Origin: Botryllus schlosseri
Taxonomy: Eukaryota
Reading direction: 5' to 3'
Length of the DNA: 64,000 nucleotides
Assembly: GCA_051294905.1 (NCBI GenBank)
Contig: CM119372.1
Coordinates: 16,556,001-16,620,000, forward strand
Shown here piece by piece: positions 1-64,000 of the stretch; positions within the stretch are counted from its first letter, which is position 1, and the number at the start of each line of letters is the position of its first letter. The notes beneath the pieces were generated by a model, which was not told the DNA's origin, did no database searches, and saw nothing but the letters and a program-made list of their open reading frames with translations. The translations under genes and the position numbers were made by a program.

Positions 1-207
1 AGTATGCAATTATGGGGCAACAATATTAGCGATAAAGTCACACAATGACATCATCATAGCAGTGTTGGGATGACTCGAGTCACTTTTTCGTATGACTTGA
101 CTTGACTCGAGTCACTTTGCTAAAATGACTTGACTTGACTTGACTCGGTGTATCAGAAATGTGGATTGACTCGTGACTCGGAGCAAAATTCACGAGTCAA
201 TTTCAAG

Positions 208-628
208 AGCTTCTTGGAGGTACAGAACTTCAATATACAATTAAATAGTATATTCATATTGAAATGAACCCGAATATTTTCGGCTGACACTCGTCAGGGG
301 TAATCGTCAGCAACTAGTAGAGAATTGGAAAGAACATTGTATATCAACAATCGTATCACAAAATATGACGTCACCAGCATGAAATTTCGAATGAGAGAGC
401 GTTCAATGTACTACTTTTTAGGTGATACACGAACTCCTTTTGTTGACAGAGTTTTGGTTGGTGTATTTTGATAAAAGTTGATTCCAAGGCACACAAATGG
501 AATTGTGAACGGTGATATACAATGTTCTTTCCAATTCTCTACTAGTTGCTGACGATTACCCATAACGAGTGTCAGCCGAAAATATTCGGGTTCATTTCAA
601 TATGAATATACTATTTAATTGTATATTG
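208..628 (-). mobile_element. 5'-truncated Penelope-like retroelement fragment with inverted pseudo-LTR
   Basis: Minus 502-416 reads FHLCALESTFIKIHQPKLCQQKEFVYHLK, resembling the C-terminus of PLE GIY-YIG endonucleases. Inverted arms ~231-345 / ~514-628. 14-bp direct repeat gagtcaatttcaag at 194-207 and 629-642. Confidence 0.75.
268..301 (-). ncRNA. Minimal type I hammerhead ribozyme motif (PLE-associated)
   Basis: Minus strand reads ACCC-CUGACGA-G-UGUCAGC-C-GAAA-AUAU-UC-GGGU: intact catalytic core, stem I ACCC/GGGU, palindromic AAUAUU stem III. Confidence 0.7.
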
Positions 629-1652
629 GAGTCAATTTCAAGTCATCAAGTAGTCGATGTCGATAAAAATCACTGTGTCTTACATATGTTCGGATTGTTC
701 GCGCAACGCTGGTGTAACCCGTGAGACCGACCAATCATTCAATGATCGTGCGTTTTACTGAGCCTCCATTGTTCTCTCGCAAATATATTGATCGCAAACG
801 AAATGATCGAAGCTGACAGCCTCTGTTGTCGTAAACTATAGCATAGTAAAGTAATTTTGCAAAATGCTATTTCTGTTCTGTGTTCTTAACTTAGCCAAAC
901 TTCTTGTTTTATTGAAATTGTATTCGAAAATAGTTTATATAGTCCTCAACCATTGGCGAAGGCTCAAATTGTATCGTATCAATTTGCAAAAGGGTAATGT
1001 ATTGCATCAATTCGTTTCACTATTCTCTATTTTGGCTGGTAACTATAAACTGTGGCTGTGCAATTACTTACGTAGTTTATTAGTTCTACTGATATGTGAG
1101 CGATACAGCGTCTTACTTGCGTGTATATTTACCTCTATATATTCGTTCATAGGTTCAAAATCAATGACCACTCAATCTGTATTTCAGACAGCTAGCAAAA
1201 TACAATGACGTAATCACGCCTCATACCTCGAAAAGGCAATTTGACTTGAATTGTGACTTGACTCGCGACTTGACTTGACTTGACTCGACTTGACTCGAGT
1301 CACCTCCGAAAATCGACTGACTTGACTTGACTCGAGTCACCTTCGAAAAACGATTGTCTTGACTTGACTCGAGTCAAAATGTGCAATGACTCGAAATGAC
1401 TCGTGACTCGAAGGTAGTGACTTGATCCCAACACTGCATCATAGTAATACGCGGGAGAGGCAACATCGATTCTTGGGACTCTTGGCCCATTTTGGTGAAG
1501 TGGTACCACGTAATGTTATCGGGGCCCCGCGATGTTATTAAGTGTGCCTTCAACTTCAGCAAATACAGCCAACTGTATACAGCGTAATAACATTACGGGC
1601 AATCCCCCCAAGAGTGTATCATATAGAGTGCATTTTGTGCGGCCCGCAACGG

Positions 1653-2466
1653 CATTTTGGAATTCCAAATATTCAACAATATATTAAAGTGCCATATATC
1701 TTTTTTAGATATAAGAACTTCAAGTTCACGCTAAAACTACTAGGAAAATCCCTGTAATCTCAACAAACTTCACCGTCACATCACTTTTAAAAGCTACCAT
1801 GCGGTGGAAGATCAGCTATTACGTAACATTTCTAGTTCATGATGATAAAGCATGACCCGTTGATGATTCGTGACTGAAAATTGTGATTTGGTTTGGTGCG
1901 ACCTTCTTGTAAAATTACTCGATTTCGGATTGATTGGGTGATTAAATAAAAATGACTGGAGTTGAGTCGGGTCAAACGTTAAAATCAGAGAAGGGCTTGC
2001 GACTCGGAATGGTGACTTGGTAATCCTATGGACGCAAAAATCTATGAAACTGTCATTGGGAATAGTAATATATTAAAAGGTCGTAGCTTGCGTTGCGGAG
2101 GGTATATAGCTATCTAATCAGGTCAGTATGGGAACCGTTAGTTTTCTGTGACCCCCGTGAGGTATATTTGGTTACATGCTCGGTGTTGTTTGTTCTCTTT
2201 ATCCATGTTATTATCGGTGGCGACTGGCGAGTAACGTAATAGTACGCTTCACAGCTGTAACACCAATGAATTCTTCGCCGATTGGACATTTCTGGTCCAG
2301 GTATTCTTAACCAGGGACCATAGACCAAATCGGGGTGCAAAGCACCACATCAGCGTGTACGAGATGCATGGTGGAATAAGGCCTATATGCTGTGGAATAT
2401 TTTTTTGACCAATTTATTCAACTGGAAAATAGTCTTCGCGCTACGGGCGATTTTATGTGAATGGGA
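1653..2466. repeat. ~0.8 kb interspersed repeat, inverted copy of 11776-12558
   Basis: Colinear reverse-complement similarity, e.g. aaaagctaccatgcggtggaagatcagctattacgt versus acgtaatagctgatcttctaccgcatggtagctttt. Confidence 0.85.
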
Positions 2467-3177
2467 ATTTTATGTGAATGGGAATTGTGCACATCACTTA
2501 AATGTTGGTATGGACTTTTTGATTCCTTTTGGAGTAGAAAATGATGGAGACGACATGTGTTCCGCTCGCAATATCCGTCTATAATGGTGCTTGAGGAAAC
2601 CACTGCGACGGTTCAGAAATATTGAATTTGTACTTTCTGTGAGCTCCTTAAATGGCGCAGTTTACATCATTACAGGGGCGTAGCCAGGGTGTCTCGAATG
2701 GGTCTAGTTTGAGAACCACTGTGCTAGCTGGTGGTCCGGATCCTCGAGCCTTGATTAGTATTTAGCATTTCAAATACGTTGCAGCATTGTTCATCCTTAT
2801 TTCAACAGGCCAGTACCTGCAGACATGCGGTCGCATGCAGCCGTTAAACAATATTTATGCAAAGCATATTAATTAAATTAGAGCGTGTTTTGGCGTCCGT
2901 TAATATGGAATTTGAATTAACGAATAGGTTCTTAAATCTTTGAGAGATTTTAAACTTGAAACTTTTATTCACACTTGTACGATTCAGGGGACCAGGATTT
3001 TTCGTATTTTATATCTAGTGTAATCTGAGTCCCACCGAACAAATGTAAACCGTAAAGGAAAATTATGCACCCCATAGAGAACTACCAAGACGGATTCGTA
3101 TGCGTGTGCCTACACCCCCTCCATCGCTTAATCATTCACGTGGTCGCACTCTCCGCGGTGTGAAGTTGCCAGTAGGC

Positions 3178-4045
3178 CAGCGGTTCTCAACCGGGGGTCC
3201 GCGGACCCCTGGGGGTCCGTGAAGCATTTTCAGGGGGTCCGCGAAGCCTCTAAATTTATGAGATAGTTGATAACCTAATTTCCATTTTTTTTAAATTAGT
3301 AAAATCAGAGTCAGTGTCGCTTCATTACTAATAGAACTGTCTTGAACAGAATGGCCGTCTGAGATGAAATAACTTGCTTTGCAGTCTCATTTTTGTTGCT
3401 AAATTGCCAATAGCCTACTGATACGAATAATTTGCTGTATCTAGATATTTTGTTGGGGATTGTGTACAAAACAGACGGATTGATTAGCAAGGTCAATTAC
3501 GGTGACTTCGAAATGTTTAAAAGAATCCATTTGCGCCTGTGATATACATAACCATTTTTCCATAACTTCAAGATGACCTGCTAGATAGAAATGGACAGAC
3601 TCGACGTTATATGTTCAATGAAAAAGAATGCTTGTCAATTTTGGTGCCATATTTGTTGCGATCATACCCAAATGCGTCGTCGGAAGCGTTACGCATTATT
3701 AATACATTCGCCACAACCTCTCTTTGTTTGAATGGATTTCGCACTCGTTCATATCAAATCGAAGGCGCCGATTTTCAAGACACGACCACGTATTTCAAGA
3801 AATGCAGTTGCAGAAGTCGCTTTGAAATAATAAAAGTCAACCCAATTTCAACAAAAATAGTATGATGTTTCACAGGAAAGGTCATTTTGTTGCTGTTTGT
3901 CACTAGCCTACAGTTATCATTTGCGCAAGACAGATGTCCATTGTACGATAATTGAGCTTAATTTGAACTAAAACTTCGGGGGGTCCGCGGGGGTCCGTGG
4001 TGGTCCAAAAGGGGTCCGCGACGACAAAAAGGTTGAGAACCACTG
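3178..4045 (+). mobile_element. Internally deleted Buster/Charlie-type hAT transposon
   Basis: TIRs cagcggttctcaacc / ggttgagaaccactg; TSD cagtaggc; degenerate hAT dimerization-domain motif ALRIINTFATTSLCLNGF in ORF 3611-3865. Confidence 0.9.
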
Positions 4046-4825
4046 CAGTAGGCAATTTAACATAAGTATATGCAGGGCCGAAACAGCACTTCGTCACCCC
4101 CCCCTAAAAAACGTTGGTCTTGGGCCCCATAGCGTCATAAACCAAACAGTAGACCCCTCATCACGGTCTACGTTTTAATCGCTACTTTGTCAGCGAAATT
4201 TGTTATACACGTTAGTGAGCTAGTTTATAGCGTAAGATCGCGCGAGGCGTGAAATTTTCTATAATTCGTGATTGATTCAATAATATCAGAAATTGCATCA
4301 TATTGTTAAACATTTTGTTATTCTCTCTCTCTGCGCACGTAATCAGATTTACTTTAAGATTTACAATCAAAATGAAATGTTTTGAAAAATGTAGGGCCCG
4401 TAAATAAAAATAATTCGGGCGGTATCCTTGGTCCCTCAGCAGTGCTGAGTCAGCACAAGGGCGGTCCTTTTTGACCAATGTTTTCTCGCTGCCGATCATT
4501 CTGGCACACTTCTAGGATCACATTTTGTTACATGACCTAAAACTTCATATGTCTTGGAGCGTCGTGGCGCGGTAATGGCCGACACCGAAATGCCCATTGT
4601 TATTGATCTTGCATATTTTTTCTTGGGGACGGCTACCCAGTACCCAATAATCAAGAAATTTGACATTAAATCGAGCGTAGGGCGAAAAAAAAATGAATGA
4701 AGTTGAACAAATTTTTAGAAATATACTCGATTAATTATGTGTATTCAAGAAATAATTTCAGGACCCCTTCGAGCTCGCCCCCCCCCCAATCGACGGGTTT
4801 GGGATGCGGCAGTTAGAGTCCTGAT

Positions 4826-5018
4826 CAATGTACCCTCTAAGCTGCGCACGTGCGCAAATGCGCCGTGCTGAAACGGTCTCTGCGCACAGAAAATCTCTGT
4901 TGCGCACAAAAACTCCGAAGTGATGACCTTTTTTTAGTCATTACGCACTGTTGTCCAAGGGTCTGCGCAGTAAGTTGGTGATCGTACGCAGGCTTGTCAA
5001 AAATTCGAGGGAACATTA
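4826..5018. mobile_element. hAT-type MITE
   Basis: Termini caatgtaccctc / gagggaacatta; TSD gtcctgat at 4818-4825 and 5019-5026. Confidence 0.8.
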
Positions 5019-5295
5019 GTCCTGATTATATGACGTCCAGATAGGCCATTACGACTCTACGCCGGAATGCGGTAGTATGCTATGTAAGGAATCGAAGCAC
5101 GGCCGTGAATATCAGGCAGGTTGAACACCCCTGGTCTAGGCTTACTATACGGAATCAATGAGTTATCCGGTCAGGGGTGTACCAGTTTCAAGTAAACCTT
5201 AAAAGGGTGCACCACGAAGAAAAAGGTTGAAGAGCACTGCTCTAGATTACTATAGATAACTAACCTATATGGGTAGATTAATAATCTATATAGAC

Positions 5296-5986
5296 CAGGA
5301 ATGGTCAACCTTTTCGGCTAAAGGGGGACATGCAATTGACGAACGAGTGCGCGGTCCACTAGCCGCGCCAAGCGGGTAAAATTTTCAAAGTTTATAAATA
5401 AACTAGGTCAATAATATTATTACTTGAGTATATTGTGGGTCTACTGTATACCGCCCGCTAGGCTCAGTTTGCTAGGGCACGACTATTCGGCGTCTGGCCA
5501 CATCGATATCGAAGGTCTCCGATAATATACAACAATCATTGTGTGCCTACATTTCACCGTCGACGATCTTTATGCGAGCGCAAACGCGAAAAGACTTTCT
5601 CCCGTAATTGCGAATACAGTTAGACTCAATCGGGTAAATTAGGTGTTTTTTTTTCATTTTCAGTAGGGGGTAGGCTACCAAGCAAGAAATCGTGTGACAA
5701 TTAAACACGCGAAGCGTGAAGAAAAATTTCTCTACCATTTTAGTTTATTTTAATGTACGACGATTCACTGAAAATGTGACTGGACCCTGGATCTGCCAAT
5801 GCGTCGGAACTGATATTTTAGTCATCAACATCCCAAGTGTCGCAGCCAGACTTGTAATTTTTGGTTGGCATTGCAAGTTCAAAATCTGAGCAATTCATTT
5901 TCGATATCATAATATAGGAAATTACCTCGCGGGCCACGCAAAACCCTCTCGCGGGCCACATTTGGCCCGCGGGTTGACCACCCCTG
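5296..5986. mobile_element. hAT (Buster-type) MITE
   Basis: Termini caggaatggtcaacc / ggttgaccacccctg; TSD atatagac. Confidence 0.85.
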
Positions 5987-6902
5987 ATATAGACAGGTCC
6001 ATTCGATAATTTCAGAGCCGGAGCCGGGGCCAGAGCAGTGGTAATAACGCGGCTCCGGAGCTGGAGACGGAGCTAATGTATGATAGTAGAAAGCTCCGGA
6101 GCCGGAGCAGTTTAAATTTACGGCTGCTCCAAAGCCCTGGTTTCAACCATCCCTCATCGGCTATATCGGGTGGTAATTGTCCGTAGGCTCATACAACATA
6201 TTTTCTGGAAAGTATTTACGCAATTATGACATAATTTTTCAACTTAAAAAACACAATTTTTTTAATAAGGCCTTCGTTTAAAACACTCTTTAAAACATGT
6301 TTTAAACGAAGTGTTTAAAAACACATTTGATCTAAATGCAACCCTAGGTGTGCCTAAGTTTTTGAGTCTTTAGTTTTATACTTGACAATACGTCTTATTC
6401 GTCTCAGCATTAATATGGCTAATAATCTGCTTTTGGTAGTTGATCAGTGATCAAGACGAATCCATTGAATTTTATTACCGTTTCAATTTATCGCCGAGAA
6501 AAAGGTTGGTACTTTTTGTTATAGTTTGGAAGCTTTGCCCATGTTTTGATGAACAGCTTGCTGGTGCAACAATTAAACCATCGTGATGCAATAATAATAT
6601 TATATAACTGAATACTTGTGACAATCCTTTGAATTTACACGATTAGTGTGCAGGCTAATAAGTTAAATTAAGTATATCGATTGAGCGAGGCCACTCCTTG
6701 TGATGAGGTGGGTGGTATAATCACACATGACTGCTATTGCACACAACAGTGCATTGGTACTTGGTAGACACGTGGTCACTGGTTATGTATCTACTCAGGA
6801 GAGTTTATAAACTGCAGAAAGAAATTATTTGGTGTCATTTTTCTTCAAATTGGGGTCTTAAAACGGTTGCCGACCACAGCCATATGGCATAGCTAATGCA
6901 AA

Positions 6903-8066
6903 TGTAGCGACCGTGATACGCCGTTGCGTACCTAGCAGGGAAGCGGGTTTGTTACTGGGCTCGGGACCTCGTCTCTGCGATCGCCGCCTGCTCCGCGCTC
7001 GTAACACGAAACGCTTAACACGGTACACCAGTCCATAGGTTACAAGTCATAATAATATAATATTCCACGACACAGTAGGCTACTCAAACGGCGTTTCACA
7101 CTAGACTCATATTCTCACAATACATAGCGATACATATAGGCTTACCATACGTCCTCTTTTAAGAGGATTTGTCCTCTTTTTTGACTTTTTTGAAAGTGTC
7201 CTCGGAGGACGCCCTTTTGTCCTCTTTTTTGAGATTTTGTCCTCTTTTTTGAAAATTTAGGTCAGATTTAGAGCAAATTGCGAGTGATATGCCGCAAATT
7301 AGCACAGAAGTGACGCTCCGGCGGATATTTCGTAGTAAAAAACGGTGAATGTAGCTCTAAGCGAAAAGATGACCTTTTTTTTTAGTCACCCACCTGGCAA
7401 TGTGGAGAGAAAAACGGTATTTTGAGGTCTGGGCAGAAGTGATGACCTTTTTTTTTAGTCATCCACGTGGCAATGCAGAGAGTAAAACGGTATTTTGAGA
7501 TCTGAGCGGAAGAGATGACCTTTTTTTTTTCTTTTTTTTAGTCAACCGATCACAAAGTGGGAAAAATTAACCGGTTTTTGAGAATTTCACTCCGGGTTTG
7601 CAAGTTGCAAATTTCTGAAAAAGTGTCCTCTTTTTTGATTTCCAAAATATGGTAAGCCTAGATATATACAAACTGATAACGGACACGGACGACCTACCAA
7701 TACGAGACACGGGCCTACACATAGCACACAAGTACACACAAACCGTATTCCGACAGCCGGGCCAAAACCTACACCAGCAGTAACCTTGCCATCAACAGGC
7801 GAGGGACAAACTACGGGACAATATCACTCTCCAGATGCTCGCACAGCATCGTACGTGATTCATGCTGCTGTTCCCGACTACTCATACTTCACGCTACCAA
7901 ACTCAGAGACATACTCAGTACTCACTCACATCCATCTTCAGCCACGCTCTCGGTCTACTTCCTAATCAATTAAATCAACACGCGCACGCGGTCTGCAGCC
8001 ATACCACGCGCAACGTAATTTCTAAACGCCAAATACAGAACATTCTGGAAACCCGGTGATGCCACA
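6903..8066. mobile_element. Probable solo LTR (Gypsy-like), interrupted by a MITE
   Basis: tgtagc...gccaca termini (TG..CA, near-inverted); 4-bp TSD caaa on both sides; ~630 bp once the MITE is removed; strongly strand-skewed A/C-rich composition. Confidence 0.65.
7137..7660. mobile_element. hAT-type MITE (same family as 42324-42629)
   Basis: TIRs taggcttaccata / tatggtaagccta; TSD gatacata/gatatata (7 of 8); three ~60-bp internal gatgacctttttt repeats. Confidence 0.85.
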
Positions 8067-8106
8067 CAAATATGCACGGGTTTATGCAAGAGCAAATTAA
8101 TCTTAC

Positions 8107-9883
8107 TGTGAATGTCGTTTCCATCCTTCCGCGTCGACTTCACGCAATGGCGTGTCATCATCCGACGCGTCGGTGTCTTCATCAACCGTATTCGCCATCC
8201 CGCCGATGATTTGAGCGTCGCCGGTCGCGTCTTGACGCTTGATAACGACCAGCAGACCGCGGTCATCCTTGAATATGCATTCATAAAGCCAGTCCATGTA
8301 AGTTGCTATGAACCGCCGTCTTTTATCCGGATCCGGGTGCGTCGACCGGTAGAAAGGGTCGTCGTGAAATGATCTCACCACGACCTTGAAGCATTCACGC
8401 CAATCGCTTTCCTTGTTACTTAGTTCGATCCATATCCTGATTACAGATATAAATCACTTATCTTAATGTACATTCGAGTGTAATCTCAGAGTTCGGTATT
8501 CTTCGATATTTGGTCGGGATGGCGCAGTAAATTGAGATTTCAGTTCATTTGTTTTGTTTCATCGCGATATTGTGACGCAATCAAAATCTGTTTAATTACC
8601 CAACCCAACAAGCATTAAAGCATCGTTAATCTTTCTTTTAATCAGCGTGTGACTTTTTGTGATTATAACTGAAACCCCATTCACCTTATTATTATATTTC
8701 CAGGTCTACCTACATAGGCCTACCCATAGATTAGCTAATTCGCAGATAAGTGGTTGGAGTCGCATTCCATATACCTATGGTGATTTTCGGACCGCGACCC
8801 AAATATGTATTTTACAAATGTCTCACAACAACCCAAACTGAATGAACAGATGAATTTTTAATGTTTGCATGATATGCTTTTTCGGGCACATATGAAACAA
8901 ACTAGCTATACAGAATACAGACAACCAAATTGTGGTATGCATATGTAACATGATTTATTGCGAAATAAATTTTGGATTCAGTGTGATTTATGATATCACT
9001 AAAATTTCGTATTCGCACTATTTATTGACCTAAGCTTGGACTCATGCCGAACCGACGGGGACGCTCAAAGATTTGATTTCAAAGTTCACAAAGGAAGCGT
9101 GTTGTGAGTATCATTTCTGAAAATAGAATGTGCGAGAATATTGGTGGGCAACTTATAACACCGATATTATTTAAACGTTAACATTTTGCAATTCCATGGG
9201 ATGGACTGAAGGAGTCGATCACAACGATAGTCAAGCGTAAACAACACGGAGGCTGGTTCGACTGGGTTTGTAGTGTCACCAACAGAGGTGGTCAAAGTAG
9301 TCAGCGTTTGTATAGGTATACCCAACTAGAAGAAGATGTAAGCAAGTGACGTCATAGATATATACCCAAATAAAGGTAGAGATTTACAAGACATGTCACA
9401 AGCAGCCTACTCACGTATAGTGTCAAAATATTGATCGGCTCGATGGGTTGCATACTTTTAGCAGTTGATCGGTGGTTTCTACTCCGGAAGTTGCGAAGTG
9501 TCTAATGGCAAGGTGCAGCTTTCGAAAATTTATCGGTTACCGTGTTACAGCGGCGATATCAACAAATTGTTTCGACAATTTCACACGTCAAGTTATTGCA
9601 AACATACATACTTCAAAATTACTTTCTACTATACAAAATATAGGTGCAAGAATTGAGTAGTTTTTCCTGAAAAACTGTCAAGTAGACGTGGACGTAGTCA
9701 AAATACATTACCACTTGAGTAAGTATAGTGCAAGTAGGTGAAACCTACTTCGGTACTCCGAATAAGTAGACGTACTTCGTTACTGACGACCATAATAGTC
9801 AACATACTTATTGTCGTCCGTATCAGAGAGTATCTTCGTCGTCATCATGTGTCTGTCCGCGACAAATCGTAGCCAATATTGAA
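8107..9883 (-). CDS. Partial GNAT-family N-acetyltransferase-like gene (two exons found)
   Basis: Exons 9883-9808 and 8436-8107 have canonical AG/GT ends and join in frame (AA|G): QYWLRFVADRHMMTTKILSDTDDNKIWIELSNKESDWRECFKVVVRSFHDDPFYRSTHPDPDKRRRFIATYMDWLY...IIGGM. The RSF-DDP..PD..RR motif recalls puromycin-acetyltransferase-like GNATs. Candidate ATG at 9848. The acetyl-CoA-binding exon was not found in the window. Confidence 0.65.
9282..9791. mobile_element. MITE of the cagaggtggtc / (AGTAGA)-rich family
   Basis: Starts cagaggtggtcaaagtagtc and ends gtacttcgttactgacgacc; matches the intact copies at 16193 and 38544. Confidence 0.7.
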
Positions 9884-10799
9884 CTGGAGATGTATCAGCA
9901 CCCAGGTAAGGTAGACTACTCTAAATAGCCATATATATATATAAACATGATCATTATTCTTAATATCATTATTATATTATTATGGCAGCAGCAGTGGCGC
10001 CTATCGCCTGTATCGGTCAAGGGATGCAAGGGAGTCACAGAGATTTATATGCGACTCGACTCTCGCTTACTCCAAATTGCTACTCCTTTCTTCACCATCA
10101 CGACCTCAATTACTATAATTATACCTCGAAAGCACTATCCAATCGGGAATCGGAAAAATTTAGTCGTGACTTTTACTCCTGACTCTTCATGAATTGTATG
10201 AAAACACCAGACTCTTACTCACGAGTCATGACTCCCGACTTCCTAATCCGACTCCGACATTACATCAAGACTGCTTCATATCGAATTTCGTGACTCCAAA
10301 ATGTCCCGACTCGCGACTCTCATTGCCCGTATGCATCATCACAACACAAATTTCGTAATATTCAATTGCTTTCGTAGTTTCGATGGACTGCATTTATTCT
10401 CTCTATCTCTTCGAATCTTCATCCTCTTACACACCCATGCATCCCCATTCCCCACTCCACCCTCGCTTTGATTTGCTGCCGCCTTCAAAGCTCAGCAGGT
10501 CATGTATATACTGTACAGTACAGTATACTGCTATAATATTGATATTACTGTATAGCGACAGGTTGCTAAATATATCAACTATTATGATGTGAACGCATAT
10601 GCTGCCAATATATATTTGACACTAAATATTTCGTACCACTCAATGCTTGCGCAAACAAAATGGACACTATGCAATGAATTCATATGTCATGTGATAGTAG
10701 AGATGTCGACAAACATATTTGACGCACTGTCGTTGTAAGCTGTGTGCGCCATATAGTAGCGTGAAAAAGTAATCAATCTCAGCAAATAGGCTTAACCTT

Positions 10800-11080
10800 G
10801 TTATGTTATTGCGATCCTTTACTCTAACATCCACCTCGGCCTAGAGTGCCCGATGTCACATTTCTTTTCGATGTTGATCTTTTTTGAAGCCGCGGCCCTT
10901 TCTACTAGTTCTTTCCATTCATTGAGAGTGCTTTCATTGGTCGGGTCTTTTACTGGGCTTTTTTGTCGCCTTAAGAATGGCAACGGCGGGGAAGAGGAGC
11001 CCAGATATTCGTCAGACGGGAATCGATCCAGATCCGTCAGATTTGTGGGCGCTTACCGTAACCACTACACCATCTCCCCC
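10800..11080 (-). mobile_element. tRNA-derived SINE (family A)
   Basis: Minus-strand head gggggagaTGGTGTAGTGG...GGATCGATTCC (Pol III A/B boxes); 3' part resembles 38290-38395. Confidence 0.6.
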
Positions 11081-11775
11081 GTCAAGATAACAGAGGTCTC
11101 CAACTCAAATGTGCTCGCGGGCCAACTTCCTGGTTTTTGATGACGCCGCAGGCTGCAGCATCAATGATAGGGTTATTCAATGTGTATAATTTCCAAGTAT
11201 GCCATATTTGACGGGACCTTGCAGACAGGCATTCCACAAACATCGTGAAAATATAATTTACTATTGTACTGTTCGCGCTTGACACGGAAACAAACCACAT
11301 TTTCAAATATTTGAATGATATTGTTTTTGTGCCGTGCATAATTTTTTAATTATTGAGTTATAGTCATCATGCGAGAGGATGCATCATGACATCGTGAAAC
11401 TGTCGGGTTATAATATTGAAGCTCGTGGAACTTTGACGTGCCACAAATATATGTAGAATAATTTAAAATCTACTGAAGATTGATCTGATATCAGATCATT
11501 TGAGCGGTGTAGCCTAAGCCTGGTTTTGATATTGTCGTGATAAGTATCGGCTACTGTCATGGCCAAAATCAAATTAAATCAGCGTTAGATTTTGCCTTCG
11601 ATTATTATTGGAACATATCAATAACAAATTAAATATGATCATTATTGAGCCATAGTAATAGCATTGCTTCTTAACCTTTTCAGCGACCCTTTTCCTTCCA
11701 ATGAGATTTCTCGTAGCCCCTGTCCATTTTCAACACAATTTCTGATGGTAGCCTACCTATTTTAAAATCAGAAAG

Positions 11776-12558
11776 CCCATTCACATAAAATCGCGCGCAG
11801 TGCGAAGACTATTTTCCAGTTGAATAAATTGGCCAAAAAATATTCCACAGCATATAGGCCTAATCCCACAAAGCATCTCGTACACCCTGATGTGGTGCTT
11901 CGTACCCCGTTGGCGTCCACGGACCCTGGTTAAGAACCCTGGAATGGAAATGTGCAATCGGCGAAGGATTCATTGTGTTACATCTGTAGAGCGTACTGCC
12001 ACCTTACTCGACATGGATAAAGAGAACAAACACCACGCAGCATGTAACCAACTACACGTCAATGAGGTCACAGAATACCAATGGTTGACATACTGACCTG
12101 ATTAGATAGCTATATACCTTACTCAACCCAAGCTATACGACCTTTTGATACTATTCCCCATTACAGTTCATAGATTGTTGCGTCCGTAGGATTACCAAGT
12201 CACCGTTCCGCGTCGCAAGTCCTCTGATTTTAACGTTTGACCCGACTCAACTCGAGTCATTTTTATTTAATGATCCGTTCAATCGGAAGTCGAGTCATTT
12301 TACAAGAAAGTCGCACCAAACCAAATCACGTTTTTCAGTCACGAATCATCAACGCGTCATATTTTCTTATCATGAACTAGAAATGTGACGTAATAGCTGA
12401 TCTTCTACCGCATGGTAGCTTTTAAAAGTGATGTCAGAGTGACGTGTTTCGAGATTTCAGTGATTTTTGTACTAGTTTCGCGTGAACTTTGAGTTCTTAT
12501 ATCTAAGAAAGATATATGGCAGTTAAATATATTGTTGAATACTTGAATTGCCAAAATG
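11776..12558. repeat. Inverted partner of 1653-2466
   Basis: Reverse-complement colinearity; abuts the right end of a cagggttgtaa-family MITE (~12559-12722). Confidence 0.85.
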
Positions 12559-13214
12559 GACTCGAGTCATAATTCCATGACTCGGACTCGACCCTCTGCT
12601 CGCTGACTTGGACTCGGACTTGACTCTGTGGTGAATTGAAATGACTCGACTTGACTCGAGTCAAAACTATAAAAGTGGGATTGACTTGTGACTCGGAGCC
12701 TTGTGACTTGGTTACAACCCTGGTAATCGTCCGTATAGGCCAGTGGTCGGGAACCTTTTTCGACCGAAGAGCCATATTGACCCAATATTTCCAATTGTAA
12801 CTCCCAAAGAGCCATACACGAGAATCAACTGTTACATAACAATTGAAAATTCGTGACGTAATGGTAGCACTAATATATGGGAATCGTAATGTGCGCCATA
12901 TTTTTCTGCCCACATGCGACATGCGTAGGTGGAGCCAAACTACAGCAGTACATACCCACTGCAGGGTGTGATACGTCAGTGACGTGGGGTTAAGGGAGGA
13001 AAGTGGGGCAGGGCCTCACCTGTCGTCAGGGATGAGTGAGGGAGAATGGCGAAACCTTCAATGATTATTATTGGTATTTTTATAGATGTTTATGAATGAT
13101 TAGATTCAAAACGTTTCTATTGCCAAAATCGAGGAATTTTATATTTATTGTTCAAAAATAAATCGAGAAAGGAGAGTTAACGCACAAATGAGGCACAGAC
13201 CGACCAATCCGCAT

Positions 13215-13622
13215 TAGTGCGGAGCATGGACCGGAGCCGGATTGGATATCCGGCCGGATTTTTACAATTTTGGCCGGACCGGACCGGAGCCGGATCAGTA
13301 CTTTTTCTGTTACGGCCGGAGCCGGATCGGAGCCGGATCACTACTTTTTTGATCCGGCCAGAATCTTTATGGATAAGCATGACTTTTATAACTATATAAC
13401 TACCAACCAACCAACCACACGTAAGTAACCTCCAAGCCAGTGTGAACATAAACGAGGCATATTTATCAATTCACGGAACCTCCGTACCGACTAGGGCCGG
13501 ATTTCTGGCCGGACTTTTTCATTTTTGGTCGGACCGGATTGGAGCCGGATCAGTACTTTTCCTAATACGGCCAGAGCCGGATCGGAGCCGGACCAGAGAA
13601 TTTGTCGACCCGCTCCGCACTA
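13215..13622. mobile_element. hAT-type MITE with CCGGA repeats, nested in an older element starting ~12741
   Basis: TIRs tagtgcggagc / gctccgcacta; TSD atccgcat. Confidence 0.88.
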
Positions 13623-16192
13623 ATCCGCATCTGTGATAGCGCAACTCATCGTAAATGCCTTTGAATTTATCGTCACTGATATTATTCAAATGAAATTGTC
13701 GCGCTGATTTCGAAAATCTAAATATTGATCGACTTCTAAAGTATTCGGCGTAACATAACGCTGCACACCTACATTTTACGGTGGTCCTAAAAAGCTATAC
13801 TGACGTTACAAATCAAGAACTTGGATAGCTATGGCGTTGCTTTTAATTTGAATTTGTAATTGTTAATGTCACTTCAAAAGAAGTTTATTTATCGGCGTAG
13901 ATCAGGAAGACAATGTGTATTTGAAAACTGCATTGTCCTAGAAGGGTCGCCATGTCAAAGTAGCAATCAAGGTATCGTGCAATCCAATTTTGAGGCGTGC
14001 GATGATGGGTAGATCGAATGTGCCAGTGGTGTTAGTCGCCGGCGCGACAGCAACTTAAATTTAGGGATTTTGAAATGGGGTTACGAACCCCTAACCCAGG
14101 TTACCTCACTGTCTTGACCTCTCAAAAATATGTTTATGTTGCAACGAGAATAAATATTCGGGATATTATGAAAATTTACAAACTATAGTTGCTGCAATTT
14201 TGATAAATTAAGTACGAAGTTAAAATTTTGTCAAAGAGACATATCTTATACCCAAAAAAGCCATATCTGGTATAGGCCAATACAACATGTATTTACACAA
14301 TTATTTCATAATTATACAACGTAAAAAAACACAATTTTTTATAGGCCTTCGTTTAAAACAAGTTTAAACAAAGGGCTTTAAACAATCATTTGTTTCAAAT
14401 GCAACCCTACTACCAACCAAGTCATCGACAAGACGATAATAGCCAACAATTTTATATTGCATTGACGGCGACAGTCTCAGAAATGCATTGTCTGTTCGAA
14501 TTATATTCTACCAGATCGGTGCGAACAATAGCAGGACACAATCTAGGCTATGCAGCTGAATTATATTCGTCCATCATTCGACATGGCAGTGCTTTTGCAG
14601 CGGAAGTGCAACCATACGGTCAACTGTGGATTTGCCTATTCATAATGCAATTCAGCCTGCTTTTGATATGTTTCCAAATCGTAGGGTAGCTATAAGCAGC
14701 CTTTGTCCGATGCCTCAGGCATTTCAAACATACGTCTCGCGGACAGAGGGGGTCAGTAACGAAGTAGGCTACTTCTACTTTTTCGACGTACTCAACTAAC
14801 TACATGCAGTACTTACTCAAGCAAATCTAATTTTCCGCTACTTCTACGACTTCGTTATATTTTGTGATTTACATACTTACTTTTCGCTATTTTTGATTTG
14901 TCGAGTAGAAGTATTATATTCCTAAAATTAAAAAAAGAGAGAGACTATAAGGAATTTCGAAGCTGTTTACACGAAGTACTAACATGAATTTAATTTTCCC
15001 ATAAGGTATAGGTTAAGCCAGGCATATTTAGTCTAGATTGAACCCAAAAAATTCTTCGCGATTCGCACAAAGTAGATACGGAGTGACAAATATGTTTTCT
15101 CGAAAGTATTGGTGAATATAATTTATGTAGCGGGTTGCGTGCATGGTTCCGTGTATGGTTCCGTTCACACCGCATTGTCACCCATGTTTCACAGTATATC
15201 ACAGTATCACAGTATATATGGCTCATGAAAACGTCTGAAACTATACTGTTTCATAATCATATCTATTGTATCGTAACCTAGCAACACGTGGCGTGACCTA
15301 TTCTAAAAAACTGGCATCTAACTTTTTTGAGCGTTTGACTAGTTTTAGCTGGCCACCGTTGAAGCTTTCTGGACAAAAGACATGAAACGTATTTTCCGCT
15401 TTTAGGAATAGTATCTGTATTCCTCTTTTCACGATCAGTGTCATTACTTTGAGTTCTTCTAGATAACACTGGCGTAGCCAGGGAGGAGGTAGGTAGGGAG
15501 GAGGAGCTATGCTCCCCTGAACATTTTATTCGAAACTAGAAATTTCCCGTAAATGAATATAAGGTTTAGTGTTTTTGAGTATATTTGTATTCAACTTGAA
15601 ATTTTTATTCGCGCTTGGCGCGATATATCATTTCAGTAGTTATTTTAATTGTTGAGTTCCCGCTGCCCGCCTCTTGATTAATCAAAATTAATAATCGGCC
15701 TAAATAAAAATGCGCATGATGTACAAAATCGAATCTAACTGTATTGGTGTATGCTGTCAGCGGTTGCGGGACTATGAGGCACCAAAATATACATCAAGCC
15801 AAGATTAGACGAGCAAATACACGTTCGCCCCTATATTATAATGCGCCATATGCGTCTCAATAAGCCACATCCCAGTTCCCACAATAATTCGTGAGCCAGA
15901 TTTTCGACAAAGTCATTATGATTGGAGACGAGTGAAATCGCACACAGTGCGTTATTGTGTATGTCTGAGACTTGTAATTTAGTATTTCCTCTAAGCGCTT
16001 TGCGAACATTGATAGGCAAATACAGCACTCCAGACTGATTAGTCGTTACAATCAGCAAACTGTTGCCGCGACGCAAGATACAACCAATTTGTGTTCGATG
16101 TAAAAGACAACTTGCTGATCGGATACGCGCTTTGTCGTTTGTTGTTGTTTGTGGTATTTATAATGTTCTTCAGCTACAAGGTCAATTACACC

Positions 16193-16457
16193 CAGAGGTG
16201 GTCAGTAACGAAATACTTCTACTTTTTGAATTACTTGAAGTAGATTTTTCCTACTCACACTACTTTTTAAGTAGTTATGATTTCAGACTACTTCTACTTC
16301 TACTTGACAGTTTTCAGTTTTGTAGGCAAAATAAGCGTAGAATACCTACTTACTTACTTACTTGTGAACCACCACTCCTACTTCTACTTGAGTAGAAATT
16401 CCGCCGTTACTTCTACTTCTACTTGAGTAGCGACGGTGACTACTTTGACTACCTCTG
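16193..16457. mobile_element. hAT-type MITE inserted in the tail of a family-B SINE fragment (16461-16590, -)
   Basis: Termini cagaggtggtca / tgactacctctg; TSD attacacc. Confidence 0.88.
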
Positions 16458-17846
16458 ATTACACCAGGCCGATTTTCTTTATTGTGATTCCGCATCTGCC
16501 GACTGGGAGCACGGCCCACTTCCAGGCTTCGTTAAGACACCGCTTGCGCAGATTGGATGACAAGGAGGAGCCGAGATAAACTTTCTTCGTTTGTAATCAT
16601 ATGTTACATTCCGCACCCCGAACCGAAGGGATGTGTCAAAATGATCTCATGAATCAACATAAATTATGGGGTAGTTATTTGGAGAGTTATTCAACTTTTA
16701 AAAAAAATTCTTCGCGCATGACACGGTTTAACGTCAATAGGTGTATTGATTTTAATATGGGTAGGCTACATCTCCCCGTAGAGAAAAATACGCATAATTT
16801 ATAGAAATAAGCATTACGGTGTCAGCTATTGCCACGTCACGACTCATTAAGACATATGAAATTTGTAATGCCCGAAGGTGCCCGAAATTTTCAATGACAC
16901 TACCTCCTCCATCAGCAGCTCTACCGGTGAATCTGATCCTGTGTGCTGAGAGAGGATATATATATAGAGCGAGAGAGAGGGAAAGAGAGAGCGAGAGAGT
17001 CTTTATTTTCATCCAACCAAAATACATAACAACAGACGGCAGTGATGTTGGCACAGAAAATATGCATGCACTTGCACAGTATTCGGTATTAGATAGGAAT
17101 GATCGATACGACCTTGAGGGTCAACTAGTCTGATCACAGCCGCATCGAACGGGTAGGCCTACATTTGACTCGATACAAAATTATACCAATATCATAGGGT
17201 TACCATATTTCAACGACCCAAAATCCGGACGCTCTTTAGCGCCCACTAGCGGATTTCAAAATGAGTTGTGACGTCACACTAGGAAAACTTTGCTCATAGA
17301 CCAGAGGTGGTCACGGTCCTGTTCAGGAGTATGTGGCTGTGTGTTCTGTAACCGGGACCGAAAGCGCATGTTTTCAGTCCCCTCCCGCCCAAATAAACAG
17401 TGGTTTGAGCCCACACTATGGGGTAATCATTCTGGGCGGGGGGTGCTTGCTATATGAATCTGGTTTCTATATGCATCTGGTCGTTAAATTATTTGAATAA
17501 ATTCTGTCAAAAATATTGGTCGCTCCATATACTACTATATAGATAAGCCTACTACTCTCCGCCGTCATGATCAGAGTTAGCGGTAGTGCTGGTTGAGGAT
17601 GATGAGTTCGAAAATACAGGGAGCGTAATTGCACATCGTTAAGTCATGTTCATGTTCTACCTATAAGATTGTTTATCAGCCTTATGCCAGTAAGAGAGAC
17701 ATGGTATTCTTTTTCGCTTGTACTATCGAGATGCTTTGGCGACAGAGATGCGATACGGCCTTTATAGTGCACCACGGACCTTTATAAACACCTCACACCC
17801 AGTGGATTCCAACCTTTTATATAGCTCAGTGATTCCAACCTTTTAT

Positions 17847-19734
17847 CATATACTTCGTTTCCATGCTCGGCCGACGGTCGGCCGAAAGGCCATGACGCAT
17901 GCGTTGTGCATGTCGGCCGTGTTTCCATGAGCAGACGTAACCCAACCGTGACTTGGCCGAACTAGGTGGGCGAAGCGATCGCGATGACGTTTTTGGCTTA
18001 CTTACTCAGTAACAGTTTCATAATAATCAGAAGATTGCGATAAATGACTCGGTAGGAATGAGCCGAAAAGACTTGTAGCGGTCATTCAATCAAACAACCC
18101 GCTTTGACCTTGAACACTAAATGCATCCAACATGTAAAATGGTCACGATGAACCAATTGCTTAAAACTAACAGAAGATAAAATAAGATGGATAAAAGATG
18201 AAAATTGGTGGCATATCTTAGTATGTGGGGGATATAGATATGGGATATCGTGGTCCAATAATTTCGAGCACAGAATAGTAACTTCTCCAGTAGCAGAGCT
18301 GATACCAATACCACCATGGCAGTTTAAAAAAATATATAAAAATTATCTACTCCAAACGTACTGTTGATTCTTTTCTTTTATGCAATGCTTGTTCTAATGT
18401 TATCCTTTATTACACTTTTATTAAAGCTTAATATCGTGTCGTTAGTCGTATATTTACTGAATGTTGACTCTACGTATATGTGTGTGATTTAATATATATG
18501 TTACACGCATCAAACACTCCAAACGGGTGGCGACTGACTCTGAAGGCCTAACGGCCCCTCGTCGTCTCCCAGTCTATACTGCAATATTTGTTTCGTATAC
18601 TTCTTTATTTATTGATGTGACGAATAAAAGACTATCTATCTATCTATAGTCTACCGGTACTACTGTTTCGTCGTCATGATTCAGACATGAACGTCCAGTG
18701 TCCTGTCGATGATTTGCTTACCAGGGAATGTGAATAAGTTCACCTAGTTTGTGGTCAAGCGGTATAGTTTGTATTGTATCCATGCACCATAGAACGCAAA
18801 CCTTCGAATTGTGGCAGCAGCGTATGTGATCAGATCGCGAAGATTTCGGTAGCCTACGGGTAATTCGTAGCAGTACCGGTACTAATAAATTCCGTTGCGA
18901 TCAAAATTTTTGGTTTCTCAAGGCGTCCAAGATCCGTCCGGAGTGCAGCCATGGTTAATTTGATACGAAATGTGTATTGTAAGTAGCGAATACCAATTAG
19001 CTAATCGAAGACACAGCGCAAGCATGGCCGAAGGGCTAAGCCGAAGGATTTACTAGATGGCCGACGAGTCGGCCGACGTGGGTGTGCATCACTGTAAATG
19101 CGCAACAAAATTCTCTCGTTCGTCGGCCGAGTCTCTCGAAAATGGGCCCATCGGCCGAGCATGGAAACGAAGTATAGTGTCCTATATGGTGTCGACACAA
19201 GCAAATCTCACGGCTCAGTGAAATTGTATCACGTCACAATTTCCATTTGGCTACAGGCAATTTGACGGTCATTTTTGACCAGCTTGCCGAGCATTAAATT
19301 TGGTAAAACGGGTATCAATCGAAAGCTGATTTTGCACTGATGACGAAAATATAAATTTTATTCCGCTCGTGGCCCTGGAACTCCCACAATCAGCCTCGAA
19401 TTTTTCATTGTTATGGAGATTGGCATTGTTGCGTCCCAATGCCAATCTCTCGTTTCGCCAGACAGCATTGTTGCGTCTCAATGCCAATCTCCATAACAAT
19501 GAATAATTCAAGGCTGATTGTGGGAGTTCCAGGGCCACGAGCGGAATAAAATTTATATTTTCGTCATCAGTGCGGAGTCAGCTTTCGATTGATACCAGTT
19601 TTACCAAATCTAATGGTCGGCAAGCCGGTCAAAAATGACCGTCAAATTGCCTGTAGCCAAATGGAAATTGTGACGTAATACAATTTCATTAAGGCGTGAG
19701 ATTTGCTTGTGTCGACACCATATAGGACACTATG
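17847..19734. mobile_element. Foldback MITE with CAT..ATG ends (P-element-like); left tip split by a later insertion
   Basis: 19175-19734 is a near-perfect palindrome. Removing 17851-19176 restores catagtgtcc...ggacactatg. 7-bp TSD cttttat. Confidence 0.8.
17851..19174. mobile_element. TA-targeting non-autonomous DNA transposon containing a LINE-like 3' fragment
   Basis: TIRs tacttcgtttccatgctcggccga / tcggccgagcatggaaacgaagta; TA duplication; internal segment ends aataaaaga(ctat)n at ~18623-18648. Confidence 0.8.
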
Positions 19735-20839
19735 CTTTTATGGTCGCGACTTCATCTCCAATTTGCAAATGTTCCGTGGCCCAGATCAAAATTTTACGAG
19801 CTGATTCCTAAAAGAAGTCAGCACCTTTGCCCAGACTTACTCACGGGCTATTTTGGAAGGTGATTACGTTCAACTTTGGAACCACTATCTTTGAATAAAG
19901 CATTTGAACGGCCTTAACGATCTCTAGGAATATACCGTTCTCCTAAAATTGTGATTACAAATAGGCTTATTCCAGTAAAGGAAGTTCGTTTTTATTTATA
20001 TTTTATGGCAGTTTTTTGCGAGAGTTGTATAGTCTCCATATTAAAATCAATAGTTGTGATAGTAAATCGCGCGCAGCGCGAAGAAAAATATCATACTTCT
20101 GCATAAATATTCCCAGAAAATATTGTTTTTATGCTGATTTACGAAAAAAATTATGAGCCCACGTCAAAATTCCGGACATTTGGCATATTTTAGAAATTCC
20201 TCCCGGACGCTAGTTTGAACAGTGAAATTCCGGACATGTCCGGGAAATTCCGGACGTATGGCAACCCTACAATATCATCGACCGAATTCAATCATGAATT
20301 CCGGAAAATGTTCGAGCTAGCCGCGACCTGATAACTATAACACACTGACAACATAAAAACTGGACCCCACGAGCTGTAGTTAAAAGCGTTAATCGCGAAG
20401 TCGGGGTCGCGCAACGAAATTTGGATAAAAAGTGGGGTGCGAACTGAAATAGGTCGTCCAAGCGACGTGCACCCAGAAGTTCGGTTGATTGCCCTGGGGT
20501 GCCCAAGACATTTGACCAAATTCATCGAATAACTGCGAAAATTTTCGCGATTCGCGCGGATGTCGTGTCACCCTCATTTCGCATATCATTATGAATGTAA
20601 TCAATCCACATTTTAGAAACGCCGACCAAGGTCGAGTAGGGCTACCATATTTGGAGATTCGTAAGAGAGGGTGCATGGTAACCCTAAGTCAAGTCAAAGG
20701 TGACTCGAGTCAGGTCAAAAAAATTTCTGAAAGAGGTGATTCGAGTCATCCCAACACTGCCAAACCAAAAGGTATAGTGATTCACATTGACAAAAGCGTC
20801 AATGATAAACTGTTGTATGCAAATTATAAATGGTGCTCG

Positions 20840-21085
20840 AGTGGCGAGATAGCGTAGTGGTATAATCCACAGCTGCAACACCAATGGGTTGCGGGATCGA
20901 GACCGACCGAGGTCGACTCCAGAATTCCTATCTAAGTGTTGGAGGTTTATCTAGGTTCCTCCTCGCCATATCATCCGTGTCAGCGGTGTTTTATAAAGGC
21001 CTAGAAGTGGGCTGTGCAACAAGTCGGCATTACGAAATAAAAAATGAAGAAATTGGCCTGGTGTAAAGGACCATAGTAGTCGACA
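20840..21085 (+). mobile_element. tRNA-derived SINE (family B)
   Basis: A box tagcgtagtgg, B-box-like ggatcgagacc; colinear reverse-complement copy at 54452-54700. Confidence 0.75.
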
Positions 21086-21304
21086 GACACCATGAATGCC
21101 TCAAATAAATGAACATGGTGCTCGAGAAATACAATATATATGAAATATATGTGGTGGTACAATATGGTACAATAGCCTGTGGCCTGTTCAATTTTCCGCA
21201 GTACAATCAATGATATATACATCATTGCTGCAATCAACAAAATAAAAAGCTATTTAGTACTTCGTCGGGCTCTGCCTTGCAGTTTTCTACACTGATAAAC
21301 ATAC

Positions 21305-21547
21305 GTCCGTTGTTTGCGTCGGTGGCTTCGTCCGCGTCATTTACGCAGCCCCGCCGTTGCCGTCGTCACATTCGTCGAGCCTATAACATAAACATTAAAC
21401 GATTATAATTAAATAATAGACAGAGATATACTTGAATGAAGGACAATTCATTAGTCGCAAGCAAGCTGCAGCATATCGAGAATAGGAATAGGCAATATTG
21501 TGCGGTTGTATAGTGTACCTTACCTTCCGCCGGGTCGTCGAAAACAT
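21305..21547 (-). other. Putative 5' exons of a transcript divergent from and overlapping HIBADH
   Basis: Donor AAG|GTAAGG at 21523; acceptor gtttatgttatag at 21381; 76-nt CpG-rich exon 21380-21305; donor GTATGT at 21304. Confidence 0.45.
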
Positions 21548-24500
21548 GTTGGGATTGAGAGTAGTCCGAATCACTTCGGGGATTTCGTTGAGAAATTTCT
21601 CGCGTAAGTATATATGATACGGTATACATTTATGCAACCTAAAGTTTTACTCGGGTTTACCTATTTGAAAGCTGGATATCAATATATCATAGTTGTCAAG
21701 TCAGAGATAAGGTGGTACCGTATAGTCGTATATACGGAGTGGGCCCTGCTGCCGGAGGTTATGGCTGGAGACATATTATTGATTGCAAATCTGATTTTTC
21801 TGTTTATGGTTTATGCTGAGTGCTGCATGTGTGAGTGTCACTGTTTTAGATTTAGCTATTATAGCCTATGAATCACTGAATCAGTAGTTCTATTATTTTC
21901 ATCCGCTCTAGACACACAATGTACATTGATATACACAAGACATAAAGACAAGATAGCGTAAAATGGTGATGTGTCCGGCTTCTTGATCGTGGGTGCAATG
22001 CCTGGGCGGGTCAGACCAGAGACTGTATATCAGTAAAACTGATATCCGTGAATTCCCCACTTGAGACATTCCAGATTGGAATCTCATTACTTTTAGCGCA
22101 ATATATTTGGTATGCCAGTATCACAGCCCTGAACAATAGTCAACATCGACCAACTCATTGTTATAAACTAATCGATTCGATACACTGCGACAGTAGTGCA
22201 ATGCTGAACTCTGTGCGGCGATTTTTCGGAAATGTGGCGATTTTGCGCGTTCTCATTGGCCTGACCTGGAAAAAATTACAGTTACAGAATCAACGCGTCA
22301 TTGGCTTTTTTTTTAATTTTGAGGTGTGGCCGCCACCTACACAATTAGCATAATTTGTATTGCGCATGTAGGCTACTATAGTAGATTTACCCATCTCTAC
22401 GATGGAAATTGTAACCTTCCGACCTAATCCTTTCGTGATCACATTTTCTTGTATTTAGGACATGCGACTCTAAAGGCAAGTAAATCCGACGTTCTTTGCT
22501 TCTACAACGTCCCATCACTAACACTTCCCACTCGCATCACAGTCTTCGCAATCGCCCGTCGGCTTCATTGGCCTCGGAAACATGGGAGCCTCGATGGCGG
22601 AAAATCTTGTAACAAAGGGACACCGGGTCGTCGTATACGATGTAGTTCCGGAATCTGTCGCGGCATTGGAAAAGAAAGGGGCATTGGTAATGTTTTCCGT
22701 CGTTCCTGATTTTTCTAATTTCTCCATTTGAGCCTTGCCGTTTTTCATATTGCATTCAGGTTGCGAGTAGCCCTGCCGAAGTGGCCGCGCAAGCAGACAG
22801 GGTGGTCACAATGCTGCCAGCAAGCCGACACGTTCAAGATGTATACGAAGGACCGAACGGGATATTATCGTAAGCTGCATGTCATAAATTTGCATACACG
22901 CCTATCACACATGCTAGGATTCGAACGGTTTTGTTTTGCCTCACCAAGCTCTGTCCGAGGAGGAGCTCTGTTGATCGACAGTTCAACCATCGATCCCACG
23001 ACGGCTATCGATATTTCCAAAAAGGCCTCGGACAAGGCGGCTGTATTTATGGACGCGCCCGTCTCTGGAGGTTTCTATCTGAGGCAATCTGTTTTACGTA
23101 CGGCACCAGCTGAATACTTTGTATCGTAGGCGTGGTCGCTGCCAAAGCCGGCACCTTAACATTCATGGTCGGTGGCGACGAAGCTGAATATGACGCCGCC
23201 AAGGATTTGTTATCCTTCATGGGAAAGGTTTGTAATGTCACGGATTATGAAGAATGCAAATTCGACAGATGCAAGTTTTGTATCAGAACGTGATCAGGTG
23301 CGGAAACGTGGGGACAGGGCAGACTGCGAAAATTTGCAACAACATGTTACTGGCGGTGTCGATGATCGGAGTTTCCGAGGCGCTGAATTTGGGGCAAAGG
23401 TAATACCGTTTTTGCGCAGGTGTAGCATAGTACTTCTACTTTTTCAGGGCACTCAAGTAGGTTTTGCCTACTTGTGCTACTTGAGTGGTTATGATTTTTA
23501 AATACTTTCTCTTTACACTTGGATTTGTAGAAAGTAGTATTGGGATTTGTTTTCAGCACAATTAGGAGTGACATAATAACTGGTGACGTATCTCCTGTGC
23601 AGCGGGGTTTGAAGAAATCTGTGAAAATCGCACTTTTTTTATATTGTCATACGTCATTTAGCGGTATTGCTGTGACCAGGGTTGTAATGACTTGAGTCGC
23701 CATTTTCTGATGACTCGTGTCATTTTCTCAAAATACGGAAACGACTCGACTCATTGCACATGACTCGGACCAAGTCATATGACTTGAGTCTCAGACGACC
23801 AAGACCGACATTTCATTGTAATTTCGAAGAATAGTTAAGTAACCACACTGTTGGTATTTCGCCTATTGGTACTGGTACTTGGAAAATGTGACCAGAATCT
23901 GTTAAAAGTGAGGAAAATTAGTATATTTTAAATGCGAACCATTCTATATCACCAAACAGAGTTATATAAAGTGGTTTTAACAAGACTTCAACTCGAAACT
24001 GAGCAGTCAACGCGATGACTTGGACTAGGACTTGAGTCATAATACCATGACTCGGACTCGACCCTCTGGTCGCTGACTTGGACTCGGTGGGGAATTGAAA
24101 ATGACTCGACTTAACGCGAGTCAAAACTAAAAAGTGAGATTGTCTTGTGACTTGGTTACAACCCTGGCTGTGACAAAATTCCGGAAGTAGCCACTGCAAA
24201 ATGTGGTCTATGTATTAGGGCTGTTCAAAAATAACCTTTTTTCTTGAATCTTGCTGATTACTTGATTAAATCGTTAGGTTGCCTTAAAAAACGACGCACA
24301 CCAAATTTGAATTCATTCCAACCAATATTCGCGGATTTCGTAGAGTTTGAAAATTTTGAATTTGCCTAAAAATGCAAAAAAAATATTTTTTCAAATTTTT
24401 CTGCCAACCCCATGAAATTGTTGCGCTGTCTTCAAAAACGATGCAAAACAAATTTGACTTAATTCGAAGCCGTAGAAGTGGAGTTATTTCAGTTTTTCTT

Positions 24501-26648
24501 TGATAATTCTGGGATTATCCGTGATTGGTGGATCATCCCAGAATTATCATCAAAAAACTTGAATAACTCCGCTTCTGCAGCTTGGAATTGAGTCAAATTT
24601 GTTATCCATCGTTTTTGAAGACAGCGCAACAATTTCATGGGGTTGGAAGGAAAATTTGAGATTTTGTTTTGGTCATTTTTAGGGAAATTCAAAATTTTCT
24701 AACTCTACGAAATCCGCGAATATTGGTTGGAATGAATTCAAATTTGGTGTGCGTCGTTTTTTAAGGCAACCTAACGATTTAATCAAGTAATCAGCAAGAT
24801 TCAAGAAAAAAGGTTATTTTTGAACAGCCCTACTATGTATGCATGCAACGCCTCGACCAAATCTACTTTCTGAAATTACTTGCTTGAGCACTGTTCGCAC
24901 CTTCATGTTCTACTTTCTTCAGAAGTAATGGTATGTCGTAGAAATCTTTATTCTACTCCTAATCAAGTAGAAATAAACGAATCCGCGATTCTAATGGCGT
25001 AGGCTGACCAATGCTTACTACATCGACCACCTCTGAGCCCGTGGTAAGGTTAGGTTAGGTTAGGTAAGCGCAAAACTCATTTCTTTTGCGTAACCGTGCC
25101 ATAAGGCGAGCGGCGGTAATTTTGCGGGGCGATCTGTTTTCCAAATTCAGTTTCATTTATTTGTCTGACAGCAAATTTAGCTTGTGTCGTCCCAACCGTC
25201 GACTGTTCTGCAGGTTGGGACTGGACGCAAAGACCTTGTCCGGAATCTTGAACATATCTACAGGTCGTTGCTGGTCTTCGGATACCTATAACCCAGTTCC
25301 CGGAGTGTTTGACGGCGTACCGAGCAGTAATGACTACAATGGAGGATTCGGAACGGCCCTCATGGCAAAGGTATTGCGTAGTTGTATACGAAACGTTGAT
25401 GGGCATGCTGAGCAGCTGTGATTATATTCCAAATTCTATGATATTTCTACTGTGTAATTAATTTGTTGTCGTAACTTGGTAACGGTGCCGACTAACCTCT
25501 AAGTCATACTCATCTGTCAGTGATAGGATCAAAGATCTAGGTAATCACATCTTCAACAGGGTGTTTCGATATACGTAAAACTACTAGGCCGCGTCGGTAA
25601 CTGTCCACCAGATAGATGATGCACCATGAAACCTCGGAAAGTTGAAACAAATTAATTGATGCAGTAGATAAATCCTCCTACTTATCCATTCGATACATTT
25701 TAAGCCTGTACCAATTGTTGAGGAGTAATATAAATGTATAAACTGATTTATCAGTCGTGAGTTTCGGTAAGATTAGCACTGAGCAGAAAGACACTGCTAT
25801 AGACAGAAAACTATTAGTCTACGTTCTAATCGACACATTTGTGGTCAATTTCTTAGCGATGTAGGCTGTGCACTGTTGAATGACTGCTTACTCGCACAGA
25901 TCGTATCAGTGTGTCGTTCTCAGTTGACCCCGATTATTATTCATTTGCGACTTGAAATTGACTAGAAAATTTTGCTCTCAGTCGCCAGTCAATCCACAAT
26001 TTTTGAGACGCCGTGTCAAGTCAAATCATTTTTGCAATGTGACTCTAGTCAAAACGTTTGAAAAAGTTGACTCGAGTCGTCCCATCGCTGCCATCTGTAT
26101 GTCGAGTGTCAAAAATTTTTCCATGATTCATTGTATACTACTTCCACTTGACACATTTTAGACTAATTTTTCCGGTGCTTGATCAAATTTCTGATTAATT
26201 AATTTTCTTGTGTCAAAGTATCCGGCTGAAAGAATATTTCAAGCAATACATCATTCAAACCCGCATTCAATTTGGTTTAGAGTACTCGAGTAATGTTTCC
26301 CAACCTTGTGAAATTGTAATATTATTTCAATCATTTCAATTTGGTTGAGTCTCACGGCAGAGATTATACCAATTTGACGTATATCCAGACTTGACCTCTC
26401 AGCCAATATATTGCTTTGTTAATATTTCAAGAGTTATAGTTGTTAATCAGTGGCCCCGTCACCTGATAATTTTACAGGACCTGGGTCTGGCGCAAGTTGC
26501 ATCGACGGAGACGCTATCACCAACCCCGCTCGGGTCATTAGCTCATCAGATTTACAGGACCATGTGCCAAAAAGGATACGCGGAAAAGGATTTTTCTTCC
26601 GTGTACAAATATCTAAGCACTGAGGAGTCTTGTGAACCTAAGCAATAG
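21546..26648 (+). CDS. HIBADH: 3-hydroxyisobutyrate dehydrogenase, mitochondrial
   Basis: Exons 21546-21603, 22459-22475, 22543-22686, 22760-22869, 22949-23070, 23130-23227, 23287-23399, 25214-25370 and 26478-26648 join in frame. Transit-like [20 protein letters not shown]; Rossmann [62 protein letters not shown]. Confidence 0.97.
21950..22070 (+). mobile_element. Degenerate family-C SINE in HIBADH intron 1
   Basis: gatagcgtaaaatggtg..tccggcttcttgatc..gggtcagaccagagac matches the 36641 copy. Confidence 0.65.
23677..24166. mobile_element. hAT-type MITE (cagggttgtaa family)
   Basis: TIRs cagggttgtaa / ttacaaccctg; TSD gctgtgac. Confidence 0.9.
24216..24832. mobile_element. Foldback hAT-type MITE (near-complete palindrome)
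   Basis: tagggctgttcaaaaataacc / ggttatttttgaacagcccta; arms pair over ~280 bp; TSD ctatgtat; related fragment at ~47940-48338. Confidence 0.92.
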
Positions 26649-26867
26649 AGGTTTTATATACGCCTTTCACTTATTAGGAAAATTGCATTTGATCAAATGA
26701 TTTTGGACGACATAATGTATTTGTATAACCATGATTGCACGACAGTGATTGGTGAGCCTATATAGCTGGGCGATATGAAATCGATGCATTGAATGAACCT
26801 ATTTTGTGTTTGATTCGTTCTATGCTGAGCCTATATATTTTTATAGAGTTGGCTTTCTTTTTAGACG

Positions 26868-26938
26868 TTTCCAATCATGTCCTGGACACACTATTACACA
26901 AGTTCCAATCATGTCCTGGACACACTATTACACAAGTT
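26868..26938. repeat. Tandem duplication, ~34-bp unit x2 (a second ~33-bp x2 duplication lies at 27218-27287)
   Basis: ttccaatcatgtcctggacacactattacacaag repeated; tctaggatgttgt(c)ggatgcaacactctccatt repeated. Confidence 0.9.
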
Positions 26939-27579
26939 TTTCCCATTATTACCTAATACAGAGTGATTGATCTGCACAATGCTGTCTTTATCTGGCACCT
27001 TTTGGCTCTGGGAGGTGACTGCTGTGTATAACTCGCTCAAATGCAATCATTCTTCGCAGCGTTACCAGCAACAATTTTGAGGCTAAAAACCGCATATTGA
27101 AGTTGATCCATAGTTTCCGGTAATCCGCAGAATATCAGTGGTATTTGACAGTAGCTAATTAAGCCTGATTATTTGCGATTACCCAGTGAATTTTATTTCC
27201 ATTTATCCATCCTGTGATCTAGGATGTTGTTGGATGCAACACTCTCCATTTCTAGGATGTTGTCGGATGCAACACTCTCCATTTCTAAAGGCACCACAGT
27301 GGTATTGAAAATGCCTCTCCACTTGTAATCACCTCATTGATTTCCCAGTTTTATAATAGGAAGTAGCTTGATTTGGAAAAATATAGTTCCAAGATGCCCG
27401 TCTCACCAAAGATGAGTTGTCCAAATGTACTACACATGACTGTGACAGACACGGAGAACAGTTCACCAGGTAATATAATTTTGAATCTCAACCACAAAAT
27501 ATAACAGTGCGGACGGAGTACTAAAATGGTGGCGTGGTTGCATGGTTGATGGTTCGGCACTTGATTCATCTGTAAAGCG

Positions 27580-30500
27580 TTACAACTCCTCTTTCTCGGA
27601 CTGCCCGTCGCTGCTGTCTTCTTCCTCTGTGCAGTATTCTGGAAACCAAAAACGGTTCGCAGATAATATAGAGTTGATTTCACACTTTTGAAAGAATTAT
27701 CGGTTCCGGCCATTGGAGGTGAAAAAATATCGGCAATTTTCGTGACGTCACAACATGGCGGTAGGAAGTCAGAAAACTAATGGCTGTAAAGCCGTTGAAA
27801 TGAGTGCTCTGTAGTTTTGCAAATGCGCCTTTTGAGTGGATTGCACCTCATTTGAATATCGGTTTAATTGGTATCGGCCTAAAAATCCAAAATAAATCAG
27901 GCTCTAGTCATAACTGACAACACCTACAGCAGTTCATGCAACAAATACCTCCTGCTTCAGTGCATATTTTGTAAGCAACGTCTTTGTCATTCCCGGAGAT
28001 ATACTTGATGAAATCGTCCTCGTGTTCCTCAATGATGCTTTCACACTAGAAAATATGCAAGATACTGCTGGTGAACGTTCAGGTACACTGGAAATAGCGT
28101 TTTAGTTCCAAAACTTGGGTTGATATCATGATGAGAAACAAAACGGCATGCATTACGTGCAGATACAGTGATCGAATGTGATTTCATGCAGTTAACGAAG
28201 TAAAAAATGGTATCCAGCAACAGTAAACTGTAACCCATGCTGTGTTTGCAAACTAATTTACAAGATCAGATTTGATGACACTGGACCATGATGACATTTC
28301 CTGACACTAAACAGGACCTCTAAGAATTTTTACAAATAAAAGAGGCATTGCAGTGGGTAATGCAGCGTCTTCGGTTTTTCCACTTACGATAAACCTGATA
28401 TCCTTGGAATCAGTGTCTGGAGGCCGGTCACCAGACGATTGCGCCCTTGCCATTAGAGCTTGGAAATCAACATCACCCGCCATTTTGCCATCGTGAGTTA
28501 CCATCCTTTTTAGACTGTACGGGAACAGACATTACAGAATGTGCCTCACACATTTTAACACCTTGGAATTCACCTGATTTTCCCAGAATCGCTTTCTACA
28601 TTTTTCACATAATCACTTGAAATGCCCCCGCAAATACTCTCCAGTAAATCCGTTATGTGACCCGCGGATCGTGCAAAAGAAACCTACTCGTCGTTACGTC
28701 GAAGGAATTATCACCGAGAAGTAGCAGACTGGGCGTGGCAGCATTGTGGTCATATGTCGTGGGGAGTAAACAGGACATGCAAGAAACGGTATTATTGTTA
28801 ATTATGTGCCATTCAAAATGCTCGTTAGGATCTGCCTGATCTCTAGTTGGAGATGATTCAATTACGAGTTAGATTAGGCTGTATCATATATATATTGAAT
28901 TCTCACAACGATTATTACTGTGAAAGTTGGCAATTATGCAACCACTCAGTGTGCAATTCATTAAAAGTTGGAACAGATCACTGGACCAGCTATGACAAAA
29001 TCAAGTTCACAATTAGCACAATTGATTTAGTTTATAGGATTTCAGGGATGGTTCAGTATTTCGAATTTGTAGATTTCAAATCCAATGTGACACGCACAGG
29101 CGCACTAAGAAGCAAGTTCTGGGCTAGAAATGAAACTTTGAACCACGTGCATTATGAAGCTCTTTAAATAGTGCATAATGAACAGAACAGCAACACAGCA
29201 TGCATTCACTACATCCAACACAATCTACGGTTTCTTACGGCAAATTTCAATTGTTTTGAAATATCCTTGCTCATTGATACATTTTCTAGAGAAATTGTCT
29301 CCCCGTCCCTGGAGCTCGTTCTAACATATTTTCGTTTTCCGTCATCCGACTTGGACTCTGCGTATGTGTTCATTTTTGAGCAGACTTCTTCTAATTGTTC
29401 GGATAGGAAAACTTCAGACCGCGAATACGCAACCTTGGATTATTACATGGGTAATGATGGGGTGGATGTCAATTGAACGACTTAATTCCATATAAATACA
29501 TATGGTATAACACATTGAAGCAAAATTTTTATCGAAGTATTAGCCTAGTCACTTTAATAGGCTATTTACGTCAAGACGGAAGCAAAAAGTTGGACACGAC
29601 TTAGCAGCAACACAGGTGCACGGTTCGAAAATAGAACATCAGTATATATCACGGACAGACAGACTGGAGGCAGATCTTGTAGTGATTTGTTTCACAGCAT
29701 AGTATGGTCTATCACAGTGGTTCCCAACCTTTTTCGACTCATCGCCCCCTTTTCAAGCTCCACAGCGATCATCGCCCCCCAAATATTGGGAACCGAAAAA
29801 TGGGCATACAAACTCTAATCACCGGTGAGTTGACTATAAAAAAGGTCAACTTTTCGGCTCAACCTCGAAATTTTCGTGAGTTGACTAAAAAATTACTCCG
29901 ACTTGACTACGGCATAGTCGTTTTAACGCGCCATCGTCTCCCTATCACCCCTTTCGTTATTTTCGCCCCCTTAAGGAATTAACGCGCCATCACTCGCCGG
30001 AGATATTTTCGCCCACCTAGACTGCCAAATCGCCCGAGGGGCGCTGTGAACTCGGCCCATGACGAATTCGGCCCATGGTGAACTCGGCCTTCGGTGAACT
30101 CGGCCCATAGTGACCTTGCTAATAATAATTAATATAAGCGTTGGGAATTGTATAAATTATTGGAGACGATAGTGAATTGGTGATGGTGGACATGTCGTAT
30201 GGATTTTATTCCCACTGGGGGTGGCATGGCATCGTATGTCAGACGTATGTAATGTTATATCAGGCATATAGAGCTGTGGTGTAATGTTGATGAAGAGTGC
30301 AGAACCTCAAGGATCAAACTCTTAACGGAAAAAGTGGTGAACATGGTGCACATGGTGAAATCGGTGTATCCCAAGATTAGGGTTGGGGATATTACCACAA
30401 CCTCAACCCTAATCCATCTCCGACCCGAATATCCCCCCCTCTCAACGCTAATATCCCCCACCTCCAACCCTAATATCCCCCTTTAATCCTAACCCTCCCC

Positions 30501-31863
30501 CAACCCGAATGTCCCACACCTCCAACCCTAATCTTTGGATACCCTAACCCCTACCCTAATATCCGCATGCCACTCCAACCCTAATACCCCTCTTCCCCAA
30601 CCCTAATATCCCGCTCGCCAACCCTAAGCCCCTCCAACCCTAATATCCCCATCCCCAACCCTTAATAGTCCCCCTCTAACCCTAACCCACTTCCAACCCT
30701 AATATCCCCAATCCCAAGCCCCTCCACCCTAATCTTGGGATACACCGAATTCACCATGTGCGAGGAGGTTTTTCCGTCTTGACCAGTGGTTCCCAACCTT
30801 TTTCGACTCATCGCTCCCTTTTCAAGCTCAACTCCGATCATCGCCCCCCAGATTTTGTGAACCGAAAAATCGGCATACAATCTGTAATCATCGGCGGGTT
30901 GACTAAAAAAAAGAAGGTCAACTTCCCGGCTCGTTGTCGAATTTTACACTAAATTTTCATGGGTTGACTAAAAAAAAGGTCATTTCTCCGACTTGACTCC
31001 AATATATCCGTTATCGCCCCCTTCGCTATTTTCACCCCCTTTGTCCATTTTCGCCCCCCTATTGCCCCCTTCGTCATTTTCGCCCCCCTAGGCCACCAAA
31101 TCGCCCCCTGGGGGGCAATATCGCCCACGTTGGGAACCACTGGTCTTCATCAACACTATATACACACTCAGTTACATAGCTCCATATGCCGAATATAACA
31201 TTTCAAACGTCCGACATTCGATACCGCCCCCCAGCGGGAATAAAATTCATATGACATGTCCACCCCTACCCATTCAACATTTATTTAAATTAAACATTCA
31301 ATAATTAATACAGTTCCCAACGTTTATAATAATTTTTATTAACAAAGTTACCATGGGCCGAATTCGCCGAATGCCGAGTTCACCATGGGCCGAGTTCACA
31401 GAAGGCCGAATTCGCCATGGGCCGAGTTCACTGATCACCGCTATCGCCCACGTTGGGAACCACTGGTCTATCAGAAGAGACCAAAGGTGCTCTCTGATAA
31501 AGTAGTTTTCATGGCTACCTTCCTACATCAACAATAGAAACCAAGGAATATATAGATAGCATCACCTTTACAGATTTTGTTTTTCCATTTGGATCGACTC
31601 GGAAACTGCCAACATCTATTTTCTTCCTTGGGTCCACTTTACTAATCTCATGCTCTACCTCATCGATGATCGCTTTACATGCTGTAAACGTAGGTAGTAG
31701 TTTACGATATGACCAGGCAATACAATGCGAGGACCACAGATCACATGAATAGATCAACTATACCTCCACAGTATAATCCAAGATCTTTTTTCCCAGCGAC
31801 GACTGACGACTTTAAAATTATGCTTGATAGAAAAAATGTCACTATTTGGAAGTTACAGAGCAT
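27580..31863 (-). CDS. CNPY2: Canopy-family (CNPY1/2-like) ER saposin-fold protein, isoform A
   Basis: Exons 31863-31764, 31681-31566, 29433-29239, 28045-27949 and 27638-27580 join in frame: signal peptide, DLGLYCGACKAIIDEVEHEISKVDPRKKIDVGSFRVDPNG, VAYSRSEVFLSEQLEEVC, LKFACESIIEEHEDD, and C-terminal KEEL ER-retention signal. Confidence 0.93.
28388..28683 (-). CDS. Alternative CNPY central exon pair (isoform B)
   Basis: Exons 28683-28574 (110 nt) and 28514-28388 (127 nt), separated by a 59-nt GT-AG intron, with phase 0 outer ends: VSFARSAGHITDLLESICGGISSDYVKNVESDSGKISLKRMVTHDGKMAGDVDFQALMARAQSSGDRPPDTDSKDIRFI; homologous to exon 29433-29239. Confidence 0.85.
29715..31465. mobile_element. Buster-type hAT MITE with two nested elements (CNPY intron)
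   Basis: cagtggttcccaac / gttgggaaccactg; TSD gtctatca. Inner element ~30043-31440 has gtgaactcggcccat inverted ends. Innermost same-family copy at 30784-31142 (TSD gtcttgac/gtcttcat). Confidence 0.9.
30395..30735 (+). repeat. Degenerate (A)ACCCTAA telomere-like minisatellite inside a MITE
   Basis: Many ccaaccctaatatcccc-type units. Confidence 0.85.
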
Positions 31864-32196
31864 GCTTCAATTTGCTCCCAGCTTTCAACTTCTCAGTACC
31901 AATATAAATTTCAAAACCTAATGTTGTAAATGAGAAAATTCACATTTATTCATGGAATGATTAGCAACCAGACGTCACAGACAACTTGGAATCGAAACAG
32001 AGTAACCGATTATCGAATCACTGTTTGGACAGAGATTCCAACAGCAATAGAACACAAGAATTTATTTGTCTTAGCAAAGAATTCAAGAAGCTGGAGAACA
32101 AATTTTTACAAGGACGCATAGTGTAGAATACAGTTCATGAAAAATTGTGCTATGAAATGAATGTTAGTACTTAGTAGGTATAGTTATAGTAATAAT

Positions 32197-32588
32197 TAGA
32201 GCAAGTTTTTGTTGCAGTTAAATCCGTGGAAAGTTGCATTTATTTTTGAAAAAAGTTGAAAAGTTGCAGAAGTTGCATTTTGCTCAGTTGACTAAAAAAA
32301 AAGGGTAAATTTTCCGGCTCAGTTCCCGAAATACCCGTAAAAGCGTTATTTCGGTGCTGATTTACAGTGTTTCAGTCGAATTTGGCCGTGTATTTCACCA
32401 AAATCGAAAATACTTTCATGAAAAATCGAGAAAGTTGCAAAAAGTTGCATGGAAGAAATGGACAAAAGTTGCAAAAAGTTGCACTTTAAGATTTCTTCAA
32501 ACAGCTTAAAACAGCATCCTACATATGTTACGAGTATATTTAGGAAGCTGCCGTAAGCTGTAAAAAAAAGTTGCAAAAACTTGCCCTA
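32197..32588. mobile_element. hAT-type MITE (AAGTTGCA repeats)
   Basis: tagagcaagttttt / aaaaacttgcccta; TSD gtaataat. Confidence 0.88.
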
Positions 32589-33591
32589 GTAATAATAGTG
32601 AGTTGTACCTATGTTCATGTGTGACTACTAGGGCTGATTCGAGTACTAACTAATAATGATTTGAGTCAAGTAGTAAAATACGATTTTTTCGAGTACTGAA
32701 ATTATACGTTCCTCGTCACTGAAAGTTGATTTATCAACGAGGATTATAGTTTCGATAGTATTTTCCACTGTAAAAACCTTGATTAGTCATGTCCCAGCAT
32801 GCGAAACATAGGCTATAGTAGAAAGCAACGAACGTTGCTGGAAATAACACATTTCTGAAGTACTGATCCATCCCACAACATTGTCACAAAGTTCAATGCA
32901 ATCAGTATGGTTGAAAAATTACCAAAGTATCTTGGTAGTGATGGATAACAGCCTTGTTCACAGAAATAAGGCCAAAGTAGAGATGAGGCACAGACGAGCC
33001 AAGCGTCACCTGTGACAGCGTAATTCATCATATTCAGCTCTGAATTTATAATAACTGGCATTAATCAAACGCACTGATTTCGAAAATCCAAGTATTTATA
33101 ATGTCAGAGCACCAGACTCCCCACAAAATTATCAGGGATATGAAATTCGGCTGGTTGTTATCATGTTATGTGTACAATTACTGACAGCACAGTGAAACAA
33201 TACATGAACAATTGATTGTTTGCATAGCAATCGTATAATCGCACCGCAGTGAAACAATGTGGCATCGACTTCATGTACAGGCCCTACTGGAATCTCGGTA
33301 AGTTTTGCCTAATATAACAGGTGAGCAGCGATGATTCTGCAAGTTCAAGTAATTTAATAAAAAATAATAAAAAAATGAAACATAGTGTGAGCACAGGACA
33401 CCGATCCCATACTGGAGTACAGGCAGTGTAGTATGTAACGTGAAGTTGTGATAGCATGGAGATAATGTAGCTGTTATATAGACCATAGCTATATAGTGCC
33501 TCACCAATCACAATCATTAAATCCGCAACGCAAGACACTGACACATGGGTTGTAGGTCGATACGCTAACCCCCCCTGCCTACACTACTCAC

Positions 33592-33800
33592 GCAGTGAAG
33601 GTGCAACTGCTATTACCACCATAGACGGAGAAGGTGAACCCCGTAAGCCCGGACACATCCGATAGCGTGTGATGAGACTGGGAGTCGGAGATGAGAGATG
33701 ACATGCGATCAGAATCAGAGACGATATCGTGTACTTCCGCAATTGTCACCGAAATTTTCCCACAATAGAGCATTGGCGCAAAGTAAAACGAAAGTATCAT
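33592..33800 (-). other. Probable non-coding first exon of CNPY (5' boundary uncertain)
   Basis: Strong donor GTGAGT at 33591. The CNPY ATG exon has an acceptor at 31918 and an in-frame stop upstream of the ATG. Confidence 0.45.
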
Positions 33801-33832
33801 AGAAAATCGTTCCGGCTCGTTACTTCAGTTAA

Positions 33833-36395
33833 AGGTCAACTGCATCTCAAAAATGACTTTGCCTTATTTCGTACATTATGTGGTTAGGAACATGGATAAA
33901 ATAATAAAAATTGCGAATACTCAATAGTTTGGTCGTAATTTAATTTACAAATAGAAAAGCAATAAAACGGAAACGAAATCATTCAACCATGAAATGACGT
34001 CATGTAACTGACACGACAAGTCCTGGTAAACAGAAAGTTATACCTTTTGGTCAGTTTTGGGATTGATTATACACTTTTTTCTGTGGATTTGGGTCTTTCA
34101 GTGTGGTCATGAAAGCTGTTAAGAAGATCAGACATCGAGGTAGATGTCATGTAGCGTATGGTTGATACTCTCACACGTACTGCCGGTTCTCACTTCATAT
34201 TCTTGCAACAAAAAAATTATGGAAAGAAGATGTCAGAGGAATGCTATAAACCTACTAAGGGTGGAGATCAAAAGTCCCGCTAAGCGGCTGGAATCGGTAA
34301 GTGGAAATGTATTGTGTCTGCCAGTATTGTAAGAGTGTAAGTTACCGTTTCTTCTTGTACTTATATTGTTTGCACTCGAGTACATGTAGAAACAATTATG
34401 CCTTCAAAAACTATATAGTATAAGTGTAGTAGTCTGAAATAAATCAACTTCACTAATTGAAAAAGTAGAGGCTTTACTTACTGAAAATGGAGTCTATGAC
34501 CACTGACCAGCCTACTTCAGAACGCTAACGTGGCTAACCAGCTTTTTATGAAAAATGTATTCATATTAGACTATTAGTCATTTTATTTACTGAATGGGGA
34601 GTGTCAGATATCCCTGACTGAACACTATATCACTATATCGATTTAGGCTTTATCTTCGAAAACAAGTTTTCCAGGAAGAACAAAAGGTGGTACACGGAAG
34701 AGATGCACGTTTTCAAACTCAAAATCATTCACTGATGAAGCTGTTTGAGCCGGAAAGCCTACATGTCATGTCGGCAGCAAAAGTATAAGAGGATAATATC
34801 GATGATCCATTAAGATATCGTAATCTGTGTTGTTGTAGGCATACCTCTCAATATGTTGACATCTCAGTAGAGATGAAAAGATACCACTATCACCATAACA
34901 GTTTAAATGTTAGGTACTGTGTAATATTATAACTGTTCAAAACACAAAACAACACTTATCAGATTTCATATGCATTTTTGTAGGATGCAGTTGGCAATCC
35001 TTCATTCTAATGAATCATTAAGATACAACATTTGGTACACTGCCTTCAATCTGACAACATTTGGTATACTGCCTTCAATCTGACTGTTACCAAAACTTTG
35101 TAATATTCTTTTACCTGTTCTAGATTACTTCAATGAAAAAGTTGAAGCAATCATCAAAACAAGACCAGGAACGGCGGAGTTGACCAATTCTATTGAGATT
35201 GTTCATCCTCATTTGACTGCTGACATCTTCAAAATTAGCTGGGACGAAGCTATTGCCAAACACAAAACCTGATATATTTCTCTCCCTGACACAGTAGTGG
35301 TCCGGATGGATTAGTTATGTTGCATTTATTATTTTCAATAAAACTATTCATTGACAAGGAAGCATTGCAAAATTGAAATCTCTTGAAAGTAGTCGATGAG
35401 AATTTTGATCAGGTGGCGGTAACAACGCGTGCAGTAAGGATTCTTCGTTTCGTTGTTTTTACGTGGGATCCACAAGGCCAGCGAACAAAATTTCTCTACG
35501 CAGTGTTTCACAGCTTCCTGAAAAGTGTAATTGTTGTGTTAGGAAATTATTTGGCAGCTGACTCGACGTTTCATCTGAATTAGACTCATTCACTCCTGCA
35601 TTGAATGAGGTGTAATAATTCTGTGGCCATATTCCTGTTGATATCCACAGTGAGTCATGTCCAATGCATCAACATCAGGACACACTGATTGAAATGCTGT
35701 GATGCATTCTTCTGTCAGTTACTCGGGGGGACCTTCTTGCTGCATAAACTCTCCCTAATATTTATCATAAGCTGACAACCTCCATACTGACACCTGTCAT
35801 TGATAATACCAAGATTCCTAACTGTAAAGAGGTGATGCACTAACTCACAAATACCACTATAGACAAGCGGCTTACGTTGAACAAGCTATAGACTGATCAT
35901 ACTATTGATTACTAACCTGCTTCGGTTAGTCTTAGTAATGTATAATCACACACAAACGACCTATCGTTACACGAAGCTGCTATAAGGGTTCCACTGATGT
36001 TGGATGGAGCGAATCAACACCAGAAACGCGTCTGCATTTCCACATTATTTTCGTAGGTAAGTGCAAAAGGTATACTTACATTCGACATCTGAGAACTCAG
36101 ACTCATTTTCAATATCACTTGACGAATCCGTTACAAGCAAAACTTCCGCCATCAACTAAAATAATCGCCCTGCGATTGGGAGTACACAAACATCTGCGGT
36201 GGTGAGAAGAGATGTCATGTACCTGACGTCACAATGCACATTCTGCTTTTTCTGTAAACAACCCAATATTGAGACTTTCAGTCCAAATTACGGCAATTTC
36301 CGATTAGTTTGAAATATGTAAAGTCGGCAATTTCGGTATAAAAAATAATTCTGAACACGATTCCGCAAAGTTGTCTATGAAGATGCAGTTGACCT
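33833..36395. mobile_element. Internally deleted Kolobok transposon with KolX remnant
   Basis: Perfect 15-bp TIRs aggtcaactgcatct / agatgcagttgacct; TTAA on both sides; degenerate cysteine-rich accessory gene on the minus strand at ~35365-35790. Confidence 0.88.
35365..35790 (-). pseudogene. KolX-like (P2X7 C-terminal-like) accessory gene remnant
   Basis: QYGGCQLMINIRESLCSKKV, frameshifted ECITAFQSVCPDVDALD, then KL*NTA*RNFVRWPCG...KRRILTARVVTAT*SKFS; stops and frameshifts present. Confidence 0.7.
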
Positions 36396-36640
36396 TTAAA
36401 TAAACCAGATGTCGGACGAAAAATCAAGTCAGCATCAATCAATCAGTTTTATAGGCGTAGCCACTAACTAGCGGGCCAAAGGGCCCATGTCCCATAAATA
36501 TTTCGAAAATATTCGTAGATTAGCATTGAAGTGTAGTATTTTCGAGCATATGTATTCAAGTTGAAATTTTTTCTTCGTTCATTGCGTGATGTATAGGACT
36601 AGTAGTTTCATACTCAATGGTAGCCCACTCTGACCCTACC

Positions 36641-36860
36641 GACACGATAGCGTAATGGTGAAGCGTCCGGCTTCTTAATCGGTAGGTCGTGGGTTCGATC
36701 CCCGACCGGGTCAGACCAAAGACCTGATTAGTAACACACCGGTATCCATGACTTCCCTGCTTGGTGCTCGTGCATTACTGGGATAGCATGGAGAGGTGGT
36801 GCATGACGTAGAAAGCCGTAAAGGCTATATCTGCACTTCCTTGTCCAGCGGAATATGAAC
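36641..36860 (+). mobile_element. tRNA-derived SINE (family C), core resembling the MetaSINE domain
   Basis: A box tagcgtaatgg, B box ggttcgatccc, followed by ggtcagaccaaagac...cttccctgcttggtgctc; second copy at 21950. Confidence 0.75.
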
Positions 36861-38543
36861 ATCATGCACTCATGGTATGCATATGCTCAGATCGTGTGCA
36901 TGTGTAGCATGAGTCGGTGTATATGCCGCAAAAACAGCAAGCACAAAAATAAACTACGTCCTTCCTCCCGAGCAATCGGAATACGCAGTTTCTCGGTACA
37001 AATGCTTACAGCAGAAAGAAATATTGCGCCTCTTGAATAAATACGAACTGGTAATAGTACGCATGTTCTAGAAGGCGTGCTGTTGTCTGATAACCCGCTA
37101 GAGTGCGGCCCGCGAAAGGTCGCTTGGAATTCAAAACATAAAACCTACTTCTTGAATGTTGATGCGTGGACGAAAACCATGGGCTGTATCAAATGAACAG
37201 GAGATTCGTTTACTTTGAAGCCTGTTTATCAATAGGCCTACGCCGCGATTACGTTGCCTATTACGTACCTTCCGTACGTAATCCAGATTCCCACAAAAGT
37301 CAATGTAGCAAAGTATGAGTACCAATAAAAGTCACAAGAAATCACTTTTCCATATAGTTTAGTTAGATCAAACTCAAACCTTCTTCGTTGCCATTGCCAC
37401 ATTGCAGATTGTATTGCCATGCACACACGATCTCTGTTTCAAATTGTTACGTGATACCACGTAGTACCAACATTTACTTTTCATAAAAGTCATGTCATAC
37501 CCAGAATTTTCGTTGCGCTTCGCGCACAGTAGATATGTAGTGACAAATCAGTTTTAACTAAGGTATCGCTGAATATAATTTAGATATCGGGTTGCGTGGT
37601 TCCGTTCACACCGCATTGTCGCCCATATCAAATATTTCATCACAGTAAACATGGCCCACCATAACGTTCGAAACTACCGTTTCGCAATCTAGCAATTACC
37701 TATCCTATCGTTATCTAGCAGCCCATAACGTGTCCGGCCAATCTGGAAAATCCGCCTTTTTGGAACGTTTTAGCAGATCACCTTTGAAGCTTTCTGGACA
37801 GAAGACATGAAATATATTTTCCGCTTTTTAGAAGATGTATTTGTATTTCACTTTCAATTCCTAGTGAAATATTCGGAGTATCATGCTTTGGGTTCTAATT
37901 AGGTCTTTTGTCTGCAGGAGAAGTAATGCCTCAATTAAAACTGTTTTCAAAACTACTTACTTACTTACTTGAGTAGATTTAAAGTCAGTCAATTCTACTT
38001 ATACTTCAAGTAGTTTTAGGTGGTTTATGAAGGAAGTACTTCTACTCGTACTTGAGTAGATTTTTTCGTCGCTACTTCTACTTCTACTTGAGTAACTTTC
38101 TTGACTACTTTGACCACCTCTGATTTACAATACACGAACAGAATATTCATAGTGCCAAGTAACCTGATGAACGAGAAGAAAGATATAGGCACGTCATGTA
38201 CAGCTATATGAGCAATGTACCATAATGGAATTGTACTTTGTAGCTTTGCCCAAAGAATGTAGAAGGGGGTTGGGGTCGTTTGAACTGGTATCCACCTTGA
38301 CCTAGTGCCCGATGTCACTCTCTTCTTCGATGCTATTCTTTCCTGCACTTTTTCATACATTATCATGTTTTTTTATCCTGGCTTTTTGTCACCGCCAACA
38401 AATTGCCGTACCATCTTGATTGTAAAAATTGTTCGACGTTCTCTCCAACATCAGGACCTTTTTAAAAGCAAGGCTATGTGGCAAGTTTTCTGTCGCATTT
38501 TTTTGTTGTAAGTTGCGGCCACAATGGTCCACAATGAGACAGC

Positions 38544-39807
38544 CAGAGGTGGTCAAAGTAGTCAAGAAAGCTACTCAAGTAGAAGTAGAAGTAGCGACGT
38601 GAAAATCTACTCAAGTACGAGTAGACGTACTTCTTCCATAAGCAACCAAAAATACTTGAAGTAGAAGTAGAATTGACTGACACTAAAAGTACTCAAGTAA
38701 GTAAGTAGTTGTGAAAACGATCCTAATTTGTTCACATGGATTGTATAAAGGTGCAAATTGAGCTATGCGAAAGGTGACGAGCTTGATTCACATTGATGCA
38801 TACCAGCAGGTACCCAATTTTCGATAGCATAAGCATTCGTCCACATCATGGGATGAAAATGATAGGATTGATATGGAAATGCGATACTTATTCTGTTTTC
38901 TCGAACAGCCCGTTTTAGAAAATAGCATGGTATGGCGCCATCCCCCATATTATAAGGTCGGTAGTTTAGTTGAGAGGATACGGTGTAAACACTTTGCGCG
39001 ATTAGTAAACGTTGATAAAAAATATGGGGGATCGTAAAAATGCCATATTTTGTAGCTTTATTTCCGGAAATTAAAGGCGTTACTACACTTGCTTTTATGC
39101 TTCAACATGTATGTTATCCATACAAAAGAACTGATATTAATTATAACTCAAAGTATATGATACTGGGAATTGAAAATGAAACATATATACTAGTTCTAAA
39201 AGTGGAACACGTTTGGTGGTATGCTGAAACAGCTCGAAAACTAACAAAAAATGTCAGAGTCCACTTTCCCAGGTTAGGAAGCGCCATGGACATGCTAAAT
39301 TACGATATGACAAGTAAATGCTGGATTGCGAAACATCAGTTTCAAACGTTATGATGAGCCATATATAGGCTACTGCGATAAATTATTTCATATGGGCGAA
39401 GGGCGACAATGTGGTGTGAACTCAGGGATATCTAGATATCCCTGTGTGAACGGAATCACGCCAACCTGCTACTTGATACTTTCGTGAAATAATACTGGTA
39501 AAGCCATATCCACTGCGCGCGAAGCGCGATGAAAATTCTAGGCTTCACTCAACTTTTATGGAAATTAAATGTTGGTACTCCGTGAAAACAGCCCCGAAAT
39601 TCCTCAGGCTATCTTCCTGATTGGAAGATTGAACTACTTCTACTTGACAAACTGAAAATAGCGAAAAGTAGGTAAGTAGATCACAAAATATTATGAAGTA
39701 GAAGTAGAAGTAGCAAAAATCAGATCTACTTGAGTAAGTAACAGAAGTAGAGGAAAACTACTTCAGTAGTTCGAAAAAGTAGAGTACTTCGTTACCGACC
39801 ATCTCTG
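38544..39807. mobile_element. hAT-type element (cagaggtggtc family)
   Basis: cagaggtggtc / gaccatctctg; perfect TSD gagacagc. Related copies at ~14745-15450, ~37500-38122, 52720-53206, 58947-59370 and ~59895-60353. Confidence 0.88.
39423..39444. mobile_element. 22-bp palindromic micro-insertion
   Basis: cagggatatctagatatccctg flanked by duplicated tgtgaac; absent from paralogous copies near 15160 and 37600. Confidence 0.75.
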
Positions 39808-40132
39808 GAGACAGCCTATTATAGTCAACCTTTTTCGAGCATCTTTACGGTTCTAAGAGATCCATCGACTACTCAGGACCTATCATCTGGAATGCATCAC
39901 CATATCTGTGAATGGCCTTGGAATAGATTCAAAAAGAGCTACATAATTACCTTTTGTCGTCACACTAACACTGTTGTCATACCTCGCCCGATATTGAATA
40001 ATTGATTCGCTACCATCTTTTAATTTGTTTTTTAATTTCCTTTTTAACTAACATTTGTAACAGCCACACTGTGTAGAGACTAGTGTACCTGTTTATTGCG
40101 GGTGTGATCAGACTAGTTGACCTCCAAGGACG

Positions 40133-41448
40133 CAGAACCGTAACCACCGCTCCCCAAACCCCCCAATTTGGGGGGGGGGGGCGACTTCGAAGGGGACCCA
40201 AAATTATTTCGTGAATTACCATCAATTACAGAGTATGTTGTTGAGAAATTTATGCAACTCTTTCAAAAATTTTTCGCGCTGCAATATCTTGAATACTGGG
40301 TACCCTTTCCCCGACAAAAATACGCATCATTTATACAAATGGAGGCTTCAGTGTCGGCCATTACTGCGCCACGACGCACCAAGACATTGAGGTTATAGCC
40401 ATTTAACATGCGACTCTGAGAAGTGTGCCAGAACGATCAGCAGCGAGACCTTGACCGAAAATGAATGTCGTGTGCTGACCAAAAGCTTCAATATATATAT
40501 ATACAATACATATTACATATATGCTTAATTGTCCATAGGCGCCTAAATGACTGACACCGAATGTTCCTGTACTGGCGATCTGAACCCCGCAGAACAAATG
40601 CCATCCCTCAGGGAAAAATTATTTGCCAGAAAAGAAATACCGATTTGAAATCATGTGCGCCTCTTAGTTTAGTACGTTATGGCAATTTCCATATCTTTTG
40701 ACATAGCAGATATTGGAGGTCACGAAATAGCATCATGTAACAAAGTCAATATACCAACGAATCCGCCAGAAGATGTTTAATTATTATTTACGGGTCCTAC
40801 CTTTTCCAACACACTTCATTCAGCTCTACCGGTAAATCTGATTACCTGAGCAGAGAGAGGATAAAAAATTGATGGCAGTACAAATGCAATTCCCGATCAT
40901 ATTGACCGATTCAAACATGTATTAAGAGCGCGTTTAGGTGAGATAAGGTGACTCACTAAACCATCAGTTCTCAAACTGGGAAGCGCGCCCCCCTTGGGGG
41001 CGTGAGAGCATCTGAAAGGCCGCGAAGTTGACGTCAACTGAAGATTTTTTTCGCGCTCGGCGCGATTTACCTCACTTTCATGGTTATTGCTCTGTCTTTA
41101 GTCCGAATTTCATATTTGAGAATTATGTCATCAACTGTCATAACCTTCCATGCCATCAAACTAGCCGTTGGAATTGCTAGCATTCTGGTTGCATTTTCTA
41201 ATATGACGACAAGGGGGCGCGAATTTTTTTCACTATCACAAAGGGGGGCGTGTCTAAAAAAGTTTGACAACCACTGCACGAAACAGTACATCTAATGTAG
41301 CTGATAAGTAGCGGCAAAAAGCGTACAGGCTGAAGGGGTATGGGGGACGACTCTCCCCATAAGTTTGGTTTATCAGCCTATGGGGGACCAAAGACCAATG
41401 TCTGATTTTTGGGGGGAGGGGGGCCGACGAATTGCTGTTACGGTCCTG
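40133..41448. mobile_element. hAT-type element with nested fragments
   Basis: cagaaccgtaac / gttacggtcctg; TSD caaggacg. Confidence 0.85.
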
Positions 41449-42323
41449 CAAGGACGTATCGATAATTTCTATCTGATACCGAATACTGCTGTGCATGCGC
41501 ACATTCTCTGCACCACCATTATCGTAGGTAGGGCGATTTTCGTACCTAAAAACGGTAGATTTTGACCTAAAAAATCAAAATTTCGGAATATTTTGACCTT
41601 GTAAAAATTAATTTTAACCAAATTTTGACCTAACGCATGCAAATTAGCTGTTTTCCCACATAATGTTAGAATTGTACTACTTATCTTCATTTCTGGTTCG
41701 AACTGTCAGTCCTTACGAAGCAGTTTATCCTGAAAAAACTTTTTGACTCAAAAACTGACAAATTTTACATGAAAAAAAACTTTATTTTAGCGAAATCTTG
41801 GCCTATGAAGAATTCCAGTAGTTACATCACCTATTATGGTAGAAATAGCCTAATACAAATTTGTTGTAGTACAACGAAAGATACTTTCCTACATTCTCAG
41901 GTAGAAAGTGTCCGTCCTCACTATATAGCTCGTCAGGAATGTAGAAAGAACGTTTAACAGTATAGCAGTTGTTGGCTGACAACAGCCAATGCGTTTCTTG
42001 CTATAATAATCATACAATGCCCATGCCCACGCAGTCTTACTTCAATTAGGATATTGCGGTAGGTTGAGCATAACACCACGCCAACCTATTTGTTTAATTT
42101 TAATTTTTATGATTCACAATGACCAGGCAATGGTCCGTCTACAACGGTAGACCATAAAGTAGGCTACAAGCTGTAAAATGTCAAGCGATAAGTTCACCAG
42201 CAGTGCAAAATATATGATACAAACGAAATGCAGGTTGCAAACAAATTTTAACTTTGTAAATAATGTTGAATTTTTTGACCTAATTTTGACTTTTTTACCA
42301 TGTCAAAAAAATTGCATTAAATA

Positions 42324-42629
42324 TAGGGTTACCATACGTCCTCTTTTAAGAGGATTTGTCCTCTTTTCGACTCTTTTGCAAGTGTCTTCGCAGGACGCCT
42401 ATATGTCCACTTTTTGAGAATTTGACCTCTTTTCTGAGAATTTTGGTTAAACTTACGTGGAAATTGGACAGAGATATAGGAAATAAGCGGTCAAATAACG
42501 GTCCGAAGGGTTTTTCGAGACTTGTGCCAGAAAGATAACCTTTACCATCAGGATTTTATACCAGTATTCCAAGTCTGGAAATTTTGAAAAAGTGTCCCCT
42601 TTTCAGAATCCCAAAATATGGTAACCCTA
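42324..42629. mobile_element. hAT-type MITE (family of 7137-7660)
   Basis: tagggttaccata / tatggtaacccta; TSD not recognisable. Confidence 0.75.
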
Positions 42630-43965
42630 CATTATTACCATGCATCAGTTCATTGCATTGCATTGTACATTGTATCTCTTGAGCGGATAAAAATAACAGA
42701 ACCACGATGCTGCGCCTCACTAATAAGTACCACAAATCTCGCTGATAAGTAGCCGTCATGTTTGCGCGATCATTCGTTTTCGATTCATTCATTTTGTGCG
42801 GAACCATAAATGGGGCAGCCCAAACCGCCCAATTGGAGAGGGGCCGAGCTTGAAAAGGGCCCAAAATTCTTTTGCAAATGAACATATATCATAGCGTATT
42901 TTTTGAAACTTTTTCCAACATTTTTCAATTTCTTCTCGCGCTTTGCGCGATTTAGTGTCTACAATTGTCTTGCTTATTAGGTGCCCTTCTCCGTGGAATA
43001 CGCATGATTTATAGAAATAGGCATTTTTGCGTCATCCATTACCGCGCCACGACGTACCAGCACACAATGAAGTTTTGGTTAACATGAGATTCCGAAAGGT
43101 GTGCCAAAAATGCGGTAGTGAGAAAATCGATTCAATCATGAATGAAAATCTTCGCTATTGTCGCGATTAAGCAGCATGAACTCTTTGCTTACACCGAGTG
43201 GAATGAATGTTCTCACAAGTACTGATGAAGCATCCATCCAACTGTCGGGTCTGGGCGGGGGCGAAGCCCCCGGAAGTTCGGCTTATCGCCCTGTGGGCTG
43301 ACCAACGTTTTTGGGGGTGGGCTGACGAAGTGCATTTTCCGCCCGGATTTGCGGATGGCCGGTAAAGCTGCTGCCTCCTGTATAAGGTGTTTTCTTGCGG
43401 CACACATTGTATTCGTAGTTGCCAGAGTAGCCTGCGTCTAGTGGCAGTGAGCAATGAGCAAGGTAGCACGACAAGGTTCTTGGTTCGACTCCGAAACATT
43501 TCTTCGCTCGATATTGTCAAAGAGAAGGATAGTATTAGAGTTGGCGTGGTCGGTTAAACCCTCGGCCTTCGGTGCGAAAGACTGTAAACGACTCTCGGCG
43601 GTAGCAGCACGTTTGTCTGGACAAGGCAATTTTACCTCAACTCAGCAGACTCACTTCCATAAAATAACATAGATGCCATCATGAAGATAATTAATTACGA
43701 TCCAAACCCTCTAAATGTCACTCTCTAGCACCATAAATTGCACAAAAACGGTTGCATACTATACATTTTGGCTTCATTTCAGTTTTGAAAGCTCACCGGT
43801 CCGCCAGACATTTTTTGAAATTTTACCGGTCCGCGAGGTGAAAAAGGTTGAGAACCACTGATCTTGACCACAGCGCTAAAATAAAATTAATTTTCGCGGA
43901 CCAGTAACGAACTCCACAGGTTGCCGCCCACTGTCCTGCTATCATTGGCCGTACCGGATGATTCG

Positions 43966-45360
43966 CAGGGTTGTAATGACTCGAGTAATGACTAGGGCTG
44001 GGCATAATGATTCGAGTACTCGAATCTGAATCGAGTAATATTATTGATTCGAGTCGAGTAGTAAAAGATGATTTTTTCGAGTACTGAAATTATACACTCC
44101 TCGCAACTGAAAGTTAATCTATCGACGAGAATTATAGTTTCGGTACTATTTTCCACTGTGCAAGCCTTGAAACCTTGCTTGGTCGTATCGCTGCATACGA
44201 AACATACATATCTACTAACGTTACTGGAAATAACACATTACCGAAGTCCTGACCACTCCACAACATCGTCACAAAGTGCAATGAAATCGGTATGGTCCAA
44301 AAAATATCAGGCATTGTATTCTTTCGAGTGGCAAGAAAGGTACATATTTGAACTAAGACATCTTTCATTCGGCTATGACGTCATAATGAGTGCTACTCGA
44401 ATACTCGACTCGACTCGAAGTATAAAACGTGATTCAGAATCGAATCACTCAGGTACTCGATTTTGCCCAGCCCTAGTCATGACTCAACTCGAGTCAGACT
44501 CGAGTCAAGATTTTCTGATGACGCGACTTGACTCGAGTCATTTTCTCAAAATACGGAAATGACTCGATTCGACTCGAGTCAACATGTATATTGACTCGAC
44601 TTGCACTCGAGTCATTACACAAGACTCGAACCAAGTCATATGACTCGAGACTAGTTTCGTTGTAATTTCGAAAAGTAGTGTAGCCTATAACCACCCTATT
44701 GGGAGTTCGTCTATTGGTACTGGTACTTGAAAATGCGACCAGAACTATTAAAAGTGAGGAAAATTAGCATATTATAAATGCGAACCAATCAATCAATCAA
44801 TCAATCAGGTTTAATAATATTTTCATCACCATTCGATATCACCAAACAGCTGAGTTATATGAGTGGGTTTATAACATCGTCGTTGGGTTATATTTTTCAT
44901 CTGAACAGTCACACACAATGTACAATGCGATAAGACACAATGCGATGTCATGAACAAAATGGAGGATGTCGAACGATACACGTTTCAATCAATCAGGTTT
45001 AATAATATTATCATCGTTTCAAAACATCACAAGACTGCGATACAATGAAAAGATAGGAAGGTGTCGAAAGAACTTGGAGTAGCCTTTAAGATCAGGGCCC
45101 ACCTAGGCGAAGTAAATAAGAAGCATGCACACTTTATGAAAAGTAATGCAGCAGAGAATACTTTATCTGGAAACTGAGCCCTGAGCAGTCAACACAATGA
45201 ATTGGACTCGGACTCGAGTCATAATACCATGAATTGGACTCGAACGTCTGCTCGATGACTTGGACTCGGATTTGACTCGGTGGCGAAGTGAAAATGACTC
45301 AACTTGACTCGAGACAAAACTAAAAAAGTGAGATTAACTTGCGACTTGGTTACAACCCTA
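43966..45360. mobile_element. cagggttgtaa-family MITE with nested MITE 43993-44475
   Basis: Outer TSD atgattcg/aagattcg; inner TIRs tagggctgggca / tgcccagcccta with TSD gtaatgac/gtcatgac. Confidence 0.85.
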
Positions 45361-45938
45361 AAGATTCGAGACGTCGATTCGATTCAATTTATTTACAAAG
45401 TCGCTTTGACTCCGTGATGTCTTTTCATCGACACAATCTCGCGACAAATTAGAAGCGACGATATTAGAAGAATGAATGACGATCAACTCCACTCACAATA
45501 CAGATTTCCACATGGTGGTCCGGTGAGAAGAAACGTCCCGAACGTCGACTGCGGACGATTGAATGACGTCATAGCTAAGAGAATGAATACTTACACATAG
45601 CCCAATATGGTGCCTATGTATTCATCCGCTACTTACAGAGATTTATTGAACACGTTCATTCATGGGATGTATAACCTAATATGTAGATAATCGCCAATGA
45701 ATTATAAAGTATGTATGATAATTGATGTATAAGAACGCTCATACGGATATATATAGTTGCAGTCGGTGTAGCGTAGCATAGCATCTCGGAAAGAAGTTCG
45801 TTTTACCATTATCCATCACGACTCACGAGTACATTCTTGGGCGTGAGGTGGTGAGCGGTACAGCTTAGTTTTGCTTCTACATTGTTGCTTGTGTTTTGTT
45901 TCAGTATATTCGGTTAGCGAAATAGTTCTTATTTGATC

Positions 45939-46484
45939 ATGGCTACCTCTGGAATTGAAGTAAAGGATCCGAAGGCTGTTGAGGCTGTGAAACAGTTCAA
46001 TGCCCGTAAACTGCGTGCCTTCGTGCTGAAATTCGAGGCTTCCACCACGAAGCAGTGGAGTCCAAGCAAGGTGATTCTGGATAGCACTTTAGAGGCTACC
46101 AAAGGAGACATAACTGAAGAGAACCATATCTGGAATGAGCTAACGTTTTCTGATGAAGATCCGGCTTACTATGTTTGCTGGTTCCGAAGAGGCGGCATGG
46201 GTGATAGTGAAAATGCCAATGCCGATGATGTAGCAGTTCTCCTGTGGTGGACGTCTGATGAGATGAACATAAAGCGTAAAATGCTTACGTCGAGTACCCT
46301 TGGTGCCGTGAAGAAATTTTTAACCAAAAATAACCTCGGCAGTATATATGAGTGTCGTATTGGAGGTAAAGACGAACTGAAAAGTAAACACGTCTTCAAA
46401 GCCATTCTTGATAAAAAGAAGGGCTTCGACCAGAATTTGTCAGTCTTCGAAGGAGCTCCAATTTGTGAATTGAAAAAGAAGTGA
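45939..46484 (+). CDS. Divergent ADF/cofilin-family protein (181 aa, intronless CDS)
   Basis: MATSGIEV start, RKLRAFVLK, DEDPAYYV, VLLWWTSDEMNIKRKMLTSSTLGAVKK matching ADF-H motifs (SGV.V; W.PD...K.KM.YASS). Probable 5'UTR intron ~45851-45904; AATAAA at 47090. Confidence 0.85.
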   Translation: MATSGIEVKDPKAVEAVKQFNARKLRAFVLKFEASTTKQWSPSKVILDSTLEATKGDITEENHIWNELTFSDEDPAYYVCWFRRGGMGDSENANADDVAVLLWWTSDEMNIKRKMLTSSTLGAVKKFLTKNNLGSIYECRIGGKDELKSKHVFKAILDKKKGFDQNLSVFEGAPICELKKK

Positions 46485-49462
46485 GCAATAGCCGGACTGG
46501 CATGGTCTAATCTGGATTCAAAGTTTATTTGAGCCGTATTGTATGATAATCAACGCTCTGAAATTTGACTCAAACCGTTTGTGGAGTTTACCGATGTCCT
46601 GTTTAATTCAGTGGTTCTAGTTTGTTCAGTAGGTAAAATTGCTGCTCCTATGTCAGTGTTATTCTATCTGACGAATCGGCAATAACTCATCAATGTTGCC
46701 GAATAAGTTGGGAATTGCTTGTTATTCTGGAATTTTACCAGTCATATGAATAATATTGTGATCTAGTCATTGACATGTTAGAACGAGGTTGAGCACGATT
46801 TATGCATTCATTTCATGTTAAGTAATAGGAACTGTTTTTTGACCCGTTCTTTATAATATGTTGCCAACACTTCTGTGGCTTTCAATTTTTCATTTTGGTC
46901 AGGTTGTCAGTGTTTAGCGACTGCTCGTAGGCTGTTTCCTGACAAGGACTGTAATGGTTCATTGACAACATTTAGATTTCATGTGCAAATTGTGTGATGG
47001 ATCAATTAAACTGCCTTGACCTTCATGTAACCCAGGGCATTTGCTTCTCTGTTTAGTCTACTCCATTCAGACTTGTGTTTATAAGCAGAAATAAATGTAA
47101 TCAAATTGCTTCTAAAATATCTGGTGTTGGTGTTCTTATGAAAGCTGTACAAGTCATGCTGTGAATGTCGATTGCTCAACATTTGTTCTAGTGTTTATGC
47201 TAATCTGAACTCGACTCATCCTGCTGTCTGAACGACTTACGCAGCGATTTAATAAGGCTTGACCTGATCTGCCCTTCGCAGAGTTGATACCTGTACTATA
47301 TTCCCTAGTTTGTGAAGGCGAAAAAGCTTCTGCCCCTGCAAATGATTATTTGTGAACATTGTGACATGGCAGGTTAGGCTCATTTCTGGAAATGTTGCCA
47401 CAGATATTGAAAGAGGCAGCATTGAGCTGAGGAGCTACATGCCTGAATAAGGAGGTTGGAGATGTTATAGCAAGCTGGTTTTCTGATTGCTGAGGGACAA
47501 ACCTTCTCTACGATTCTTTCAAAAGGAGCCTAATTTTTTTGTGACCTACATTTAACTGGAGATGCCTCCAGTAGGGTGTAGGGTTCCATGTTTTGATATC
47601 ACAAAAAGACAATGCTTAAAAATTCTGAAAGCTCTACGACCGGAAAATAATACTGATTATTTCAAAATCTATTCGGCCAATAGTACTGTGTTGACTCGAT
47701 TAAAATTAATTCATGTATAAATACATTTTACAATACTTCTGTGGTGTTGACTAAAAAAAAAGGTCCTCTCTACCCCCAAAATACCCGTCACGCCGTGTTT
47801 TTCGTTGATTGTCTTGCCAACTCAGCGTTTCCAGTTTTTCGTCGCATTTTAATACTTTTGGTAGATAAAGAGGACAAATTTCCCTAAAAATAGGATATTC
47901 AGTCGTCCTTCGAGGACACTTTCAATTTGTTGAAAGAGGGTCCAACTTTGGCTCAATTCCAACCACTAGAAGCGAAGTTATTGCAGTAGAAAAATTTCCA
48001 ATTCTATGATTTTATAATAAATAGCTACCGTAAATACTATTTTATTGAAATCTAAATTTTTCGACTGAGATAACTTCGCTTCTAGTGGTTGGAATTGAGT
48101 CAAATTTGGTGTGCATCATCTGTACTGACAGCCTAACAATTTTATAGGGTTGGCAGAAAAATTTTGAAATCTTATTTATTAATTTTTTGATAAATTCAAA
48201 ACGTACTACTTCAAGAAAATCGCTTCTACTGGTTGGAATTGAGTCAAAGTTGATGTGCAGCGTTGTTTTCACCAACCTTACAATTTTATCACATAGCCAG
48301 TGAAATCTGAATAAAAAGTTTTTTTTGAACAGCCCTACTGAAGTGAACACCTTCAGTTTTATCATTAAACATAAACAATTTAAACATATTAGAGCGAAAT
48401 GCCGGTAATATAATTCTAATCAAATTTCGGAAATGTTTCTTATTGGTTTAGCTCTGTTTGCGTTCAGACTAGAGCGCCATCACCGAGGTGGGGAAAATAT
48501 CCATCGAAAAAAAAGGTCATCAAAGATTCCGATTATTAATTAAATTTCCCGTGAAAGTGCTGCTTTCGAAAATGTCCCGTTGTAATTCCAATCTAATTTA
48601 CGGTTTTCATGAAAATGCGACGAAAGAACTGTATTTTGCGAAAGGAGTCAGGCTTTCTGTAAATATTGCCAGCCTCATACTCAGAGAATGAACACTAATT
48701 TGATATGAACTGAACATATGATTTCATCTCCAATTTTTCACGAATTCAGTAATTCTAATTCCAAATATATGGAAAAAACTGAGTATCACTATAATTCTAA
48801 TTCCAGTGTAATTTGGAAAAAAATATCTAGCTATTTTTTAAATTCTAATCTGATTTCAGAAAGCTGAAAATTTTCCAGTTGTCCAAGTCTGATGACAGCA
48901 TTTTCAAGTAATAGTAATCGATTGCATTCGAATAAAATCAGAAGTGTTCATAATCGATTATATCCTATATCTAACCGCGATTACTATGATGTAAGACACG
49001 TATTTCCTTCAAGACAAATATTTGTCTGGTAAACCGTGGTCTCACATTTCATCTTTGGCGACTCGTGCGTGACATTATCCTTGACCAATGACCACGGTCA
49101 AATTGGTCATGTCTTGACTGACCATGAAATTGAATGCGAATTTGGTCAATTTATCAAGCTTGAAGATCCATTTCTCTATGGGCACATCATCAACTTAGAA
49201 TCAAAAAAATCGTTTGCATTCTTAAGTAGGCCAATTGTGTCAGAGGTGGGTGGCAATTGCAGTTCATTCAAATCCTTCATCAGCCTCGCAGCTCGGCAGC
49301 TGAAGATTCGCTTTAGGCAGTTGACGCCTGTCACTGTCTTCATTTTTATTCTGATATTTGAGGGAAACAGGTTATATTCATACTCATGGCGTATTAACGT
49401 CTCTGCAACTTACGAAAGTGAAGGCAGTAGTAGCATTCCTCGTTCCCGACATAGCGTCGATG

Positions 49463-50024
49463 CAGGGTTGTAATGACTCGAGTCATGACTCGACTCGAGT
49501 CCGACTCGAGTAACGATTTTCTGATGACTCGACTTGACTCGAGTCATTTTTTCAAAATACGGAAATGACTCGACTCGAGTCAATCTGTGTATTGACTCGA
49601 CTTGGACTCGAGTCAATGGGCATGACTCGAGACTCAGACGGCCAAGACCGACATTTCATTGTAATTCCGAAGCCAACACACTATTGGGATTTCGTCTGTT
49701 GGTACTGGTACTTGAAAATGCGACCAGAAACTGCTAAAAGTGAGGAAAATTGTTATATTATAAAGGCGAACCATTCGATATCACCAAACAGAGTTATAAA
49801 AAGTGGGTTTACCAAGACTTCAACTGGAAACTGAGCACTCAACACAATGACTTGGACTCGGACTCGAGTCATTATTCCATGACTCGGACTCGACCCTCTG
49901 TTCGCTGACTTGGACTCGGACTTGACTCGGTGGTGAATTGAAATGACTCGACTTGACTCGAGTCAAAACTATAAAAGTGAGATTGACTTGTGACTCGGAG
50001 CCTTGTGACTTGGTTACAACCCTG
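49463..50024. mobile_element. cagggttgtaa-family MITE, intact copy
   Basis: TIRs cagggttgtaa / ttacaaccctg; perfect TSD cgtcgatg. Confidence 0.92.
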
Positions 50025-51902
50025 CGTCGATGCCCGACATTCACAAAATTCATGGGCCCGCTCTAAGGTAGGCTCTACTACGCCATATCAAGTATGACAT
50101 AGCAATGCTCATGACCACGAAAAGGGAATTGGCATATAGATGAGATGAAGTTAATCGGTAAAATGAATTACATATAGGCCAACGAAGATGCGTCTATATT
50201 CTATTGTGGAAAAAAAGTATTCGTGTATGTTTTCAACAGGCTGTTGTAATTCTGAACAAGTTGTGAAACGCTTTTCCCGAGTTATAACAAACACGTCCGG
50301 TCCGTATTGAAACAAATATACCTGTACCCGTTACCAGACCCGGACTTGCCGGATTAGACCAATTAGAGCAAAATGCCGCTAATCTTATTTGCGAAATGCT
50401 TGTATGCTCAAATTTCTGGGTTTCCCGAAAATGTTACAGGAGAACTGTGAGGGAAGATGTGGTACCGATGGATCACTGGGACCGAAAATACTTAAAAAAT
50501 TGTCCATGATAATTCCGTGATTACACTCCGTGAATTTGTCTACAGGTACATGCTGACAAAATCTTTCCTCACATGCCAAAAAATTCGACCTGCATGAGTT
50601 ATGGGGTCTGTGACGAATGATTTACGTTTTAGGGGGTGTAAAGTAAATTTGGATCGACATTTGCATTTTTCTATGTTACCTTTCAGACTAACAAACCCGC
50701 CATAATTTTTGATGTGAAGTATAGGGCTTGTATCAGGGTATATAATGGCACATATTTTTTGAATCAATACCATTCTCGAGTGGACTATTTTCAAGTCAAT
50801 TACAATATTTATGGGGTGGGGGACCTATGGTAGCATAGCCAAATCGAGCAAAATAGATGGACAAACTAATCACTTAACAACAGAAACTCGCCTACATATA
50901 TATAGGCTGTAAATCATAGTTACCGGTGGTGTTTTATCGCTATAACGGGATATTTGAAAGTCAAAATGTCGATTTGCGGGTAATATGTATGTGGCATTAA
51001 TTTTGTAAGTTTAGGCGTAAATCAAAACATGATTTTATGCCAACATTTGAGTTGATATAATCTATTTTATTCTTGTAGGTCGCGACGAAACATTCTTCAT
51101 TGGCTTGTAGTAGCTTAGCTTATAGTACACAACAAAACAAGTTAATAAATTTGAGTTTTTGAGCGTATGTCCCATAGGTCCCATGGTCGTGTGCCTTTGG
51201 ACCCACCGGGTGGGGACCGATGACACGTTCGAGCAACACATTTTAAACGTTTATAAATATTTTTTGAAAAGGCGGATATCCATGTAAATGTCCGCGATAG
51301 GTAGAGTTTGTATCGAAGTGTTGAGACAGCAAAAGATCTGCTATTCCCGGCTGAAGATTTGAGGGCCGGAGATCATTTTGCAATTATTGATCCGTCGGTA
51401 CCACATCTCCCCTATACATAGTGTATGCACTGCGATACGAGCCATGCTTATGAGAATGATCTCTGATTTAATATCAACTGAACCTTGGCTGTTTTTGTAT
51501 TTCTTCCTAATTCGGAATTGAATTCAATTTCCCATTTTTGTAGAATTCAGTAATGCTAATTCCAATATAATTTGGAAAAACTGTGTAGCTACAAATCAAG
51601 CTAAATCAAATTTCGAACCGCTGAAAATTGTGTAGTTGACTAACTCTTCCCGATCTCACCCATTCCTCATCCCAAGACCGCGCAACTAACATGTCAGCTT
51701 ACATAAACGACGCATGAGTTTTTCAAAAAGAGAAATCGTATTTCTGAAGCACCGGAAAGAAATGGAGAAAAGTCACATTGAAAGTATCTATAATATATGA
51801 ACTTGGTCAAGAACCAAAAATAAATAGCACCATGTTGCCGCAATACACAGTAGATTTTGCAAAATATTCAAGCTTTTTCAACCGAAATAGGACACAAGCA
51901 TC

Positions 51903-54900
51903 CTACAGCTCAGTCGCATACGTGTGCCTTTTGAGCACGCCGGGACCGCCCGCAGAGCTCATGTGCGGGTCTATCGGGTGCTGCGCGTTGATTTGACGCG
52001 GTGCGGGTCCGTTTCTGTGCCGTTGGTGCGTGTTCACGGGCAGCGGCGGCGGGCCAGGCATCATGTTGTCGTTGTAAGATGGATATCCCCCGGCTGGCAC
52101 GACTCTGTGCTGATACGGTACGGAATGATGAATCCGGCGCTCGTCGGAGGGAATATCGTGAGGCAAAACGTCCGCATTGTCGTTTGCCAGATAGGATAGT
52201 CTGTCGTGGTATCTCACGGGCAGTGACGGAGCTGACATTTCTTCGAAATGACTCTGGGGGTGGTAAGATCTGGATATCACGCGATCGGAATTCACCGATA
52301 CGGCCGGCGAAGACGACCTGCTTCCGTTGTTGCTGTTGTTGTTGTTAGCGTTGTAACTTGATGACGAGTTTACCCGCGGCCGCCTGACGCTGCCCGAGAA
52401 GCTGTTGTGTCGCTGTCCGGGAATTCTGATCGCACACTCGGACGACTCGCTGATGGAGTTTCTGTTCCCGCACTTGTTGCTATCTTCCCGCAGCTTGATC
52501 AGCAGCTTCGTGATTTCTCGCGCGCTGTGCGGCGGGGCGAATTTCTCCGCCTCTTCCAAGTCGCGAATCGCAGCCGTCAGTCGGGAGGCGTCCTTGCGCA
52601 CTCGGGCCCGCACGAACAACGCTTCGTACCAGTACGGCTTCAGCTGCAGAGCGCGATTGCAAGCGATTTCGGCTGAACACGAAAAATGGGTGTCATGGCT
52701 TGTGATCATCATATGAGGTCACTGGTCACGCTATGTAGAGAAGTACTTCTGCCTTTTTCGAGTGATCACTGATCATGCAGGTTTCGAATTACTCAAATGA
52801 TTATATCTGTGACTATTTCCGCATACTTCTTTCATTAAGACCACATACTTTTTACCATTTGGATTTTCTACAGTAGAAAGTAGTTTTGGTATATGCTTGC
52901 ATTGCTTTTATGAGTAAAATTGTCACGACGAATGGTAGGAAGAGCCTACCTAGCTGTAGTGGTTAGTCATTGAGCGTTAGTCGTGAAGATGCGTCTTGCA
53001 ATTTTGAAAGTGCCTGCCTCCGATTAAATGCTAAATGTATGTGACCCATCGACCAAATCTACTTTTTGAAACTACTTTTCACATCATCATTTTCTACTTC
53101 TACTTGAAGGTATGTCTTTGGAATTGATTGTTCTACTTGTAATTGAGTAGTAGCTTACGGTATTACTTCTACTTGAGTAGCAACACTGACTACTCCGACC
53201 ATCTCTGGCGATGATCAGGATGGAATGCACCGAAACTCACCTGTGTCGATATCGTTGACTTTTCGGGAACATTTGGCAAGTCCCAAGAGAAGCAACGCCG
53301 TGAGCTCTCGTGTCCTTTCGTGCCCTGAGATGGTTTCGTTGCCGGCCGCGTTCGGGCTGGCGACAGGCTCTTTCAACTGATACAGGGCGTTCGAGTAGAT
53401 ATCGCTGGCTTCTCGTATCTTCCCGTCCTTGTATAATAGATTGGCGTTTTCCACGCATTTTTCTAAAATTTCGAAAAATGACGGTTAAGGAAAAGTAGAT
53501 TTGGTCGATACGCCTCATGCTTGTTCTCCGAATAAGTAAAAGTACTTCGTTATTGACCACATCTGCATATATCACGTAAGCACTGTGCGAAAATGCGAAT
53601 TGGAAAATCCTCTCACCAAGTAGAACAGCCAGCATTGCAGGATTATTAAGCGCGCGATTCCAAGCAGCGTCAGTTATTGAAACGCCGCTGTTCAATATCA
53701 GCGTCGTGGTCTTGACATTCTGGTTGACAATGGCCCGTTCCAGGGGAGTCATATTGTTCATTTCCCTTCTCGTAAACTCCGCGCCGGCGTTGAGCAACAG
53801 GTCGATAACTTGCTCGTTCCCGGAATTAGTGGCCAAATCCAGCGGCGTGCGGCCGTATTTGTCTCGATGTCTGACGTCCGAGCCGTGGTCGACAAGCGTC
53901 CCGACACACGGTAGATGTCCTCTAACGGCCGCCCAGCAGAGTGCCGTGAGTCCTTCCTTGTCGATAGCGTGCACGTTCGCGCCTGAATTGGAAATTTGTT
54001 TAACGCAACGATTCGCACTCTATGAATATGCATATTTACCATTAGATAGAAGCAGCTTTAGAATTCCAACATGCCCGACGGATGCGGCTGTGATAAGAGG
54101 CGTGCGATGGGCGGAGTCCGCCCCCTCTATTGACGCGTGAAGATTTATCAGCAGCGACACTGTTTCCCATTGACCCTTCAAGTTGAAAATATGCGTTTGA
54201 AAGCACTGCTTGCAACACGTTTCCAGAACGAGTCAATTCGTACAGTGCATATGCAAAACCCGGGATTCTGACGCCTTCTTAATATTTCAAGACCCAGATG
54301 CGTGTTTGACCGACCATGCGTTCGGTCGGATTTCGATTGATTGTGCTTGCGATCTTACACGTGAGGTTGTGTGCAAGATTGGAGTATTTGGGTGTAATAA
54401 AATCGGAATAATTACACATTATTTTTGTTTGTTTTGTGGTATTCCTGGTATTTGTCGACTACTATGGTCATTTACACCAGGCCGATATTCTTCATTTTTC
54501 CCGTAACTGCCGACTTATAGCACGGCCCACTTGGGCTTTTTGTAAGACACCGCTTACGCGGATGAGATGGCGAGGAGGAGCCTAAATAAACCCCTAACAC
54601 TTAGGAATAGGAATTCTGAAGTTGACCTCGGTCGGACTCGAACCCTAACCCATCGGTATTGCAGACGCGGATTATACCACTGCGCCATCTCGCCACGTGC
54701 GGAATAATGACATGCTGTCTTAATTACTGTCCGGAGTAGGAATCGGGTGTGTATTAAGAATTGGACTGGGGGATTGTAAGCAAGCAACAGGCCTGCTAGA
54801 CATAATTACCTGTTTCACAGCGCACAGGAGCGGCGTCATTCCGAAGTTATTACGAAGTTCAATCTTCGCGTCCCTTTGGCGAATCAAGTATTCGCAAGTT

Positions 54901-57900
54901 TGCTCCTTTCCGCGCGAAGCCGCCGCGGTGAGAGCGGATTCTCCGCGAGTGCGGTCGATGCCGTCTGGATCGCACCGCAATGCCAGTTCCGGATGATCGA
55001 GCAGGTATTGCAGTAACTGTGAATTGATGGCGTTAGCACAGCGGCAAATCTCAGCAGTTATAATCAGAAATGCGTCATAAGGGATGGCGGAATGATGCGT
55101 ACTTGCCGGCAAATGAGTCATACCCGCTTTCCGTTTGTTCGGATGCTGTTTCTAGCGCTAGGGCTATGGAAATAGGGGAAAATATCCTACCTTGATACAT
55201 CCCGTCGTGGCAGCAGCCACAAACGCTTGCTGGGCTGCGAATTTTCTTTGGTCTGGCGATATGTAAAGATCGCAAGTCAGCAAAATGACCGCGATATTGA
55301 AGTTGTCTCTAGATACTGCATGCAACAGTGCGCTGTGTCCGTTTCTGTCGGCTATGTCGATCTAAAGAATATAGATGTATGAATGAACGGCGCTGCAGGC
55401 ATCCGAACATTAAGTCACGTACTCTCGGAGGCGGATTGGACTGGAGAAGTAGTTTGACAATGTTGATATGGCCAGCAGCAGCGGCGTACGCTAAACAGGT
55501 CATTCCGTTAGACGCGGCCAAGTTGACGTCGGCGCCGTACGTCAGTAACAGGTCTACGAAGTCCTCAGAGCCTGCAGGAATAGAGGGACTTAAAATATAC
55601 TTGAAGCATCATACGTTAGTGATTTCGAAATATTTTCCCTGTCGGTCATTATAGTCTAGCAACGATTGCAATACTCTCAATGATGACAAATGACTAACGT
55701 CACGGATAGATTTTTGCGCGCCGCTAGCTATCATCCTTTGTCTCAAAACACGTATGTAATAGCTGACTAAGCAAACGAGGAAACTGAGTCATAGATTTTA
55801 TCCGTTTCTCTGCATCCACGATATTAAGACAAATCAGAGACCTACATTTTATACGTGATACAAACTCATCACTACTATCTTACCGATATGTGCCGCTGCA
55901 CACAGTGGCGGGGCTTCGCATAAGACTTGCGATCTTGCATTCGGATTGGCGCCGCTGTTTAACAGCAATCGGCTCACCTAAAAAGTTCCGAAACGGTAAA
56001 TCGCCACTTAAGCCACATGAGATCGCGTGTTACTTACTCCGATGTTTGGGTAAAACAAATTCCTGATCGTTGTCAAGCTTTCGCTGAGACAACTGCAGTT
56101 TTTCGCCATGAATTCAGAATGCAGCTTGAATGAGTTGACTCCTAAGAAGAAAGAAATGACACTGTCATTAACTGACATTCCGCACAGAATTGAGAATGTT
56201 CTAACACAGCTGCAATATTGAAGTTCTGTACCTCGAAGAGCCTATACGAATGTAAATGTATAGGTTACCTGTCGTCTTAGACTGGTTTCGGAACATCTTG
56301 GCCTTTAGTAAGTGATGCGCCATCTCAATTGCAGCGTGTGGCGTGACTCGCTCTCTTGGCAAGCGAGACATGACCTTGGTCAAAAGTGTATGACCGCGCT
56401 TCGGGTCAACCGCAAACTTTCTGGCAGATGAAGCTACGAAGAAATTCGAGGTTTAGTTCATTTCTCGAATATGGCAATACACAAGTTTGTTATCATACTT
56501 GGCACTATTTGGGCCTCGTCGTGATGGCCGGCGGACAACCAGTCCCTGAAAGAAGGGTGAAAAAACGACCGCCTTTCGTCTGTAGGCCGCACCACGAAAA
56601 ACTGAGAGACCATGTCCATAAAATATTGAAACTCCTCACGCGTGAGTTCACGGTGTTCTTCCGATCCGGCCACAATCGCCTTGGAAAGATGAGAGAGTTT
56701 GAGTCACTTCCGTTACAGGCGAGTGAAATATTTATACATACCTGATATATTTGATCATCGCGAAGAGGATAGAGCGACGCTAGAGCGACTGCCAAGATGT
56801 CCTTGACTCTTTGGAACGCCGCTGTGCTTGTGAACCTCAGGTTACACATCAGAAGGAAAACCTCACTAATGTTCACCGGAATGATTTTGAAGCCGGCACT
56901 TTTTGGCGCCAATTTCCCCATCTCGATGAGATCCAGCGTCAGTCGCAAGTACAGGATGTTGCCTTCGCATTTCGACATGAGGTGCGATGTCAAAAGCTTC
57001 TGCGTTGTGGCGGCATCAGGCTTTCCTAAATTATCATGATGCATTCACTAGTCTTATCAGGTATTTCAGCACCAACAAATTGTCACAACATACGTTGCAC
57101 GTCTGACAGCGAAATCGACTACTTTTTCGATATCATCCTAATCCTACAGAGGCATTTTAATTATAGGAATTTAAACGTACCCATGATTGTCATATTGCCG
57201 AGAACACTTGATGCGGCAATTCTGCTGGATATATAGGCTTGTATATCTCTTGTGACATTTTCGTTTGACTCTTCAAAATCTATTGAAAATTCCATCAAGG
57301 GAAGTTTTCCAATAGCTTCCTGATAATATATCAAATCATATATATCATGTTGTGTCTTACTAGTTACGAAGAAATAGAAGCATACCTTCTCTCGAGTGCG
57401 ACATGTCGTGATTACTTTCAGGAACGATGGAAATTCAGGAAGATGTCGCTGTAGGAAGGAAGCGATTGAATCGCCATGGTCGGGTCGATGCTGCTCGGCT
57501 TCTCCGAGTCCGTCAATAAGAATGATGAAGTTCTGTTTTGGCAGTTGTTGAGCTGGAATACAAATCATAATAATCGATATTATGAAATATTCAACGTGTT
57601 AAGTATATCGTAAGGTACCATTTCGCAAAATCAATAGAGGTTGTAGAATTGCCTCTTTCCATGCTTGCGTGGGGTTTTGTAAACAACTCCTCAGACTGAG
57701 AAGATTTTGTAAACGAGGCTGGCCCAGTAGGTAATCCCTAAAAGCGAAAGCAAATGATTGGCATCATACAGGTTCGTAGCCACATGTGTGGAATCAGGGA
57801 TATCTAAGTTTTAGATATCCCTGGTGTGGAATATAGTACCTGTAGTGAACCAACTGCGGCGCCTGTGTCAGCTGCGCCGCGATGCTGTGCAGGAATTCCG

Positions 57901-60900
57901 GAACGTAACAAGTCGTGTTGTTGTCAGCTTGGCAATAATGATAAGCCACGACCCAAGAGGACAACTTTTTAAGCGCATCCTCCGTAGTCAAGGAAGTCTG
58001 ACTGCTGCTTCTGCTGTTAGCTTTGGCGGCAGCTATACCGAAAGCTGGACTGCCGGTTCGGCTTGAGTTGTTGGAATGATTGATCATGTGCCTGTGAAGT
58101 CTAGGCGACCCTGATCGAATGGACGACAGAGTGGCATTACTTCCAGCCTGTCCAGAGTTCTTCAAACTGTGGTAGCTGTGCGATCCGAGTTGATTGATGA
58201 TTGATGTTTTGCCAGTGCTGTCGTCACCGTAAATAATCTGGAATTTATAATTTGTCAAGTTCTGCCAAGCGAGATCAAAACTCGCACGAGCCAAGGTTAC
58301 TTACCGCTCCTGCGTATACGCTGGAATTTGCTCCTGTCAGGCAATTGGCAATGTCCGAGAATAACCATTCCCTTCCAACGAATTTCGATTCCGAAGCAAC
58401 CGCCCAAGGCAGATCAAATTGAAAGCTGTGAATGTTGACATCTGGAAGGTAGTATGGAGCAACTCGACCCACTGGCGAAAAAAGAATTATATCTGTTGAT
58501 ATATTGCATAGCAGTGGAATTGTAGTGCAAACTTACTTCTCATTACATCGCTTGTAGAAGAGGCATTGCTGAGCGGCGGGTGCCTGTCGTTTGATCGGTT
58601 TGAACCTCGCCTGGCAGAGCGACGGTTGAAACCGCTGTTGTCAAAACTAGCACTGTGAAATACAACATTGTATTAGTCTCTTCTAGAAGGATGCCGGAAT
58701 CTCAGCGCTTGCGTTGTCCGTTTCTTACCTAGGTTTATGAACTAGACTTTGAAGCATCGGGTTAGGTACAGGTACCGACAGTGAATGCGGTCTGTGATCT
58801 TCCCAAAAGCCCGAACCCACTGCACTTCCTGCGTAGGAAGAGGAGTTGGCGGAGCTCTGTCTGCTGTGCGATATGCTCATTGATGACATGCTGAAAGCTA
58901 CATTGCGAGACAGCTCCTGATCCGAAGGCCTGAAATTGCATATGATCAGAGATGGTCAAAGTAGTCAGCGCTGCTACTCAAACAGAAGCAGCGATTTTCA
59001 AAAGATTTCAAAACTAATTTAATCGGGGTAAAAAATGGAGGGTCTGAATCGGAATAGAACTCAAGCAAGTGGTTGCAAATAATCGATTTGGTCGAAGGTC
59101 CGCATGCCTGTAGCAGTTAATGGGAGGCGAGAGCAACGAAAATTGACTACCAACACTACGAATAGGCGCAATCTTCGGAAAGATATTCAGTTACTGTGAT
59201 ACAGGGCTTTTTCACAAGAGCAATTTCACTCATAAAACATATGTTAACTGATCTTAAAGCTACTTTCTACTTTTCAAAATCCTGAAACACTGTTTCGTAG
59301 ACGCAGAAGCAGTCTAATAACATAGCTACATGCTACACTCCGAAAAAGTAGAGGTATTTCACCACCACTGCACAATGCACATGATACATACGGTAAAAAA
59401 TGCACATCGCAAAGGTAGTAAACAAGAATGTATGTTTACCATTGCCGCGCGGGACTCATCATCCTGTGGTCATTATTTGGACTAGGCGTGGACCTGGCCA
59501 TTCCCGAAGACGCACGCAGCATCTGTATCATGTTCGGTGCGGCTTGTTCGTACGGCGCCATGACAGGCAGGGGCTGCATCTGCGCGTTCGGGTACTGCGT
59601 GTAGTGCGAATGCGCCGGCATGCGGCTAATAGGCGGTTTTCCCGTGACGCGAGTTTGCGGCAGAAAGTTATTGTTTTCTTCGCGGTGGTAGGAGGGCTGC
59701 TGCCTGTGACGGGCGAGGTCTTCGTGTGACTTATCGGTGGATGAAGTTCGGGAGTGCATGTTCCTGTCTTCCATGGGGGGAGGCGGTGGTGGTGGCGGGA
59801 GATCGTCGTAATCATCGTAGTAGCTGTGCGATGGGGGCGGCGGAGGCGGCGGTGGTAATGATTCGTAATCTGGAACCTGCAATGGCAGTAATAGCATAGG
59901 TGGTTAAAGCAGTGAACGTTCCTACTCAAGTAGGAGTAACGCCGCAAATGTCGCCTCAATTGGGAGTAGGAAATGAAAGGTTCGAAAATGACTCAAACAA
60001 GTAGCGCCAAAAAGTAGATTTGACCGAGACGTAGCATAGTTATAGTAGTCAATCGGAGTCGGCTACTTTCGAAATTAGTATATGTGCCTTCGTGACTAAA
60101 TCAAAAGGATTAATGAGCATGGCACTACGGATGTAGACCAAATCTACGAATACATATTGAGATACGGTGATACAAGGCCTATTTCTCACATGGTTTTCAT
60201 GACAATTTTATTCGTAAAAGCGATTCGATCTTCTCCCAAACTACCTTAAACTACTTTTCAAAATCGAAAGCATGAGAAGTAAGCAATTTTGCCGAACAAA
60301 CCGCCTAATTGAGTGCTAGAAAAAGTAGACTTACTTCGTTACTAATCCCCTCTAAGAAATTACAATACAAAACAAGCAACGGAAGATTAGATTGAGCAAA
60401 TCTTACCGCTGTGGCGTTCGAATGCGACGACATGGACCTTTTCATAGCCTTGTAACTCGCGAAGTCGCACACCGAAGCGGCCGGGGTCAACGAACGCGAC
60501 GAGGACAAACTCGAATGGATGGAGGGTTCGGCGGAGTTCGATTCAGAGCAGAGCTGCGGCAGTTTCATCACCTCTAAAGAATCTAGGTGGAAACCTATGA
60601 TTTACTACTTGGCTTGTATGGCGTCAAGCTTTAGGTTTCGGTACCTGCTGCCTCTGACAATCTCTCGCTGGTTCTTCTCGATTTGGGAACCGGCGGCACT
60701 TTCGAGCGAATATCCGGACCCGGTAAAGTTTGCGTGTTTTGTCTTCTGGGATCTGCGTTCCAAAGCTTTTCCTCGCACTGTTCCGCTAACCGTGGCTTTG
60801 ATACGTCAGTTCTAATAAGATGAACGAAATATCCACGGTTAGACGATTATTATACGGGTTTATACCGTATCGAGAAGCTTACTTCTTATCGCTGTGTACA

Positions 60901-61306
60901 ATATCGGATGAACTTCTCGAATGGCTGGGAATGCCGCTATCAGTTCGGGAGTGGGATGATAAATCGATGTTACGGGAGTCCAGAGATCCCGTGCGGTTAT
61001 TCGAGTCGCCGGTCCCGGCAGAGTTAGAGAGGTTTTGTCGAAATTCGGAATCGAAGGAGCCTACGCTGCTGCCTGGATCATGACAGAATCGTTCGTAAAT
61101 CTCACATGATTTTATGAAGAGATTTCGGTCGACTCACCTATGCCTTTGTCGGATAACGTGGAAGCGGGGCTTGTTGTGTTGTAGTGCTTTTTTCGTCTTT
61201 CTGTGCTGGTAGTTGAGAAGCAGGTATTCGGAGTTTGGTGATTTAAGATAGGGTGAGCGTACGAGTGCGTTTTCACAGTGCTGATTCTGTGATTGATGGG
61301 GCACAT
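51903..61306 (-). CDS. TANC2: TANC / rolling pebbles-like scaffold (P-loop NTPase, ankyrin repeats, TPR), ~1760 aa
   Basis: 24 in-frame exons: 61306-61138, 61072-60883, 60811-60645, 60573-60407, 59876-59440, 58929-58729, 58652-58537, 58471-58305, 58237-57840, 57737-57619, 57552-57386, 57319-57181, 57025-56742, 56679-56499, 56433-56269, 56141-56038, 55977-55884, 55571-55423, 55361-55191, 55016-54810, 54175-54040, 53982-53617, 53462-53241, 52672-51903. Motifs FVGREWLF, GDDSTGKT, VVAYHYCQADNNTTCYVPEFLHSIAAQL, AEQHRPDHGDSI, FHPSFRDWL, ankyrins, TPR, C-terminal TEL. The start codon is uncertain, and the gene is probably co-orthologous to TANC1/2. Confidence 0.93.
54452..54700 (-). mobile_element. 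Family-B tRNA-derived SINE in TANC intron
   Basis: Minus head gtggcgagatggcgcagtgg...ggttcgagtcc; colinear with 20840-21085. Confidence 0.8.
57795..57823. mobile_element. 29-bp palindromic micro-insertion in a TANC intron
   Basis: cagggatatctaagttttagatatccctg with flanking duplication gtgtggaat (57786-57794, 57824-57832). Confidence 0.8.
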
Positions 61307-63884
61307 TCAAAACACGGTAGAACCTCAACACTATTAGCATCACAATAATAGATTTTCAGTGCTGCAATTTACCTATGTCCTTCTCCAAAAAGCAGACCTA
61401 AACGAGTCATTAATGCCTGTTCGTCGCTAGATGGCGCTTCGGTGCTTTGCGGCGTGGTCAATTTGCTCATAGCATGAGATTCTGAAATACCGAAGGGATA
61501 AGAATAACACGAGTGTTCGACTGAACGACGAAAACAATGTAAGGAATGACTAGAAGCGACTAAACGCAGTTTAGGGCCATTTAAAGAAGGTCAATACCTT
61601 CAAATGGCATGATGACAGTACTTGCTAGCACGATTGTCTCAACGCTTACAATGACAACTGTTTCAATAAAATGTCGCGAACTCCAATTAAGTGGAAAGCA
61701 GGTTTTCGGACGTACAATTTCAAGATGATTTCGCTACCTAGAATTGTTACATTTCATCTTAACTGTATGGCATGCTTAATCTGCATGAAAATTCGACAAT
61801 ATCGCCACACAATCTTGAATGGAGCCAGCTTATTACCTTGATGAAAATCTCAACAGATGTAGTCACATAAAGGCATCAGAAAAATTCAAAATTGTACAAG
61901 ATTTTTTAAATGCCTTTCACGCCACGACGATATCCACGCTCGCGCCTGGCGTTTATCATTTTTTATTTGATTATCGTACGATATTTTTGTATCATGGTTG
62001 AGAAATCCATTGATAATTTCTCGGATTGTTCGCAGCGTTCGTGCTGCCATCAACGCGAGGTTTTCTCGGAAAATTCTAGTGCATGACGGCGCAAACAATT
62101 AAAATTGTTTATTTTGCGTTACCATCGCAACCACTTGTAAAACAATAGGTTACTGTATGATCTCGAAAGCCCACACGCTCATTCAATCACCCGTTATGAT
62201 ATCATGCATGAAACGTGGTATCAACGCGGCATACCAACAGCGCATACTTTTCCGGATCACGAGATACGCTTTCAAGAAATGCTCAGCTAGTTCCTTGTCC
62301 TTGAGATACAGTTAAAAACCATTTCCATTTCACCGAACCCATATAAAACCCGTATGAGATTAGAGCAGCATAAAGCATTATTGAGAGAATTCGATGAGTA
62401 TACAAACACATTTGTATACTTTTCACATTCACGTGTAAGTTCTGGTACTGAAAATACCTCTATCTTTTAAATGCCGTCGGTCGAGAAGTACATACTATCT
62501 GAATCACCGTACGAATCTCACTGCTAACGCGATTGCAACATCAATACGCAACCAGTACTTATAACTCGTGGCGAATTCCTCACCCCGGTAACATCTTGAT
62601 GTCTCGACATGATACAATTTCGAATCGATCCCGCAGAGTCCCATAAACGGATTAAATCAGCGTCTTTGATGTGGTTGAGTAAAGCGAGAATTAACCGTTC
62701 CCATTACTCCATAAGTCTAGGCGACGGTAGGCCGTTGAACCTATGTTAATGAATAACTATACAAACGCTGTTTCATCTACCCTTTCGCACAGCGGCTTAA
62801 TCGCATATAGAGTGTTTGAAATGCGTAGCAAAACAAGTAGCCGTTTCCGTAGGATTACATCGCAAAGGTTGGCGTATGACATACGCTATTTTGAGAACGG
62901 TTATACGGTAAATATATAAAAAAAATTCATTCCGCGTTCATAGGTAAATCTAAGTCCACCTGATCTCGTATCTGCACCGTATTCAAGGTTACTAAAACAC
63001 ACGGCATCGTGAACAGCACAGAGAATCGTTTAAGAACTAGTTACTTCCGATATTGTGCCTATTTGTTACGTTTGTTAAATCTTGCCTCCCTCAAAGGCTG
63101 CCGGGAAAAGCTATAATTTTCGGTTCATTGAAATTATAAACTTTAATCGCTAGCTATGCCGCCGTGATCTCTTAAATTGCTAGCGAATTCGCTTGAGGAA
63201 TCTCTATAATTTCTACGACGGCCAGAAATACCTGACCGCACGTTGAGAGGTACATTTTCGAAGTCAAAGACATCGGCCGTTGCGTTACGTTTCGCGTTCC
63301 GAAAGATAAAATCATCGGGATTGGAAGTCAGTGTCCGATGAACGTGACTAAGCCGAAGGAATTAAGCCCAAAGTCGGATTTGCCTGTTCATGAATGATGG
63401 CTCAAACACGAATACACAGCACCATAAAGAACCGACCAACAGAACATCAAAACAATTCCCAGTAAATGTATCAGACAAACTTGGATGCTGGAACTGGAAC
63501 TTAATGACTGTATCAAGTTCATAAAACCTTCTGCTGAGTGCTGAAGAGTTTATCATAACAATACGCTCCATAAATTATACCCTTGATACACAGCTCCGTA
63601 CCTTTGTCGTTAAATTCCATTGAAACGCAACGTCGGCAGTTCAAAGTGATTCGCGTCGCTTCGCGGCGTGTTGATATTCCGGAAGCGTATTTAAATCCGA
63701 TATTAAATTAATGTCGTGTTTTTCTTTCACTAATCATCACGATTAATCGCGGATTCAAAAGAAATGTGCAGGCAGTATATCCAAAAAACGATGTAAGATA
63801 TTTATTATATTATCAATCTGTAAGTCAGGAACGGTTATATTTTATTCCTCCGTTACTACCAACTATAATAAACTGCCTGAAGAG

Positions 63885-64000
63885 ACTCTTGGAGGTATAT
63901 AACTTCCATATACAATAGCAAAATATGTTCACATTGACATAAACTCTAATTATTTCGGGTGAAGCTCTTCAGGGGTAATCGTCATTTATATTCAATGTTC
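63885..64000 (-). mobile_element. Penelope-like pseudo-LTR end related to 208-345, cut by the window edge
   Basis: tcttggaggta..aacttc.atatacaat..tcaggggtaatcgtca shared with 208-309; minus strand has hammerhead-like CUGAAGA-G..C-GAAA. Confidence 0.6.

Follow-up and report, generated by a model that had tools for sequence, protein, structure and literature searches.

Two homologous middle modules, a single exon or an exon pair, are alternatively spliced in a canopy gene of Botryllus schlosseri

Introduction

Canopy proteins are regarded as co-chaperones of the ER that each serve particular clients, for instance Toll-like receptors, FGF receptors or clients of GRP94. A gene of this family lies on the minus strand of Botryllus schlosseri contig CM119372.1, in a 64-kb window (the whole stretch of DNA that was analysed, to which all positions below refer), and between two shared exons it carries two units that could each supply the middle part of the protein. 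Are both units used, does the use of one exclude the other, and where did the pair come from? Our analysis indicates that this is very probably an ascidian gene for an ER-luminal, saposin-like protein of the CNPY1/2 class, with two tandem versions of the middle third, of which one enters each mRNA to yield a protein of 188 or 202 aa.

Results

Organization of the gene

The gene was assigned to the CNPY1/2 class of canopy genes (Pfam DUF3456, PF11938) with six conserved cysteines, and comprises the following features.

31764..31863, minus strand: exon E1, with the start codon at 31863, a hydrophobic N-terminus and a phase-1 end (..LYCG|G)
31566..31681, minus strand: exon E2, 116 nt, common to both forms; ends in phase 0 (..KSVK); supported by Pfam and splice joints
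29239..29433, minus strand: module A, one exon of 195 nt (65 aa), phase 0 at both ends; supported by Pfam, joints and a Styela clava match
28574..28683, minus strand: exon B1 of module B, 110 nt, with helix H2 and the third cysteine; supported by joints
28515..28573, minus strand: intron within module B, 59 nt, GTGAAT...ACAG; supported by the B1>B2 joint
28388..28514, minus strand: exon B2 of module B, 127 nt; supported by tblastn, a joint and a model
27949..28045, minus strand: exon E5, 97 nt, common to both forms; supported by Pfam (23.2 bits) and joints
27580..27638, minus strand: last coding exon E6, with the sixth cysteine, an acidic tail, a C-terminal KEEL and the stop codon

GT/AG sites were present at all exon borders proposed by a first-pass annotation of this DNA, and its coordinates proved right throughout, including the 195-nt module A, the 110- and 127-nt exons of module B and the flanks ending in KSVK and starting with CESII. 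The 5' UTR of E1 reaches an acceptor at 31919-31918, and the 3' UTR after E6 extends to about 27457, with a contig of RNA run X13 spanning 27457-27638. E2 codes for that end of helix H1 which bears the CxxC, together with the first beta-hairpin. Modules A and B then follow in tandem between E2 and E5, and each of them begins and ends in phase 0. Module A encodes a CNPY2-like, ancestral-looking middle part that holds an N-V-S sequon; B2 encodes the second hairpin, an extra helix specific to B and the start of H3; E5 has the fourth cysteine as its first residue (CESII..) and closes in phase 1. Since B1 and B2 share a split codon, module B amounts to 237 nt or 79 aa, 14 aa more than A. The middle third is encoded once by the single exon A and once more by a diverged copy that is split by a 59-nt intron.

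Both spliced forms have an open frame, 188 aa long for A and 202 aa for B. The frame is also kept when both modules are included (267 aa) or when neither is (123 aa), and it is shifted in products with A and B2 or with B1 alone.

RNA reads support a predominantly exclusive use of the two modules

RNA runs from four studies in total were picked by word share and species label. Splice joints were taken from the raw reads of one run, X23, for which all statements on joints rest on the best 15 of 27 joints, and contigs were used for runs X13, X1 and X9. The five joints that the first-pass annotation had named for its model were all found in X23: E2>A (31566>29433) with 23 reads, A>E5 (29239>28045) with 54, E2>B1 (31566>28683) with 101, B1>B2 (28574>28514) with 60 and B2>E5 (28388>28045) with 157, next to 146 reads at the shared joint E1>E2 (31764|31681) and 142 at E5>E6. 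Contigs with E1>E2, and likewise with E2>B1, B1>B2 and B2>E5, were found in all three other runs, while the A joints occurred in contigs of X1 and, as A>E5 only, of X9, so that B joints are on record in four of the four runs and A joints in three. The A:B ratio differs between the RNA runs: module B makes up about 70-80% of the transcripts in X23, the contig depths of A and B in X1 are 336.7:327.3, and A is absent from X13.

The exon depths in X23 were about 70 for A and 161 for B, and because their sum (about 231) matches the depth of E2 (about 233), module use would be essentially exclusive, with each module joined to both E2 and E5. A different arrangement, in which A and B are independent in-frame cassettes and transcripts with both (267 aa, with H2 and a cysteine doubled) or with neither (123 aa) reach appreciable levels, would be consistent with the phase 0 and the multiple-of-three length of both units, given that the frame survives the inclusion of both as well as the skipping of both. 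The 555-nt intron between A and B1 is moreover too long for steric exclusion, U12-type sites are absent, and the joints considered are the best 15 of 27. However, the joints expected from exclusive use were all among these 15, whereas A>B1 (29239>28683), whose absence the first-pass annotation had expected, and E2>E5 were not. The depth balance speaks against independent cassettes as well, as do the 124 reads of E2>A and E2>B1 taken together against 146 of E1>E2, and the RefSeq models of S. clava are A-only and B-only. Among the database proteins retrieved, 13 were recognised as B-type, and none of the 13 also contained a second, A-type module. We consider independent cassettes improbable. The data support predominant exclusivity, as had been proposed from the DNA, and rare A>B1, A>B2 and E2>E5 forms may occur.

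A scheme by which exclusivity might be kept can be offered tentatively, and we regard it as possible but doubtful: weak acceptors of A and B1 would compete for the single E2 donor, B1 and B2 would behave as a single unit on account of the very short intron between them, and off-frame products would be removed, since the A>B2 and B1-only products are frame-shifted and would be degraded. The acceptor of B1 is weak and rich in purines. The forms with both modules and with no module are in frame, so that the reading frame provides no obvious enforcement of exclusivity and does not bar A>B1.

Control by docking and selector RNA pairing was also considered, and nothing above chance was found in 27900-29760. 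This interval contains 18 inverted pairs and no intronic complementary pair beyond chance; the best, a perfect 11-nt pair between 28236-28246 and 29192-29202, has an estimated chance expectation of about 0.4.

At each of three exon borders, about 49-55 reads continue into sequence unlike the reference.

The two modules are homologous parts of a canopy protein

A local alignment of A with B scored 57, where shuffled sequences averaged 24.2 (z 6.9, none of 1000 shuffles as high); identical residues number 19/65. Judged from the alignment score, A and B are homologous beyond chance, in line with the first-pass description of two homologous, open, phase-0 units of which B is longer by 14 aa. The single cysteine that it had noted in each module is the third conserved cysteine of the family, at the same module position in A and B. 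Against the curated cut-off of 21.1 bits for PF11938, A (40.4 bits), E2 (37.2 bits) and E5 (23.2 bits) scored above; B1 alone reached 16.4 bits, under the cut-off, and B2 gave no match, and full-length B-type orthologues carry a precomputed PF11938 assignment.

In the A form the conserved cysteines occupy positions 32, 35, 90, 138, 165 and 172; the B form has them at 32, 35, 90, 152, 179 and 186. Both show the CxxC...C...C...C...C arrangement of saposin-like proteins, with disulfides that are predicted only. The cysteine pattern and pairing of CNPY2 are described in PMC6566547. What the two proteins share is H1 with the first hairpin, the greater part of H3, all of H4 and five of six cysteines; what sets them apart is H2, the second hairpin and the insert between H2 and H3. 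The N-terminus is hydrophobic, as is visible by eye in the E1 sequence, and the C-terminus is KEEL in the Botryllus gene, where the S. clava, Ciona and Phallusia proteins end in KDEL; we take KEEL to function as an ER-retention signal. One additional cysteine lies inside the hydrophobic N-terminal stretch.

Module A has an N-glycosylation sequon in both B. schlosseri and S. clava, and 9 of 10 B modules lack it. The sequon in A is the sole N-glycosylation sequon of the protein, and the B form is without one.

Both modules are conserved in Styela clava

The RefSeq entry of S. clava named 'protein canopy homolog 1-like' has two isoforms, X1 (P0005; B, 201 aa) and X2 (P0004; A, 187 aa), which represent the same gene and the same exchange: they are identical outside the module and contain a 79-aa B-type or a 65-aa A-type module at the same borders. 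The module difference of 14 aa is thus alike in S. clava and B. schlosseri, although the S. clava pair belongs to another species and is known from automated annotation only. The switch can already be read off the automated gene models of a related species and, against the first-pass remark that no description for CNPY was known, it is not unrecorded. Literature searches on canopy genes and on alternative splicing in tunicates yielded no paper that describes such modules for canopy.

Between Botryllus and S. clava, 47/65 residues (72%) of A and 50/79 (63%) of B are identical, compared with 35/48 and 22/44 in the shared parts, and B2 matched S. clava X1 at 66% identity by tblastn. On these comparisons A and B are conserved to the same degree as the shared exons. 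B-type proteins were also found in Ciona (XP_078492282.1), Phallusia and several further transcripts, which supports the earlier expectation that B is under selection. S. clava contains both modules; A was found only in two stolidobranchs, and the database proteins, which do not extend to the genomes, included no A-type sequence from Ciona or Phallusia. Taken together, the protein comparisons argue that selection maintains both versions in at least two ascidians.

The conservation also bears on whether B (or A) could be an assembly artefact or a dead copy, that is, a collapsed second haplotype or a decaying, unused duplicate. The loose read ends at three exon borders may point to a second, divergent haplotype in the sampled RNA. 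Nevertheless, several independent studies show each of the modules spliced into mRNA, both are open and conserved between two species like the shared exons, the S. clava gene models have the same layout, and an A/B identity of 19/65 is far past allelic divergence. We regard an artefact or a dead copy as extremely improbable.

Models of the S. clava orthologues, standing in for the Botryllus proteins, had pLDDT values of 82.7 (B-type) and 86.3 (A-type), and predict the same saposin-like core for the A and B forms. The B-type model has an extra short helix at 132-141, before H3; the B-specific stretch is modelled with a pLDDT of only 62-71. The models thus bear out, at the level of prediction, the first-pass idea of two isoforms with differing H2-H3 regions. 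The top Foldseek match was human pERp1/CNPY5 (7aah_B), with a probability of 0.99 but an E value of 0.037 and TM scores of 0.38/0.52. A sequence search of the PDB returned no CNPY1-4 chain and just three weak, unrelated matches.

Origin of module B

We built a module tree from 45 of 146 rows over 69 columns, keeping rows that were named or clearly grouped and leaving out 101. In the free tree, the B modules (100/99) adjoin arthropod-like modules at 82/91, apart from tunicate A. When tunicate A and B were constrained to one clade, the tree was 3.8 log-likelihood units worse (AU p 0.419), so a tunicate-specific exon duplication is compatible with the data and is not rejected (AU p 0.42). On this view a tandem duplication of the exon, within the tunicates, would have produced the pair; B would afterwards have diverged quickly and acquired 14 aa and an intron, and A would have stayed near the cnidarian/amphioxus form.

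An older origin was also weighed, in which the pair predates tunicates: B would derive from an early bilaterian alternative module akin to the arthropod type, most lineages would have kept one module, and stolidobranch ascidians both. The free-tree placement beside the arthropod-like clade points this way, as does the motif R-[ML]-x-T-x-[DE]-G-x-M, sometimes with N-P-D, in which B2 and arthropod-like rows (crab, louse) are similar. However, the joining branch is unstarred, both groups are long branches in an alignment of only 69 columns, and the tree with A and B together is worse by only those 3.8 log-likelihood units (AU p 0.419). Moreover, the spacing between the third and fourth cysteines (C3-C4) is 50-51 in the arthropod-like rows versus 61 in B, and no non-tunicate with both modules was seen. 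That A and B are the last survivor of an ancient bilaterian pair, with B kin to the arthropod canopy, which we take to be Seele-type, and A to the cnidarian, lophotrochozoan and vertebrate middle part, is in our view a long shot, as is a pre-tunicate pair in general. If it were true, canopy differences between phyla would reflect which alternative exon each lineage had kept. Arthropod canopy resembles B in a similar motif after the second hairpin and in the weak module-tree grouping, and it differs in its shorter spacing and in giving no evidence of alternative modules, and the grouping is not robust in the AU test.

The vertebrate CNPY1 and CNPY2 proteins resemble the A and B forms in that they are CNPY1/2-class proteins differing most between H2 and H3, and fish CNPY1 has an insertion that aligns with the site of B's first insertion; unlike A and B, they are encoded by separate genes. 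The first-pass annotation had brought up CNPY1 and CNPY2 as separate vertebrate genes. In the module tree, the CNPY1 clade (100/98) joins CNPY2 at 81/76, together with A-like sequences, and B is placed elsewhere; the tree does not support B as the counterpart of vertebrate CNPY1. Because CNPY1 and CNPY2 stand together and B apart, A and B are, on present evidence, not the unsplit forerunner of CNPY2 and CNPY1, and the pair does not mirror these two.

The CNPY3/CNPY4 (PRAT4A/B) class is represented in the same genome by a paralogue (G000:C9:15584823-15585807) with a C3-C4 spacing of 61, as in B, and an intron about 2-3 codons from the B1|B2 position, but the phase and place of this intron differ. 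B as a CNPY3/4-type module was rejected: B scored z 0.5 against this paralogue, with 297/1000 shuffles as high. Module A scored z 7.1 against it.

Discussion

The canopy switch is real and conserved, yet of an ordinary kind of alternative splicing. FGFR IIIb/IIIc are mutually exclusive homologous exons that arose by tandem exon duplication. Swaps of multi-exon units are on record too, for GNAO1 as an exchange of exon pairs (PMC8373072) and for tropomyosin as a 5' swap of two exons for one (PMC9741552), and to this extent the first-pass view that a choice between one exon and an exon pair is unusual has to be qualified. The canopy gene is like FGFR, GNAO1 and tropomyosin in having same-phase, tandem, homologous units of which one is used at a time, in the conservation of these units and in the restriction of the difference to one protein segment; it is unlike them in its internal one-exon versus two-exon choice and in an exclusivity that is not frame-enforced. 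CNPY is mentioned nowhere in the main texts of PMC8373072, PMC9741552 and PMC4494069. The gene described here adds a clear, RNA-supported internal swap between one exon and two homologous exons, with an exclusivity that the reading frame does not explain.

PMC6566547 points to residues between H2 and H3 for canopy specificity. In the B form, the protein would gain a short helix before H3 and lose its only N-glycosylation sequon, and the swap could conceivably alter client binding or processing of the co-chaperone. As the exchange hits exactly the H2-H3 part on a constant scaffold, the A and B forms offer a ready-made pair for probing the H2-H3 insert.

Gene structure and homology of the two modules

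The canopy gene is compact, lies on the minus strand of the window and has six coding exon positions, with GT/AG at every exon border.

Coding exons of the canopy gene
E1, 31863-31764, minus strand: 100 nt; start codon and hydrophobic N-terminus
E2, 31681-31566, minus strand: 116 nt; common to both isoforms
Module A, 29433-29239, minus strand: 195 nt; one exon
Module B, B1 28683-28574 and B2 28514-28388, minus strand: 110 + 127 nt, with a 59-nt intron between
E5, 28045-27949, minus strand: 97 nt; common to both isoforms
E6, 27638-27580, minus strand: 59 nt; C-terminal KEEL, then stop

Spliced as E1-E2-A-E5-E6 the gene encodes 188 aa in an open frame, and as E1-E2-B1-B2-E5-E6 it encodes 202 aa. 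The exon coordinates and lengths of the first-pass annotation, and its statement that B is 14 aa longer than A, were all correct in the sequence. The frame is also kept when A and B are both included (267 aa) or both skipped (123 aa), and is shifted by A+B2 or by B1 alone.

Judged by their sequences, A and B are homologous: their local alignment scored 57, compared with an average of 24.2 for shuffled sequences (z 6.9; 0/1000 shuffles as high). The half with H2 contributes most of the similarity, with z 1.8 only for the halves that follow the cysteine, and identical residues number 19/65 in the window and 29/65 within Styela clava. The Pfam profile PF11938 (DUF3456) matched E2, A and E5 above cut-off and B1 weakly, with no match to B2. 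The six-cysteine pattern is retained in both isoforms, the third cysteine coming from the module and the fourth from the start of E5. Passages of a CNPY2 paper (PMC6566547) give the disulfide pairing as C28-C171, C31-C164 and C86-C137 and emphasise additional residues between H2 and H3.

Repeats are inserted one within another in the E2-A intron (29434-31565). A direct repeat of 130 nt lies at 29715-29844 and 30784-30913 (89%), and there are two sets of inverted arms, one of 115 nt (30048-30162 and 31299-31413, 83%) and one of 41 nt (30348-30388 and 30721-30761, 93%), the 41-nt arms flanking degenerate CCAACCCTAATATCCCC-type tandem units. In the RNA contig sets these repeats were covered very deeply; copies elsewhere presumably account for this.

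Both modules are used in RNA

Four RNA runs from four studies were mapped to 27300-32200. X23 was the sole raw-read run; about 6% of it was read, and its joint counts sum both mate directions.

Reads across exon joints in X23
E1>E2: 146 reads
E2>B1: 101 reads
E2>A: 23 reads
B1>B2: 60 reads
B2>E5: 157 reads
A>E5: 54 reads
E5>E6: 142 reads

The five module joints foreseen in the first-pass annotation (E2>A, E2>B1, B1>B2, A>E5 and B2>E5) were thus all found in X23 reads. Reads also left the exon borders into non-reference sequence (~49 at 31564, E2; ~49 at 28045, E5; ~55 at 27640, E6); therefore, the X23 joint counts are lower bounds. The consensus of these read ends agreed poorly (0.45-0.62), and on the E2 side it equalled B1 for 17 letters and then diverged. 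Their source may be a diverged haplotype or another variant.

Binned X23 depth, corrected for the exonic share of bins, was ~70 for A, ~161 for B, ~233 for E2, ~176 for E1 and ~310 for E5; the measure is rough because E1 and E5 differ from E2. The depths of A and B together equal that of E2, as predicted for one module per transcript, and neither A>B1 nor E2>E5 appeared among the 15 of 27 joints listed. The depths and the lack of A>B1 among those joints support the proposed mutual exclusivity as the general pattern, although rare forms may escape it.

The contig sets from the other studies also differed in module use. X1 had the full set of A and B joints, with depths of 336.7 (A contig) and 327.3 (B contig); X9 contained the B joints and A>E5 as its sole A joint; X13 contained B joints alone, with zero depth over A. 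Overall, B joints were present in 4/4 runs and A joints in 3/4, and the A:B ratio varies between samples.

Exclusivity is not enforced by the reading frame, and the 555-nt A-B1 intron is beyond the reach of steric hindrance. The splice sites of A and B are ordinary GT-AG, and no complementary intronic pairs beyond chance were found around the modules. Pyrimidine tracts are poor at the acceptors of A and especially B1, and good at those of B2 and E5. As a guess, the weak A and B1 acceptors would compete for the E2 donor, and B1+B2 might act as a single unit because only 59 nt separate them.

Conservation of the exchange and its precedents

Among named proteins, isoforms X2 and X1 of S. clava 'protein canopy homolog 1-like' are closest, which places the window in an ascidian. 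The A/B exchange is already on record as these two automated RefSeq isoforms. X2 (187 aa) equals X1 (201 aa) outside the module, where X2 has 65 aa of A-type and X1 has 79 aa of B-type sequence between identical borders. Compared with S. clava, the window is identical at 47/65 positions in A and 50/79 in B, versus 35/48 in the mature N-terminal and 22/44 in the C-terminal shared parts; thus, both modules are conserved at least as well as the constitutive exons. The suggestion that B is under selection is supported by its retention in S. clava, Phallusia and Ciona.

A search of 1.84 billion representatives with a profile built from three B-type proteins returned 628 matches at E <= 0.001. The best 150 of the 628, together with proteins fetched before, were scored with local A-module and B-module profiles, and B-type was called when the B minus A score was >10 bits. 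This gave 13 B-type, 127 A-type and 40 undecided proteins. The 13 comprise the window's B form, S. clava X1, A0A6F9D8Z4 of Phallusia mammillata, an incomplete model from Ciona intestinalis and nine unnamed proteins derived from transcripts; a second, A-type module was present in 0/13. The full-length Ciona protein XP_078492282.1 is also B-type, without an isoform label. Neither Ciona nor Phallusia yielded an A-type protein in the database searches run, which does not prove absence. The last residue of the 103-aa Ciona model aligns with the B1|B2 split codon, and database protein P0036 continues after ..KFA with 'VS..', resembling read-through of a GTAAGT donor. Both models are truncated, and they hint at an old age for the B exon borders. 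Another database protein, P0038 (370 aa), was matched in two stretches and carries two whole canopy domains one after the other, as a fusion or tandem duplicate from another organism.

Full-text literature searches found no paper on alternative modules in a canopy gene, and CNPY has 0 mentions in the main text of the homologous-exon-substitution papers PMC9741552, PMC8373072 and PMC4494069, whose supplements might list it. In these sources, exon-pair swaps are described for GNAO1, pair for pair (PMC8373072), and the first two exons of tropomyosin are exchanged for one homologous exon (PMC9741552). The view that a one-exon versus exon-pair choice is unusual and undescribed for CNPY is consistent with these literature searches, but is qualified by the S. 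clava RefSeq isoforms and by the GNAO1 and tropomyosin precedents. The internal one-against-two layout of the canopy swap is moderately unusual.

Origin of the pair

The Botryllus genome (495.5 Mb) has just one second DUF3456 gene, a CNPY3/4-type paralogue (L013, G000:C9:15581000-15590000; exons ~3825-3948, 4016-4112, 4204-4326 and 4711 onward). A GC donor (..GCAAAG|GCAGGT) appears to serve the intron that follows the second of these listed exons, because no other border keeps the frame. In both the paralogue and B, 61 residues separate the third and fourth cysteines, and the paralogue has an intron 2-3 codons from the B1|B2 position. A CNPY3/4-like identity of B was rejected: its similarity to the paralogue was at chance (z 0.5; 297/1000 shuffles as high), compared with z 7.1 for A.

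A module-only tree was built by careful search from 45 rows selected from 146 (69 columns). The B-type rows formed one group (100/99), and the two tunicate A rows grouped at 98/84 within an unresolved set of cnidarian, amphioxus, mollusc, echinoderm and vertebrate rows. B adjoined arthropod-like rows (82/91, unstarred); a larger quick tree also gave a single B group (100), but placed it elsewhere. A tree constrained to keep tunicate A and B as one clade was 3.8 log-likelihood units worse, a difference that does not reject it (AU p 0.419). Most simply, the pair would have arisen by tandem duplication in the tunicate stem followed by fast change of B; an origin of the pair older than the tunicate stem has low odds. 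The tree gives no support to the A/B pair as a forerunner of CNPY2/CNPY1, as vertebrate CNPY1 and CNPY2 group together (81/76) with B apart.

Predicted consequences for the protein

Structures were compared on AlphaFold models of the S. clava orthologues, in place of the window's own proteins. The A- and B-type models have in common H1, a hairpin, H2, a second hairpin, H3 and H4. In the A-type model (pLDDT 86.3), the second hairpin (112-116) is followed by a loop and H3 (134-161). In the B-type model (pLDDT 82.7), H3 (149-175) comes after an extra helix (132-141) and a loop of pLDDT 62-71. The top PDB match of the B model was human pERp1 (CNPY5; probability 0.99, E 0.037). From these models we infer two co-chaperone versions that would share a common core and ER retention and present different H2-H3 faces. 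The sole N-x-S/T sequon of the protein lies in the A module, at an equal module position in the window and S. clava; the window's B form has none, and it is absent from 9/10 B modules examined. The predicted glycosylation of the two forms probably differs.

Candidate trans-splicing at the 5' end

Upstream of the minus-strand acceptor 31917-31919 (..cattag|G), 92 RNA reads extend into one sequence (agreement 0.88) that is absent from the upstream part of the window. Searched in the window, a 19-letter piece of this sequence gave a single two-mismatch match, on the wrong strand; the piece occurs 554 times, dispersed, in the Botryllus genome (reversed control, 0). The canopy mRNA looks like a candidate for spliced-leader trans-splicing. 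Among six loci carrying the piece (L014-L019) the flanks differ, AG|GT follows it directly in 2/6, and a CTGGACC..GGTC motif lies 55-75 nt downstream in 4/6.
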